Part shown: positions 1-54,338 of the stretch, one piece after another
Layout: each line of letters opens with the position of its first letter
Position numbering within the stretch: the first letter of the stretch is position 1
Assembly (NCBI GenBank): GCA_964508365.1
Contig: CAZDTP010000023.1
Coordinates: forward strand, 1-54,338
DNA from: an uncultured archaeon
Lineage (GTDB): Archaea; Asgardarchaeota; Lokiarchaeia; Sigyniarchaeales; SOKP01
Direction of reading: 5' to 3'
DNA: 54,338 nucleotides
The notes under the pieces: generated by a model
What the model saw: only the letters and a program-made list of their open reading frames with translations
Told to the model about the DNA's origin: nothing
Databases searched by the model: none
Translations under genes and position numbers: made by a program

Positions 1-65
1 CAAGCAATATATTTCCAAATTTAGTTAAGATATCTGGAGTTAAATCACTTCTTTCTAACCATTAT

Positions 66-1301
66 ATGCTCGCATTTTTTAAAAAGTTTTGTGATGCAGT
101 TGTTTCTCGAATGTGGCGTCTTAAAAAAGCAAGAAATACGAGATATGAAAAGGAAGACTTCTTGAAGGTGTTCTTTTTCTCTGAAATTATTGGAAGATCG
201 ATTCATGAGTCTAGTGAGCTGCTAAACGAACATTTAATGAGTAGGAGAAGAGGAAGGCGAAAGGCATTTACAGACGGTCGGAGAAGACGGATGGTACCCC
301 ATCAAACAGAGGTTAACAAGTTTCTGAGAAGAATTGGACTTCAGAGAGCACGCAATATTTTGCGTGAATGTCTTGATGAGCAATTGAAGGAAGCTTTCGA
401 ACAAAATTTGATTTCACAAAAGGTGAATGTTCTAATTGATTTTACAGAGCACCCTTATTATGGGAAACGGGAGGATAAAATGATCAAGGGCACAGATCGG
501 CAGAAGGGAACAAAGAAAATGCGACATTACCTTGGATTTTCGCTTCTTTCTCGAGGGGTTCACCTTTACGCAGGATTAGAACACGTGGCGATGGGTCAAT
601 CTAAGATTCCCATTATTATTAAATTTCTCGATCATTTACTAAAATTAGGATTTGAGTTGAAATATGTATTGATGGATCGTGAATTCTATAGAGCCGAACT
701 TATTGACGATATCGAAAGAAAAGGAGGACATGTTTTAATCCCTGCCAAGCAATTCAAGAAAGTCAAACAGTTCATTACCGAATATCTCGAAGGAAAGCAT
801 GGTCGGGTGCGGAAATACACCTTTTCAACCGCTCCCGCAGCAAAAAGACGATTTTGGAAAGATGTTTACTTAATAATAAAAGCGAAGAGGGGCTTTTCTC
901 TCCAAGGCGTCAAAAGAGATTACAAAAGCGGAAAAATAACCTTAAAGGACGCTCACCATAGAATATTTACCATGATGACTACTGAGAAGCCTAAAGGAAA
1001 GACAAGCTCGTGGGCGTCCCGCACTTCGTTATTTTATCGTCGAAGATGGTTAATTGAAACGGGATTTTCCGACTTAAATCGAATTAATCGCCGATGGAAG
1101 TCAAACTATGATAGTCTACGATATTTAGATATAATGGCAAGAATTCTCCTTTATAATTCATGGAAGATGAATAAAAAGCAGATTCAAAATACAGTAAAAA
1201 AATGTGGAAGAAAAAAAGCTTGGACATTAAACCAAAACCAAAATTCATTAACAAAAGCCTTTCTTTCTCTGGAGAAAAAATCACAAGGGGTGATCGGGTA
1301 A
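66..1301 (+). mobile_element. IS4-superfamily DDE transposase, ISH3-like
   Basis: Motifs VLIDFTEHPYYG (D1), MDREFY (D2) and YRRRWLIETGF (Y-x2-R-x3-E signature); 411 aa fits archaeal ISH3-type transposases; reading frame intact. Confidence 0.85.
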
Positions 1302-1353
1302 ATTACAAATAATGTCGGTGTGTCGACCACAAAAAATAAAAGAAAAAAAATAA

Positions 1354-1367
1354 ATACTTCGATACTG
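1354..1367. repeat. Candidate right terminal inverted repeat of the IS (ATACTTCGATACTG)
   Basis: Ends in ACTG (CAGT on the other strand), as I recall for ISH3-type ends, 66 nt after the transposase stop. No partner copy in positions 1-65, so the left end would lie outside the window. Confidence 0.35.
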
Positions 1368-1369
1368 AT

Positions 1370-1386
1370 AAAAAAAAAAGAAAAAA
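1370..1386 (-). terminator. Oligo-T terminator candidate for tfb
   Basis: A10-G-A6 on the plus strand is a T-run on the minus strand about 20 nt after the tfb stop; archaeal terminators are oligo-T tracts. Confidence 0.4.
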
Positions 1387-1406
1387 GAACGCTTTAATTA
1401 TTCAAT

Positions 1407-2339
1407 TTAAAGCCTAGATTTAATTTGCTTTGCTCTAGATCTTAATGTGACTTCTGTAATCTTTGCCGTATCTGCCACTAACGACTGCGTTTTCCTGATA
1501 GCTCCATCCTTTGCTGCGATATAAATGCACGCTGCAGCTAAACCTTTAGGATCTTTTCCAGTTCGTGCTAAACCATTCGCAGAAGCCTTTCGTAAATATT
1601 CTATTGCGACTTTTTGAATTTTCATGGGGAGATTCAATTCGTTACCAAACCGAAAAACTAAACTTTCTGCGGTAATTGGTTGATATCTCAAACCTAATTG
1701 AGGAAGAACTTCTCTTATAATCATCGCTAAACTTCTATGAACTGTTCTTCTAGGAGTTAACGAAGCTTCACAAACCTCATCTAATAAACGAGGAAAATCA
1801 TGAACTCTAATTGCGGCATATAAAGATCCCGCTATAAATCCATTAATTGACCTTCCCATTGTTAATTTCTTCTTAGCTACTATGCTATATATCTTCCACG
1901 CAGTTTCTGAAATGTATTCGGGAATATTTAATTTTGAGGTAAGCATTTTTAATTTTGGTTTTGCTTCCCAAAAGTTTCGTTCTATACTAGAAATAAGAGA
2001 ATTTTGAATTTTTGATAAACGTGAAAACAAAGCTTGCTCCTTAGGACCTATTGATTTCCCTTTTGAATCCGTCTTTGTCGTAGGAAGCATAGTTCGAGGT
2101 CCAAAATCTCGCCAACGCGGTTCAGTTCTTCTCCTGTTCTGTATTTCTTCAACTGTATAAGCTCTTCTCTCATTACCCACATATGTTCTTTCTGCTATCA
2201 TACCGCAATTTAAGCAAACTTTATTCCCATCACGTTCTTCAATGGATGGGTTTGAACAACACTCGTTAATTTTACTAGAGGGCAAATTATCTTGATCATT
2301 ATCTTTAGAAATTAATCGATCACGGTAATTGCTATTCAT
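1407..2339 (-). CDS. tfb: Transcription initiation factor IIB (TFB)
   Basis: N-terminal Zn ribbon (CC...CLNCG), B-reader-like ERRAY, two cyclin repeats (TMGRS...YAAIR; TGKDPKGLAAACIY) and C-terminal helix-turn-helix ITEVTLRSRAKQI. Confidence 0.95.
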   Translation of the reverse strand: MNSNYRDRLISKDNDQDNLPSSKINECCSNPSIEERDGNKVCLNCGMIAERTYVGNERRAYTVEEIQNRRRTEPRWRDFGPRTMLPTTKTDSKGKSIGPKEQALFSRLSKIQNSLISSIERNFWEAKPKLKMLTSKLNIPEYISETAWKIYSIVAKKKLTMGRSINGFIAGSLYAAIRVHDFPRLLDEVCEASLTPRRTVHRSLAMIIREVLPQLGLRYQPITAESLVFRFGNELNLPMKIQKVAIEYLRKASANGLARTGKDPKGLAAACIYIAAKDGAIRKTQSLVADTAKITEVTLRSRAKQIKSRL

Positions 2340-2391
2340 TATAATATCACAAAAAAAATGTTATAGTCTACAGTGCCATCTAAACATAAGA

Positions 2392-2399
2392 CTTATAAA
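2392..2399 (-). promoter_or_regulatory. TATA-box candidate (TTTATAAG) for tfb
   Basis: About 53 nt upstream of the tfb ATG on the minus strand; the region is AT-rich, so specificity is low. Confidence 0.3.
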
Positions 2400-2716
2400 A
2401 AATTAGATGATGTTACACTTTAATAATATCATAATATCCCAATCGCATTTATAAATGTTTGTACGATATTGAAGAAATTATACATTTTTATTCACTGGGA
2501 ATAACGTGGGAATTAATGATAACAGTATTTTTTTTAAGATACCTTGTTTATTGTTCTACTAATTTCTATTTAATAGCGGTTGTTGAAATAATTCTTATGA
2601 GAATCGCAGTTAAACGAAATTCAATTTTAAACTTTTTTTCTACAGTCAAAATCTATATGAAGTAAAACTTAAGAAAAATCTATATTTTAAAAATATTAAT
2701 TAATCAAGGAAAAAAT

Positions 2717-3241
2717 GTGTTTAATATGGATTTTTATGAAACTGTTAAGAGAAGAAGAAGTTATAGAGTATATAAATCTGATATCCCAGAAGATGATAAG
2801 GTTAATCGCATTATAAACGCTGCTAGATTGGCTCCAACTTGGGCAAATATGCAAGGTATGCACTATATTGTTGTTAAAGACCCCGAAACAGTAAAAAGAG
2901 TATGGAAAGCAGTTGGTCAAACAAAAAAGTTCGTAGAAGCTCCAATGTACGTTGTAGGTGTCATTTCTGAATCTGGTTCGGGGAAAAATCCTAATGGGAT
3001 AAAATATTTTCCTTTAGATTGTGGAATCTGTTTTGAACATTTGATTTTAGCAGCAACAGCTGAAGGTTTAGCCACTTGTTGGATTGGTTGGTTTAACGAA
3101 CTCAAAGTAAAAGAAGTCCTTGAAATACCTAAACATTTTAGAGTCATGGCTTTAACACCATTGGGATATCCTGTTAAGGAAAAAGGAGAAGTTATAGATC
3201 GCAAATCATTTGATGAAATTGTACATTACGATAAATTCTAA
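2717..3241 (+). CDS. Nitroreductase family protein
   Basis: RRSYR FMN-binding start, ARLAPTWANMQ, LAATAEGLATCWIG, LTPLGYP. Confidence 0.92.
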   Translation: MFNMDFYETVKRRRSYRVYKSDIPEDDKVNRIINAARLAPTWANMQGMHYIVVKDPETVKRVWKAVGQTKKFVEAPMYVVGVISESGSGKNPNGIKYFPLDCGICFEHLILAATAEGLATCWIGWFNELKVKEVLEIPKHFRVMALTPLGYPVKEKGEVIDRKSFDEIVHYDKF

Positions 3242-3304
3242 TTTTTTTACAAACCTATTCTATATGAAAGAAAAAGTAAAATAATTTCAAATTTTATTTC
3301 ACTT

Positions 3305-5023
3305 ATGAATATTGTAAGAATCAATGTAAAATTAGATAAAATTGATTATGAAGAAATAACTAATGATTCTAAATACTTTCTTTTAGGAGCGCGGGGGTTA
3401 AGTTCACAAATCGTTCACGATGAAGTTCCTCCCCGATGCGATCCACTTGGACCAGATAATAAACTAATCTTGGCAAATGGTATACTTACAGGAAGTCCAT
3501 TTCCAAATTCTGCTCGGACTTCAATAGGTGGAAAAAGTCCATTAACGAATGGCATTAAAGAAGCAAATGTAGGGGGGAGACCTTCATTAATGCTCGCTAA
3601 ACATGGTATAAGAGCATTAGTCTTGGAAGATATATCCTCAGAATTAAGAATAATCTTAATTAACGAGAACGGAATTAAGTTATTTCCTGGTAAGGAATAT
3701 AAAGGTTTAGGTAACTACGAATTACATCAAAGACTAAGAGTTAAATACGGAGAAAATATAGGGATTTATTCTATAGGCCCTGCAGGCGAGTATAAGATGC
3801 TATCGTCGACCATTGCTGCCAACGACTTAGAAGGTTATCCAAGTAGACATGCTGGTCGCGGTGGATTAGGTGCAGTCATGGGTGCAAAAGGCATTAAAGC
3901 TATTGTAATTATCCCTCCAAAGGAGTCAAAGGTAAAAATACACGATCTTAAGAAGTTTAGACAAGCTTCAACTCCTTTTGCTAAACATTTGGCAGAAACT
4001 AGGAAGGTTTTTTCTACATTTGGAACAGCATTGAATATGAGGGCAATGAGTGAACATCAGGGAATTCCTACCAAGAACTTCCGATTTGGATCCTTCGATA
4101 AAATTTCGAACATTAGTGGAGAAAAACTCCATGAACTCGTAATCGCGAGAGGGGGAAAGAAAAACTTGGCTTGTTCTCCTTATTGTGTTATAAAATGCTC
4201 TAATTTAATTGTAGACGAGAACGGGAACCACATAACTTCAAGCCTTGAATATGAAACGATGGCTTTAAATGGAACTAATTTGCTCATTGATGACTTAGAT
4301 AGCTTAGCTAAAATTGATCATTTCTGCGACGATATAGGAATCGATACTATTGAATTCGGAGGTACAGTTGGAGTCGCTATGGATTGTGGTAAGATTCATT
4401 GGGGAGATGCCAAGGCAGTTTTTAATATCTTGGATAAAGAAATCCGGGAGAATACTGAAATTGGTAAATTATACGGGAATGGTGTTAAAAATATTGGAAA
4501 TAAGTTAAATGCTCAAAGAATACCAGAAATAAAAGGACAAGGTATACCTGCTTATGATCCTAGAGTCTTTAAAGGAATGGGTGTAACATTCGCTACTTCG
4601 CCTATGGGTGCAGATCATACTAGTGGAGCAGCTATAGTTGGCAGAGTACCAAGTCAAACCAAAGACTATGGCGAACTCACTAAAAACGAAGGGAAATTTG
4701 ATTTATCGTTTGAATTACAAATATACACTACAGTATTGGACTCTATGGGCTGTTGTTATTTCATAGGACCGAGCTATGAGAACATGGAAATTGTAACTGC
4801 TGCTATTAACGCGATGTATAATCTAAATCTAACAAGAGAAGAAGTAATTAATATTGGAAAGCATATTCTTAAAACTGAGCTAGAATTCAATGAAAAAGCA
4901 GGCATTACCAAAGATATGAATGATGTTCCAGAATTTTTAAAACTAGAACCTTCTGAACCTAGCGGCTTGAAATTCACATTTACTAAAGAAGAATTACAAG
5001 ATTTTTGGAAGAAATTAGAATAA
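3305..5023 (+). CDS. aor: Aldehyde:ferredoxin oxidoreductase (tungsten/molybdopterin AOR family)
   Basis: GKSPLTNGIKEANVGG, GRGGLGAVMGAKGIKA, Fe-S motif CSPYCVIKC, EYET, DDIGIDTI, YDPR...G...ATSPMGADHT. Confidence 0.9.
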   Translation: MNIVRINVKLDKIDYEEITNDSKYFLLGARGLSSQIVHDEVPPRCDPLGPDNKLILANGILTGSPFPNSARTSIGGKSPLTNGIKEANVGGRPSLMLAKHGIRALVLEDISSELRIILINENGIKLFPGKEYKGLGNYELHQRLRVKYGENIGIYSIGPAGEYKMLSSTIAANDLEGYPSRHAGRGGLGAVMGAKGIKAIVIIPPKESKVKIHDLKKFRQASTPFAKHLAETRKVFSTFGTALNMRAMSEHQGIPTKNFRFGSFDKISNISGEKLHELVIARGGKKNLACSPYCVIKCSNLIVDENGNHITSSLEYETMALNGTNLLIDDLDSLAKIDHFCDDIGIDTIEFGGTVGVAMDCGKIHWGDAKAVFNILDKEIRENTEIGKLYGNGVKNIGNKLNAQRIPEIKGQGIPAYDPRVFKGMGVTFATSPMGADHTSGAAIVGRVPSQTKDYGELTKNEGKFDLSFELQIYTTVLDSMGCCYFIGPSYENMEIVTAAINAMYNLNLTREEVINIGKHILKTELEFNEKAGITKDMNDVPEFLKLEPSEPSGLKFTFTKEELQDFWKKLE

Positions 5024-5046
5024 AAGACAATATTTTATGCTTTTAA

Positions 5047-5601
5047 TCAAAGATATTTCAACCATCCCTTATTTTTCATTATTAATTCCGCTGCCATTAT
5101 TAGAAATAACCCAAGAGAGATGATTATTAGTAGAATTAAGTTAATAATAAATAAATGAGAAACTGACATACTATCCAATAATATTGGATAATGTACAAAA
5201 AAATAACTAATACCACAAACTAAGAAAATAATCTTATGTTTCTTGTAAATTGAGAGCGAAAAGTGCCAACAAATGATAAGTAGTATATTAGAGCTTGAAG
5301 CTATAATAGTTGTTAACGCTAAGGATGTGTTATAAAAGGCAAATATTACGGAATTTATTACGATAATTTCTATGAGGACCAAATATAAGAATTTTTTAGC
5401 GTTATTAAAGAAAAAATCTTGTTCTAGCTTTAAAAGGATACTCAAAACAAAAGGAGGGGCTGTGATTAATATCAAGGTAATGGATAAGATCGGATCGTTA
5501 AGTGCCAGAAATTCTAAAATCAAAGCTAATACAAGACTTATTAGAAGTAAAATAGACCCTAAAATTCTATAAATTCCTTCTTTTTTGCCTATAATACTCA
5601 T
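5047..5601 (-). CDS. Hypothetical integral membrane protein (about 6 TM segments)
   Basis: 184 aa of alternating hydrophobic stretches; ATG start; fills the space between AOR and the next operon. Confidence 0.7.
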   Translation of the reverse strand: MSIIGKKEGIYRILGSILLLISLVLALILEFLALNDPILSITLILITAPPFVLSILLKLEQDFFFNNAKKFLYLVLIEIIVINSVIFAFYNTSLALTTIIASSSNILLIICWHFSLSIYKKHKIIFLVCGISYFFVHYPILLDSMSVSHLFIINLILLIIISLGLFLIMAAELIMKNKGWLKYL

Positions 5602-5748
5602 TTTGAAACCTATATTTATTTATTAATTCCAAGAAATTATAAATTTAAATAGAACAAAAAGTATTGTGAATTAAGTGATTTTTATTGAGAATATATAAAT
5701 AGAAGATTAAAATATATTATCAACTTAGAGAATTTCAATTTAGTTGTA

Positions 5749-7131
5749 GTGATGGGAAAAATGAATAGGGAAATTATATTAAAGGAGCTAGAGAAGATTG
5801 TAGGAAAGGATTATGCAACTAACCGTTCGGAAGATTTATATATATACTCTCAGGATCCCGGAGCATCTATACCTCGCTCCGTTGATTTTGTGGTAATGCC
5901 AAATAATACTGAGGAAGTTCAAGAGATAATTAAATTAGCAAATCGAGAGAAAATTTCTATTGTTCCTATGGGTGGAGGTTTAACATTAAGCGGTTTAATA
6001 ATTCCTGTTAAAGGGGGTATAGTAGTAGATATGAAAAGGATGAATAAAATCCTTGAAATAAATCAGTTTAGCCGATATGCACTTATCGAAGCGGGAGTAA
6101 CTACTGGTCAAATACTTTCACATTTAAACGAAAATTACCAAAATCTACAACCACCTATTCCAGATGCGCCTCCTTCTGCTACTGTCGCCGGAAATATGTT
6201 AATTCACGGTTCAGGATATTTATCGCAAAGATACGGAGGGCATGGAACTATGATTAATGGCCTTGAAGTTGTATTACCTAATGGAGAAATATGTAAATTG
6301 GGATCTTGCGCGGTTTCTGATTATTGGTTTGATAGAGGACCAATTCCGGATTTTATTGGCTTATTTATTAGTGCTTTTGGAACAATGGGAGTAATAACTA
6401 AGCTTTCAATACAATTGTTTCCAAAACCGAAAATGAGAGATATTATTTTTGGATTAATGAATAATCCAAAAGATATACCAGATTTGCTACTGAAAATCAC
6501 GGCGACTGGCTATGCTGAAGATATACTTCTAGGAATGCAAGATAAGCCTGAATGGATGAAAGGCTATGTTTTCATTATGACTTATATCACAGGTGAGACA
6601 GAAGATGATATAGATCGCCAAAGTAAAGCTCTTAAGCGCATTTATCGAAAGTCTAACGCAAGATTTATGAAAGCTCCAGAAAAAATGCGAAATCTTTATT
6701 TAGATAAACCTATATTTGCTTCAGGAGCTGCTGATTTTAGAAAAGGGGGGGGATTCGAATATGTGGGTGCGTTTATACCTCTCGAGAAAATTCCCGAAGC
6801 ATATAAAAAAGGCGCAGAACTCTCAAGAAAATATAACATCCCTCCAACTTTAGGCTCTCGGTTAATAGGAGGAGTTCATAACATCGTTATGTTTTTTTCT
6901 TATTCATTCAATAGAGCTGACCCTAAAGATATGGAAAATGCTAGAAGAGCTCTTCATGAAACCAATAAATTGGCATTAGAATTGGGAGGAATTCCATGGA
7001 AAGCTGAGCTAGAAGGACAAAGATTAACGCTAGGAAAAATGGATTCTAGTTATAAAAAGTTGCTGAAAACTATTAAAAACACTCTGGATCCGAATAATAT
7101 CATGAATTCAGGGAATTGGGAGGTAATTTAA
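5749..7131 (+). CDS. FAD-binding PCMH oxidoreductase (GlcD/D-lactate dehydrogenase-like)
   Basis: PMGGGLTLSG FAD motif, VVDMKRMNKILEI, IEAGVT, GLEVVLPNGE, GTMGVITK and C-terminal LDPNNIMNSG. Confidence 0.88.
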   Translation: MMGKMNREIILKELEKIVGKDYATNRSEDLYIYSQDPGASIPRSVDFVVMPNNTEEVQEIIKLANREKISIVPMGGGLTLSGLIIPVKGGIVVDMKRMNKILEINQFSRYALIEAGVTTGQILSHLNENYQNLQPPIPDAPPSATVAGNMLIHGSGYLSQRYGGHGTMINGLEVVLPNGEICKLGSCAVSDYWFDRGPIPDFIGLFISAFGTMGVITKLSIQLFPKPKMRDIIFGLMNNPKDIPDLLLKITATGYAEDILLGMQDKPEWMKGYVFIMTYITGETEDDIDRQSKALKRIYRKSNARFMKAPEKMRNLYLDKPIFASGAADFRKGGGFEYVGAFIPLEKIPEAYKKGAELSRKYNIPPTLGSRLIGGVHNIVMFFSYSFNRADPKDMENARRALHETNKLALELGGIPWKAELEGQRLTLGKMDSSYKKLLKTIKNTLDPNNIMNSGNWEVI

Positions 7132-7133
7132 AT

Positions 7134-8309
7134 ATGGAATTAAACGTGGAGCAAGATTGGAGGGATATCGTTCATAGATGTTTTAGATGTGGATATTGTA
7201 AATTTACGTACGAATTTTCTGATTTTAATTGTCCAAGCTATAAAAAACATCGGTTTGAGACGTATTCCACTGGTGGAAGGTTATGGCTCATTTATGGTTT
7301 AATAAGTAGGGAAATCCCATGGAGTCAGGGCGCAGCAAATGTGCTTTTCGCCTGTTCTACTTGCGGAAATTGTAATGAAAATTGCCGGTTTGACAAATTT
7401 AATGATTTTCTGGTAGATATTATTGAAGCTGCTCGAGCAGAGGCTGTGAAAAATGGATTTTGTCCAGAGAAGCAAAAAGCTTTAATTGAACGCATAGAGA
7501 ACCCTGAGATGTACAATCCATATGGCGAACAAAATTCTAACAACGAAGATTTGAAGAAAGAATACGACCTACCAGATAAAGCAGAATGGGTTTATTTTAT
7601 TGGTTGCACATCTAATTATCGTCAAAAAGATTTAAGAGACGCTACTTTGAGATTCTTGAAGAAAGCTAATATCGATTTTACTTTGATCGACGAACATTGT
7701 TGTTGTAGCCCAGTAATACGAACTGGTCAAATTAATTCTGTTAAAGACTTCATAAATTACAATATTGCTCAAATAAACAACGCTGGAGCATCAAAGGTCA
7801 TCACATCGTGTGCGGGCTGTTATCGTACTTTAAAAAAGGATTGGTTAAAATATGGTGCTGATTATGATTTTCAGATATATCACACCGTAGAATTGGTTAA
7901 AAAGCTATTAGATGATGGGAAATTAAAAGTTATATCAGAATATAATAAAACCATCACTTATCACGACCCTTGCCACCTTGGAAGGCATATGGATATCTAT
8001 GAAGTTCCAAGAGAAGTATATAAGTACATTCCAGGAATTAAATTAGTAGAAATGAAAAGAAATAGAGAAAACGCTTGGTGTTGTGGTGCTGGGGGTGGTG
8101 TGAAAATAGGATACCCAGATTGGTCGATTGAAATTTCAAAGGAAAGACTTGAGGAAGCAAAAGAAACGGGTGCTACTGTCATTTCTTCTGTATGTCCGTT
8201 TTGCAGGACTAATTTAAGCGATGCTAACATTAAATTCAATATGAATTTTGAAGTTATTGATTTAATAGAGATTTTAGACAAATTAGAATTTGAAATCTTT
8301 GGTATATAA
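7134..8309 (+). CDS. Fe-S protein, GlcF/HdrD-like (two 4Fe-4S motifs plus CCG domains)
   Basis: CFRCGYC...CP, CSTCGNCNENC, EHCCCSP, SCAGC, HDPCHLGR, WCCGAGGG, VCPFC. The ATG at 7134 is 2 nt after the upstream stop and is preferred to the track start at 7116. Confidence 0.9.
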   Translation: MELNVEQDWRDIVHRCFRCGYCKFTYEFSDFNCPSYKKHRFETYSTGGRLWLIYGLISREIPWSQGAANVLFACSTCGNCNENCRFDKFNDFLVDIIEAARAEAVKNGFCPEKQKALIERIENPEMYNPYGEQNSNNEDLKKEYDLPDKAEWVYFIGCTSNYRQKDLRDATLRFLKKANIDFTLIDEHCCCSPVIRTGQINSVKDFINYNIAQINNAGASKVITSCAGCYRTLKKDWLKYGADYDFQIYHTVELVKKLLDDGKLKVISEYNKTITYHDPCHLGRHMDIYEVPREVYKYIPGIKLVEMKRNRENAWCCGAGGGVKIGYPDWSIEISKERLEEAKETGATVISSVCPFCRTNLSDANIKFNMNFEVIDLIEILDKLEFEIFGI

Positions 8310-8343
8310 AATAAAATTAACATTTTTTGTAGGTGCTATTAAA

Positions 8344-9210
8344 ATGAGGTTAGGGGCTCATATGAGTGTTTCAGAAGGTAAACACATGGCTTTTCATAGG
8401 GGTAGAGAGCTTGAATGCGAAACAATTCAAGTTTTTATAAGAAATGTTCGCTCCTGGTCGACAAAACCTTTAGACGAGAAAGATATAGAGGAATTTCTTA
8501 AAACAAAAGAGGAGTTTAAAGATGAAATATGGCCGATAATTAGCCATAACAGTTATTTAATTAATTTAGCAAGTATCGATAACGAAAAATTAGAGAAATC
8601 GTATAGCGCTATGTTGGATGAACTTAATAAAGCTACCCAACTTGGTATTGAATATGAAAACATGCATCCCGGAGTTATCCCTATAAATGATAAAAAAGAG
8701 ATTTCAAAAGATGAAGCACTTCTCCAAATAGCTACTCAGTTAAATAAATTGATGGACGAAACTAAAGGTTCCGATGTTAAAATTTTATTAGAAACTACAG
8801 CTGGTCAAGGTAAGGGCTTGGGTAATAAATTTCACCATTTTGAGACAATGATCAATAAAATAAAAGATAAAAGCAGAATTGGAATTTGTTTTGATACAGC
8901 ACATTCTTTTGCTGCAGGTTATGATTTTACCACTACTAAGAAATATAACGAAATGTGGAACGATTTTGATGATATCATTGGTTTGAAGTATTTATTTGCT
9001 TTTCATTTAAACGATACAGAGAAAGAGTTAGGTTCTAGAGTTGATCGTCATACTCACATCGGTCAAGGAAAAATTGGCAAGGAACCATTTAGATTTTTGT
9101 TAAATGATCATAGATTTAAAGATATTCCGGGCATTTTGGAAACTCCTAAGGGCAATGACTTGAAAGAAGATATCATGAATCTTAATACGCTTAGATCATT
9201 GATTGAATAA
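8344..9210 (+). CDS. nfo: Endonuclease IV (AP endonuclease)
   Basis: LGAHMS, HNSYLINL, HPG, LETTAGQG, CFDTAHSFAAG, HLND, DRHTHIGQG, ILETP. ATG at 8344 preferred to the track start at 8290. Confidence 0.95.
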   Translation: MRLGAHMSVSEGKHMAFHRGRELECETIQVFIRNVRSWSTKPLDEKDIEEFLKTKEEFKDEIWPIISHNSYLINLASIDNEKLEKSYSAMLDELNKATQLGIEYENMHPGVIPINDKKEISKDEALLQIATQLNKLMDETKGSDVKILLETTAGQGKGLGNKFHHFETMINKIKDKSRIGICFDTAHSFAAGYDFTTTKKYNEMWNDFDDIIGLKYLFAFHLNDTEKELGSRVDRHTHIGQGKIGKEPFRFLLNDHRFKDIPGILETPKGNDLKEDIMNLNTLRSLIE

Positions 9211-9213
9211 AGC

Positions 9214-9627
9214 CTAATCTATAACTTCGAACCACATTGGAGTTTTATCTCTAACTAGACCATTATAGTTAACTGTTAATTCATCCCCTTTTACAATATT
9301 TCTAATAGCAATGTATTCAATTGCTTTACTTTCATAATCGTATAAATATTTGATATTAGGACGATATGAATGATTCATTAATTGACTTATGCTCATGGTA
9401 ATAGCGTTTTTAAATGCTGGCATAAGTTTAGGATCTTCCCAGATATAGCAATAATTGTTCAGATCTGTTTCGCTAATTTTTTCATAATCCTCATTTGTGA
9501 GTAATATAACTGATGCAACATCAATAACAGTTCCTTTTTTGATGTTCTTTCTCGCAAATGCACCTCTTCCTTTAGTTTCAGATATAAATTTAACTTCTAT
9601 AAACTCATGCAATGAAATCACCAACAA
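9214..9627 (-). CDS. Stand-alone SET-domain protein (putative lysine methyltransferase)
   Basis: KGRGAFA (motif I), MNHSYRPN (NHS motif), IRNIVKGDELTVNY (ELxxDY-like motif); no post-SET cysteines. Confidence 0.88.
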   Translation of the reverse strand: MLVISLHEFIEVKFISETKGRGAFARKNIKKGTVIDVASVILLTNEDYEKISETDLNNYCYIWEDPKLMPAFKNAITMSISQLMNHSYRPNIKYLYDYESKAIEYIAIRNIVKGDELTVNYNGLVRDKTPMWFEVID

Positions 9628-9644
9628 ATTTATTCTATTCTTTG

Positions 9645-10241
9645 TTATTCTATTGAAGCATGACGCTTATCAATGTCGATTTCAGTAATGTTTAATTTCC
9701 CCATTAATGAAGCTCCAATTGAATCCAATATTGCAAGCGTAGAAATATCAAATAAAGATGTAAATGGAGCTAATGTTATTAGAGATGTAGCTTGATCTTT
9801 ACTTTTTCCTTCAACTTGAATTATTAAATCTGATAAATTTCCGATTGCGCTTAATGGATTTCCCGTAAATAATGCTATTTTTCCCCCTATTTCATTTGCT
9901 TTCTCTGCGATAGCTAATGGTGAAGTTGTACTCCCACTTCCACTTATAATGATCAGTAGATCTTCTTTGCTATATCGATAGGTAACTGCATCAGAAACAA
10001 AACAAGATGTAATTCCTAGGTGCATCAGTCTTTGAGCAAAACATCTACCTATAAAACCCGATCGACCAGCTCCATAGACAAAAATCATATTATTGTTCGA
10101 ATCAGTGTCAATAATCAGATCGATGAGTTTTAAGATTTGAGTCGTGTTTATTTTTTCTGAGTTTTTTTTAACTACTTCAGAAATTTCTAGTAAAGTATTC
10201 AAAAATCTTTCTTCAACTTGATTTGAATTCATCTTCTTCAT
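9645..10241 (-). CDS. phi: 6-phospho-3-hexuloisomerase (SIS domain)
   Basis: VYGAGRSG, FAQRLMHLG, ISGSGST and C-terminal RHASIE (family consensus HANLE). Confidence 0.85.
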   Translation of the reverse strand: MKKMNSNQVEERFLNTLLEISEVVKKNSEKINTTQILKLIDLIIDTDSNNNMIFVYGAGRSGFIGRCFAQRLMHLGITSCFVSDAVTYRYSKEDLLIIISGSGSTTSPLAIAEKANEIGGKIALFTGNPLSAIGNLSDLIIQVEGKSKDQATSLITLAPFTSLFDISTLAILDSIGASLMGKLNITEIDIDKRHASIE

Positions 10242-10246
10242 TATAT

Positions 10247-11428
10247 TTACTCCTCTTTTAATTTATTTGGATGAACACAGCTTCTCCATTGATCTACAGT
10301 TTCTTTAGGTCCTAAACCAATCAATAAATCTCCTTCTTCAAACACAAAATCCGTGTTAAAACTATAAATCCATTTATTCTTACGTTTTAAAGCTATAATA
10401 TGAAAACCACGCTTATATTTTTGATTTTGTAACTGCTTGTATGTTTTATCTTTAAAATAAGAATCTGCAGAAATAGTTTCGCGAACTACTATTTCTGAAG
10501 TCTCTTCAATTGCCTTTTGTAGAATTATATGAGGTTCAAAACCCTCAAGGATATTTTCAGCTAAATGGGCTGCTGCATCCGATATTAATTCACAAGAAAA
10601 AATAATACGCATTATACCCGTTAAAATTTTCGGATTATTTAATAATTTAGTTAAATTTAAAAGATCCTTTTCAAAATTAATATTTAAGCCATCCATCAAC
10701 GATTCCATCTCTAATACATCCTCTGCAACCTCATAACTATTAAAGAATAATGCTGCTAGAGCTAATTCTATCATCGTTTCAGAAATATCTGTTATTAAAA
10801 CATAATCTTTTTTAAGTTCCTTTATTTCTTCGTAAAATTCAGGATTTTTCAGATCAAAATCCGATTCTTCTTTTATTTCCCCGATGTCAAAAGAAAAAAC
10901 TTCAGAATCATATGTTAATATCTTTAATTCTTTGAGTGGTTTTAATTCACCTTTAATGATTAAAGTATCATTCGTTTTAATTTCGTTTTCCTTTCCAAAT
11001 AACCAATCGTCTTTTCTTTTAATCGCAATTAGGTCTACTCCGTGTTTCGATCTGAAATGTATATCTTTCCGTTTCATGCCTATGAATTCACAATTATCAT
11101 TGACCGTAATTTTTACAATAGGTTCAGGGACTTCGTCCCAAAATAATTGGGTAAAATCCGAAATATCACTATTAATATATACAACTCGGGCGATATCTGC
11201 AAGAGCATCGGAGATTTTGTCAATAGAAAAACCCATAACAACAATAGGTTCTAAAGCTTTTGCTTCTTTAAAACCACCAGTTTGAGTCTGAATAATTTGT
11301 AAATTCAATAAGAATGTTAATTCATGGATTCTTTTTTCAATTTTAGAAGTCTCGTCCGCAATTTCCTTACTACTAAATTTAATAGCGCTATAAGCAAGAT
11401 CAATCATCAAATCGATCTTCTGTTTCAT
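10247..11428 (-). CDS. PhoU plus TrkA-C (RCK-C) repeat protein
   Basis: Two PhoU-like helical units (LAYSA...; MIELALAALF...ISDAA), each followed by an RCK-C unit (GVDLIAIKR; GFHIIALKR...GDLLIGLG). Confidence 0.8.
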   Translation of the reverse strand: MKQKIDLMIDLAYSAIKFSSKEIADETSKIEKRIHELTFLLNLQIIQTQTGGFKEAKALEPIVVMGFSIDKISDALADIARVVYINSDISDFTQLFWDEVPEPIVKITVNDNCEFIGMKRKDIHFRSKHGVDLIAIKRKDDWLFGKENEIKTNDTLIIKGELKPLKELKILTYDSEVFSFDIGEIKEESDFDLKNPEFYEEIKELKKDYVLITDISETMIELALAALFFNSYEVAEDVLEMESLMDGLNINFEKDLLNLTKLLNNPKILTGIMRIIFSCELISDAAAHLAENILEGFEPHIILQKAIEETSEIVVRETISADSYFKDKTYKQLQNQKYKRGFHIIALKRKNKWIYSFNTDFVFEEGDLLIGLGPKETVDQWRSCVHPNKLKEE

Positions 11429-11514
11429 CTCTTTTAAAATATCTTTTAGGGATATAGGTTGATATTGAAATCTCTTTCTTTTTTCATGCTTTTTAATTAT
11501 TTTCTCACTCTCGT

Positions 11515-12114
11515 TTATATATTTACAAATATCTGGATAAAGATTATTATAAATAAGGGGGTTAAAAAATCTGCTAACGATGTTATCATTGGTATTAGAA
11601 AATTATTAGGATCATTTCCTTTTCTAAATATTAATATGGAACCCATAAATAAAAACACGAACATAAACACAAATAGAATCAAAATAGTAATAATTAAAAT
11701 TGATATGATTAACAAGGGATTTACGATTTCGATTCCAAATACATTTCCCAGCATGTATCCTAAACTTATTAATGCAGCAAGGCTTAATAAAATTGTTATA
11801 GCCAACCCATAAAAATCCTGTTTTAATCGATCAGAGACTTGAATTTTTGGAGACAATGTACCTATATACAGATGAGAGGTAAGACGAGATACTAAAACAG
11901 TTGATATATCACCTATTAAAGAATTTAAAGACGGTAAAACTAATAAAATTATAGGAAAACTAGACAATATTCGTTGACTATTAGATAGAAGTGTTCCGGA
12001 AAAGAGTCCCAAAATAGAACTAATTAGGACAATAATTATTGATTCTTTGAAAATTTTTTTAAAGTAATCCAGTCTTATGGCACCCCCAACATAATAATTG
12101 TTAGATAAAAGCAA
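11515..12114 (-). CDS. MgtE/SLC41-type divalent cation transporter, half-size membrane subunit
   Basis: PSLNSLIGD...SRLTSHLYIG and GNDPNNFLIPMITSLADFL match the MgtE membrane-domain motifs. Confidence 0.85.
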   Translation of the reverse strand: MLLSNNYYVGGAIRLDYFKKIFKESIIIVLISSILGLFSGTLLSNSQRILSSFPIILLVLPSLNSLIGDISTVLVSRLTSHLYIGTLSPKIQVSDRLKQDFYGLAITILLSLAALISLGYMLGNVFGIEIVNPLLIISILIITILILFVFMFVFLFMGSILIFRKGNDPNNFLIPMITSLADFLTPLFIIIFIQIFVNI

Positions 12115-12629
12115 ATGACGGTAAAAAAGTCGTCAATCGCTGTCATTACAGGATTTACAACATTATTTGGATCTAAACCGCGCTTAAATGCTAAAAAATT
12201 TAAGATCGTTGAACACGGAATTGAAATCGTTAATGTTAAGATTATAGAAATAACAGGAATTACGATTAACAAACCAATATGAAAAATATAGAGTTTAATT
12301 AATAAAAAATTAATAAGAATACTAAAAACACCGATTGCTAATGCTGTAAATAACGATAAAGTGAATGTAGCAAGTACATTTTCAAACCATGATTTCTTAT
12401 TAAATTCGCCGATAATAAAGTCTCGTGAAGTTCTTGCAATGAAAGGACCACTTATATTACCTCTAAGAGAGAGTAATGCTGGTATAATTAAAATTAATAA
12501 AAGAAAGCTATCAAATGTAACTATTAAAAGAGATAGGATGATTCCCGCAAGGATATCGCCCACAATGGAAACCATTTCAGACGGGAAAGTTTCTTTAATG
12601 ATTCTACCTTTAGTATCTTGAGCTTCCAT
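12075..12629 (-). CDS. MgtE/SLC41-type transporter, second half-size subunit
   Basis: IPALLSLRGNI and GLDPNNVVNPVMTAIDDF; overlaps the next MgtE-like ORF, indicating an operon with the PhoU/TrkA-C gene. Confidence 0.85.
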   Translation of the reverse strand: MEAQDTKGRIIKETFPSEMVSIVGDILAGIILSLLIVTFDSFLLLILIIPALLSLRGNISGPFIARTSRDFIIGEFNKKSWFENVLATFTLSLFTALAIGVFSILINFLLIKLYIFHIGLLIVIPVISIILTLTISIPCSTILNFLAFKRGLDPNNVVNPVMTAIDDFFTVICFYLTIIMLGVP

Positions 12630-12877
12630 ATGTCATCATCCTCATCAGATGAATTCATTATTAAGTTTTCCTTCATTCTCGTTATAATTTATTAAGATTC
12701 GAATTTATTTAAAATTTCCTATATACCATTTAAGTTCTAATTTAAACAATTAAAATCAAATAAAATCTTCAATTATTTTGGTTTGGAGAAAGAAAATCGA
12801 TGATTTTTTTTAAATAAAATTAGATGCACCTAAAAAGAAAATATAAAAATACAAAATAAAAAAAATTGAATTAATAG

Positions 12878-15349
12878 TTATGATTTCTTACCTTTATTTA
12901 AATGTATCATAATTAGAGCTACAACACTTACAGTTAGAAATCCGAGTGTCATTAAAAGTGAAAAGCCTGGAATTGATTCTTTAGGACCAACATAGATGTA
13001 TGAAACTGCCATAATAATGGAAATTGGACCTGAACTACCACCTACTGGAAAATGTATTGTCAAAGAATTATCCGCATAATCATAGACAAACATACTAGCC
13101 GCTTCTGGAGGGGCTGCTTCCCATTCATTATTACCACTCATGTTCCATGCCCAAAAAGTAAGGTTATAGTTATCTAGATCAAAAGATTCATCGAATTTGA
13201 TGTAGAAAGTTATGTTCTCTAATCCAGTACTGTTGGTAATTAAAAGATCATTATAGTATAGTACTGTTCCATTGGTAATTGAGGTATTTATAGGATTATG
13301 GTTCAACATTGCATTTACTAACTCTACTTCCGCGTTAGTAGTGATAATTTCAATATAGGAGACAGTTATTCCACTTACAGCATCATTAGGAACTGATATA
13401 CTATTAGTTCCAGAGTGAAGCGTTTCATTAAACATTGGATATATGCTCATATACATCCAAGATGTGTCGTCTCCTCCCGGCAAATTCATCCAACCTCCCA
13501 TAAATGTTATTCTACCAGTGGTTATATCAATATATGCGTCGTATTCTTTATTATTCGTCGAATTTCTGAGAAGAACATGGTCCTCCGTAAATGTCATTTC
13601 ATCAAACATCCCTCCAAGCATTGCTAAGAGATTTTCAAAATCTTCTCCGGTAAAACCTAGAGGTATAAATAATGGTGGAGCACTGCTTCCAAACATAGCT
13701 AGAGGCGATATTGACCAATATGTATTAGCTTCAAGAAACAAATCATCTCCCTTATTTTGCCAAATTCCTGTTTCTTCATCAAATTCTTCAAAATCAGCAA
13801 TGAGTACCTTAAAGAATTGCAATTCAGGTTGCCCAGGTATTTTTGTGAAGATTCCACCGCTAAACAGTTCCCATTCCGTCAAATTAAAGAACTCACCATA
13901 AGAAGCGATAATTGTTGCTCTTGCATATGTCTCACGATCTTGAGAATTTTGTTTATAATAAACAACATCACCTATTTCTAAGTCCCAATCTACTAATGTT
14001 TGGTGTTGTATTTCATAATATAGCTGAACATCACCATGCTCAGTAAATAGATATGATTGCACTATTCCAGATGATTTTTCAGCAATAATACTTACTCTAA
14101 AGTTCGTAGAAGTATCTCTTAGGGTAATCTCAAAGTTTGTATTCTCAATAAGCTCAATGTCATTAAATGGTAAGTTCCATATATTTAGAGTGTAATTGTT
14201 CCACATGAATTCAATATCTTCCTTGACTGTGTTATTAGGATAGATAAAATTAAACTCAGGTGATATACCTTCATCGAAATATTGGAAATAAAAGTTGTTT
14301 GCATATCCTATTGGAAAATATGAACTATCTAAGGTATACTCATATCCATCCCATACGGATAAATTGGAATAAACAGCTTGAAATACCATATATATATCTT
14401 CATCCGAAAAATAATTATGAGATTTAGGAAGCATAACATCTACTATATCAATAATCTCAATTTTTATATCGTAGCAACTACTACCTCCTTCGGTGTAATC
14501 ATAATAAAATATATCTCCAATATCGACACCCCATTCAATCTCGTCAGTTATATCATAATCAAGAACTCTTTGCATTGTTACATTAACGTACATTGGTCCT
14601 CCCATATCAACTTTCATGTATCCTTCTACAAATTGAACTACTCCATCTGTAATACCGTACTCGAGGTACATATAATAGTTTTCAGACGAATTTTTGAAAA
14701 GAATACTGTTATTGACAGCATTCGATGAATATTCATTAAACTGATTGTATCCCTGCGTAGAGAGGGGATAATAAAACGATTCGTTGAGAATATCGTCTAA
14801 TACATCGACTTCTAAATTGTTTGACCCATTCAAAGGTAATATGTAAGGTGCTCCACCCATTCCAGCTCTATATTTATGTTGAATGGTATCCGAACTATTA
14901 TATCCAAAAAGAGCGAACTCTAATGGGCCTCCATATGGTTCCAATTCTCCTTCAGTCACATTGTAGTAGCATTGCGTAGCATTGACGAGAGAAAAATCAT
15001 TTACACCTAACCAGTCTGTTGTTACATTTTCAATAGAAGTTATATTATAAATCCAAATATCTCTAAACATCATGATAACTTCTCCACTTGAGCCGTTTGT
15101 AGTTATTACTTCTACTTCCCAATATAGTTCGTCACCAACATCGATACCCCAATGCCAATCATTATATGCATGTTCTTCTGGTACATATGGACCCGCTTTC
15201 ACTGAGGTAAAAAACGCACTTAAATTTATAGCTGCGATGAATATCAAAAGTATGATTCCGATTGATTTTGTCCTATTTCTTAAATTATTCAAAAACTTCA
15301 ACCCTTTTATCTTTAGAGATTTTTCATTAAAATTTTTATTAGCTATCAT
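12878..15349 (-). CDS. Large secreted cell-surface protein with C-terminal IPGF + TM sorting signal (PGF-CTERM/Loki-CTERM-like)
   Basis: Signal peptide ending VKA; acidic, aromatic, beta-rich body with many N-x-S/T sequons; C-terminus SIPGF + hydrophobic helix + KGKKS. The true start may be a TTG downstream of 15349. Confidence 0.8.
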   Translation of the reverse strand: MIANKNFNEKSLKIKGLKFLNNLRNRTKSIGIILLIFIAAINLSAFFTSVKAGPYVPEEHAYNDWHWGIDVGDELYWEVEVITTNGSSGEVIMMFRDIWIYNITSIENVTTDWLGVNDFSLVNATQCYYNVTEGELEPYGGPLEFALFGYNSSDTIQHKYRAGMGGAPYILPLNGSNNLEVDVLDDILNESFYYPLSTQGYNQFNEYSSNAVNNSILFKNSSENYYMYLEYGITDGVVQFVEGYMKVDMGGPMYVNVTMQRVLDYDITDEIEWGVDIGDIFYYDYTEGGSSCYDIKIEIIDIVDVMLPKSHNYFSDEDIYMVFQAVYSNLSVWDGYEYTLDSSYFPIGYANNFYFQYFDEGISPEFNFIYPNNTVKEDIEFMWNNYTLNIWNLPFNDIELIENTNFEITLRDTSTNFRVSIIAEKSSGIVQSYLFTEHGDVQLYYEIQHQTLVDWDLEIGDVVYYKQNSQDRETYARATIIASYGEFFNLTEWELFSGGIFTKIPGQPELQFFKVLIADFEEFDEETGIWQNKGDDLFLEANTYWSISPLAMFGSSAPPLFIPLGFTGEDFENLLAMLGGMFDEMTFTEDHVLLRNSTNNKEYDAYIDITTGRITFMGGWMNLPGGDDTSWMYMSIYPMFNETLHSGTNSISVPNDAVSGITVSYIEIITTNAEVELVNAMLNHNPINTSITNGTVLYYNDLLITNSTGLENITFYIKFDESFDLDNYNLTFWAWNMSGNNEWEAAPPEAASMFVYDYADNSLTIHFPVGGSSGPISIIMAVSYIYVGPKESIPGFSLLMTLGFLTVSVVALIMIHLNKGKKS

Positions 15350-15433
15350 ATAAGTTATAAGTTTAAAAATACTTGCTCTTGAGTTTTTTAACTCTAATAT
15401 ATAAAATTAAATGTTATGAAAAAGTAAATAAGA

Positions 15434-16960
15434 TTAATTTTTAGATTCAATTATTTTCAGCCAATTTGAATCTATATTGCTAAGTGCTTTTTCTATTTCT
15501 TTTCTTACAGCCCAGTCATCGTCCCATAACGATTTTGCCAAAGAATTTAACGCCTTTTTGTCTCCTAGTTGCCCTAAGGCTCTTGCTGCAGCAATTCTAA
15601 TTTTTGCATCTTTATCTTCAAGCATCTCTATAAATGGAGAAATATCGCTAATGTTCTCGAATTTTCCTAATGCTAGAGCAATCCAACTTTTAATGAAGAG
15701 ATCATCATCATTAATTAAAGGTAATAGAGCTTCTAAGCTATCTTCATTTCCTAATTTAATTAAGAGCTTAACTGCTGCTCTTTTAGTCTTCCAATTCGAA
15801 GAATTCAAGAAAGATTTTACCTCATTAATATCGTTTTGGTTTTTTATTTTGGATAAGGTATCAATAACGGTGTCGCGAACTCTATTTTCAGGATCTTTTA
15901 AAAGATCTAATAGCAATGAAATTTGCTGTTCGTTACCCAGTTTTCCAATTATCTTTGCACATAGGCTTCTTATTTTCCATTCTCTCGACTTAAGACCTTC
16001 AAGAACTTGACCTGGAAGTTTATCTTTAGATATCTGAACTAGTGAAGTATAGGCTAATTTCCTGATTTTATTATCGCTACTCTTAAAAGAATTAATCATG
16101 TAATCAATAGAATTCTCATCTTCAAGTAAACCTAAGAGTTTGATTGCTTCCTTCCTTTCTATCATATTTTTACTGTTAGCAACTTCATAGATTTTTTCAT
16201 AAGAATCAAGTGAAGCATAGATTTGTTCTAGTGATTGAATAGATAACTTACGAACCTCTTCATTCTTATTTTTTAATAATCTTAGAAGGGGTTCAATCGC
16301 TCGTTTGCTTTTAATTACTCCTAAGGCTTTTATACTTGCCTTTATAACATTCACATCTATATCATCCAATAAATTAATAATTAATCTTGCATCCTTTACT
16401 TGAATTACTTTCTCTAAAGCTTGAATAACATTACATCTGACTTCAGGATCATTTTTGTGAAGCAATTCTTTTAAATAACTAGTTGATTCATTACTTTGAA
16501 TTCTACCTAAGATTATTGGAATTGATCGTTTAACATGAATATTTCCGTTATCAAAATAATTAATAATCCCACTTACATCTCCTAACTTTCCTATATTCAC
16601 GATTGATGTAATTACTTCATCCTTTATTTCTAAAGAAGGATTACTTAACATTTCTAATAAAGGATTTAAAGCAGAGAGGAACTTAATTTTACCAAGCGCA
16701 TTCACAGCAGCTTTTCTAGCTGTTATAAAATTATCTGTAAGAGCTTCAATTAATATTGAACTTGAAGCTTCTGGTACACTATTCGCAATAACTTCTATAA
16801 TTTTTGCTCGTACTTTACCGTCTGATTCATTCTTATATTGCGTAGCAAAAAAACTCAAATTATTTTTATCAATCAAATTACCAAATGAATTTATCATATC
16901 TATTTTATTCTCTGGAACAGTTTCTTTAAGGTAATTTTGTTTAAGTTCTTGAAATTCCAT
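15434..16960 (-). CDS. HEAT-repeat protein (PBS-lyase-like), repeats across almost the whole length
   Basis: About 31-aa repeats of the type L-x-D-x3-VR-x2-A-x2-ALG-x-I/L throughout 508 aa. Confidence 0.9.
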   Translation of the reverse strand: MEFQELKQNYLKETVPENKIDMINSFGNLIDKNNLSFFATQYKNESDGKVRAKIIEVIANSVPEASSSILIEALTDNFITARKAAVNALGKIKFLSALNPLLEMLSNPSLEIKDEVITSIVNIGKLGDVSGIINYFDNGNIHVKRSIPIILGRIQSNESTSYLKELLHKNDPEVRCNVIQALEKVIQVKDARLIINLLDDIDVNVIKASIKALGVIKSKRAIEPLLRLLKNKNEEVRKLSIQSLEQIYASLDSYEKIYEVANSKNMIERKEAIKLLGLLEDENSIDYMINSFKSSDNKIRKLAYTSLVQISKDKLPGQVLEGLKSREWKIRSLCAKIIGKLGNEQQISLLLDLLKDPENRVRDTVIDTLSKIKNQNDINEVKSFLNSSNWKTKRAAVKLLIKLGNEDSLEALLPLINDDDLFIKSWIALALGKFENISDISPFIEMLEDKDAKIRIAAARALGQLGDKKALNSLAKSLWDDDWAVRKEIEKALSNIDSNWLKIIESKN

Positions 16961-17098
16961 TTTTCTAATCCTTCATCCTTTCTTTTCAATAAAAAGAGCG
17001 TCTAACTATAGAATCAATTTCCTATTTTTATTTTTAAGTAAATGGAAAGATAGAATTTGTGAATATTAAAATTAAATTCTCTCTTATCATATTGAACT

Positions 17099-17809
17099 TT
17101 GATCATGAAATTTGTTCCTTATGAGTCTAGATTCAAAGCAGGCGAAATTTTAGCTGAATTTATTTTAAGTCAAAATCCAGTAATAAAAAAGATTATCAGT
17201 AATAACATTGAAAAGGTCTTTTCATTTGCAATTCCTAATGGTGGCGTACCAGTTGCAGAAGGATTTTGTAATGTACTTAATATAAATTATGATGTACTAA
17301 TTGTAAGAAAGATAAAGATTCCTTATAACACTGAGGCGGGTTTTGGTTCGGTTACAACAGATGGAACTGTTTTAACTAATGAAGCTCTATTATCTCGATT
17401 AAACCTTTCAGAAAGTTCAATAGAAAATTCCATAGAAACTACGAAGAGAGAAATTAGAGAAAGAATTGATTTTTACAATAAAAGTACCGATATAGAATCA
17501 TCTTATAATTCTTTCGTAAATAATAATTATATCTTTATAATGGATGATGGATTAGCTTCCGGATTTACTATGTTGGCAGCAATTAAAATGATAAAAAAAT
17601 ATAATCCAAAGCAATTATATATAGGAGTTCCTACAGCACCTCTACATACAGTTACCTCTATTCAACATGAAGTGGATGAAATTTATTGTCCTAATATAAG
17701 AAAAACATCTTGGTTTGCCGTAGCTGATGCTTATAAACATTGGTATGATGTACCAGAAACCGAAGTTTTAGATATAATCAAAAAATCAAAATTCTATTTT
17801 AGGGATTAA
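17099..17809 (+). CDS. Phosphoribosyltransferase family protein
   Basis: AIPNGGVPVA, VRKIKIP...EAGFG and PRPP loop IMDDGLASGFTM; probable ATG at 17105. Confidence 0.88.
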   Translation: MIMKFVPYESRFKAGEILAEFILSQNPVIKKIISNNIEKVFSFAIPNGGVPVAEGFCNVLNINYDVLIVRKIKIPYNTEAGFGSVTTDGTVLTNEALLSRLNLSESSIENSIETTKREIRERIDFYNKSTDIESSYNSFVNNNYIFIMDDGLASGFTMLAAIKMIKKYNPKQLYIGVPTAPLHTVTSIQHEVDEIYCPNIRKTSWFAVADAYKHWYDVPETEVLDIIKKSKFYFRD

Positions 17810-17990
17810 CGCCAGATATCAATTCGTCATAAATTGGATTTTTTTGTAGATGATTTTATTTATTAAAAAAAATATATTTCCGTTTATAGAAACATTATAT
17901 TCTTCTTTTAATTAACAGTATAGAATATAGAGTTAATTGAGGTCTCTTTACCTCTATAAGCTATAAAAGAAAAGTAAAAAAAATAGAAAT

Positions 17991-18257
17991 TTACGAGCTA
18001 AGCAGTTGAAAGAGAATCGTAGCGTGAGGGATATAGAATTGATCTTTAACCTTAATCACAACAGTATGAAAATATTCAGCTAAGCCTAAGAAACCACGAA
18101 TAACTGATTCATCTTCTTCAAATTTAAACACAATTTTAGCAATAGCTGCGCCAGTGCTGAAAGTGGCTTTTTCATAGACTCTTTCGTCAATTAAGGGGAT
18201 TTTAAGCTCATTGACAATTTCATATACTCGCTTGATGAAGAGTTCTCTCTTGGGAAT
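17991..18257 (-). CDS. Conserved-looking 88-aa hypothetical protein, probable ATT start (absent from the ORF track)
   Basis: Open frame reads (M)PKRELFIKRVYEIVNELKIPLIDERVYEKATFSTGAAIAKIVFKFEEDESVIRGFLGLAEYFHTVVIKVKDQFYIPHATILFQLLSS-stop. AGGTG lies 7 nt before ATT, and the frame fills an otherwise empty 700-bp gap. Confidence 0.7.
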   Translation of the reverse strand: MPKRELFIKRVYEIVNELKIPLIDERVYEKATFSTGAAIAKIVFKFEEDESVIRGFLGLAEYFHTVVIKVKDQFYIPHATILFQLLSS

Positions 18258-18517
18258 ATTAAAACACCTATTTATATTGAATACTAATTATTAAAATTAC
18301 AAATGAAATATGATATATAATATATTAGATTTGAAACATTTAATAGTTTTTTTTTAACCATGAAAAATATTGAAGCATTGAATTAAATTTAGGTAAAACT
18401 ATGATACAAGTATTATAAAAAAATAAAAATATAAATTAATAAATTACAATTACTACTATAGCTATATAGTATTCTTTTAAAAAAATTGATTAAAATTTTG
18501 GAGGAATTGAACTAACC

Positions 18518-19207
18518 TTGGTTTCGAAGGAATATAAGAAGATAGAGAGAGTCGTTAGTTTTATGAAAAAGGGTTTAACCTCTTTAAGCGACGACTTGGA
18601 AGAGACGGTTAAAGGGATTAATGATTTTAAAAAATCGTTAACCAAAGCCTTGAAAGATTTGAAAGATGTTTCTATTGAACCAGAATTAAAAACTGTTAGT
18701 ACATCCTCTAAGAAAATTGTAGCACCTGCGGATGAAACCGCTAAAACTGCAGCAGCGAGCACTTTATTTACTTTATTAAGTAGTAGCCCTGCTCCAGCAC
18801 AAGAAGTACCTACAGCTACCACAGCTGCAGCATCACCAACTGTAGGTGGCCCTCCTAAAGCTCCTGGAATTGGCCCTCCACAAAGACCTGCAACAGGAGT
18901 ACCTCCAAAAGCACCCACTACAGGTGGGCCACCTAAAAGATCTAATTTACCTCCAGCGCCAAAATTACCCCCTAGTTCAGATGGTAAGCCCCCTAAAGCT
19001 CCCAGTTCAGGAGTTGTGCAAGCACCGGCATTTGCTAAGAGACCAACACCCCCAGCAGCGCCAATGACGGGTATTCCAGCCAGACCACCTGGAGTTCCAG
19101 TAGTTTCCCCTGCACCAGCGCCTCAAGCAGGAGGTGGTTTAGGTTCTCTCCGAGATGAAATGTTAGAGGAATTAAATCGTCTAAAGAAGATTATGAGAGG
19201 AGATTAG
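18518..19207 (+). CDS. Coiled-coil / proline-rich protein with C-terminal WH2-like motif
   Basis: GGAGG RBS then TTG; N-terminal ~55-aa amphipathic helix; repeated GxPPK[AR]P motifs; C-terminus GGGLGSLRDEMLEELNRLKKIMRGD. Confidence 0.8.
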   Translation: MVSKEYKKIERVVSFMKKGLTSLSDDLEETVKGINDFKKSLTKALKDLKDVSIEPELKTVSTSSKKIVAPADETAKTAAASTLFTLLSSSPAPAQEVPTATTAAASPTVGGPPKAPGIGPPQRPATGVPPKAPTTGGPPKRSNLPPAPKLPPSSDGKPPKAPSSGVVQAPAFAKRPTPPAAPMTGIPARPPGVPVVSPAPAPQAGGGLGSLRDEMLEELNRLKKIMRGD

Positions 19208-19337
19208 TAACTAACTCCTTATTTCTTATCTATTCCTTATTTTTATTACTTTTTAACACAAGTCTTTGCAACTTACATAGTTCAATATTTTTAATTCAAA
19301 ACATTTTTAATCATCGATTATAAAATATTTAGTATAG

Positions 19338-20084
19338 ATGGACATAAACAATTCTATCATCTGCGAAAACGATATACCAATCGTCGTCCCTAAACGCATA
19401 ATGGTGCTTGCTGGTCATCCAGATGACGAAATAATATCTTGTGGTGGCACTCTTCTGAAATATCAGTCCTTAGGATCAAAAATAATCGTTATAGTTGCGA
19501 CAAGTGGTGTTGGTGGCTATGCCAGAACTAATCAAAAAGAAGGAATTATGAATCAAAGAAAACACGAGCTTGATTCAGTTCGATCATCGTTGAAGTGTGA
19601 AATTATCGAATTAGAATTTCCTGAAATGGACATAACCCGAGAAAAAATCTCTAAAATAACAAATCTTATTAGGGATATTAAACCTCAAGTTATATTATTG
19701 CCTCATCATTCTGATTTTCATCGAGTGCATAGAAATTTATCCCTAATTTCAAGAGAAGCTATTTATCATTGTTCAACAGGCAAAGCTTATGGGGGTTACG
19801 AAAGAAACTGGATTCCATTAGGAGTGTATTATTACGAATCTCCTTCATGTAAATTCGAATATATTGATAGTTCTGCTTTTATTATAGTAGATATTGAAGA
19901 GTATTGGGATAAGAAAAAAGAAATATTCAATATGGCTTACTTATCTCAGAAAGAAGTTTTAGAGAGAGTTATAGAATGGGCGGAAGATACTGCAATTTTA
20001 AGAGGAAATGAAATAAATTCGTCATATGGAGAAGCTTATGTTTTAGAAACTACTTATACTCCACTTAAACTTTTATTAGTATAG
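19338..20084 (+). CDS. PIG-L/LmbE-family N-acetyl deacetylase
   Basis: AGHPDDEIISCGGTL, VATSG, IRDIKPQVILLPHHSDFHRVH and C-terminal RG...YGEAY. Confidence 0.88.
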   Translation: MDINNSIICENDIPIVVPKRIMVLAGHPDDEIISCGGTLLKYQSLGSKIIVIVATSGVGGYARTNQKEGIMNQRKHELDSVRSSLKCEIIELEFPEMDITREKISKITNLIRDIKPQVILLPHHSDFHRVHRNLSLISREAIYHCSTGKAYGGYERNWIPLGVYYYESPSCKFEYIDSSAFIIVDIEEYWDKKKEIFNMAYLSQKEVLERVIEWAEDTAILRGNEINSSYGEAYVLETTYTPLKLLLV

Positions 20085-20139
20085 ATATAAAAAGATTAAA
20101 TGTTGTTAATTAAATATGCGAAAATTTCGCTAAAATTAA

Positions 20140-21264
20140 ATGGGTATTATGGGCAATCTTACTGTTGTTTTAGATATAGGGCAGTTTTCCGCAAAAGCGG
20201 GTTTCGCTGGCGAAGATATGCCCAGTCAAGTATTCTTTACGATTGTAGGAAAGCCTAAATATAGACAAATTGATTACGAGTATGGTAGTGTTCGACAGGA
20301 CGACTATTACGTAGGAGATGAGATTCAATCCATAGGTTTATACAAATTGTTTTACCCTATTGATAAGGGCATAATACAGGACTGGGTCTCCTTCGAAAAA
20401 ATAATTGATTATATTTTCTATAATTTAAGAGTTGATTCTAGTTTAGTTAATATTTTATTCGCTGTCCATCCATTGTTTCCTCGTAATGATTTAAAAAAGT
20501 TATTTGAATTATTTTTAGAGCATTATCAATGCAATGCATTTTATCCAGTATTAGATTCTATGCTTACTTTATATGCTGGAGGATTTCAAACAGGCTTGAT
20601 AGTAGAGATAGGAGATAGTCTAACAAGAATAGTCCCAATTTATCAAGGATATAAACTTGATCATGCAATCAGAATTCTTGAAATTGGTGGAAGAAGCTTA
20701 ACAAGGTTTATGGAAAAAATATTAGGTGAAAAAGGGTATTCAACAGATTCTTCAATAAGAAGAGAGCTCGTTAGAGCCTTAAAGGAAAAAGCATGTTTTG
20801 TTTCCCTCGATTACAAAGAAGATTTGAAGAGAGTTGAACAATATGAAAAAGAATATTCATTACCCGATGGCTCTACGATTTCTTTAGCTAGAGAGAGATT
20901 CGAAGTTCCGGAATTGTTATTCAATCCCTCAATGGAATTAGAGGAAGATTCTCTCCCAGAAGCAATTATAGATGTAATTGAAATGTGTGACCTAGATATC
21001 CGTCCGGATTTATTAAACAACATTTTTTTATCAGGAGGGTCTTCGATGTTTCCTAATCTCAAATCTCGAATCTATCAAGAATTAGAAATAGAATTAGCGC
21101 GGCGTAAGAAGAAAAATCAAATTATTAAAATAATAGCACCCCGGGAACGGATTTTCTCAGTTTGGGTTGGAGGATCGATTTTAGCAATGATTCCCGAATT
21201 CGAGCAGAATTGGATAACCAGAGCGAAATATTTTAAAGAGGGTTTCCCAGAGAACCTTTTATAA
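20140..21264 (+). CDS. Actin-family protein (Asgard actin-related protein)
   Basis: Colinear with actin: VVLDIG..SAKAGFAGED.P, YVGDEIQS, YPI.KG.I.DW, IVPIYQGY, LKEKACFVSLDY, YSLPDG, ERFEVPELLFNP, CDLDIRPDL, LSGGSSMFP, IIAPRER.FSVWVGGSILA. Confidence 0.96.
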   Translation: MGIMGNLTVVLDIGQFSAKAGFAGEDMPSQVFFTIVGKPKYRQIDYEYGSVRQDDYYVGDEIQSIGLYKLFYPIDKGIIQDWVSFEKIIDYIFYNLRVDSSLVNILFAVHPLFPRNDLKKLFELFLEHYQCNAFYPVLDSMLTLYAGGFQTGLIVEIGDSLTRIVPIYQGYKLDHAIRILEIGGRSLTRFMEKILGEKGYSTDSSIRRELVRALKEKACFVSLDYKEDLKRVEQYEKEYSLPDGSTISLARERFEVPELLFNPSMELEEDSLPEAIIDVIEMCDLDIRPDLLNNIFLSGGSSMFPNLKSRIYQELEIELARRKKKNQIIKIIAPRERIFSVWVGGSILAMIPEFEQNWITRAKYFKEGFPENLL

Positions 21265-21394
21265 TAGACAGAACTAATAAATAGAACTCGGTTCAAACCT
21301 TAATTATCAATATTACTAGCATATTACAGATTTATAAAAATATTATTCTGGTATTATATATTAGCGTAGTTTCATCTCAATTGGAGGAATAAAA

Positions 21395-21760
21395 ATGCAA
21401 GAACCTCATAATACTAGTTTTGAACAAAGTAAAATTTTAAAGAAATATTACAAACCGGATTACTCTCAATTGTTCAACAAGATAAAAGACATCAAAACTC
21501 CTGTAAAAAATGAAATTTTAATGTCCTTACTTGATGGGAATTGGCATACTGAATTAGATTTGATAAGAGTAGCTAAACAAAAAATGCAATATATGGGTGC
21601 AGTAACCTTAGGGACAATGATTCACTCTTTAAATCACCACCTAAAGAACGATTATGTTGAAAAGAGAGAGATAAACGGAAAACTGTCTTACAGAATCTCA
21701 GATAATTATGTCGGTCTTACTCGAGCGGCATACAACAAATATAGGTTTAAAATGGACTAA
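21395..21760 (+). CDS. Hypothetical protein, probable winged helix-turn-helix
   Basis: GGAGG RBS; ILMSLLDG...TELDL helices and a wing-like YVEKREINGKLSYRIS. Confidence 0.65.
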   Translation: MQEPHNTSFEQSKILKKYYKPDYSQLFNKIKDIKTPVKNEILMSLLDGNWHTELDLIRVAKQKMQYMGAVTLGTMIHSLNHHLKNDYVEKREINGKLSYRISDNYVGLTRAAYNKYRFKMD

Positions 21761-21781
21761 CTTTTAATTAATAATCTTTTT

Positions 21782-23968
21782 TTAGTTTCTTTTTATGCAT
21801 TGCTCTTTAGAAATTTGGTAATCTGTACAATTAGAACAAAAACCATTAGTACCTTCTTTATAGCTATCACTCCAACATTTTGGACAAATATAATAGATAT
21901 AACTTTTATTATTCTTCCTTTTTAATATCTTGAACACATCGAAACCACACTTTAAACAAGTTGTGGATTTTAATATGGTTATCTTCCCAGTTTTTGGAAG
22001 TGAGAGATAAGACTTACAATTTCTATCAGAACATGCCAAGAATCTTTTCTTTTGTGGAGTTGTAATCAATTTCATTGGATGATTTTTACATATTGGGCAT
22101 TTTGAAATGGTTTGAGGAAAATTTATTTGCTTAGAAGTTTGTTGCATTGTTGTTTTTAAATCATCTTTAACGCTGTCAAATTTAAAAGTTATTGAATTTT
22201 TCTCATTACGAAATTTATCAAATAGATCAAGAAATATCTTTTTTACAGTTGTAACGACATTTTCCATTGTTTTCCTTTTTTCCTTTACATCTTCAAGCAA
22301 ACTTTCAACAAACCGGGTGAATTCAGGTTTTAAAAATGGTAACCATACTTTGATTAGCTCTTGGATAAGAAATTTACCCCATTCCGTTATTTTAAAACGA
22401 TTTTTAGCAATCCTATAAGTTAATTTACGATCTAACAGAATTTTTATTATTGTTGGACGAGTGGATTTTGTACCTAAATTTTCCCTCTCCATTAGTTTTA
22501 ATAAAGTTGTATCTGTGTAATGTGGTGGAGGTTGAGTTTCCTTTTCGTCCAAAATGATTTCATTAACTGGAAGTTCTTTGGCTTCAATCTCGAATGCTTG
22601 TTGATAAGGTTTTTTTAAAAATGGAGCGATTTCGTAAAATCCACTTTGAGTTAACGACACGATTTGGGACGTAAATAGTTCGTCTTTGATTGATATCCTT
22701 AATTTAATTCTCATTTCCTTTGCTTGCCTACCGAAAAGGGCTAAATAATGTCGTGCTAATATATCGTATACTTTTTTCTCCAGATTGTTTTCAAATTTTG
22801 AGCTAGTTTGCTCTAAACTTACTAAAGGAGTGATAGGTGGATGGTCTCCAGCATCAACTTTTCCTATTGTTGGACTTAATCGATTTTCTTTAAATAACTT
22901 TACTGTGTAATCTCCATAATTCATATGGGGCTTGAAATTTTCTAAGTATTGAATGTGGTTAAAGTTTGAGTTGTACTTATCGCTATCAGTTCTTGGATAA
23001 GAGATGATTTGATTTAAATATAGGGAATTCATAGCATTCATTACATCTTTAGCGCTAGATCTTAAGATTTTCGTTAACAAGACAAGAGCTTTAGAAGTAT
23101 TTAATGGTGTTGGTGGATTAATTGTTCCAGATTCTGTAGTATTGTTTAAAATTATTGCTATTTTCTCATTTTTAATTTTTTGAAATATAGCTTTCGCTTC
23201 GGATTCTTTCTCCTTAATAAATGGATTCTTCGTATGCATAGCTTTTATAATATGATTTTTATACTCTAAATTAGCTGTAATCGTCCAGTATGGTTCAGGA
23301 TTAAATTGTTCGATCTCAAGATCTCTTAAATAGATAAGATAGAGTAATGATGTTTGTACTCTACCAATCGATACGAACTTAGTATTAATCTCGTTTAAAA
23401 TAGGTCTGAACGTATTTGTGACTTCCCTAGTACTTGAAAAGCCAATAATAGCGTCAATGATTGCTCTTGCTTCTCCCGTTTCTCCCCAACTCCATTTAGG
23501 AAGAATTAAATTTCTATATTTTGAAACGATCTCTTTTTTCTCTAAGGAACTTAACCATAATTGGTTCACTTTAATATTTCTATTAGTTTTAATTACATAA
23601 GGCAATGCGTCAAAAAGTCCAATATTACACCCTTCTACATCTGCATCAGTTGCAATCACACATTCGTCACATAGTTTAGAGAACTCGATTAAGGTATTGA
23701 TATATGGTTTAGCATAACTAATTGCGACTTTATCGATAGAATTTGGATTTGTAATGATTTCTCTTGGATCTGAATTAATCCAGCTTTTAAATTGATCGGT
23801 ATTTCTATACTCTAAAATATGTCCTCGAAGAGGAACAACATAAATATTCTTAGAAGGGATTTGATAAACTTTTAGAGATTTTGATTTGTTTATGACTGTT
23901 ACCTGTCCCAACGCTTCTGCAATTCCTTTGGCTACTTTATTTTTTTCAGATATTATTAAAGTCGGCAT
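21782..23968 (-). CDS. topA: DNA topoisomerase type IA (archaeal TopA/Top3) with C-terminal Zn ribbons
   Basis: TOPRIM IISEK and ATDADVEG, GHILEY, SIGRVQT, catalytic ISYPRTD, DHPPITP, LGTKSTR, multiple C-terminal CxxC pairs. Confidence 0.95.
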   Translation of the reverse strand: MPTLIISEKNKVAKGIAEALGQVTVINKSKSLKVYQIPSKNIYVVPLRGHILEYRNTDQFKSWINSDPREIITNPNSIDKVAISYAKPYINTLIEFSKLCDECVIATDADVEGCNIGLFDALPYVIKTNRNIKVNQLWLSSLEKKEIVSKYRNLILPKWSWGETGEARAIIDAIIGFSSTREVTNTFRPILNEINTKFVSIGRVQTSLLYLIYLRDLEIEQFNPEPYWTITANLEYKNHIIKAMHTKNPFIKEKESEAKAIFQKIKNEKIAIILNNTTESGTINPPTPLNTSKALVLLTKILRSSAKDVMNAMNSLYLNQIISYPRTDSDKYNSNFNHIQYLENFKPHMNYGDYTVKLFKENRLSPTIGKVDAGDHPPITPLVSLEQTSSKFENNLEKKVYDILARHYLALFGRQAKEMRIKLRISIKDELFTSQIVSLTQSGFYEIAPFLKKPYQQAFEIEAKELPVNEIILDEKETQPPPHYTDTTLLKLMERENLGTKSTRPTIIKILLDRKLTYRIAKNRFKITEWGKFLIQELIKVWLPFLKPEFTRFVESLLEDVKEKRKTMENVVTTVKKIFLDLFDKFRNEKNSITFKFDSVKDDLKTTMQQTSKQINFPQTISKCPICKNHPMKLITTPQKKRFLACSDRNCKSYLSLPKTGKITILKSTTCLKCGFDVFKILKRKNNKSYIYYICPKCWSDSYKEGTNGFCSNCTDYQISKEQCIKRN

Positions 23969-24165
23969 TAGGTTATAGGTTTTATGCCATACATAATTTA
24001 GATAGATTATTATTACTTCAAGCTTTTATAAATAACTATAGATTGATATATTTCTAATTGTTTTTAAATAAAAAAATCCTAATTTGAATAAGATAATTCA
24101 ACTTATTATAATTTTTTATTGTAGATATCGGTTTTGCTTAAAAATCTTAAATGGAAATGGGTTTC

Positions 24166-27100
24166 TTATTTTGGGAGAATAAAGCTAAATTCAGCACCCA
24201 TATCTCTTCCTTTTGATTCAACCCATATTTTTCCTCCATGCGCTTCTATAAAACCTTTAGCAATATATAATCCTAATCCTGTTCCTTTATTTAAAGTAGA
24301 ATGTCCATCAATCCCTTGTTCAATTGTCACGAATTTGCCAAAGATCTTTTGAATTTCTTCTGGAGTCAAGCCTTTTCCATTATCCGTTATTTTAAATAGA
24401 ATACTTTCATGTTCCTCTACAATAGAAATATCAATTTTTCCATTCTTCGGAGTAAATTTGACCGCGTTTGATAGAAGATTCAAAAAAGTTTGTGAAATTC
24501 TGAAGTGATCTACTCTCAACTTAAGAATTTCTGAGATGTCAAGGTTAATTGTTAATTTTTTTTGTCTAATTTGAAACTCTAATTCAGAAATACAGTTTTT
24601 TATTATGTCATGAATGTTTTCTTCTTTTTTAACTAACTCTACCTTTTTTGCTTCGATTTTCATTACATCTAACAACCGATTGATATACCCATCTAACCGT
24701 TGTACATTATTCAAAACTCTATTTAAATCCTCTTTAACCTCCTCATTCAATCCCTTTTCTCTTAAGAGAATCAAATCGATATATCCTCCTACGGAAATTA
24801 AAGGTGTCTTTAAATCGTGAGCAGCAATGCTGATAAAATCTGTTTTTAATCTATCTAATTCTTTCAATTCAATATTTTGTTGTCTCAATCTTCGTTCAGA
24901 TTCTTTTAATTTCTCTTCAGCGAGTTTTTTTTCAGTAATATCTTGTATTATCGTAAGAATCATTAATTCTCCGCCAATTCTAACGGTAGACAATTCAGAT
25001 TCAACCCATACTGGTTTTTTAGCTTTAGTATAAATTTTCGTGATTTGAGGCTTCATTATTGGATTAGATGGTTCCCCTTTAGACATTAAATCATTAATCA
25101 TTCTCAATTCGAGTTTTGTTTCTTTAGGAAAAATATCTATGAGATTCAAATAATTTTTATTAATTAGATCTTCTTTTTTGTAACCAAATATTTCTGTAGT
25201 CTTTAGATTCATATCAATAATTTTACCTTCATAATTTAAAAGTACAATACTAAATGGAGAATTCTCATATAAGTGGCGATATTTTTCTTCAGATTCTTTT
25301 AACTCTTCTTCAGCTTTCTTACGATCGGTAATGTCTATACCAGATATTAAATCAGCTGGACTTCCCATAAAATTAATCGTTTTAGAATAATTATCTACCC
25401 ATTTAACACCTCCCGTCTTATCAAAAATTCGATACTGATAATGAGCCACGTAATCTTTTAAACCTTCTTGCTTTTTCTTTAATTGTTCCATAACCAGTTT
25501 TCTGTCATCTGGATGAATACTTTGAAAAATATCCATTAGGTTAAATTCTTTTACTTCATCAATATTATAACCTGCTAAAGCAGCAAATTGTTGATTTATA
25601 TATTGAACTTTATTATCTTGTAAAATCCCAACTCCCATTAGTGAATTCTCTGCGATAGTTCTAAATTTTTCTTCTGAATCTCTAAGTTCTTTAGTTCTTT
25701 CTTGTACCTTTTTTTCTAATTCTTTATTTAAAATCTTCAGTTCCTCTTCTGATCTTTGGAGTTTTAAGTCAGCTTTTTTTTTCCCAGTAATATCTTGTAT
25801 TAAGATTTGAATAAGTGTTTCATTTCCCAGCTTAATTTTTGAACTACGTATCTTTATCCATTTTTCTATTCCATCTAACCGGGTTATTTTAAATTCTAAC
25901 GCTTTCATTGGTTTGTCTTGAACAAAACTATCAAATTTACTCTTAAAAAAAGGAATGAAATATTCTGGTCTATGAAACATTCCTAATACTTCCACGAAAT
26001 TTTTCCCTATTATATCTTCTCTCGTGTATTTCGAGAGCATTATATTCGTAGTTCTATTACAATCAATTAGTTCGCCATTTAAATCTACTATCCAAATCGC
26101 ATAAGGAGAACTTTCAAATAAGTGCCTATATTTCTCTTCTGATTGTTTAAACTTAAGTTCTAAGTTAAATTTCTGAGTAATATCTCTACTTATCCCATAA
26201 AAACCTATTTTTTTACCAGAAGTGTTTTTATTTAAGTATACAGAGGTTTCAACAATAACTTTTGTATTTCCTTTTTTAATAAATTCAAATTGGAAGTATT
26301 CTTGTGGTAAACCAGAATTATAAACTGAATTAAATTTTTCAAACACTTTCATTTGATTCTCGTCATTCAAAAGTTGTTTATAATTTTTTCCTATCATTTC
26401 ATCAAATGAATATCCAATCATTTGAGAAAAGGATTTGTTCGAAAATGTGAAATTTCCTTTTAAATCCACTTCAAAATATGCTTCTTTTATATCATCGATA
26501 ATCTGTCTGTATTTTTTTTCGAAATCTATTGATTTGCGCTCCGCTTCAACTCTACTCGTAATATTATTATAAGTGCATAAAATCCCTACAATATCATTAT
26601 TGATATTAAGAAGTGGAATACGATTGATGTCAAACCATGCCTCATTTCCATCAGGAAGTATCCATGCTTCAATAATGCTTTCACTTTGATTATTTTGCAT
26701 TAGAGTTCTTTCTCTTTCATAAATTCTTTTAATATTCGCACGTGACCATGGCAATTCTATATCCGTTTTACCAACTATGAAATTTGGGTCATCTAAATTA
26801 TTAATCAATGCGAAATTTTGATTACAACCCAGATAAACCATTTGTTTATTTTTCCAATAGATAAATTGAGGGATATTATCTATGACTAGATCTAACATTT
26901 CTCGTGAATTCTGAAATGAGCTTTTCTCATCTTTAGTTTGTAATAGTTTCCAGAATCGAATCTCTTGCATCGTTTCTGCTAATTTTCTTAATTTTTTTTC
27001 TTTTTTAACCCAATCTTCTTCTTTCTTTTTGAATTGAGTAATATCCCGAATTGTAATCAAATATTTTATTTCTTGAACTTCGTTTTTGAATACTCGGCCT

Positions 27101-27387
27101 TTAAATTCATAAAATCTGAACTTATCACCATAACGAACTCTTAAGGTTTCTATTGCTTGTTCAACCTTTGAAACATTTTGGAGAAAATCCACACCACGCT
27201 GAAAATCGTGGGGGTGTAGAATGTCCGTTATTTTACCTTCTAAACTTATCAGACCTAAGTTTTTTAAATGACGGTTATTAGAGCAGTATTCAAATTCGTA
27301 ATCTTTGTTTAAAATAAATATGGGATCGTCGAGATATTCTTTTAGAACATCGCCGATATTATATCCAAAATTAGAAGTTAATGCCAT
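24166..27387 (-). CDS. Soluble multi-PAS sensor histidine kinase
   Basis: About six PAS/PAC units (e.g. YRHLFESSP...ITGKK), HisKA AAHDLKTPL, HATPase NLLSNAVKFT, DNGKG, GTGLGL; no TM segment. Confidence 0.95.
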   Translation of the reverse strand: MALTSNFGYNIGDVLKEYLDDPIFILNKDYEFEYCSNNRHLKNLGLISLEGKITDILHPHDFQRGVDFLQNVSKVEQAIETLRVRYGDKFRFYEFKGRVFKNEVQEIKYLITIRDITQFKKKEEDWVKKEKKLRKLAETMQEIRFWKLLQTKDEKSSFQNSREMLDLVIDNIPQFIYWKNKQMVYLGCNQNFALINNLDDPNFIVGKTDIELPWSRANIKRIYERERTLMQNNQSESIIEAWILPDGNEAWFDINRIPLLNINNDIVGILCTYNNITSRVEAERKSIDFEKKYRQIIDDIKEAYFEVDLKGNFTFSNKSFSQMIGYSFDEMIGKNYKQLLNDENQMKVFEKFNSVYNSGLPQEYFQFEFIKKGNTKVIVETSVYLNKNTSGKKIGFYGISRDITQKFNLELKFKQSEEKYRHLFESSPYAIWIVDLNGELIDCNRTTNIMLSKYTREDIIGKNFVEVLGMFHRPEYFIPFFKSKFDSFVQDKPMKALEFKITRLDGIEKWIKIRSSKIKLGNETLIQILIQDITGKKKADLKLQRSEEELKILNKELEKKVQERTKELRDSEEKFRTIAENSLMGVGILQDNKVQYINQQFAALAGYNIDEVKEFNLMDIFQSIHPDDRKLVMEQLKKKQEGLKDYVAHYQYRIFDKTGGVKWVDNYSKTINFMGSPADLISGIDITDRKKAEEELKESEEKYRHLYENSPFSIVLLNYEGKIIDMNLKTTEIFGYKKEDLINKNYLNLIDIFPKETKLELRMINDLMSKGEPSNPIMKPQITKIYTKAKKPVWVESELSTVRIGGELMILTIIQDITEKKLAEEKLKESERRLRQQNIELKELDRLKTDFISIAAHDLKTPLISVGGYIDLILLREKGLNEEVKEDLNRVLNNVQRLDGYINRLLDVMKIEAKKVELVKKEENIHDIIKNCISELEFQIRQKKLTINLDISEILKLRVDHFRISQTFLNLLSNAVKFTPKNGKIDISIVEEHESILFKITDNGKGLTPEEIQKIFGKFVTIEQGIDGHSTLNKGTGLGLYIAKGFIEAHGGKIWVESKGRDMGAEFSFILPK

Positions 27388-27541
27388 TTTACCTAAAGAC
27401 CTCTAAAAGTTATTAAACTCTTAATTTATATTATCACTTATTAAATATTTTTAATTATGTATTTCATACCTTTCAATTATTTTAAAAACATATAAAAGAG
27501 AAAATTCAGATTCTTAATTTAACAATAGAAGAAATAATGTT

Positions 27542-28144
27542 ATGGCTAATATTGAACCTTCTTTTGAAATTGATGAGAAGGGAAGAGTGATCTGCCAATC
27601 TCACTCAAAGTTTCCATATTTTATTCAACTAAATAAAACTTATTTGGAGGAAAGGCAGATGGAGAATGAGTTAACATGTCTTACTTGTTCACATTACGAA
27701 AATGACTATTGTTATTTTCCAAAGTCTGAAATTGATAAAATTGAATTGGACAGGTTAAGCAGGTCTCGATTTCAATGTAACCTATGCGGAAATAAAATCG
27801 ACCGCATGCTTACTATTATGCAAAAGATTTATTATGAAGTTAAATTCAATATGAAAATGCCGTTAATCTGTTGTAGTTGCTATGAGAAGCTACAACAAAA
27901 AAAATTTAATGAATATTATGTCAAAAGAATTTGGGAATCACTCAGTTTTTATCTACCTAGTTTCTTTTTAATATTTAATCCTTTTCCCTTTAATATGATT
28001 GCAGTTCTAGCATATATAATGTTTATTATTATATTTAAAATAATAATTAAGCAAAAGACTCATTATAGTCTGTTTTTGATTGATTTAATAAAGGGAAAAA
28101 AGTATTACGATAAGAATTTTAAAGACAAAATTGAGTCATCCTAA
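27542..28144 (+). CDS. Hypothetical Cys/His-rich (Zn-binding) protein with C-terminal TM segment(s)
   Basis: CQSH, CLTCSH..C, CNLC and CCSC clusters, then a hydrophobic stretch (FFLIF...IAVLAYIMFIIIF). Confidence 0.7.
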   Translation: MANIEPSFEIDEKGRVICQSHSKFPYFIQLNKTYLEERQMENELTCLTCSHYENDYCYFPKSEIDKIELDRLSRSRFQCNLCGNKIDRMLTIMQKIYYEVKFNMKMPLICCSCYEKLQQKKFNEYYVKRIWESLSFYLPSFFLIFNPFPFNMIAVLAYIMFIIIFKIIIKQKTHYSLFLIDLIKGKKYYDKNFKDKIESS

Positions 28145-29245
28145 ATTTCCAGCCCATCCCCTTACTTCTTTTCGCATATTCTCTTGTTTTGATATAATAA
28201 AGTCAATTTCTTGATTAGACTTGTTTTTTAAATTTTCAATTTCTGGTACAAATTCGTATTTAACAAAATAGTTTTTAATTTCTCTTGATACTAATTCTTC
28301 AGGGATATTTCGAGGATTTGTAAAAAAACTGTTATAGTTATTTTCCCATAAGTCAAGAAATCTCTCAATAGAATCTTTATATTCAAATATGGGTAAGGTT
28401 CCTAGATTATTTACTGTTGTAACTGCAATATTTGCCCTCTTTACTGTAAAACGATTACCGTTAAAAGAAACAGCTATTCCACCTTCGTCCTTTAATCGTT
28501 GAAGCATATTAATATCTGTGATAGAGTCACCTAGCACAATAATTTCAGAAATTGGTATATTAGTCTTTTCTGATATTTCTTCGACGGCTAATTCCTTTCG
28601 AATTCCTCCTCTAACTTGAACTTGGTTCATTGCCTTGATATAATCAGATTCTCGCTTATTCCAAAAAAATTCGTTTAGATTTTCTATTATTGTGCTTAAT
28701 TTTTTATCATGTGTTAAAAATTTCTGGAAGATATTCTTGACTAAAAAATCCACATCGCTTTTAATGTTAAAAAAAGATTTCTTTCCATTTTTTAAATTCA
28801 ATTCAGTACAAAATACATGATCCCGCGGAATATTTAAAAATTTTGCAGCGCTGTAAGCAAAATGTGTGTAACTTGTCGTAATTATATATATATCCCATTT
28901 CTTCTTAAGAATCTTCATTAATTCTGTACAACCTGGTAATAATCCTAAGTTTTGTTCTGCCAAACGAATTAATTCTTTATCTGAAAAGCAAGATATATAT
29001 AAAGGCGCAATTAATCTCAAAGTATCACCTGGTTGGTAATCGTTAATATTCAATTCCTCTTTTACATCGGGAATTTCAATAAGATAGTCGTCATACTCAG
29101 AAAGCATCTCGAAAAATACACCGAAGTCAAAATTTTGTAATTCGAGAATAGGTTTTTGATTTAGCAATCGACTTAACTCAGCAGCAAAGTCGAGCACACT
29201 GATGGGTCCTTCTAAATCCCAGCAACAAACATTTTTAACTGTCAC
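28136..29245 (-). CDS. HAD-superfamily hydrolase, EhaR/COG4030-like
   Basis: Motif I variant WDLEGPIS, YIITTSY (motif II), LGDSITDINML (motif IV), AVSFNGN. Confidence 0.75.
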   Translation of the reverse strand: MTVKNVCCWDLEGPISVLDFAAELSRLLNQKPILELQNFDFGVFFEMLSEYDDYLIEIPDVKEELNINDYQPGDTLRLIAPLYISCFSDKELIRLAEQNLGLLPGCTELMKILKKKWDIYIITTSYTHFAYSAAKFLNIPRDHVFCTELNLKNGKKSFFNIKSDVDFLVKNIFQKFLTHDKKLSTIIENLNEFFWNKRESDYIKAMNQVQVRGGIRKELAVEEISEKTNIPISEIIVLGDSITDINMLQRLKDEGGIAVSFNGNRFTVKRANIAVTTVNNLGTLPIFEYKDSIERFLDLWENNYNSFFTNPRNIPEELVSREIKNYFVKYEFVPEIENLKNKSNQEIDFIISKQENMRKEVRGWAGNLG

Positions 29246-29369
29246 TTCTGATCAATTTTAGCATTAACAAAGAGAATGTAAAGATTTAGGCTATATGAGG
29301 TTTACTAACATTCTTATTAAACAATTATTATTTGCATGAAATTACGATGATAATGGTATAAGAAAAAGG

Positions 29370-29861
29370 CTAATTTGAAGCTTTAAAGATATCTTGTAAA
29401 GATCGTTCTTTTTGATTCTTTTTAACTATTTCTCGCCAATTAGGTTGAATTATATCAAATGCGTTTTGAGCTAGTTTGAGAAGTTTATCATCTGAAGAAT
29501 TTAAATAATAACTTATTAATTCTAAAGCTCGTTTATCCTTAATTCGAGTTAAACTTTCAATAATGAAAATAATCCTTAGTTTATCTAAATCGTCTTTATT
29601 TTTTTTCATCTCGATTTCAAACTTTTCTAATATACCTAATGTAGCTCTACCGTCTCCAATTCGACCTAACGCTTCTATAATTCTGTTAACTACATTTGGA
29701 TTTGTTTCAGTTTTTAACGCACGACATAGTAGATTAACTGATCTTGCATCGCGAAGAAAGCCTAATTGTCTTGCTGATGCAGCTCTTTTCTCAGAATCAT
29801 TATCGTGGAATATCTGTTTTATTAAATTATTGAAATTGGTGTTCTTTACTTGCCAAGCCAT
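29370..29861 (-). CDS. Small HEAT-repeat protein
   Basis: KRASAARQLG, IIEALGRIGDGRA, IIESLTRIKDKRA. Confidence 0.85.
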   Translation of the reverse strand: MAWQVKNTNFNNLIKQIFHDNDSEKRAASARQLGFLRDARSVNLLCRALKTETNPNVVNRIIEALGRIGDGRATLGILEKFEIEMKKNKDDLDKLRIIFIIESLTRIKDKRALELISYYLNSSDDKLLKLAQNAFDIIQPNWREIVKKNQKERSLQDIFKASN

Positions 29862-29959
29862 AATCCATATAGATTTAAAATCGAAATTATTATAATTTAT
29901 TCTTTATAAAATATAATTCTACGCGTAGTTCTTAGATTTCTTACAATTTTAATCAGAAA

Positions 29960-31282
29960 CTATCGTGAGAGGGAATTCATGTGATTAATTCTTTTTTGTA
30001 GTAGTTTTGCCGTTCCGATATCTTTTCTATAAAATAGTTTGCCACTAATGCATCCAACTCCTTGTTCAGCAACCTTTTCAGCAGCTTCTAAATCATTAGC
30101 AATGCCGACAATTCCCATGGCTCTCGATGATGTAGTGTAAACATTTCCACCTTCTCGGTAAACTGACGCGTAGTAATATTTTGCACCAATTTGTTCCAGT
30201 TTCATCTTATTTATTATTACTAATTCATTTTTTTTCGGAGAAGTAGGGTATCCTTCGGGAGCCAAATACTTGCAAACAGTAGCTTTTTTTTCAAATAGTA
30301 TCTCTGATTTTAAATTACCGTTAATAATTCCCATACATATATCGATAAAATTAGTTTTTAAAAGAGGTAAAGTGTTCATTGCTTCAGGATCTCCAAGCCT
30401 TGCGTTAAATTCTATTAATTTAATGCCATTATTAGTTTTAATATACCCCCCATAGAGAAATCCTTTAAATTGAACTCCTGTTTCTGCCTTTGTGGCTGCT
30501 ACTACTTTCCTCATATCTTCTATTGCTTCGTCTACATCTTCCTGTGATATAAAAGGCATCAAATGGTCTTCCATTGAATAACTTCCCATGCCTCCGGTGT
30601 TGGGGCCTGTATCGTCTTCATAAGCTCTTTTATGATCTTGAACTAGTGGAGTAGCGACTACATTTTTTCCATCAACGAATGTTTGAAGAGTAAATTCTTC
30701 TCCATCGACTTTTTCCTCGAGGAGAAAAGAAGCCTTTTGATCGACTAATGCTTGACAGTATTCTAATATATCTTGTTTAGTAAAAAGATGATCTCCATAG
30801 ACTTTTACACCTTTTCCTCCAGTCAATCCATCTGGTTTAACTACAATATTTTCTTTACCTAAATCTTTAATAAAACTTTCTACATTTTCCATTGAACTGA
30901 AATTTTTACTTAAGATATTGGAAGCGATTTTATATTTTTCCATAAGATTACGCGTAAATATTTTCGAACCTTCTAATTGAGCGGCTTCAATTCTAGGACC
31001 GACACAAGGAATCCCGCTTTTTTCCAAAGCATCAACAATACCAACGACCAGAGGTGCTTCTGGGCCAATAATAGCGAAATCTATACTATTTTCTTTAGAA
31101 AATTCAATAATTTCCTTAAAATCTGTTTCAGAGTGAATCTTTATCCTTCCTTGGCTTAAATCTTCTAATCCTGCGTTTTTAGAACTCATGAACGCGTATA
31201 AAGTGGCTCCATCTCTTACTAAAGTCTCTCCTATTACGTGTTCCCTAGCTCCATGTCCGATTATAAGAGTTTTGACTGTCAA
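29960..31282 (-). CDS. purD: Phosphoribosylamine-glycine ligase
   Basis: IGHGAREH, IGPEAPLV.GIVD, LEGSK, VVKPDGLTGGKGV, QDHKRAYEDDTGPNTGGMGSYS, IEFNARLGDPE. Confidence 0.97.
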   Translation of the reverse strand: MTVKTLIIGHGAREHVIGETLVRDGATLYAFMSSKNAGLEDLSQGRIKIHSETDFKEIIEFSKENSIDFAIIGPEAPLVVGIVDALEKSGIPCVGPRIEAAQLEGSKIFTRNLMEKYKIASNILSKNFSSMENVESFIKDLGKENIVVKPDGLTGGKGVKVYGDHLFTKQDILEYCQALVDQKASFLLEEKVDGEEFTLQTFVDGKNVVATPLVQDHKRAYEDDTGPNTGGMGSYSMEDHLMPFISQEDVDEAIEDMRKVVAATKAETGVQFKGFLYGGYIKTNNGIKLIEFNARLGDPEAMNTLPLLKTNFIDICMGIINGNLKSEILFEKKATVCKYLAPEGYPTSPKKNELVIINKMKLEQIGAKYYYASVYREGGNVYTTSSRAMGIVGIANDLEAAEKVAEQGVGCISGKLFYRKDIGTAKLLQKRINHMNSLSR

Positions 31283-31504
31283 ATTTTATACTCTCCTTTA
31301 AATGAATTTCTTTTGAGTATTAAGATTATATAATTGAATTTAAATTGTTTTACATCAAATTTAAAGATTAGAAAAATTGGTTATAATTTTTGAAGTTTAA
31401 CTCTTTTTAAACTAGAAAGCAATTAAATATTTAATTAAAAAATCAGTCGAAACTTTAATATAGGAATTATCTTAAATTTAATTAAATTAGGATGATATAG
31501 GATT

Positions 31505-34144
31505 ATGAAAGCTAAAGGTATTCTCACTCTAACCGGCGAAAAACTAAGATGCTCAGCTATGCCTTTGGGAGGTATAGGTACAGGCACAATTGCTCTTGGA
31601 GGAGATGGACTTTTAAAACAATGGCAAATTACTAACACGGTAAAACATCGCGCTTTCGTGCCTAATAGTTTTTTCGCTGTAAGAACTCGAACATTGAACA
31701 ACTCGAACGAAAATCCAATTTCACGAGCGCTTATATGTACTAAAGTTCATGATGGTATTGATTTCATACCCGCTAAATCTGTTAGTGATCATATAATCAC
31801 TAATAATATGAAAGAGTTCTTTGATAAATTACCTCAAGTAGAGGACATAGTTTTTGACGGAGAATATCCCATATCGTTCTTAAAATTTGAAGATAAATCA
31901 TTACCAATTGAGACCAGTTTAATCGCATTTACGCCATTTATTCCACTAGACTCAAAAAATTCGGGAATTCCCGTAATTATATTCCAAATTCATATTAAAA
32001 ATATTTCTGATTTTCAAGTAGAAGCGATTGTCTTAGGAAACTTAATGAATTTTTTAGGTTGGGACGGGATTAAAACAATTAGAAATGAATCTAGTCCGCT
32101 ATTTGGCGGCAATTACAACGAACAAAAGAAACTTCAATCATGGAAGGCAATTTGTATGAAATCGAAGACTCTTCTCAAAACCGATAAGCGTTACGGCGAT
32201 TTAACATTTGCGATCGATCAACACGATGCTATGGTATCGTCTCAATGGGAAAACTTGGATAAATTTTGGTCAATGTTCTCTGATAAAGGAGTATTATTTG
32301 AAGTTGAACATGGTGATATAAGTGAATATGAAAAAACTTGGACTGGAAGTCTTGCGGCAAAGAATGTCTTGAACCCTGGTGAGAACAAGGTAATCAATTT
32401 TTGCCTAACATGGAACTTTCCAAACCGTATAGTCGATTGGCATATAAATAAATCTTTAATAAATGACGATAAAACAGAATATTGGACAGGTAATAGATAT
32501 AACGAGTGGTTTAAAAATTCGTTCGATACTCTGAAATATGTTCGGAATAATTGGGAGATGCTATTGAATTATACAACCAAGTTTCATAAGGATTTTTTTT
32601 CTTGTTCCTTACCATATGATGTATTAACTTCTATTTCTGCTACTCTTTCGACGATTCGAACACCAACTTGTTTTTGGAACAGAGATGGAACATTTCATGG
32701 ATTTGAAGGATGTCATGGAGCCTCTACAGGTAAAAGTTCAGGAGGATGTTGTCCTCTAAATTGTACACATGTCTGGAATTACGAATTTAGCTTAGCTCAT
32801 TTGTTTCCTTCTCTCGAAAGAACGATGAGAGAAACAGAGTTTAAAATGCAGCATAAATTAGGCTATTTACCACACCGGACAGTTATTCCATTGTATTTAC
32901 CACAATTTGGGGAAATCCCGGATATCGGAGATGTTCCACCAGCCATTGATGGAATGTTTGGAATGATATTAAAAATTTATAGAGATTTTCTAATAACAAA
33001 CGATAGTGATTTTCTTAAAAGATCATGGGTATATATTGAAAAATTAATGGAATTTATATTTAAAGAATATGAAAACGAATCTGATGGATTGATAACGAGA
33101 GCTCAACCTAACACATATGATTGTTCTATTTATGGATTAAATACATTTATTAGTTCACTTAATTTAGTTGCGTTATTAGCGTGCGAACGGATTGCTTTAG
33201 AGTTAGATAATAATAGTTGGGCAAAAATTTGTAGAGAAAAATATAATTTTATTAGAGAAGTAATCGATAAAGAATGTTGGAATGGAGAATATTACATTCA
33301 AATATTTAACATTTCAGAAATAAAAAAATTTCAATATGGCATAGGTTGTCTTTCAGATCAACTAATTGGTCAATGGTGGGCGTTTAATTTAGGTTTAGGG
33401 TATATTTTTCCTAAAGCACATGTCCTACAAGCTGTAAAGTCTATTGTCAAATATAATTTTAAAGAAACCTTAGATGGTTTAAAGCAAACTCCCAGAGAAT
33501 TTGCTTCTAATTACGATTCAGGTTTATTGAATTGTAGTTGGCCAAATGGAGGAAAACCTGAAGTTCCAACATATTATACGGATGAAGTTTGGACTGGGAT
33601 TGAATACGAAGTTGCTGCGCTCTGTTTTTATATCGGAGAAATTGAGTCGGGATTGAAAATAATAAAAGCAGTTAGAGATCGATACGATGGAACTCATCGG
33701 AATCCTTGGAACGAGGTAGAATGCGGTGATCACTATGTAAGACCGATGTCTTCTTGGACTTTACTTCATGCTTTAACAGGAATATCGTATTCTTCAAAAT
33801 TGAATCGATTATCCTTATCTCCTAAAATAAATCAGCGAGATTTTCAGTCATTTTTTATTACTAATTCAGCTTGGGGTAAAGTATATCATAAAATTACTCA
33901 AAAGAGGCTTAAATGTTCCATAGCGATCTCCTATGGAACATTGGAATTGAGTTCGATAACGATTGATATAAAAGGCGAATTTAAGGAGTTAAAAATTAGC
34001 AAATCAATAGTCATATCAGAAGGGAAATATCAAGACGTAATTGTAAAGCAAATATTCAAGGATTCGATTATCAAAATATCATTTGATGAATCCCTAAATC
34101 TGAATGAAAAACGCCAACTCCGTTTAGAATTTGAATATGTGTAG
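31505..34144 (+). CDS. Glycoside hydrolase family 116 (GBA2-like beta-glucosidase)
   Basis: MPLGGIGTG, FHGFEG, NCTHVWNY, NTYD, DQLIGQW, EVWTGIEY, NPWNEVECGDHYVRPMSSW. Confidence 0.92.
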   Translation: MKAKGILTLTGEKLRCSAMPLGGIGTGTIALGGDGLLKQWQITNTVKHRAFVPNSFFAVRTRTLNNSNENPISRALICTKVHDGIDFIPAKSVSDHIITNNMKEFFDKLPQVEDIVFDGEYPISFLKFEDKSLPIETSLIAFTPFIPLDSKNSGIPVIIFQIHIKNISDFQVEAIVLGNLMNFLGWDGIKTIRNESSPLFGGNYNEQKKLQSWKAICMKSKTLLKTDKRYGDLTFAIDQHDAMVSSQWENLDKFWSMFSDKGVLFEVEHGDISEYEKTWTGSLAAKNVLNPGENKVINFCLTWNFPNRIVDWHINKSLINDDKTEYWTGNRYNEWFKNSFDTLKYVRNNWEMLLNYTTKFHKDFFSCSLPYDVLTSISATLSTIRTPTCFWNRDGTFHGFEGCHGASTGKSSGGCCPLNCTHVWNYEFSLAHLFPSLERTMRETEFKMQHKLGYLPHRTVIPLYLPQFGEIPDIGDVPPAIDGMFGMILKIYRDFLITNDSDFLKRSWVYIEKLMEFIFKEYENESDGLITRAQPNTYDCSIYGLNTFISSLNLVALLACERIALELDNNSWAKICREKYNFIREVIDKECWNGEYYIQIFNISEIKKFQYGIGCLSDQLIGQWWAFNLGLGYIFPKAHVLQAVKSIVKYNFKETLDGLKQTPREFASNYDSGLLNCSWPNGGKPEVPTYYTDEVWTGIEYEVAALCFYIGEIESGLKIIKAVRDRYDGTHRNPWNEVECGDHYVRPMSSWTLLHALTGISYSSKLNRLSLSPKINQRDFQSFFITNSAWGKVYHKITQKRLKCSIAISYGTLELSSITIDIKGEFKELKISKSIVISEGKYQDVIVKQIFKDSIIKISFDESLNLNEKRQLRLEFEYV

Positions 34145-34219
34145 ACAAAAAATATGAGTAGATAAATTTTTTCTCAATTATTAATCTGTGAAATTACTAA
34201 AAAAGGGTTTTAAATGGTT

Positions 34220-34888
34220 TTAACTCATAATTTTTTGTTTAAAGATATCGATAGTATCCGAAATTTCATTTAACCGCACTGAAAATTCTTTTGGCTTCAA
34301 TTTCTTTAATTTTTCAAAATCATTTATGATTTCCTTGAATTCGTTAATCCAGATTTTCATAAGTATCTCGTTTTCTTTTCCTTCGACTTGCTTATTGATG
34401 ATTGTGCTAATCGATGAATTAACTTTATCCATAAATGACTTTTCATTTATTGTATAAGAGATTTTTAAAACATCTTGCTGAGTTTTAAGATTTTCTATAT
34501 CTTCCTTCATAGATGATTTGTGCTGTAATAATTCTTCATTGAACTTATTTATCATATCCATGATGATTTCTTCTTGAGTTCTAATGGTTTGTTCATTTCG
34601 TTCTTGGCTAGAAAAAATATCATTTTTGATTGATGTTATCTCTTGTTTTACGGACTTCATCTCAAGTTCTAAATTAGATACTTGATCTATTAAAATTTGA
34701 ATTGCTTTGGTGTTTGATTTAAGCGAATCCATTTTAGATATAGTCTTTTCATATTGATCTGCTAAATTTTGCATAATTTTCGGGACATTTTTCAAAGAAT
34801 TAAAATCTTTTTCGAGACTATCAACTTGTTCAATTAAATTTTGAAAATCTTTGGAAGTAATTTCTTCAATTTTATCTTTTTTAGGAAT
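34220..34888 (-). CDS. Coiled-coil hypothetical protein (222 aa if started at ATT)
   Basis: The frame stays open 93 nt upstream of the track TTG (34795) to ATT at 34888, preceded by AGGTGA 6 nt upstream; heptad-rich sequence throughout. Confidence 0.7.
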   Translation of the reverse strand: MPKKDKIEEITSKDFQNLIEQVDSLEKDFNSLKNVPKIMQNLADQYEKTISKMDSLKSNTKAIQILIDQVSNLELEMKSVKQEITSIKNDIFSSQERNEQTIRTQEEIIMDMINKFNEELLQHKSSMKEDIENLKTQQDVLKISYTINEKSFMDKVNSSISTIINKQVEGKENEILMKIWINEFKEIINDFEKLKKLKPKEFSVRLNEISDTIDIFKQKIMS

Positions 34889-34930
34889 TATATTTCACCT
34901 TTAATGTTCTAATATGTTGCATAATAATTT

Positions 34931-35902
34931 TTAATTGTTCTTATCAGATTTCTCAAGCTCCAAAATTGAATCTAATTTTAATTCAAAGTCCTTATTCATA
35001 TTTGATAGATCACTTAGTGATTTATCAATATTCTCAATTAGAGCATTGATTGGAGATTTTTTTAATTCCGAAATTAACTCAGAAATAACAACCAAATTGT
35101 TTTTGAAAGCACTGAAAATATTTTCTTTGATTTTATTTTTATCAATATCAAATTCTCTGATTTTTTTAAGATCACTAATTTCCTTAAGAGGAACGAGTTC
35201 ATTATTGGTTAATTTTATATTTTTTTTAGAAATTTTTGGAGTAATTTTATTATGAAGCGTATTTGAATCAATTTCATTAATGTTAATAATTAATACATTT
35301 AATTGATCTTCAGATTTAGATACTGAAGTTAAAAAATTCTTTGAGATATCTTGAAATTGTGCTTGATTAGCACTTTTCTCCAATTTTTTTAAAAAATCAT
35401 AAACTACAAGTGTAAATAGCTCTGCAATATTATCTTGGGTTTTTGCAGAAACGAATACTATTGGAAATCCTTGAATTTGATATTTTCTTATATTGTTCAA
35501 AAGAATTTCAGAATCTTCAGGTTTTACTAAGTCAGATTTATTTCCTATTAAATAAATAACGCATTCAGGAGAGTATTTTGCTAAGTTTTTAAGATATGAG
35601 TCTTTTATTTCTTGAAGACTCTCCTTTGGGTTGTTCAAGTCAAATAATAGTAGAGCTGAATCCAAATTACTAAAAAACACGGGATTCAAAGGGTTGAAAC
35701 TTCTTTGCCCCCCAATATCCCATATATTTAACCTTATATGGTTATTTGTTAATCTATATTCTTTTCTGGCGATATTACTGCCAATAGTGGGGATGTACAT
35801 AGAAGGAAAATCTTTTCCCACGATTGTATTGACCATGGATGTTTTACCGACACCCCATTGACCCAATATAGTGAGTTTAATATTGATTTCAGAGATTATC
35901 AT
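34931..35902 (-). CDS. Rab-like small GTPase with long C-terminal helical/coiled-coil extension
   Basis: G1 GQWGVGKTS, G2 YIPTIG, G3 WDIGGQ, G4 GNKSD, G5 SAK; about 150 extra C-terminal residues; no terminal Cys. Confidence 0.92.
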   Translation of the reverse strand: MIISEINIKLTILGQWGVGKTSMVNTIVGKDFPSMYIPTIGSNIARKEYRLTNNHIRLNIWDIGGQRSFNPLNPVFFSNLDSALLLFDLNNPKESLQEIKDSYLKNLAKYSPECVIYLIGNKSDLVKPEDSEILLNNIRKYQIQGFPIVFVSAKTQDNIAELFTLVVYDFLKKLEKSANQAQFQDISKNFLTSVSKSEDQLNVLIININEIDSNTLHNKITPKISKKNIKLTNNELVPLKEISDLKKIREFDIDKNKIKENIFSAFKNNLVVISELISELKKSPINALIENIDKSLSDLSNMNKDFELKLDSILELEKSDKNN

Positions 35903-36013
35903 GAGTAGTAATTAAAAAAAATATTGACAATTTATTAAACTATAAAAAAAGGGCTATTTAAATCTGCTTTATTCTTAAGCAGAATCTATTATAAAACAAT
36001 ATCAAATACTCTT

Positions 36014-36610
36014 TTATTTAGAAGGATTAGTGTGATTTTTTTCTGAAAATTCTTTAAAAGCATACACTATTCTTTGGAGAACTGTTACATTAGTGCCAAT
36101 GGCAAGAAGAACCATTGTCCACCAGATTGCGGTGGGAAACCAGATTTGAAATATCGAGCCTATAAAAAGGATTGGAACCCTATCTGTCCTTTCAATCAAT
36201 CCCACACCGTATAAATTTGGAACTCCTAGACTTTCTATTTTGGCTCTAGTATACGAAGTTAAAAATGCTCCCGCTAATGTAATTAGTCCAATATAGACAT
36301 TAGTATAGCCACCAAGAATAATGCCAAAAAAAATGAAGAAATCTCCTATTCTATCTAAAGTAGAATCTAAAAAAGCTCCCAATTTAGTTGGTCCTTGCAA
36401 TCGAGCTACTAAGCCATCTAATTGATCAAAAAATTCAACTATAAATAGAGTTATTATAATGAAAACTAGATTTTGGACCATAAAACTAAGAAGTGTTAAA
36501 AACGCGAAAAAAAGACCTAGAGCAGTAATAAAGTTAGCGGGTATATTTCTTATCTTTTTCCCCAATGGAAGTAATAATTTTTCTGAGAACTTTTTTACTC
36601 CTAATAACAT
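36014..36610 (-). CDS. CDP-alcohol phosphatidyltransferase (archaetidylinositol-phosphate synthase-like)
   Basis: Signature DQLDGLVAR...GAFLDSTLDR, SYTRAKIES, GLIERTDR. Confidence 0.88.
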   Translation of the reverse strand: MLLGVKKFSEKLLLPLGKKIRNIPANFITALGLFFAFLTLLSFMVQNLVFIIITLFIVEFFDQLDGLVARLQGPTKLGAFLDSTLDRIGDFFIFFGIILGGYTNVYIGLITLAGAFLTSYTRAKIESLGVPNLYGVGLIERTDRVPILFIGSIFQIWFPTAIWWTMVLLAIGTNVTVLQRIVYAFKEFSEKNHTNPSK

Positions 36611-36712
36611 CTTGCTTTATTATATTAGATTTAATGGGTTATATCTTTTTCTAAATATAAGGCATACAATAATTTATAATTAATGAATCAAAGAGAAAAA
36701 AAAAATTTTTTT

Positions 36713-38218
36713 TTATACACCATAAATCGGGTAAAATTTCTTTTCCAAATATTCTATAAAGTAGTCTGGATTTAAGCCTTCTCCCGTTACCCTTCTAATC
36801 AAGTCTTTGGCTTGATAGATTCTTCCGTATTGGTGGATATTTTCTCTTAAAAATGTCAATAAGTTAGAAAAATTACCCTTTTCATACTCTTCTGGCAAGG
36901 CTGGCTGCTCTTTAAGCGCTTTTTTATAAAACTGTGCTCCATATAAATTACCTAAAAAGTAAGTTGGAAAGTAACCAAAAGATCCCCCAGACCAATGAAC
37001 ATCTTGTAAAACACCATCTGCATTGTTTGGAGGTGTTATTCCTAATAAATCCTCCATTTTTGAATTCCATATTTCGGGTAATTCATTAACCTTGACATTT
37101 CCCTCAATGATATCTCTCTCTAATTCGAATCTTAAAATTATATGCATTCCGTACGTCACTTCATCAGCTTCTACACGAATAAGAGATGGTTGGACCGTGT
37201 TAATACTTCGATAAAAATCATCCATAGATACACCTTTTAAATTGCTTGGAAAACTTTTTTCTAATTTAGGAAACCAAAATTTCCAAAAATCTTTGCTACG
37301 CCCTACCATATTTTCCCACATGCGCGATTGCGATTCATGAATACCCATTGAACAGCCATCGGCTAAAATGTTATCATGAATTTCTTCCATAAATCCCATT
37401 TCATATAATGCGTGCCCACATTCATGAATCGATCCAAAAAGGCATGCTGGGAAGAGATCTTCGTTAATTCGTGTGGTAAATCTTGTGTCCGTTGAAGAAA
37501 GAGATATTGTAAATGGATGTGCAGATTTATCTTGACGTCCTTTATTAAAATCATAATTCAATCTCTTTATTACTTCAATGCTAAAATCCCATTGTTTTTC
37601 TGCTTCCCATTTCTGGGTAATAATGGAAAAGTCTGGTTTATCTTCTGATACATCCAATTTTTTTATGATTTTATTTAGTGCTAGTTTTGATTTGCTGAAA
37701 ATCTTCGAGATCCAATCATAGGTAGCTCCAGGTTCGTAGAGATCGATGAGCGTTGAGTATGGATCAGGATGTGTATCTAATTTCTCTGCTACTTGAATTT
37801 GGAGTCCTATCATTTTTTCTAATAGTGGTTGAAATAGAGAAAAATCATCTTTTTTCCTGGCTTCAACCCATTTAACATAGCCTAAAGAAGATGTCTTTGA
37901 AATTTCTTCAACCAATTCCGTTGGTAATTTAACTTCTTGTTCGTAATCTCTTTTAGCTTCTCGTAAAGTGGCCGCATCAATTAAGTTTAAATGATCTAAC
38001 TTTTCAGATTCTTTGATCAGATTTCCTATTTTATCAGAAATTAATCGCTCATGAACAATTTTACTTAAGAGAGCACTTTGTTCTGCTCTGCCACCAAAAG
38101 AGCCTTTAGGTAAATTTACTTGTTCATCCCACGCTAATAATTTACGGATATAATTAAGTCGAGTTATCTCACTAAATTTTTTCTTAAGTTCCTCCATAGA
38201 ATTCATATTTTTAAACAC
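36713..38218 (-). CDS. Carboxypeptidase, M32 (Taq) family
   Basis: LLAWD, DLYEPG, HPF, HECGH (HExxH), HESQSR, IRVEADE, QDVHW, GYFPTY. Confidence 0.95.
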   Translation of the reverse strand: MFKNMNSMEELKKKFSEITRLNYIRKLLAWDEQVNLPKGSFGGRAEQSALLSKIVHERLISDKIGNLIKESEKLDHLNLIDAATLREAKRDYEQEVKLPTELVEEISKTSSLGYVKWVEARKKDDFSLFQPLLEKMIGLQIQVAEKLDTHPDPYSTLIDLYEPGATYDWISKIFSKSKLALNKIIKKLDVSEDKPDFSIITQKWEAEKQWDFSIEVIKRLNYDFNKGRQDKSAHPFTISLSSTDTRFTTRINEDLFPACLFGSIHECGHALYEMGFMEEIHDNILADGCSMGIHESQSRMWENMVGRSKDFWKFWFPKLEKSFPSNLKGVSMDDFYRSINTVQPSLIRVEADEVTYGMHIILRFELERDIIEGNVKVNELPEIWNSKMEDLLGITPPNNADGVLQDVHWSGGSFGYFPTYFLGNLYGAQFYKKALKEQPALPEEYEKGNFSNLLTFLRENIHQYGRIYQAKDLIRRVTGEGLNPDYFIEYLEKKFYPIYGV

Positions 38219-38337
38219 TTGCTTTAAATTATTATTGAAATTTATATAGGCGACTTAAATCTACGTAAATAAAAAAAATTTACTTTTCTTATTAGAAACT
38301 AAATTATTTTATTATGTGAAAATCTAGTCAAATACCT

Positions 38338-39858
38338 CTACATGGAGTCGTGTTTCACAAAAAAGTTAGCTGCAGATTCGATATCCTCAACAGTAAGAGG
38401 TCTTGCTAGAGTTTTTTGTAGTTCTGTTATTAATTGAGAACATAATTTTAGACTTAATGAGCTTCCACTTTGTTCAATCATTTTTTGAAGCATTTCAGGA
38501 TAAATATTTTCGCTCTCACTTTGTTCTAGCGTTGGACGTTTCTCTTCGGGTAAAACTTCGTTTATATCAAGCGTAATGTCTTCTTTATCTATATCTACTG
38601 CTTCTGAAGCATCTGATTTTGAAAATAATAATAAATCCTCTGTCTCTTGCTTAACTACGGGTAATCTTGAAGCCTTAATCGTAGCTTTAGGTACTTCGAT
38701 TGGGGGAGGTTTAATATGGGGTTCATTGGATGGCAATGGTTGCACTTGAATTCGTCTTGTAAATTGAATTTTTCCTGGCATCTCAAATTTCTTTTTGCTT
38801 TCTATTTGTTTTCTCATTTCAGTTTGTTCGTCGATTTTTTCTTGTAATTCTGCTATTTTTTCCTTAATTGTGGAAATGTAAGTAAAATCTTGATAATCAC
38901 TTGAAATTTTTACAAGTTCTTTGTACCTAGCAATTGCGAGTATTAAATTCCCATCATTTTCAATTCTTTTAGCTTCATTAAACGACTCAATAAAATGATG
39001 AGGTAAAAGTTTTTTTAAATTGAGGTTTCTAGCGATTAAGAGTTTAATTTTTTCTTGAACTCCCGTTTCTATTAATGAAATTTCTTCAAAATCAGAAATG
39101 TCTAATTCGTTTTTTGCGATTTTCAAGTCATTTTTATTGATTAAATCGCGTTTATTTCCAAGAATAAGGAGCTTGGAGAATTTGCTTTCTTGTTTCTGCA
39201 AATCAAAAAAATGGTTAATAACTCTGATATGATAATTAGATAAATCGAACAGTAGAATAACCAAGTCAGACCCTTGTATGAATTTTGACCATAAAAGCGA
39301 AAAATTATCTTTTAATTCAAAATCCCAAAGATCGAACTTCAAATTATCCATAGTAATAATCGATGCTCTTGCGAAGTTCATAATTTGACGTACCTGGTCG
39401 CTCTTTATCATATTGAATAGTTGAGTTTTACCAGAATTAGTTGGTCCAATAATTGCGATTTTTGAATGTAATTGGTGTTGCTGTTCTCTCAAAAAATTCA
39501 CAAATTCTCGTTTTTTATCATCTGGATTACTTACATCTGTTGGATTTGGAAACAATTCAATAAACATTTTTATTGTGTTGTCTAAAATTGGGGATATATA
39601 TTCAAGACTATCAACTAAGTCTGTAATAAATAAAAATAATACATTTTTTTCTGATTTATGGAATATTTGGAAATTTTCTGAAACAGGTCGATGAAAAGTT
39701 TTGCCCATCATAGGCATATCTAAAAAAGACTGGATAACCCTCCTAACATTTTTCAACTCCTCATCTCCTAGTGCGAGAGCGTATGTATGATTATAAATAT
39801 TTTTTCCAGAATAAAATATGTGGATTTGCCGAAGTATTTTTATCTCCTCATTTTTCAA
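38338..39858 (-). CDS. Longin-like domain + small GTPase + helical/low-complexity tail
   Basis: N-terminal ~100 aa longin-like pattern (RQIHIFY...VLFLFITD...LDNTIKMFIELF); G1 GPTNSGKT, degenerate G3 WDFELK, G4 GNKRD; helical bundle and Pro-rich linker follow. Confidence 0.8.
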   Translation of the reverse strand: MKNEEIKILRQIHIFYSGKNIYNHTYALALGDEELKNVRRVIQSFLDMPMMGKTFHRPVSENFQIFHKSEKNVLFLFITDLVDSLEYISPILDNTIKMFIELFPNPTDVSNPDDKKREFVNFLREQQHQLHSKIAIIGPTNSGKTQLFNMIKSDQVRQIMNFARASIITMDNLKFDLWDFELKDNFSLLWSKFIQGSDLVILLFDLSNYHIRVINHFFDLQKQESKFSKLLILGNKRDLINKNDLKIAKNELDISDFEEISLIETGVQEKIKLLIARNLNLKKLLPHHFIESFNEAKRIENDGNLILAIARYKELVKISSDYQDFTYISTIKEKIAELQEKIDEQTEMRKQIESKKKFEMPGKIQFTRRIQVQPLPSNEPHIKPPPIEVPKATIKASRLPVVKQETEDLLLFSKSDASEAVDIDKEDITLDINEVLPEEKRPTLEQSESENIYPEMLQKMIEQSGSSLSLKLCSQLITELQKTLARPLTVEDIESAANFFVKHDSM

Positions 39859-40029
39859 GGAATTCTTTAATGGCTTTAATAATATATATTTAATCTCTCA
39901 TTAATATATTTTACAATTAAAAGTACTTTCAGTTAGTTAGTATGAAACATAATAGAAAAGTTTAGAATCGGTGTTAAATATTATTTAAAATGTATATTAT
40001 GATTTTCTAAACCAAAAAAGCTCTGAAAA

Positions 40030-40989
40030 ATGCCACTCCAACCTGAACATATTGCCAAATTTTTCGATGAAGATACAGATATGAAGTTCAAAACAGAATT
40101 ACTTGAGCTTTTAAGAAAAAGAATTGATAGATTGTGTTTTAAAGAGTGTGAAATCGATAGAATTCAATGCACCTTGACCCCACTCTGCACAAGAAGAATA
40201 CTACTAAAAATTCGATTACTAAATGGGCTTACAATCGAGGATCAACCAAATTTCTGTTATAGTGTTCATAAAAATATAATTTTTCGAGATTTTAGAAACA
40301 AAACTGTAATCTATAAACCTAACGATGCCTATTTATATCTGATTGATTTTTTCGATGTTTTTTTCCATGGAGATTATAGAAATTTAAATAAATTTTTTTC
40401 AAAAGGAGATTTTAAAGGAGCAAGCAAGATTTTTAATGATAGAATTAATAACAGAGACGAAAATTTTCGTTATCTTTTAACTAAAGACCAAGAGTTTATG
40501 GTATTTAAATACGACGATAAAATTCATGTTTGCTTCATAAACGAGAAATACGCTTTATGCAATGCAACTAGAGAAAATATTACAGATTTGAAACTTTTAT
40601 TTGGTTTATGTAAACTCTTTTCCCAAATATATTTTCCTGAGGTTAAGTTAAATTTAATTCCAAATGAATGCGTAGAGATTACAACTATTATTCCAAAAGA
40701 CACGCTTTCTACCATTAGTAATGAAATACCTAAAGATGAAAATTCTAAAAGAGATACTTATTTATGGAATGTTTTCCCTAGCGATTTAGACGCTTTAAGC
40801 CAATTTAGTAATGAAATTAACATTTTTATTGATAAAAAACAAAATTTAGCAATAAAATTAAGCATAAATTTAAAAACAAAAAATCAAAAGAATAGTATTT
40901 CACGCGTTATACTTCGATACCGAGATTTGCGTTTAATATTTAACATTCTATTTCGACTGTATAACGATTTCTACATATTACATGTTTAA
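40030..40989 (+). CDS. Hypothetical protein with N-terminal Cys cluster
   Basis: 319-aa ORF; C-x3-C-x6-C-x5-C near the N-terminus; no family recognised. Confidence 0.75.
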   Translation: MPLQPEHIAKFFDEDTDMKFKTELLELLRKRIDRLCFKECEIDRIQCTLTPLCTRRILLKIRLLNGLTIEDQPNFCYSVHKNIIFRDFRNKTVIYKPNDAYLYLIDFFDVFFHGDYRNLNKFFSKGDFKGASKIFNDRINNRDENFRYLLTKDQEFMVFKYDDKIHVCFINEKYALCNATRENITDLKLLFGLCKLFSQIYFPEVKLNLIPNECVEITTIIPKDTLSTISNEIPKDENSKRDTYLWNVFPSDLDALSQFSNEINIFIDKKQNLAIKLSINLKTKNQKNSISRVILRYRDLRLIFNILFRLYNDFYILHV

Positions 40990-41023
40990 ATTTGAGATAA
41001 AACAATAAGATAGTTGAGTAAAA

Positions 41024-42262
41024 ATGGTAGAGAATAACCAAGAAAATCCAGAAATAGTAAAAATTAAAGATTTTGTAAGAGATGATAGATTAGATGACGC
41101 AGTTAAAATAATTGCCTTATATCTCGGAGATTCGAATCAAGATAATTATTTGGACAGGCTAGAGAATGTTATCGAAATGCTATTATCCCTTCATGGAGGG
41201 AGAACCGTATTGAGATTTCTAATTGAGCAACTTATAATCGATATTCCTTCATTACTTGAAAATCTCTCAAAACGTGATTCTGTCCTTCGATATTCATTTT
41301 TATTACTTTTAAAAACACTTTGTGAAAACGAATGCGATTTGTTTCTCCCTCATAGTGAAGATTTATTGAATTCTCAGGATCCAAATGTTCGAGAGGCTGA
41401 CTTACAGCTTATCATTTTTATGGCAGGAGGAGATACCGATATTGAAGATGAATCACTTATTAACAAAATCGTGCTTACTCTAGCTGACGAAAAAGATTTT
41501 GTAATCGAGAAAGCTATACAAGCACTAATAACAATTGGCCGAAAGCACCCATCTTTAATTACAAAAGCAGTTAATAATTTTGTTAAAGAAGATCCAGAAA
41601 ACGAAAAATTGAAGACTGCTGTAGATACCGTGCTAAAATCAATAGTTACTGTTGAAAAAATTGATGAATTAGTTGAAGAAAACCAAAAAGAAACAATATT
41701 CGATGAGAACGCATTAGAAAAGGAAGAAACTGAAATCATCGATAAAGAATTAGAATTAAAGAAAAAAGAAATTGAAATCAAGAAAAAAAAATTAGAATTG
41801 GAAGAAAAAGAGAAAGAATTAGAAGAAAAAATAATCGAAGAGAAAGAAAAAACGCTAAAACTTAAAGAAGAAATTTTCGAACAAGGAACTACAGTAGATT
41901 CTGAATCGGAAGTACTACCTAAAAAGGTTAAAAAACAACTGAAAAAGGAAGAATCTGACATTATAGATAAGGAAATTGAACTCAAAAAAAAAGAGTTAGA
42001 AATCAAGAAGAAAAAATTGGAGTTGGAATTAAAAGAACGGGAAATTGAAGAAATGGCTATTCAAGAAAAAGGAAAAGCTTTAAAACTAAAAGAAGAATTA
42101 ATTGAAAAAGAAACAGAACTATCTAATGTAGAAATTGAATTACATCAGAAAAAAATCAAGGAGAAAGAAAAAAAAATCTTAGAAAGCGAACTTGAAAGAG
42201 CAGAGGAAAAAATAGAAGAGCTTAAAGATGAAGATTCTAATAACATTGACGAAGATAGTTGA
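41024..42262 (+). CDS. HEAT/ARM-like N-terminal domain + duplicated K/E-rich coiled coil
   Basis: LSKRDSVLR, LNSQDPNVRE and LADEKDFVIEKAIQAL repeats; KEE..IIDKE.ELKKKE.EIKKKKLELE occurs twice. Confidence 0.8.
   Translation: MVENNQENPEIVKIKDFVRDDRLDDAVKIIALYLGDSNQDNYLDRLENVIEMLLSLHGGRTVLRFLIEQLIIDIPSLLENLSKRDSVLRYSFLLLLKTLCENECDLFLPHSEDLLNSQDPNVREADLQLIIFMAGGDTDIEDESLINKIVLTLADEKDFVIEKAIQALITIGRKHPSLITKAVNNFVKEDPENEKLKTAVDTVLKSIVTVEKIDELVEENQKETIFDENALEKEETEIIDKELELKKKEIEIKKKKLELEEKEKELEEKIIEEKEKTLKLKEEIFEQGTTVDSESEVLPKKVKKQLKKEESDIIDKEIELKKKELEIKKKKLELELKEREIEEMAIQEKGKALKLKEELIEKETELSNVEIELHQKKIKEKEKKILESELERAEEKIEELKDEDSNNIDEDS
41720..42110 (+). repeat. Intragenic duplication, 225-nt (75-aa) period
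   Basis: Copies start at 41720 (AAGGAAGAAACTGAAATC) and 41945 (AAGGAAGAATCTGACATT); about 55 aa are similar, with synonymous divergence. Confidence 0.8.
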
Positions 42263-42292
42263 ATGTTAAATAATTTAAAATAGGTTTTATCC

Positions 42293-43303
42293 CTAATTGA
42301 TCTTATCTTCTGTGATTGGAGCAGTATACAATCTTTTTACTATTTTCCGGATCTCAGCAACTTTAACACTATCAGGAGGTAAACTTTTTTGTATAGTCTT
42401 AGCAAGGTTATAAGCAAGCTCGATATAGTTTAAATCTTCTAAAAATTCAACAATCTGGATTTTATAATCAGTATCCTCTACTCCTCCCCCATATTCCATT
42501 AATTTCTCTTTAAGTAAGATATCGATCTTATTCGTTCTTTCGATAAAACGCACTTTTTTAACTAGTTGTTTAAAGGAATTAAAAATGTTGTAAAGCTCTG
42601 AACGTGGATAATCATCAATATTTTTTAACACATAGAATATAAAGAGTTCTGCCTTTTCATAGCGTTTAATTTTCAAACTCACCTCTAAAAGTTCAAGAAG
42701 TGCTTGTTCGTAAAGAAATTTACTTTCCATATTAGGAACAATTTTATCGAATATCCAATCAATTAGATTAGGTTGATCAAACCTTTCGATAATGTCAATA
42801 AGTAATTTGATAATAGAAAAATATAGCTTAGCATTTTCAGTTTTGGTTCCCGATAAGAACGAAACTAAAGCATATTTAATCCTTCCCATAGCATCCTCCA
42901 TATTAATCGGAGTTTCTGCGAATTTATAAAACGCTGATTCCAAAATTGGTTGAATTTTCTCTCTATTTTTAAAATCGTAGATGAAATATTCGCCCCAATT
43001 CGGAGCAATCTTTTCTGAAGTTTTTTTATCTATGGTTTTTTGAGTAGTTTCAGTAGCAGTTTTAGTAGCAGTTTTAGGTTTTGATTCTTTTGTTTTTACA
43101 ATTTGATTTTTTGCTTCTTCCTCTGTTAATACTTCTAAAATAATCCTATCCTTTTCTTTTGGAACTATTATTTTGAAGAATGTTTCTATCTCTTCATTGA
43201 ATAAGGATTCTCTTAATTCTTTAGGAAAAGTGATACCTGTTTTAGTTTTTTTAATAACATCTTCAAAAAAAACTTCTTCCTCTGGTTTCTTATCTTCTGC
43301 CAT
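42293..43303 (-). CDS. Hypothetical protein with AbrB/SpoVT-like N-terminal domain and helical C-terminal domain
   Basis: IKKTKTGITFPKELRESL resembles the AbrB/MazE ITIPKEIRE.L motif; T/K-rich linker; alpha-helical remainder. Confidence 0.65.
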   Translation of the reverse strand: MAEDKKPEEEVFFEDVIKKTKTGITFPKELRESLFNEEIETFFKIIVPKEKDRIILEVLTEEEAKNQIVKTKESKPKTATKTATETTQKTIDKKTSEKIAPNWGEYFIYDFKNREKIQPILESAFYKFAETPINMEDAMGRIKYALVSFLSGTKTENAKLYFSIIKLLIDIIERFDQPNLIDWIFDKIVPNMESKFLYEQALLELLEVSLKIKRYEKAELFIFYVLKNIDDYPRSELYNIFNSFKQLVKKVRFIERTNKIDILLKEKLMEYGGGVEDTDYKIQIVEFLEDLNYIELAYNLAKTIQKSLPPDSVKVAEIRKIVKRLYTAPITEDKIN

Positions 43304-43393
43304 ATTTATTTGTAAGAATAACCATTTTTTAATTCTATGTTGAATTGAAGTAAATTATTATTCTTAAATTATCTATTTAGATATCAAGACAAA

Positions 43394-43987
43394 TCATCCA
43401 GTAATGTTAACTAACTCTACACCCCTAATATCATAATTTTTATCAATGAAACAAAGAATAGCATGACCATTGTGCATATATACAAGAGGTACGGGGTAAG
43501 ATTCGGCGTTTTCTATAAAACTTTTTTTAACGATGATGGAAAGGACAGTATTACACACCATGCAGGGCACTTTAAGCTCTTTTACGATGCCAAGTTCATT
43601 AAAGTCCGCAATAATAGCTTCAATATTTTTATTAAATGAATTAAACATCGTCGTAGAAAAATTACCAAATGTGATGTATGACTCAACATCAAATTTCATA
43701 TTAAATTCTATACTCACTTTTTCTATTAAAGCTTCAAGCAATTGGAACTGAACTGTATTATTAGAACCTGCAGTATATATTAAATCGTTTATTCGAATAT
43801 GCACAATTTTCATGTTACCCTTGAAAATATGGAAAAAAATATTACTCGCAAGATTCTGCTTAACAATATTCAAATCTAATATAAAACTTTTATATGATCT
43901 TGGAGGCTTCCATTCAAATATAGTAAATTCATCTGTACTGATGTTTAAGAACTCGAGATTTTGCAATATTTTCGTATACTCTCCCAT
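43394..43987 (-). CDS. Hypothetical protein: longin-like N-terminal domain + C-terminal Zn-binding module
   Basis: Beta/alpha pattern resembling a longin fold, then CMVC...MHNGH...FIDKNYDIRG. Confidence 0.6.
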   Translation of the reverse strand: MGEYTKILQNLEFLNISTDEFTIFEWKPPRSYKSFILDLNIVKQNLASNIFFHIFKGNMKIVHIRINDLIYTAGSNNTVQFQLLEALIEKVSIEFNMKFDVESYITFGNFSTTMFNSFNKNIEAIIADFNELGIVKELKVPCMVCNTVLSIIVKKSFIENAESYPVPLVYMHNGHAILCFIDKNYDIRGVELVNITG

Positions 43988-44166
43988 TTAGATCAGCTTG
44001 TTTTCGTTTATTTTGATATTACTTACTATATTTTCGATAAAAATTAGCTCGATTTGATTAAGTAATTATTATTTATGATATAAACCATACCCTATTATAA
44101 TCATTTAAATATTTGTATATTACAAGGAGAGAATGTTATTAAAGAAATTAAAAATATTAGTTTTTA

Positions 44167-45840
44167 TTAGATCGGATATTTTCCAGATGTTTTTAGCGTT
44201 CTCATAATAGCCTTTATATTGTCTATGGGTAATTCACGGGGAATTTCACAACCAAATGCTAGCCAATATCCTCCTCCTTCAGCAGCTATCTTTAATTTTT
44301 TAGAGCAGTCGTCTGAAACTTGTTTAGGATCAGCTACTGTAAGTTTATTATAATTTAGGTTGCCCATGATCGTTACTTCTCCGCGTAAAAGTTCTTTAGC
44401 CCAAGCTAAATCAACTTGATAATCAAATTGAATTGCCCCTCCAGGATTAGTTTCTTTTGAAAAGTGTACACATTGAGGTACATAGCCACAACAATGAATT
44501 AGAGGTATCATCCCAAGTTTTTTAATGGCATGGCATGCTTTTTTTTCTGGATCTAAGCAAAATTGTTCAAAAAATGTGGGAGACATAAAATAAGCGGCAG
44601 TTTCCCCTACACCGATAATGTCTGCACCCACTTCATACATCGCTTTTACGACTTCAATTTCGAAATCCGTATACCAATCCAAAATTTCTTTAAATTCATC
44701 AACATGATCTAAAATATAAAAGAATGACATGGGATCTGCTCCAGATAACAATGTAACACCTTGAAATGGTCCTTCTGTCCAACCAATTATAGGGACTTCT
44801 TCCCCAACCTCCTTTTTAGCCAATTTTATTGCTTTAATTGACTCTGTTAACCGTCCAGCTTTCATTAGGTCAGGCATTTTTAGTTTTTGAAAATCTTTGT
44901 ACATAGATGAGTGGCTAAGTATTGGTTTTACAATTCGAGGGACATCGTCGTAAGGAAATTCGACTTTTGCACCTAAGGCACCAGCATATATTCCTACATC
45001 TGAAGAAAAACATAAAGCATCCCATCCAAAAGCTTTATAAGCTTTTATTTGTCCTTCTACAAATTTCTCTGCTTTACTTACATATGCAGAAAATGGAATT
45101 TCAGCAAATTTTGCAGTGAATGTTTGAGCAAAGGGCATAAATGGAACTCTATCTGGTTCTTTATGCTTTACAGATGTCATAACGCGATCGTATGAAGTCA
45201 TTTCATCTTTTAAATCTCTAGAATATTCTAGAGCTTTTTTCAACAATTCATTTACATCTTCAACATATGCATCAACATTGTATTTCGCAGCCATTGCTGG
45301 AGAGCCCGCAGGACCGCTTAAAATTGTCCTAATTTTGTGGCGCACTCCAAGCTTCCACAATTCATTTTCTAATTTTTCGACCTGTTCTTTTGATTGCATA
45401 AGATAAATCGCTGATGCTACTATTCTAGCATTAGATTCTTTAACTACTTGCGCAATTTTCTCAGGAGATACATCCGATCCAGCGTTGATTACTTCAAACC
45501 CGTTAGCTTTAAGATTTGCTGATACAATATTAGTGCCTATCGTCCACGGTCCACCCATGACTCCTAAAACTATCTTCTTTTCAGGTTCTTTAGGTTCGTC
45601 GGATAAACCTAACGATTGTATCCCTACTTCAAAAGCGCCCGCTGATTTTATAATGTCGTCAAGATACATACCTTTAATTTTATACCTTTTACTAGTGTCA
45701 GATATGCCCGCTGATAAGGCTTGTATGATTATTTCGCGTGAAATCCCTTGCCGTGAAGCTTTTCTTACTAATTTTCCTATACTTTTATAATCGCCCTTTG
45801 AAGTAGCTTCCGTTATTTGCTCAAGATTAACGTTTGACAT
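44167..45840 (-). CDS. Fusion of corrinoid (B12-binding) protein and MtaA/CmuA-type methyltransferase (UroD fold)
   Basis: N-terminal cap helices (ALSAGI...YLDDII) and Rossmann B12 domain (IGTNIV...GFEVINAGSDV), then MTSYDRV...EPDRVP, EAGADII-like EVGADII, LIHCCG, TIMGNL, GGGYWLAFGCEIP. Confidence 0.88.
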   Translation of the reverse strand: MSNVNLEQITEATSKGDYKSIGKLVRKASRQGISREIIIQALSAGISDTSKRYKIKGMYLDDIIKSAGAFEVGIQSLGLSDEPKEPEKKIVLGVMGGPWTIGTNIVSANLKANGFEVINAGSDVSPEKIAQVVKESNARIVASAIYLMQSKEQVEKLENELWKLGVRHKIRTILSGPAGSPAMAAKYNVDAYVEDVNELLKKALEYSRDLKDEMTSYDRVMTSVKHKEPDRVPFMPFAQTFTAKFAEIPFSAYVSKAEKFVEGQIKAYKAFGWDALCFSSDVGIYAGALGAKVEFPYDDVPRIVKPILSHSSMYKDFQKLKMPDLMKAGRLTESIKAIKLAKKEVGEEVPIIGWTEGPFQGVTLLSGADPMSFFYILDHVDEFKEILDWYTDFEIEVVKAMYEVGADIIGVGETAAYFMSPTFFEQFCLDPEKKACHAIKKLGMIPLIHCCGYVPQCVHFSKETNPGGAIQFDYQVDLAWAKELLRGEVTIMGNLNYNKLTVADPKQVSDDCSKKLKIAAEGGGYWLAFGCEIPRELPIDNIKAIMRTLKTSGKYPI

Positions 45841-46014
45841 ATATTTCCCTTTTATGTTTCATAAATTTTTACTTTTACCAGACCAAATATTTGAATAAGT
45901 ATTGCACTAAGATGTTAATAAAGTTATATAAGTAATTTTAAAAAACTATAAATAGACCTTAGTTCAAAGCATATCTAGTTTAGATAAAATTTTTAAAACA
46001 CTTAGTGAATAAAA

Positions 46015-47409
46015 ATGAGTAATGAAGAAAAGTTAGATAAATATTCCAATAAAAAAGGAATCTTATTTGGTATTGGACAATTTTCAGATGCTATCGCCTC
46101 ACAGATGTTTACAATTTATGTTTTTACTTTCTATTACTCTATAATAGATTTAGATATTAATCTCATCACATTTGGATTTATATTATGGTCAGTTTGGAAT
46201 GCTATTAACGATCCACTATTAGGTGCTTTATCAGACAGGACGAAGACTAAATGGGGTAGAAGAACTCCATATATGTTTGCCTCTATTATCCCATTATGCA
46301 TTGTAATAATATTATTATGGACACCACCTATTGATTCAGCGATCTCTTCATTTATATATTTTCTTGTCATTATGGTGTTGTTTGACACTTTCTATACTAT
46401 GTACGATCTAAACTATTGCGCCTTATTTCCAGAGATGTTTCAAGATTTAAGTGTTAGGGCAAAAGCTAGCGCCTTTAAACAAATTTTTACTGTCCTTGGT
46501 TTGCTTTTTGCTTTTTTAATACCGACATTCATAATTACTGATTTAACGGATAGTGCTTATATAACTGAATATTTCTACGCTGGAATAGTTATGAGTACTA
46601 TAATCTTCATAGGAGCAATTATTACGATAAAATTTGGAATAAAAGAGAGAACAGAATTTTCCGAGGATTACAAAACGGCACCCTCAATAATTACCTCCCT
46701 AAAGTATTCGCTAAAAAATAAATCTTTTAGGATATTTATTATTATGAATGTAGCATATTGGTACGTCGTGGGTATGCTCCCCATTATCGTACCACTTTAT
46801 GGAAAAACAGTATTGGGAATAAATGATGCAACGCTATTAGGTCTAATGTTAGGTTTAGCTTTTATTTCAGCTGCGCTTTTTATGGCACTTTGGCGTTTTA
46901 TCGTTGTTAAGGTGGGAATGAAAAAAGGAGTAATGATCTCTATGGTAGTTTTTATAATTACATTAGCCCCGTTTATGCTTATTTTTGACATAACAACTGC
47001 TTTTATTGCTTTTTTTTTTGCGGGAATTGGAATTTCAGGGGCAATTTACTTTGGAGACATCCTTCTTGCGGCAATAATAGACGAAGACGAATTAACAATC
47101 GGTACAAGACGAGATGGCGGTTATTACGGCATAAATGCTTTACTTACCAAATTATCTACGATTTTAGTAATTCTTAGTATTAATGTTGTTTTCAACAGCG
47201 TTGGATGGGCAACGTTTGACCCAGTAGGAACTACTGACTACACTATTTTTGGACTTAGAAGTTTAATGTTCATTTTTCCCGCTGTAGCGTTATTAATTGG
47301 ATTAATAGCAATAAGAAAATTCCCAATTACTAAAGAAAAATATGACGAAATTAAGCTTAAACTAGAAAATTTACACAACGAAAAACGAGAGAAAACTCGT
47401 AATCTTTAA
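46015..47409 (+). CDS. MFS transporter, GPH (MelB-like) cation:glycoside symporter
   Basis: WNAINDPLLGALSDRTKTKWGRRTPY, ALFPEMF, DEDEL..GTRRDGGYYG; about 12 TM segments. Confidence 0.92.
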   Translation: MSNEEKLDKYSNKKGILFGIGQFSDAIASQMFTIYVFTFYYSIIDLDINLITFGFILWSVWNAINDPLLGALSDRTKTKWGRRTPYMFASIIPLCIVIILLWTPPIDSAISSFIYFLVIMVLFDTFYTMYDLNYCALFPEMFQDLSVRAKASAFKQIFTVLGLLFAFLIPTFIITDLTDSAYITEYFYAGIVMSTIIFIGAIITIKFGIKERTEFSEDYKTAPSIITSLKYSLKNKSFRIFIIMNVAYWYVVGMLPIIVPLYGKTVLGINDATLLGLMLGLAFISAALFMALWRFIVVKVGMKKGVMISMVVFIITLAPFMLIFDITTAFIAFFFAGIGISGAIYFGDILLAAIIDEDELTIGTRRDGGYYGINALLTKLSTILVILSINVVFNSVGWATFDPVGTTDYTIFGLRSLMFIFPAVALLIGLIAIRKFPITKEKYDEIKLKLENLHNEKREKTRNL

Positions 47410-47603
47410 ATTTTTTTTTTATAAATTTTTTATTTTGAAGCATGAGATATCCTTAGTTAAGGAAATGATAACCGATATGATGTAAAAATCAAAAAGAATG
47501 CGTAATTATTTAATGCTTTACAAATAAATTATCATCTTTATACAAATGTATAAAAAAGATAGTATTATTACTTATCATTGTAATCAACAAATGAGGTGGT
47601 TAT

Positions 47604-48017
47604 TTGCCTAAAATTTCACAAAATATAGAAATTAGAACTAACCTTGAGAAAGTTTATAAAATTTTGACAGATGGAGAACAGACAGTAAAATGGAATCCTA
47701 TTGTAAATGATATAACTCCACTCGAAGAAAATAAATATTTACTAAAATCAACAATTGGGGATATGACTATTAATAAAATAGAGAAAGTTAAAGATGTATA
47801 TGTCAAATGGATAATGGAAAAAAGTGATTTGCATTCAATGGGATATATTTTGAATGAAAAATTACCAATATCTAAAGTTGCACTATGGGTTGAATTTGAA
47901 AATAAGAAGTTTAAAAAGCAATTCAAGGAAGCTGCATATTCAACCTTAGAAGGTTTAAAAAAATATATCGATTATATAGAAGCTGGGGGCAACATTTTAG
48001 AGTATGATAAACAATAA
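47604..48017 (+). CDS. SRPBCC/START-superfamily protein
   Basis: GAGGTG RBS then TTG; I.I....EKVYKIL.D......WNP pattern and a C-terminal helix (STLEGLKKYI). Confidence 0.7.
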   Translation: MPKISQNIEIRTNLEKVYKILTDGEQTVKWNPIVNDITPLEENKYLLKSTIGDMTINKIEKVKDVYVKWIMEKSDLHSMGYILNEKLPISKVALWVEFENKKFKKQFKEAAYSTLEGLKKYIDYIEAGGNILEYDKQ

Positions 48018-48119
48018 ATAAAATTAGCTCATGTTTAAGCTAAGCTTTATTTTTTTTAATTTAAATTTAATACTAATACTTAAATATATTAGTTATTAAA
48101 AAATTGAAATTTTGAAACT

Positions 48120-48950
48120 ATGAATTTCGCAAAAATAAACGGTTTAAAATTGTCATATCAATTTTACGGAAAGGGTTTTCCTATTATCTTTATACATGGA
48201 TATGGCGCAAAAAAAGAGATATGGAAAACTCAAGTGGCAGATATAAGTAAAAAATTCCAAACCATCACATTTGACCTCCGAGGAACAGGAGAGTCTGATC
48301 GACCTAATATTCCATACACTATGAAAATGCTAGCTGAAGATGTGAAGGGTTTAATGGACTTTATTGGTATTGAAAAAGTACATTTAGTAGGTCGCTCGTT
48401 TGGTGGAATGATTGCCCAACATTTTGTGCTACAATACCCCGAAAAAGTTGAAAAATTAGTGTTGATCGCTACTAACTTCGGACGAACTGATCCAGATTGG
48501 GTCGAAATTCCTAAAAAAGGGCGTCTTGAAGAGATTGAGACGATTAAATACGACCCACTAAAAGCCTTTAAACAAAAATCGCGTTGGGTCTTTCACGTAA
48601 AGTTTAGAAAAGAGATGGAAGCTAATCCAAAAAAAAGATTTTTTGACATTTTTTCTATGGAAGATTTAATCAGAGAAAGTGCAATTAATCCTTCAAATCC
48701 TCAAGATGTAATAAATCAAGCAGAGGCTATGAAAACACATTATACGCTAGAAAAATTGCATGAAATTAAAAATAAAACGCTTTTAATAGCAGCATCCCAT
48801 GATCGGCAAACTCCAGTTTCAATAATGGCTGAAATGCATAGAAGAATCCCTAACAGCGAATTGAAAGTTATTAATGAAGCAGGTCATTTTATGACGCTTT
48901 CAAGAGCATCGGAAGTTAACGATATAATTCTAAATTTTTTAAAAAATTAA
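48120..48950 (+). CDS. Alpha/beta hydrolase
   Basis: IFIHGYG, FDLRGTGES, nucleophile elbow GRSFGG, SHD and AGH triad positions. Confidence 0.93.
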   Translation: MNFAKINGLKLSYQFYGKGFPIIFIHGYGAKKEIWKTQVADISKKFQTITFDLRGTGESDRPNIPYTMKMLAEDVKGLMDFIGIEKVHLVGRSFGGMIAQHFVLQYPEKVEKLVLIATNFGRTDPDWVEIPKKGRLEEIETIKYDPLKAFKQKSRWVFHVKFRKEMEANPKKRFFDIFSMEDLIRESAINPSNPQDVINQAEAMKTHYTLEKLHEIKNKTLLIAASHDRQTPVSIMAEMHRRIPNSELKVINEAGHFMTLSRASEVNDIILNFLKN

Positions 48951-49063
48951 TATTTCTTAATTATTCTAATGATTTTTAAAGACTTTTTTTCTATAGAAAA
49001 CAATAGATTTTTATATCCTTAGAATAAAACTGTTTATTATTCAATTCTATTAATATTAATTTT

Positions 49064-50767
49064 GTGTTTAAAATGAAGGATTATTCAGGTTGGGAACCGA
49101 TTTACGATTATGAAAACGAGTCTCCCTATATCGAAAATTCAAATCGCCCCTGGCTAAAATACAGAGCTTCTAATGTTCCTAAATCAATAAAATTTGATCC
49201 AATTCCGGTTCACGAGCTTATAGGATTATCTGCTAAGAATTATCCAAATAATGTATGTATTTATCACAAATCAACTGATAAAAAATATACTTTTCGCGAG
49301 TTAACCTATATTTCAGATAAAATTTCTAACGCATTATATCAGTTAGGTACAAAAAAAGGTGATGCTATAGGTATAATGACAGAAAATTGCCCTGAATTTA
49401 TATTTTGTTGCCTTGGAATTATGAAAACTGGTGCTACCGTGATTCCCATTAATCCACTACTTAAGGAAGCGGATGTTTCTCACATCTTAAAAGAATCTGG
49501 AAATATCAAAACTGTTTTTGTTCACAAAAGAAATTTTAGAACAATGAAAAAAGCACAAAAAGGTGTAGATTTAGAAAATATAATCCTTTTGGAAGCATCC
49601 TTAGCCAAAGAAGGGACTATAACTTTAGAGGATTTTATCGAAGGTGTGGCACCCATTCGACCAGATGTAGATATCGATCCTTCAAGCGATCTTGCTACTC
49701 TTTTATTTACTGGTGGAACTACGGGATTACCAAAAGGTGTAATGTTAACTCATACTAATCTGGTTTCCTGCACACTCTCAACTTTATTAATGGCTGGTGA
49801 ACCAGAAGAGGGAGAGGATACTTTCGGTAAAACTGTCAACTTATCAGTCATACCTTTATGCCATTCTTTTGGATTTTTAATTATGATTGCAGCAGTTTTT
49901 GGAGCCGCAATGTTAGTAATGTTTCCTTCGTTTAACGCTTCTGACATTCTAGAAGCAATTGAATATTACAAAGTCATAAATTATATTGGAGTTCCAGTTA
50001 TGTATCAAATGTTAATAAATCATCCAGATTTCACAGAACGAGATCTTTCAAGCCTTGAAGAAGCAAATTCAGGTTCAGCCGCATTACCTCCAGAGTTAGC
50101 TAAAAAATGGGAAGAAATTGTTGGAATTAAGGTGGGACAAGGTTTTGGGTTAACAGAAACTTCACCCATCACTCACATGGCTGCTAAATGGATGCCAGAA
50201 ATCCGCTCTGAGAGCATTGGCGTTCCGATAATCGATACTGACGCAAAAATTGTTAATCCCGACACTTTAAAAGAACTAGAACTTGGTGAAATTGGAGAAC
50301 TATTAATAAAGGGGCCTCAAGTAATGAAAGGATATTGGAAAAATCCCGAAGAAACAAAGAGAACGATTATCAATGGTTGGTTAAGGACAGGAGATCTAGC
50401 ACGCATGGATGACCAAGGATATTTTTATATTGAAGGTCGCTCAAAAGACATAATTAAATATAAAGGATATAAAGTAATGCCGCGTGAGGTCGAAGAAAAA
50501 TTATATGAGCATCCAGCAATTCTAGAAGCTGGCGTTGTATCGGCTCCAGACCCAAATATTGGAGAAACTATTAAAGCATTTGTAGTTTTAAAACCAGAAT
50601 ACAAAGATAGCAATATAACTGAGAGGGATGTTATTGATTGGGCTAAAGAAAGATTAGCTGGGTATAAATACCCCCGCCAAGTAGAATTTTTAAATGTATT
50701 ACCTAGAACTTCAGTAGGCAAAATATTTAGGAGAAAATTAAGAGAACGGGATGAAAAAAAGCAATAA
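49064..50767 (+). CDS. Long-chain fatty-acid--CoA ligase (ANL family)
   Basis: FTGGTTGLPKGV, GFGLTET, GPQVMKGYW, LRTGDL, GRSKD, TSVGK; probable ATG at 49073. Confidence 0.93.
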   Translation: MFKMKDYSGWEPIYDYENESPYIENSNRPWLKYRASNVPKSIKFDPIPVHELIGLSAKNYPNNVCIYHKSTDKKYTFRELTYISDKISNALYQLGTKKGDAIGIMTENCPEFIFCCLGIMKTGATVIPINPLLKEADVSHILKESGNIKTVFVHKRNFRTMKKAQKGVDLENIILLEASLAKEGTITLEDFIEGVAPIRPDVDIDPSSDLATLLFTGGTTGLPKGVMLTHTNLVSCTLSTLLMAGEPEEGEDTFGKTVNLSVIPLCHSFGFLIMIAAVFGAAMLVMFPSFNASDILEAIEYYKVINYIGVPVMYQMLINHPDFTERDLSSLEEANSGSAALPPELAKKWEEIVGIKVGQGFGLTETSPITHMAAKWMPEIRSESIGVPIIDTDAKIVNPDTLKELELGEIGELLIKGPQVMKGYWKNPEETKRTIINGWLRTGDLARMDDQGYFYIEGRSKDIIKYKGYKVMPREVEEKLYEHPAILEAGVVSAPDPNIGETIKAFVVLKPEYKDSNITERDVIDWAKERLAGYKYPRQVEFLNVLPRTSVGKIFRRKLRERDEKKQ

Positions 50768-50831
50768 CTTTAGCTTACAAATAAAATTTGTTTAATTTTT
50801 TTATATAACACTTAATTTACATTTTATATAT

Positions 50832-52301
50832 GTGTCTGACTTATTTTATTGTATAAAAGATTATATTTTTGATGTGAATAGCATGAATAAGGAAGAGATA
50901 TGTTTTATGTCCGCCATCGACATGTTCGATGCAATAAGAAGGCAGGAACTAACTTCAATAGAAATAACTGAAACAATAATTGAAAGAATTGAAAAAATCA
51001 ATCCAATAACAAACGCTTATTGCACAACAACATTTAATTTAGCCCGAGAGATGGCAAAAGAAGCAGATGATAAAGTGAAAAAAGGTGAAAAGCTAGGATT
51101 ATTAAATGGTATCCCTACCTCAATTAAAGATTTAAATCCTGTAAAGGGAATTAGAACTACCTATGGCTCTAAAATTTATGAAAATTATATTCCTGATCAT
51201 GATGACATCGCAGTTCGAAGATTAAAGAAAGAAGGATGCGTAATCTTAGGAAAAACTAATACACCAGAATTTGGTTTCAAGGGCGTAACAGATAATTTAA
51301 TATTCGGATACAGCCGCAATCCATGGAACTTAGAACTTACAACGGGAGGATCCAGTGGTGGAGCAGCTTCAGCAGTTGTTTCAGGATTAGGACCTCTAGC
51401 ACAAGGATCAGATGGAGGAGGTTCAATAAGACATCCTTCAAGTTTTTGTGGAGCATTTGGTCTTAAACCAACTTATGGAAGGGTACCAAGATACCCTACG
51501 ATAGATCCAATGGGTTTGGATATAGCTGCAATTGGTCCGATTGTTCGATATGTTAAAGACGCAGCACTGATGTTAGACGCAATGAAAGGTCCATTTGAAG
51601 GGGATAAAGCTTCATTACCTAAAGATGGATTTAGATACATTGATAAAATCAGTGAAGTTCCTGAAGGACTAAAAATTGGTTACTCCTTAGATTTAGGGTA
51701 CGCAAAAGTAGTTGACGCTGAGGTTGAGAAGAATATTTTAAGTTCTGTGGAATTATTTGAGAATTTTGGATGGAATATAAATCATGCTAAAATGAAACTG
51801 CGGAAAGCTCAACTTTCATTTACAACGATCTATACTTCTGCATATGGGTATAATTTAAAGTCGTATTTAAAAGAATGGCGAGATAAAATGGACCCGGATT
51901 TAGTAAAATTAATAGATGCAGGTTTAAGTTACGATGGAATGTCCTTACCAAGAGCAATAGCCATTCGAGCCCAAATATATGAGACCATTTACAGAGTTTT
52001 CAAGGATTACGATATTATTATAACTCCTTCAACTGCTATTCCCGCTTTTAAGTTAGGAATTATGTTTCCCTCTAAGATAAACGGGATTAATGTATCTCCA
52101 ACTGCTTGGATGCCGTTTTCGTTCCCATTCAATTTAACAAGTCACCCCGCAGCTAGCATTCCTAGCGGTTGGTCAAGCAACGGATTACCTATCGGGATGC
52201 AAATTGTAGGTAAAAGATTCGATGAACTTACGGTCTTACAAGTTTCTAAAGCGTTCGAAGAATTAGCTCCTTGGCAAAATAAAAGACCAAATTTTAGTTA
52301 A
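50832..52301 (+). CDS. Amidase-signature family amidase
   Basis: SIKDL (catalytic Lys), GKTNTPEFG, GGSSGG, GSDGGGSIRHP; probable ATG at 50883. Confidence 0.93.
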   Translation: MSDLFYCIKDYIFDVNSMNKEEICFMSAIDMFDAIRRQELTSIEITETIIERIEKINPITNAYCTTTFNLAREMAKEADDKVKKGEKLGLLNGIPTSIKDLNPVKGIRTTYGSKIYENYIPDHDDIAVRRLKKEGCVILGKTNTPEFGFKGVTDNLIFGYSRNPWNLELTTGGSSGGAASAVVSGLGPLAQGSDGGGSIRHPSSFCGAFGLKPTYGRVPRYPTIDPMGLDIAAIGPIVRYVKDAALMLDAMKGPFEGDKASLPKDGFRYIDKISEVPEGLKIGYSLDLGYAKVVDAEVEKNILSSVELFENFGWNINHAKMKLRKAQLSFTTIYTSAYGYNLKSYLKEWRDKMDPDLVKLIDAGLSYDGMSLPRAIAIRAQIYETIYRVFKDYDIIITPSTAIPAFKLGIMFPSKINGINVSPTAWMPFSFPFNLTSHPAASIPSGWSSNGLPIGMQIVGKRFDELTVLQVSKAFEELAPWQNKRPNFS

Positions 52302-52404
52302 TCCTTCCCAATCATTCTATTTTTTTTTATTGTTTCTAAAATAAAATTTTTTACTGCTAATTAATTTGCTATTCATGAATTATTAGAATTTTTATGAAAA
52401 CAAA

Positions 52405-53247
52405 ATGAATAAGAAAGAACAGAGAAAGGAATTATCGAGTTTTAAAAATACTCAGATAGCATCTGAATATAGTAATTTAGAGTTTTCAGTAGTACTTAAC
52501 AAGCCAGAACACGCTGCTAATATCGGTGCAATAGCTAGACTGATGAAGAATTTCAATTTCGAACACTTGATTATCTATAATCCTATTGAAAAAGCAGAAA
52601 AGATACGAAGTTATTATACACAAGGATTCGCGATGCATGGTAAAGAAATCCTTTTTAACGCAGAAATTATAACGATTGAAAATCAAAGGGACCATCTTTC
52701 TGGTTTTAAACAACTGATGAACAGATTCGATATTAAAATTGCTTCAACAGCAAAAGGAATGCACTATACGAATATAAGAAGATTAGCTACTTTCCCTGCA
52801 GAATTAACTCTCCCTATATCAGAACAGCCACTTAAAATTGCTTTAGTTTTTGGGAGAGAGTCCCACGGTCTTACGAATAATGAAATCGAGATGACTGATT
52901 TTGTCATACGGATACCATCTGACGAGGATTACCCTACACTAAATCTCTCTCAAGCTTGTGGGATTATATTATATGAAATTTATAAAAAAATTCACAATCT
53001 AGAAATCGGAAGAGGACTCAAACCAGTCTTACTTGCAAATAAAAAAGATAAGCAAATTTTATACAATTTAATTAAGAATTTAATTAATTCTCTTAGAATT
53101 CGCACCTATAGAAAAGAAAATGTATTTTTCGCCTTTAAAAATGTTTTTGAGAGAGCGTTCCCATCTAAAAAAGAATTAAACCTTATTATAGGGGTATTTT
53201 CAAAATTGAATTCGTATTTTAAAAAAAAAGAATTGTCTGAAGATTAA
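52405..53247 (+). CDS. trmJ: SPOUT RNA 2'-O-methyltransferase, TrmJ/TrmH family
   Basis: VVL.KPEHAANIGAIARLMKNF, LVFGRESHGLTN.E, IPSDEDYPTLNLSQA. Confidence 0.85.
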   Translation: MNKKEQRKELSSFKNTQIASEYSNLEFSVVLNKPEHAANIGAIARLMKNFNFEHLIIYNPIEKAEKIRSYYTQGFAMHGKEILFNAEIITIENQRDHLSGFKQLMNRFDIKIASTAKGMHYTNIRRLATFPAELTLPISEQPLKIALVFGRESHGLTNNEIEMTDFVIRIPSDEDYPTLNLSQACGIILYEIYKKIHNLEIGRGLKPVLLANKKDKQILYNLIKNLINSLRIRTYRKENVFFAFKNVFERAFPSKKELNLIIGVFSKLNSYFKKKELSED

Positions 53248-53258
53248 ATTTAATAGTT

Positions 53259-53477
53259 CTAAATAGCTTGATAATATCTAGGCTTATGGTCATAGACGAC
53301 TATTAGTTTCTCAGGTGTATCGGTAACAATTCTTCTAATCACTTTAGACAAAGCATTATGCGTATTGTATCCCATCGCATTAGCCCATTCACCCGCAGTA
53401 GATTTACCTAATTCCTTCAATTTATCCAAGCACATTTGTTCATATGTCCTTGGAATTACTTTTTTTACTTTTGACAT
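53259..53477 (-). CDS. Small winged-helix protein (72 aa)
   Basis: GGGAGGT RBS then ATG; EQMCLDKLKELG-STAGEWANAMG helix-turn-helix and a wing LIVVYDHKPRYY. Confidence 0.75.
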   Translation of the reverse strand: MSKVKKVIPRTYEQMCLDKLKELGKSTAGEWANAMGYNTHNALSKVIRRIVTDTPEKLIVVYDHKPRYYQAI

Positions 53478-54182
53478 TAATGCCTACCTCCCAATTAGCT
53501 TTTTCCACTTAAATTTAATCTTTTAAGAAAAACACATTATTAGTAAATGTTTTAAAGATAATTGTTATCAACACTACTCCTAACAATAAGAGAAGTGATT
53601 TCAATTCTAAGCTTTATTCTGGTGGTATCTCCTAGTATTCCAATAAAATCTATCCTAAAAAAAAATTAGATAAGGGGCTATTTAAAGCATTATGTTGATT
53701 CATTGTAGAAGAATACATGTTTTTTGTACTAAGATCGAAATTAACCCGTTATATAAACTCAAAAATTTACTTTTAGTTAGGAAGAAAAATACAAGTTTTT
53801 TTTGACAAAATCGAATTTTATGTTATTAAAATGTAATTTAGGAAACAAAATTAATAAACTAAAAATAGTATTTTAACGAATCTCGAATTTGCGTAATATT
53901 TTTGGGTTAATGATTGTTCCACTAATAAGATTCCACTTTAAAATTTTTACTCATTTAAATATGTCTTCAGAATTGGGAATGGTTTCCCATACAAAAATCG
54001 ATTTTTTTATGATTTAACAATTAATGGGTTAATATTTGAGAGTTAAAGAATTAAAGAAAATTAGAGAATTACGATAAACCGCATATGTGAAGAGTTTTAA
54101 ATAAAACTGAAGAGTTTGTTATTGTGAATAGACCTAATGTTAGAAAAGTCATGTAAAATAGGAAAAAAGTACAATCAACCAA

Positions 54183-54297
54183 GACTCCTGCGCCACTATG
54201 AATTTTTGTCTTTTGGTAGCGTAATAATTACGCCCAATCAGTATTCTTCCCCTATTTAACTTTTTTACCTAACTATTAGGTCTTGGCGACAGGAGTC
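54183..54297. other. ~115-nt multibranch inverted-repeat structure (candidate ncRNA or MITE)
   Basis: Closing stem GACTCCTG-CGCCA (54183-54195) / TGGCG-A-CAGGAGTC (54284-54297); internal hairpins at 54213-54237 and 54267-54281. Confidence 0.55.
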
Positions 54298-54338
54298 ATC
54301 TTTTCTAAAAGAAAGAAGTTTAATTTTGGAAATACAAT

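Follow-up and report, generated by a model that had tools for sequence, protein, structure and literature searches.

A 229-aa protein encoded in the window (the whole 54,338-nucleotide stretch of DNA analysed here) consists of a helical head, a long proline-rich arm and a short terminal helix; its gene is real and is part of an undescribed, nearly universal Asgard-archaeal family. Judged from its sequence, the protein resembles a small actin-assembly factor in layout, but it cannot be recognised as a WH2 protein. The explanation that we favour, with a probability of about one in three, is that it is a modular tether, neither an enzyme nor a member of the WH2 family, whose end helix docks on a partner for which Lokiactin is the leading candidate. 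We know of no protein that ties Lokiactin to the membrane, and the proline-arm family is a candidate for that link: it is single-copy, nearly universal and Asgard-restricted, its head is either a membrane anchor or an oligomerising coil, and a long flexible arm separates the head from a putative docking helix that hardly varies. If the helix does occupy the actin groove, the family would supply the connection, missing so far, that joins the Lokiactin cytoskeleton to the membrane or cortex. If the partner is not actin, the helix would still represent a new Asgard-wide docking system, common to Ras-type GTPases, and would bear on how signalling proteins are localised without lipid anchors in Asgard cells.

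Architecture and distribution of the proline-arm family

The orthologues found among relatives (Table 1) are all annotated as hypothetical proteins and none has a Pfam domain; the complete 229-aa protein matched nothing in Pfam at E ≤ 0.1 beyond a sub-threshold DUF3086. The TTG start codon is kept genus-wide, with ATG at the same codon in one orthologue, as is a GAGGA upstream of it, and GGAGG lies 13 nt ahead of the TTG in the spacer. A scan of the spacer for sigma-70-type promoters, using a model not made for archaeal promoters, scored no better than with shuffled sequences. The antisense 142-aa ORF at 18490-18918(-) is merely a Gly/Ala-rich mirror of the proline-rich codons, which corrects the initial annotation.

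Table 1. Coordinates of the proline-arm gene, its parts and its neighbours (positions are those of the window)
Feature	Position	Strand	Basis
88-aa gene (c3), neighbour of the proline-arm gene	17991..18257	-	HMM of orthologues, E 2.4e-32
AT-rich 260-bp spacer between two divergent genes	18258..18517	.	sequence read directly
Proline-arm protein with putative docking helix, 229 aa (stop codon included)	18518..19207	+	orthologues in 37/40 relatives
Head: long helix, residues 4-49, probably coiled coil	18527..18664	+	AF2 pLDDT 81-91; mean pairwise identity 0.46
Second conserved helix, residues 73-88 (AKTAAASTLFTLLSS)	18734..18781	+	AF2; mean pairwise identity 0.59
Proline-rich arm, residues 100-205	18815..19132	+	AF2 pLDDT mostly <60
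Putative docking helix, residues 209-227 (LGSLRDEMLEELNRLKKIM), behind Gly-rich hinge	19142..19198	+	AF2 pLDDT 85-88
PIG-L family deacetylase	19338..20084	+	Pfam PIG-L E 2.4e-20; BshB1-like, below cut-off
Actin paralogue, 374 aa	20140..21264	+	Pfam Actin E 2.7e-89, profile positions 6-401/410

AlphaFold2 (AF2), run with 14 orthologues, predicts three isolated helices (Table 1) separated by low-confidence linkers, with a pTM of 0.21. The first is the N-terminal coiled-coil-like helix that had been proposed, and the second carries the motif ΦFxxLLxG, which is restricted to the form with a soluble head. The arm is 30% Pro, 17% Ala and 11% Gly, and its length and sequence vary, with LPPxPK[LM]PP kept across the order. 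Five GxPP[KQ][AR] repeats had been counted in it; there are indeed five PP[KQ][AR] cores (positions 112, 120, 129, 138 and 158), but the strict G.PP[KQ][AR] pattern holds for only four. The protein ends in the tail GGGLGSLRDEMLEELNRLKKIMRGD, which reads GGLGSLRDEMLEELNRLKKIMRGD in the ORF. The proposed layout of an oligomerising coil, a proline-rich arm and a conserved amphipathic end helix is present in all its parts, and with its head, proline-rich arm and terminal core helix the protein is a member of the family.

Across the order, the tail has a mean pairwise identity of 0.83, compared with 0.39 for the proline-rich arm and 0.24 for the first linker. The core of the tail, L[RK]xEM[LM]xE[LI]x[RK][LI][KR]xΦΦ, is near-invariant; it has a hydrophobic seam at positions 208/211/215/219/222/226 and the invariant residues E214, E218, R221 and K223. 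By sequence comparison, this pattern exceeds chance, and very strong constraint acts on the end helix. A profile of the tail alone was run on 267 Asgard genomes with a completeness of at least 85%; it detects the motif, mostly in single copy, in 221 of them and in 58 of 67 genera. The sole match in this genome is the 229-aa ORF (E 4e-11, the next best having E 2), and Lokiarchaeum ossiferum likewise has one tail-bearing ORF at E ≤ 0.05. A search of 1.84 billion proteins yielded just 79 matching cluster representatives, and every named one of the ten that were looked up comes from an Asgard metagenome-assembled genome. A full-text literature search with the motif strings returned zero papers. 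GGGLGSLR is similar to an encapsulin cargo-loading peptide, but only at the level of chance (E 0.45).

Elsewhere in the Asgard classes, the same arm and tail are found on membrane-spanning heads, and distant loci include both soluble and membrane-anchored heads, with lysine-rich stretches behind the hydrophobic segments. In lineage f26 the tail is carried by long ORFs (560-630 aa) rich in hydrophobic segments (15 of 15 genomes). A SHOCT-like domain considered for the membrane-anchored heads had no Pfam support. Ras/Roc GTPases carry the tail too, as do zinc-ribbon proteins that have an unassigned C-terminal alpha/beta region besides; some of these proteins have two or three copies in tandem.

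Genomic neighbourhood

The actin-family gene reported two genes downstream on the same strand is confirmed, with the PIG-L gene lying between, and it matches the actin family (PF00022) over the full length of the profile. It is 44% identical to the Lokiactin of the same genome and is thus a paralogue, not Lokiactin itself. The PIG-L gene adjoins the proline-arm gene in most f1 genomes and a single f3 genome. Oligo-T tracts (19240-19254) and AT-rich TATA-like boxes in the 130-bp gap 3' of the proline-arm gene make it probable that the PIG-L gene is transcribed separately. The linkage to actin on which the initial annotation drew holds across family f1, but not outside it: the paralogue lies beside the proline-arm gene in f1 only, the orthologous actin of f2 lies at a distance of 44-71 kb or on a different contig, and f5, f6 and f33 have no orthologue of it.

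The gene for an 88-aa protein is a steadier neighbour than actin. It adjoins the proline-arm gene in f1, f3, f5, f6, f7, f16 and f25, an adjacency that spans several classes, occurs in divergent, convergent and co-directional orientation and is backed by the consecutive NCBI locus tags JSV62_03265 and JSV62_03270. The gene is present in 105 of 300 genomes, exclusively in lineages with the soluble head, and is absent from f9 (0/28), f26 (0/21) and f31 (0/11). The soluble-head form always co-occurs with it, usually side by side, and the 88-aa protein is probably a direct partner of the soluble head. There is no ATG, GTG or TTG at the 5' end of the gene, and its probable start is the ATT at 18255-18257, 7 nt behind an AGGTG. 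The AF2 model (pLDDT 90.7) has the order alpha-beta-beta-alpha-beta-beta-beta. The protein had no match in Pfam, NCBIfam or a PDB profile search and no named match in the ESM Atlas; the best Foldseek hit in the PDB was no better than E 0.2, and in a wide VIA-align search the highest Z was 4.5 and no family was prominent. A Roadblock/LC7 fold is unsupported after these searches.

The membrane-anchored form has conserved neighbours of its own, named by eye as rpiA-like, PIN-domain, tRNA-endonuclease-like and hydrogenase-protease-like genes, and in f2 the proline-arm gene has purA, an Eco57I-type methylase gene and an ECF transporter gene as conserved neighbours. Both sets look like housekeeping synteny without a functional hint.

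The end helix and known interaction modules

The tail had initially been read as a WH2 motif. Like the WH2 motifs of WASP, WIP, Spire and thymosin-beta4 (PF02205), it is a short amphipathic helix with ΦΦxxΦ spacing, has L-K-K-Φ in Lokiarchaeial members, follows a proline-rich region and occurs as tandem copies in a few Asgard proteins; M215, L216 and L219 match the LLxxI spacing of WH2 helices. The differences weigh against this reading. None of 16 diverse 40-aa tails matches Pfam WH2 (hmmscan, Pfam-A, E ≤ 10), and a search of all PDB chains with the tail profile (E ≤ 10) brought up no WH2, thymosin, VASP or arcadin sequence. The L of LKK stands three residues early, and instead of a helix followed by a short linker and an extended, conserved LKK[TV], AF2 predicts a single continuous helix of 19 residues that includes LKKI. 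LKKI itself is conserved in 13 of 14 sequences within the order, but it varies across the phylum, where LKTL, IKEI, LREI, LKRL, LKSI, LKKF and LKKY stand at its position and both the basic pair and the final residue change. The statement that no WH2 nucleation-promoting factor is established in Asgard archaea stands: no free-standing WH2 or nucleation-promoting-factor-like protein is described in the literature examined, and the WH2-like motifs that it reports are confined to the LKKT-like strands of gelsolins (PMC9433394, PMC13716822).

A strict homologue or equivalent of WASP/WAVE or Ena/VASP, in which the arm would recruit profilin-actin and the tail would act as a WH2 or F-actin-binding (FAB) segment in nucleation or elongation, is improbable. 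The succession of coil, proline-rich region, Gly hinge and amphipathic helix argues for it, and the tandem helix copies in some Asgard proteins recall tandem WH2 nucleators. Ena/VASP proteins share an oligomerising coiled coil and a proline-rich region with the proline-arm protein, and its Gly-led, amphipathic, basic helix recalls what we take to be the Ena/VASP FAB segment, presumably GGGGLMEEMNAMLARRRKA in VASP. However, the order is inverted, the coil of the proline-arm protein being N-terminal; neither an N-terminal EVH1 nor a C-terminal EVH2 is present, Pfam detecting no EVH1/WH1, VASP_tetra or other domain; there is no acidic or central region for Arp2/3; and LKKI is helical in the model and is not kept beyond the order. 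Profilin ligands typically contain runs of five or more prolines; the proline motifs of the arm, which count against this reading, are PPK and PPS. Some Asgard profilins bind polyproline weakly, but Loki profilins have been reported not to bind the polyproline of VASP (PMC8410842). Of the WASP/VASP-like interpretation in the initial annotation, the layout and the constraint on the end helix are retained, but there is no sequence match to WH2 or VASP and the link to actin genes is limited to f1.

It is very improbable that the tail is a MIM1-like MIT-interacting motif that recruits the protein to Vps4 or another MIT-domain ESCRT protein. One ESCRT-III protein of the same genome ends in ...KELEEELNKLKSRD, which resembles MLEELNRLKK, and a Vps4 with a MIT domain is present in the genome; MIT-interacting motifs also follow flexible, often proline-rich linkers. 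Against this, the tail HMM scores neither ESCRT-III tail of the genome (next best E 2), the protein has no Snf7 domain, and the C-terminal motif (D/E)xxLxxRLxxL(K/R) cannot be placed on the core because E218 stands at the required Leu and M226 at the K/R position.

Candidate partners of the end helix

In the proposed tether, the head would fix or oligomerise the protein. The soluble head of Lokiarchaeia and several other classes consists of a 45-residue coiled-coil helix and the short ΦFxxLLxG helix, and the membrane heads of other classes of one or several membrane-spanning helices, the lysines after which would leave the remainder of the protein in the cytoplasm. The arm, a disordered proline-rich stretch of 100-150 residues, would serve as a long flexible spacer, and the amphipathic helix of 19 residues at its tip would dock into a groove on a conserved cytoplasmic partner. 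The head and arm steps rest on sequence and distribution data, whereas the docking step is one that we infer. Our guess for the partner is Lokiactin, with the helix in the hydrophobic groove between subdomains 1 and 3, in a mode modelled on the C-terminal helices of arcadin-2 and ParR and on the WH2 helix. In that case the protein would connect actin filaments with the membrane or cortex, or pass monomers to the filaments.

The points that speak for Lokiactin are all indirect. It is 64-82% identical across the phylum, a conservation that matches that of the tail. In f24, f21 and f15, the three lineages in which the best actin reaches no more than 50-54% identity, the tail was undetected, although these may be one clade or too diverged for detection; as a counterexample, it was also undetected in the singleton lineages f10, f13 and f30, which keep an ordinary Lokiactin (64-69% identity). 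The closest precedent in layout is arcadin-2, the crenactin regulator of Pyrobaculum calidifontis (PDB 5LY3), which combines a core and a non-conserved, unstructured linker with a small conserved C-terminal helix. Binding of this helix to the actin groove was found experimentally, the last 17 residues alone binding the hydrophobic groove of the archaeal actin with a Kd of 31 nM (PMC5173319). Kinship in sequence was not found, the tail profile having no match to 5LY3 at E ≤ 10. Arcadin-2 binding needs a tryptophan, whereas the tail has none, and the arcadin-2 gene belongs to an arcade cluster beside crenactin, whereas the proline-arm gene has only an actin paralogue beside it, and this in f1 only.

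Published co-immunoprecipitation of Lokiactin from L. ossiferum bears on both actin and its alternatives. Gelsolins, a profilin and an Arf, but not the proline-arm family, are named as enriched (PMC13716822). The L. ossiferum orthologue, CP104013.1:729367-730239(-), would have a mass of 26.80 kDa from ATG or 29.08 kDa from TTG; when Supplementary Table 2 (bioRxiv 10.1101/2025.11.30.690169) was matched by mass only, neither value was among the rows listed, and the six neighbours of the orthologue were likewise unmatched among those rows, a comparison that weighs neither for nor against actin. The co-purified 38.1-kDa 'Arf' was considered as a tail carrier and rejected, L. ossiferum having only the one tail-bearing ORF.

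A tether of the same kind whose helix binds a hub other than actin, most plausibly a component of small-GTPase signalling or membrane traffic, is a tentative alternative and somewhat unlikely; as a scaffold, the proline-arm protein would bring this hub to the membrane or into contact with the 88-aa protein. The portability of the tail across GTPases and zinc-ribbon proteins, some with two or three copies, fits a docking motif for a shared receptor, which could equally be a signalling hub or actin. Two f2 genomes have a Ras-family GTPase gene directly upstream of the proline-arm gene, and both the lack of actin linkage outside one family and the co-immunoprecipitation, as far as it names enriched proteins, point the same way. 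However, this genome and that of L. ossiferum have one tail-bearing ORF each, so that the link to GTPases is not general; no candidate receptor emerged; and the near-invariant tail asks for an equally invariant receptor surface.

An improbable alternative is a self- or hetero-associating zipper, in which tails would pair with each other or with their own head to form networks, or to bring tail-bearing GTPases to membrane-anchored members. The seam has a regular 3-4-4 hydrophobic spacing, the best similarity in the PDB is to GCN4 zipper variants at a non-significant E of 0.24, and heads of several unrelated kinds carry the helix, which is also found in tandem. Most genomes have a single copy, so hetero-pairing cannot be a general role; self-binding interfaces usually drift by co-variation, but the tail is almost frozen; and AF2 does not pack the tail against the head (pTM 0.21).

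A bolder reading is speculative, with the odds clearly against it: the end helix may be an Asgard-specific actin-groove module, the family either linking Lokiactin to the membrane or cortex or acting as a primitive Ena/VASP-like filament-end factor that predates eukaryotes. Although there is no homology, the membrane-anchored members are built like tethers of the ZipA/FtsZ type, with an N-terminal transmembrane anchor, a long, flexible proline-rich linker and a small cytoplasmic C-terminal module; ZipA has a globular end domain to which an FtsZ peptide binds, whereas the proline-arm tether carries the peptide-like helix itself.

A three-part architecture with interchangeable heads

The proline-arm gene opens with TTG, and this start, the codons that follow it (MVSK) and an upstream GAGGA are kept throughout the genus, with ATG replacing TTG at the same start codon in one orthologue. 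AlphaFold2, with 14 orthologues in the input, predicts no compact fold for the protein (pTM 0.21) and places three separate helices at residues 4-49 (pLDDT 81-91), 73-88, and 209-227 (pLDDT 85-88), with low-confidence segments between them. Residues 100-205 are 30% proline and contain five PP[KQ][AR] cores, and the tail reads GGLGSLRDEMLEELNRLKKIMRGD. On the opposite strand, a 142-amino acid ORF (18490-18918) is a Gly/Ala-rich mirror of the proline-rich codons and should not be called a gene.

The proline-arm gene and its neighbors in the window
Feature	Coordinates	Strand	Remarks
88-amino acid gene	17991-18257	-	260 bp upstream of the proline-arm gene, opposite strand
Proline-arm gene	18518-19207	+	Open frame, 229 codons
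PIG-L deacetylase gene	19338-20084	+	Same strand, 3' of the proline-arm gene
Actin-family gene	20140-21264	+	Pfam Actin, E = 2.7e-89

Orthologues are found in 37 of 40 relatives, and across the order Sigyniarchaeales the mean pairwise identity is 0.83 for the almost invariant tail versus 0.39 for the arm. Loci of other classes have the same proline-rich arm and tail core, L[RK]xEM[LM]xE[LI]x[RK][LI][KR]xΦΦ, but different heads: a soluble helix with a ΦFxxLLxG motif, as in the window protein; a single membrane-spanning hydrophobic stretch with lysines behind it; or a large head, 560-630 amino acids long, that has numerous hydrophobic segments. Searched with a profile of the tail alone, 221 of 267 Asgard genomes of at least 85% completeness contain the motif; these represent 58 of 67 genera, and the motif is almost always single-copy. 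In the window genome the sole match is the proline-arm ORF (E = 4e-11), with the next best at E = 2. When 1.84 billion representative proteins were searched exhaustively with a profile, 79 matched, and the named sources among the ten looked up are all Asgard MAGs. No description of the family was found in the literature searched. The architecture has three parts, with interchangeable heads, a freely varying spacer, and a tip under extreme constraint; the tip is found on other proteins too. Such a protein would act as a tether, presenting its docking helix on the tip of a long, pliable arm, probably on the cytoplasmic side. One family member, P0174 (549 amino acids, from a 2153-base metagenome contig), carries an additional transmembrane segment at its N terminus and ends, beyond the tail, in a TIR domain (Pfam TIR_2, E = 6e-18); the arrangement may be a genuine fusion, or it may come from read-through in the gene call, the contig being short.

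The tail on other proteins and its likeness to WH2

Four of the 79 matches are Ras/Roc-family GTPases, and several others are zinc-ribbon proteins that belong to no Pfam family; some of these carriers have two or three copies of the helix in tandem, and it is not always C-terminal. The occurrence of one helix on GTPases and zinc-ribbon proteins speaks for a docking motif that recognizes a common receptor, and against a feature peculiar to a single family. Nearly as likely a receptor as the canonical actin, Lokiactin, is a non-actin hub, which would most plausibly belong to the small-GTPase machinery. A zinc-ribbon module without a name or Pfam family (CPxCG-x2-NH-x2-YL-x2-FYF ... GIPCCxCFKKIF) recurs after the docking helix in the Asgard GTPase-linked proteins P0121, P0124, P0129, P0165, P0181, and P0194.

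The initial annotation, accurate in its description of the 229-amino acid protein and of the actin-family gene that follows, took the tail to be WH2-like and the protein to be a WASP/VASP-like actin regulator. The tail presumably does resemble WH2, in its ΦΦxxΦ spacing, and the VASP FAB segment. Sixteen diverse tails gave no Pfam WH2 match at E ≤ 10, and the tail profile, compared with all PDB sequences at E ≤ 10, retrieves no WH2, thymosin, VASP, arcadin-2, or ESCRT-III chain. The LKKI sequence is kept within the order, but elsewhere it is LKTL, IKEI, LREI, LKRL, LKSI, LKKF, or LKKY; it lies inside the helix predicted by AlphaFold2, and the protein shows no sign of EVH1 or of any further domain. 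The resemblance to WH2 and VASP FAB is therefore a lead, not a membership, and a strict WASP/VASP equivalent is among the less likely readings. In the literature consulted, WH2-like motifs in Asgard archaea have been reported only as an LKKT-like strand inside gelsolins (PMC9433394; bioRxiv 10.1101/2025.11.30.690169), and VASP polyproline is reportedly not bound by Loki profilins (PMC8410842). The best PDB similarity of the tail profile, to GCN4 zipper variants, is non-significant. That the tail is a zipper pairing with itself, or an MIT-interacting motif, is likewise less probable. The soluble-head orthologue in a 1.4-Mb complete Asgard genome (L048:3740-4357, plus strand) resembles the Pfam family of the WASH-complex subunit CCDC53 weakly and below the cut-off (E = 0.012; 16.5 bits versus 24.6), which probably reflects coiled-coil composition.

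Actin genes and the candidate receptor

The window genome encodes six or seven members of the actin family. Canonical Lokiactin, 64-82% identical across the phylum, is on a separate contig (C22), and the actin gene of the window is its paralogue, with 44% identity. In f1, the family of the window genome, orthologues of this paralogue (61-97% identity) adjoin the proline-arm gene wherever both can be placed on one contig; in family f2, the probable orthologues (49-58%) lie either at a distance of 44-71 kb or on different contigs, and none was found in f5, f6, or f33. The actin linkage noted initially is thus a trait of one family. Two Lokiactin-type genes are present in the window genome, at C22:34564-35706 and C60:19977-21011; the C60 gene shares 83% identity with the C22 gene and is truncated at the contig end, and a 49-amino acid actin C-terminus on contig C103 may be its missing end.

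By analogy, we give a probability of about one in three that the docking helix would bind the hydrophobic groove of Lokiactin. Arcadin-2, in which an unstructured linker joins a core to a conserved C-terminal helix of 17 residues, binds crenactin at 31 nM (PMC5173319); ParR and WH2 are further analogies. No tail is detectable in f24 (G137, G081, G104), f21 (G060), or f15 (G049), where even the closest actin shares no more than 50-54% identity with Lokiactin, a weak hint of a link from lineages that are not independent and may be one clade; three singleton lineages whose Lokiactin is ordinary also lack the tail. In L. ossiferum the orthologue (CP104013.1:729367-730239) has a product of 26.80 or 29.08 kDa, and neither mass is among the rows covered of the published Lokiactin co-IP table, a part of the list that speaks neither for nor against co-purification.

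The 88-amino acid neighbor

The 88-amino acid gene is missing from the ORF list because no ATG, GTG, or TTG is near its 5' end. The frame opens ATT CCC AAG, with ATT at 18255-18257, 7 nt behind AGGTG, and the gene appears to start at this codon. Orthologues start with ATT, ATG, or TTG at the same position; among six genus members checked, including the window, four have ATT and the remaining two have ATG and TTG. Gene callers shorten the gene to a 46-amino acid GTG form, the only form in the ESM Atlas.

The gene adjoins the proline-arm gene in f1, f3, f5, f6, f7, f16, and f25, in divergent, convergent, or co-directional orientation, and NCBI locus tags of the pair are consecutive (JSV62_03265 and JSV62_03270). 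Of 300 genomes, 105 yielded it, all of them from soluble-head lineages, with no matches in 28 f9, 21 f26, and 11 f31 genomes. This adjacency and co-occurrence suggest that the protein works together with the soluble head, perhaps substituting for the membrane anchor of other classes. Because the tail persists where the protein is not found, it is unlikely to be the tail's receptor. Its AlphaFold2 model is confident (pLDDT 90.7; alpha-beta-beta-alpha-beta-beta-beta) and has no clear counterpart among solved folds (Foldseek, no match below E = 0.2; VIA-align Z at most 4.5). A paralogue with an ATG start is at C3:32163-32429 (plus strand) in the window genome, away from any proline-arm gene; immediately downstream of it are a small zinc-ribbon-like gene and a 207-amino acid gene that we take to resemble TATA-box-binding protein.

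Follow-up and report, generated by a model that had tools for sequence, protein, structure and literature searches.

A lineage-restricted actin-related protein of Lokiarchaeia with a remodelled nucleotide site

The window, that is, the whole analysed stretch of 54,338 nucleotides, contains a gene for an actin-related protein (ARP) that is real, conserved and restricted to one order of Lokiarchaeia. The ARP has replaced the residues S14, G15, Q137, D154, G158 and H161 of actin and has kept the adenosine pocket, and the simplest reading of this combination is that nucleotide binding is retained and that canonical hydrolysis and phosphate release are lost or much slowed. The protein probably holds a nucleotide without the normal hydrolysis clock of actin, and it probably assists the cytoskeleton without being its main filament. 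The explanation that we favour, with moderate confidence, is that of a lineage-restricted paralogue which would hold nucleotide, with hydrolysis or phosphate release slow or absent, and would act as a static or partner-controlled helper. The positions of the gene, its sequence features and its neighbours are listed in Table 1, in which f1 denotes the archaeal family of the window's own genome and f3 a second family of the same order.

Table 1. Positions of the ARP gene, its sequence features and its neighbouring genes in the window.
Feature	Position	Strand	Evidence or remarks
Proline-rich protein, 229 aa: helical N-terminal domain, polyproline middle, invariant C-terminal helix	18518..19207 (tail 19139-19204)	+	Synteny
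PIG-L/LmbE-type deacetylase, between the proline-rich gene and the ARP	19338..20084	+	Pfam PF02585, E 2.4e-20
ARP gene, 374 aa	20140..21264	+	Open frame; Pfam Actin, E 2.7e-89; AF2 model; Foldseek
P1 phosphate loop DIGQFSAK (actin DNGSGMCK)	20173..20196	+	N12 to I, S14 to Q, G15 to F; D11, G13 and K18 retained; Q in 117/122 and F in 119/122 of f1; Q/E and F/Y in f3
D-loop region, longer than that of actin	20254..20316	+	pLDDT about 60; 2/15 positions at least 95% conserved within f1
PIDKG, equivalent of H73 is Lys (K76)	20356..20370	+	K in 104/122 of f1; variable in f3
AVHPLFP (actin TEAPLNP)	20461..20481	+	A108 to H, N111 to F; alignment
VLDSML, equivalent of catalytic Q137 is Asp139	20548..20565	+	D in 120/122 of f1
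P2 phosphate loop EIGDSLTR (actin DSGDGVTH)	20605..20628	+	D154 to E, G158 to S, H161 to R
Adenosine motif LSGGSSMFP (actin LSGGTTMYP), retained	21028..21054	+	G301 and G302 invariant in f1 and f3
Basic 4-aa insertion, ELARRKKKNQ (ARRKKK), near actin residue 320	21091..21120	+	Relative to actin and Lokiactin; in f1 and f3
121-aa protein, downstream neighbour	21395..21760	+	Syntenic in 6 f1 loci; ArsR-like winged helix by atlas cluster name only

The gene, its relatives and its distribution

The frame of the ARP runs through its 374 codons without interruption. The translated product scores 300 bits on the Pfam Actin profile (PF00022), for which the cut-off is 27, with residues 8-368 aligned to profile positions 6-401, and solved actins are found by HMMER at about 1e-89, with an entry titled 'HC1 actin' as the top match. 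Because the orthologues begin at the second methionine (MGNL...), the start is possibly the second ATG at 20149, which would give a protein of 371 aa. A structural model was calculated with AF2 from an alignment of 88 rows and reached a pLDDT of 93.6 and a pTM of 0.91, the weak spots being the D-loop and the first residues; this model was taken instead of the one from the single sequence, which had a pLDDT of 33 and was not used. The best Foldseek matches of the model are conventional actins (TM 0.88-0.92, about 42% identity over about 368 columns). The model predicts a complete four-subdomain actin fold in which large insertions are absent and, together with the Foldseek matches, describes a protein that is actin-sized and actin-shaped, without the insertions typical of many eukaryotic ARPs. 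By its profile, its fold and its adenosine residues, the protein belongs to the actin family (Pfam PF00022; the actin/ARP branch of the ASKHA superfamily).

The genome to which the window belongs (4.07 Mb, 149 contigs) yields seven actin-family matches: two Lokiactin-like genes in which DNGTG, Q, DIGDG and H are all canonical, a paralogue of 373 aa, a form of 508 aa that carries a zinc ribbon as an insert, a strongly diverged form of 394 aa, the ARP described here, and a C-terminal fragment at a contig end. In the alignment the ARP shares 42% of its residues with Lokiactin and 41% with actin, and Lokiactin and actin share 59%. An exhaustive search collected the whole ARP family in one cluster at 50% identity (645 bits), and the next single-domain matches beyond this cluster are actin-like proteins of about 44% identity (297 bits). 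The relationships were examined in a quick, unrooted maximum likelihood tree with SH-aLRT support, in which the labelled eukaryotic rows are actins and one centractin, with no Arp2-10. The ten rows of the ARP clade are monophyletic (support 100) and stand apart from the Lokiactins on a stem of 0.84 substitutions per site. A split with a support of 98 in the same unrooted tree separates the named eukaryotic actins and the centractin from the ARP clade, the Lokiactins, the zinc-ribbon ARPs and further proteins with Asgard labels. The initial annotation had taken the protein for an ARP-like paralogue and not for the main Lokiactin; the canonical Lokiactins elsewhere in the genome and the separate, long-stemmed clade bear this out, and the tree with Lokiactin that it had named as a check, quick and unrooted as it is, keeps the two apart. 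A Lokiactin was defined here by its grouping with the Lokiactins, an identity of about 80% or more among Lokiarchaeia and a presence in all Asgard classes, and the ARP, with its 42% identity, its separate clade and its occurrence in two families, falls outside this definition.

Orthologues were searched for in 399 Asgard genomes, with a best match of about 1e-110 or better as the cut-off, which was set by eye against Lokiactin cross-matches at about 1e-95. They are present in 116 of the 134 genomes of f1, with 61-97% identity, and in 12 of the 13 genomes of f3, with about 49-58% identity. All other Asgard families in this search gave no orthologue, only cross-matches at the level of Lokiactin (about 45%). 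The ARP clade therefore consists of two families of one order of Lokiarchaeia, in which it occurs alongside the canonical Lokiactin. NCBI labels that imply a presence of the clade in Thor-, Heimdall-, Odin-, Hermod- and Hodarchaeota were not followed; since the GTDB-based search places the clade in two families of a single order, such labels are probably the bin names of the submitters.

Within a genus the dN/dS of the ARP is 0.07, and between two genomes of another genus it is 0.046, so the gene is under strong purifying selection. The tip branches in the quick tree measure 0.1-0.4 for the ARP versus about 0.02 for Lokiactin, that is, the ARP evolves roughly ten times faster; the identity of Lokiactin over the same genomes is 77-82%, even with a diverged copy as the query. 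The second family appears to include 'Ca. L. ossiferum', and the orthologue attributed to this organism is 48-49% identical to the ARP and lies inside the ARP clade. This f3 orthologue is very probably one of the three 'Ca. L. ossiferum' ARPs that were placed outside Lokiactin by Rodrigues-Oliveira et al. The family described here is probably also included in the asgardactin 02/03 clades of Da Cunha et al., which are restricted to Lokiarchaeota like the ARP clade.

The nucleotide site and the contact surfaces

HMMER alignments to solved actins and a MAFFT alignment, the rows of which are the ARP, a fungal actin with muscle-actin numbering and the genome's own Lokiactin, concur on every substitution at the nucleotide site. 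In the P1 loop, D12-I-G-Q-F16 of the ARP corresponds to D11-N12-G13-S14-G15 of actin, and DIGQF is found at this position by HMMER, by MAFFT and in the structural model with its pLDDT of 93.6. In the P2 loop, E156-I-G-D-S160 corresponds to D154-S-G-D-G158, and R163 takes the place of H161. The initial annotation had read DIGQF and EIGDS for the two loops, Asp for Q137, Arg for H161 and Lys for H73, and all five readings recur in both alignments. No equivalent of Q137 or H161 is restored by sequence or profile alignment, and the canonical S/T14, G15, D154 and G158, which together with Q137 and H161 were used to judge hydrolysis competence, are likewise missing from the ARP.

The substituted residues are near-invariant among the 117 full-length orthologues of f1 (D139 in 116, R163 in 117, Q15 in 113, F16 in 115, E156 in 116 and S160 in 117), and they are therefore selected and not decaying, nor can they be attributed to chance or sequencing error. 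A Gln at the position of S14 occurs in none of 49 other single-domain actin-family cluster representatives. The position of Q137 is Gly, with an Arg just before it, in three of four f3 orthologues, and Glu in one genus of f1. The f3 orthologues further have Ala or Ser for D157 and Ser or Ala for G158. With Gly at the Q137 position and Ala or Ser at D157 in f3, no common catalytic acid is required across the clade. Throughout both families Q/E15 and F/Y16 persist together with R163, the Arg in place of H161 being invariant.

Further changes relative to actin in the alignment are A108 to His, N111 to Phe and R177 to Ile. With H73, these replaced positions are those of the phosphate-release network, which controls the flipping of H161 and the exit of phosphate, and the phosphate back door and the flipping of H161 depend on the Pro-rich loop with A108 and N111. 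In actin, A108 of this loop controls the flipping of H161, and the Q137A mutant has a low ATPase activity (PMC10062479). Arp2 and Arp3 with a mutated Q137 or H161 no longer hydrolyse ATP and yet support nucleation, and ParM that is mutated at the residue equivalent to Q137 polymerises in the absence of ATPase activity (PMC3587832).

The contacts to adenosine and ribose, K18, R210, K213, E214, G301, G302, S/T303, M305 and F306, are kept in f1 and f3, as are the loop glycines G13 and G156, and D157 is kept in f1. Since the adenosine pocket is intact, nucleotide binding is likely to be kept as well. The description as a pseudo-ATPase in the initial annotation is plausible insofar as the residues of hydrolysis and phosphate release are replaced and the position of Q137 is occupied by Asp, Glu or Gly; the intact pocket and the conserved Q15 and R163 speak against a dead site.

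The surfaces on which actins contact each other have changed as well. The D-loop is 3 aa longer than that of actin by alignment and 1 aa longer than that of Lokiactin, where about 2 aa had initially been given, and its sequence is, as had been stated, unrelated to that of actin. At the C-terminus the HRKCF of actin is lost in the alignment. In the barbed-end cleft the ARP and Lokiactin are identical at 11 of 23 positions, compared with 21 of 23 for Lokiactin and actin. All three surfaces that would be expected to contact Lokiactin, the D-loop, the barbed-end cleft and the C-terminus, have diverged from Lokiactin in the ARP. The initial annotation had suggested that the protein may cap or nucleate filaments, and for such a role on Lokiactin the analysis yielded no support. 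When positions that are at least 95% conserved within f1 are counted, they make up 173 of 366 in the whole ARP (47%) and 13 of 23 in the cleft, compared with 2 of 15 in the D-loop, 4 of 13 in the hydrophobic plug and 6 of 19 in the lateral contacts. Such a pattern would not be that of a conserved F-actin-type polymer or of a snug fit on the ends of Lokiactin, and it would be compatible with a partner that is bound at the barbed-end cleft.

Gene neighbourhood and the proline-rich protein

The ARP gene is the third of four genes on the same strand, in the order of a proline-rich gene encoding 229 aa, the PIG-L deacetylase, the ARP and the gene of 121 aa. Following these, a type IA topoisomerase-like gene lies on the opposite strand in convergent orientation and is syntenic in five loci. 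The deacetylase gene stands between the proline-rich gene and the ARP in some genera and is absent in genus g12, in which the pair is directly adjacent with a distance of about 0.2 kb. The 121-aa protein has no Pfam match; its atlas feature score to a cluster named 'putative HTH arsR-type' is 0.97, and this cluster may be its own.

For about 90 f1 genomes the places of both genes are listed. In all of these except five, the proline-rich gene precedes the ARP on the same strand at a distance of 0.13-6 kb, and in the five exceptions the two genes are on separate contigs. The linkage spans all thirteen genera of f1, and it has to be counted by genera instead of genomes because related genomes are not independent samples. 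The link between the two amounts to no more than their conserved pairing in one family. A description of this pair, or of the nucleotide-site changes of the clade, was not found in the literature that was searched. The location of the proline-rich gene just upstream in most f1 genomes with both genes located is a new observation of this analysis, which also adds the variation in the sister family, the distribution counts, the figures for evolutionary rate and dN/dS, and the linkage counts.

The proline-rich protein consists of a conserved helical N-terminal part of about 95 aa, a variable polyproline middle with about 31% Pro, and a C-terminal 20-mer, L-S/G-S-L-R-D-E-M-L-E/D-E-L-N-R-L-K-K-I-M-R-G-D/E. 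This 20-mer is the same, or almost the same, in 118 of 120 homologues. The protein belongs to no Pfam family, the tail finding no match at E values up to 5 and the N-terminal domain only weak matches of the coiled-coil type, and there is no paralogue in the window's genome. An assignment of the tail to the WH2 motif (PF02205) was rejected: the profile gave no match, and two residues separate the helix from LKKI, where WH2 motifs have four to five residues between the helix and LKKV. The proline-rich family also occurs in f4, f6, f7, f19 and f27, five families that lack the ARP, and in f3 its gene lies 44-270 kb from the ARP. Because the family is wider than the ARP clade and unlinked to it in f3, the ARP cannot be the sole partner of the proline-rich protein. 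When the ARP was co-folded with the tail part of the proline-rich protein (residues 185-229), the prediction had an ipSAE of 0.00 with an uncertain fold of the partner, and this result is evidence in neither direction.

Functional interpretation and comparison with known actin-fold proteins

In the mechanism that we propose, the ARP would bind nucleotide as a stable cofactor, and ATP hydrolysis and phosphate release, the timers of actin filament turnover, would be slow or absent. A slow or absent hydrolysis clock would make the protein a static or partner-controlled actin-fold module and not a treadmilling polymer. More tentatively, the ARP of f1 may work with the proline-rich protein encoded just upstream, the C-terminal amphipathic helix of which might dock on the conserved barbed-end cleft of the ARP. 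One could go further and imagine the two, an ATP-holding, hydrolysis-dead ARP and the proline-rich protein, as a primitive module for the nucleation or anchoring of Lokiactin filaments, with the polyproline arm recruiting profilin-Lokiactin and the helix docked in the cleft of the ARP. This extension is speculative and, in our estimation, decidedly improbable; if true, the module would correspond in function, as an archaeal analogue that arose inside Lokiarchaeia, to nucleation-promoting factors paired with ARPs.

The near-invariance of D139, Q15, F16, S160 and R163 in f1, which points to function, would also fit a catalytic site that is altered but still active, contrary to the reading as a dead site, and Q15 and R163, conserved clade-wide, could serve an altered mechanism. 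The ARP would then be an active, rewired ATPase with Asp139 as the general base, Arg163 as the stabiliser of the transition state and Gln15 positioning the water, and it would form dynamic filaments of its own as a second actin cytoskeleton. An acidic residue at the position equivalent to Q137 is the catalytic base in ParM, MreB and Hsp70, and the intact adenosine pocket and the actin-like architecture, without ARP-type insertions and with a TM of 0.9 to actin, agree with such an enzyme. We nevertheless consider it unlikely, as the proposed base gives way to Gly in three of four f3 orthologues and to Glu in a genus of f1, f3 has Ala or Ser for D157, the D-loop, the plug and the lateral contacts of a filament fall short of the 47% conservation of the whole protein, and the cleft that binds the D-loop lacks the C-terminal residues which close it. 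The opposite extreme would be a structural ARP free of nucleotide, like Arp7/Arp9 of yeast, in which Q15, F16 and the pair D139-R163 fill or lock the cleft and which serves as a binding platform only. Of about eight positions that contact phosphate or take part in catalysis, five are changed, among them G15 to a bulky Phe and S14 to a Gln that is unmatched among the 49 cluster representatives, and yet the strict conservation of K18, K213, E214, G301, G302, M305 and F306 in both families would be hard to explain without a bound adenosine nucleotide, which makes a nucleotide-free protein distinctly unlikely.

The synteny of the 121-aa gene, ArsR-like by its atlas cluster, in six f1 loci and of the topoisomerase-like gene in five might instead suggest a non-cytoskeletal subunit of a DNA- or transcription-linked complex, comparable to nuclear ARPs. 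The winged-helix label is an automatic cluster name without a Pfam match, the topoisomerase gene is convergent and not co-oriented, and the linkage to the proline-rich protein is tighter and more widespread, so that this assignment appears very unlikely to us. The loss of canonical residues, and nothing else, could be taken as a sign of a decaying gene copy or an annotation artefact; the intact frame in more than 120 genomes, dN/dS values of 0.05-0.07 and the high-confidence fold leave this a negligible probability, and a pseudogene or mis-called frame is ruled out on these grounds.

Lokiactin, the canonical Asgard actin or 'asgardactin 01', has been seen as a filament in 'Ca. L. ossiferum' (PMC9834061). 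The ARP shares with it the fold and length, a D-loop longer than that of eukaryotic actin, the adenosine pocket, the genomes in which both occur and the side of the 98-supported split. It differs from Lokiactin by an identity of 42%, by the absence of S14, G15, Q137, D154, G158, H161, H73, A108, N111 and R177 as well as HRKCF, by a cleft with 11 of 23 identical positions, by its roughly tenfold faster evolution and by its confinement to two families. The papers on the 'Ca. L. ossiferum' ARPs and on the asgardactins contain, in their accessible text, trees and relative expression and describe there neither nucleotide-site changes nor the gene neighbourhood. Among eukaryotic proteins, the Q137A/H161A mutants of Arp2/Arp3 are a working model for the natural substitutions of the ARP, as they have lost hydrolysis and their assembly activity persists (PMC3587832). 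Wild-type Arp2 and Arp3 keep Q137 and H161, whereas the ARP is without these residues and without insertions of the Arp2/3 type. The nuclear Arp4 and Arp8, which hold ATP without turnover, and Arp7 and Arp9, which are without nucleotide, are a precedent for actin-fold proteins that serve as static partner-binding modules with degenerate catalytic residues and are often bound by a helix of the partner. However, these nuclear ARPs carry large insertions and belong to chromatin remodellers, whereas the ARP described here comes from an archaeon, has the size of actin and is linked to a polyproline protein.

Asgard archaea have several actin paralogues beside Lokiactin, and to our knowledge Asgard ARPs are a known kind of protein, none of which has an assigned function. 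The finding is not a large surprise because eukaryotic ARPs show a similar decay of the active site, the family is present in published trees and the functional claims are drawn from sequence. A clade that has lost the residues of hydrolysis and phosphate release, has kept the pocket and is part of a gene pair in f1 leads to testable hypotheses on actin-fold helpers before or beside eukaryotes. Tests of binding, ATPase activity, polymerisation and localisation are feasible because an orthologue appears to be present in the cultured 'Ca. L. ossiferum'.

A search with ARPC4 (PF05856) gave no match in the window's genome, nor in any control genome, which makes it uninformative, and the Pfam profilin model gave only a sub-threshold match in the window's genome; Asgard profilins are known to be divergent. 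A scan for sigma-70 promoters and terminators did not rise above shuffled sequences, the sigma-70 model not being meaningful for an archaeon. One metatranscriptomic run contains contigs that are 95-99% alike over parts of the proline-rich, ARP and 121-aa genes, for which a carry-over of DNA is possible; the run holds 8% of the sampled words, and the uncovered parts of the genes are uninformative. In a co-immunoprecipitation with Lokiactin from L. ossiferum, profilin, gelsolins, an ARF GTPase and BAR proteins are named as enriched, and no ARP is named (PMC13716822). The transcripts of the 'Ca. L. ossiferum' ARPs are severalfold below those of Lokiactin (PMC9834061).

The proline-rich neighbour and the genes around the ARP

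Across family f1, the GTDB family to which the window belongs, the immediate upstream neighbour of the actin-related paralogue (ARP) is the gene of the proline-rich protein, which is also found, unlinked, in families without the ARP. The protein has a helical head and a polyproline arm that varies in length; its C-terminal 20-mer is identical or nearly so in 118 of the 120 homologues. A test of this tail against the WH2 profile gave no match. In the window's genus and some others (loci L012, L014, L011), the pair is split by a gene of the PIG-L/LmbE type; in g12, another genus of f1, the pair occurs without it. The gene directly 3' of the ARP is kept in six f1 loci, and the topoisomerase IA-like gene is syntenic in five loci. 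The protein encoded by the former had no match in Pfam; the name of its atlas cluster suggests an ArsR-type winged helix.

Genes flanking the ARP in the window
Feature	Position	Strand	Length (aa)	Remark
Proline-rich protein	18518-19207	+	229	No known family
PIG-L/LmbE-type deacetylase	19338-20084	+		Between proline-rich gene and ARP
Downstream gene	21395-21760	+	121	Directly 3' of ARP
Topoisomerase IA-like protein	21782-23968	-	728	C-terminal zinc ribbons; opposite strand, after cluster
Multi-PAS histidine kinase	24166-27387	-	1073	Opposite strand, after cluster

Distribution of the ARP

In the hit table, the ARP orthologues carry NCBI organism labels of Thor-, Heimdall-, Odin-, Hermod- and Hodarchaeota bins. 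These labels look unreliable, since in the GTDB-based genome search the ARP clade is confined to two families within a single order of Lokiarchaeia. Seven f1 genomes (G232, G239, G254, G257, G153, G197, G222), which are 88-95% complete, have neither the ARP nor the proline-rich gene. The two genes may have been lost together, or the proline repeats may have led to poor assembly of the region.

Other actin-family genes of the genome

The window's genome (G000) also contains two Lokiactin-like genes (L001, G000:C22:34567-35673; L002/L007, at the end of G000:C60 and on C103). In the maximum likelihood tree, one copy, which is truncated by a contig end, is nearly identical to the Lokiactin of other genomes (branch length 0.0), and the second is diverged (0.21). 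A further actin paralogue of about 500-550 aa (L005, region of G000:C1:16187-17176; L033-L037), which is conserved in genomes of f1 and its sister family f3, forms a separate clade with a support of 100 and contains a cysteine-rich insert ahead of the last strand.
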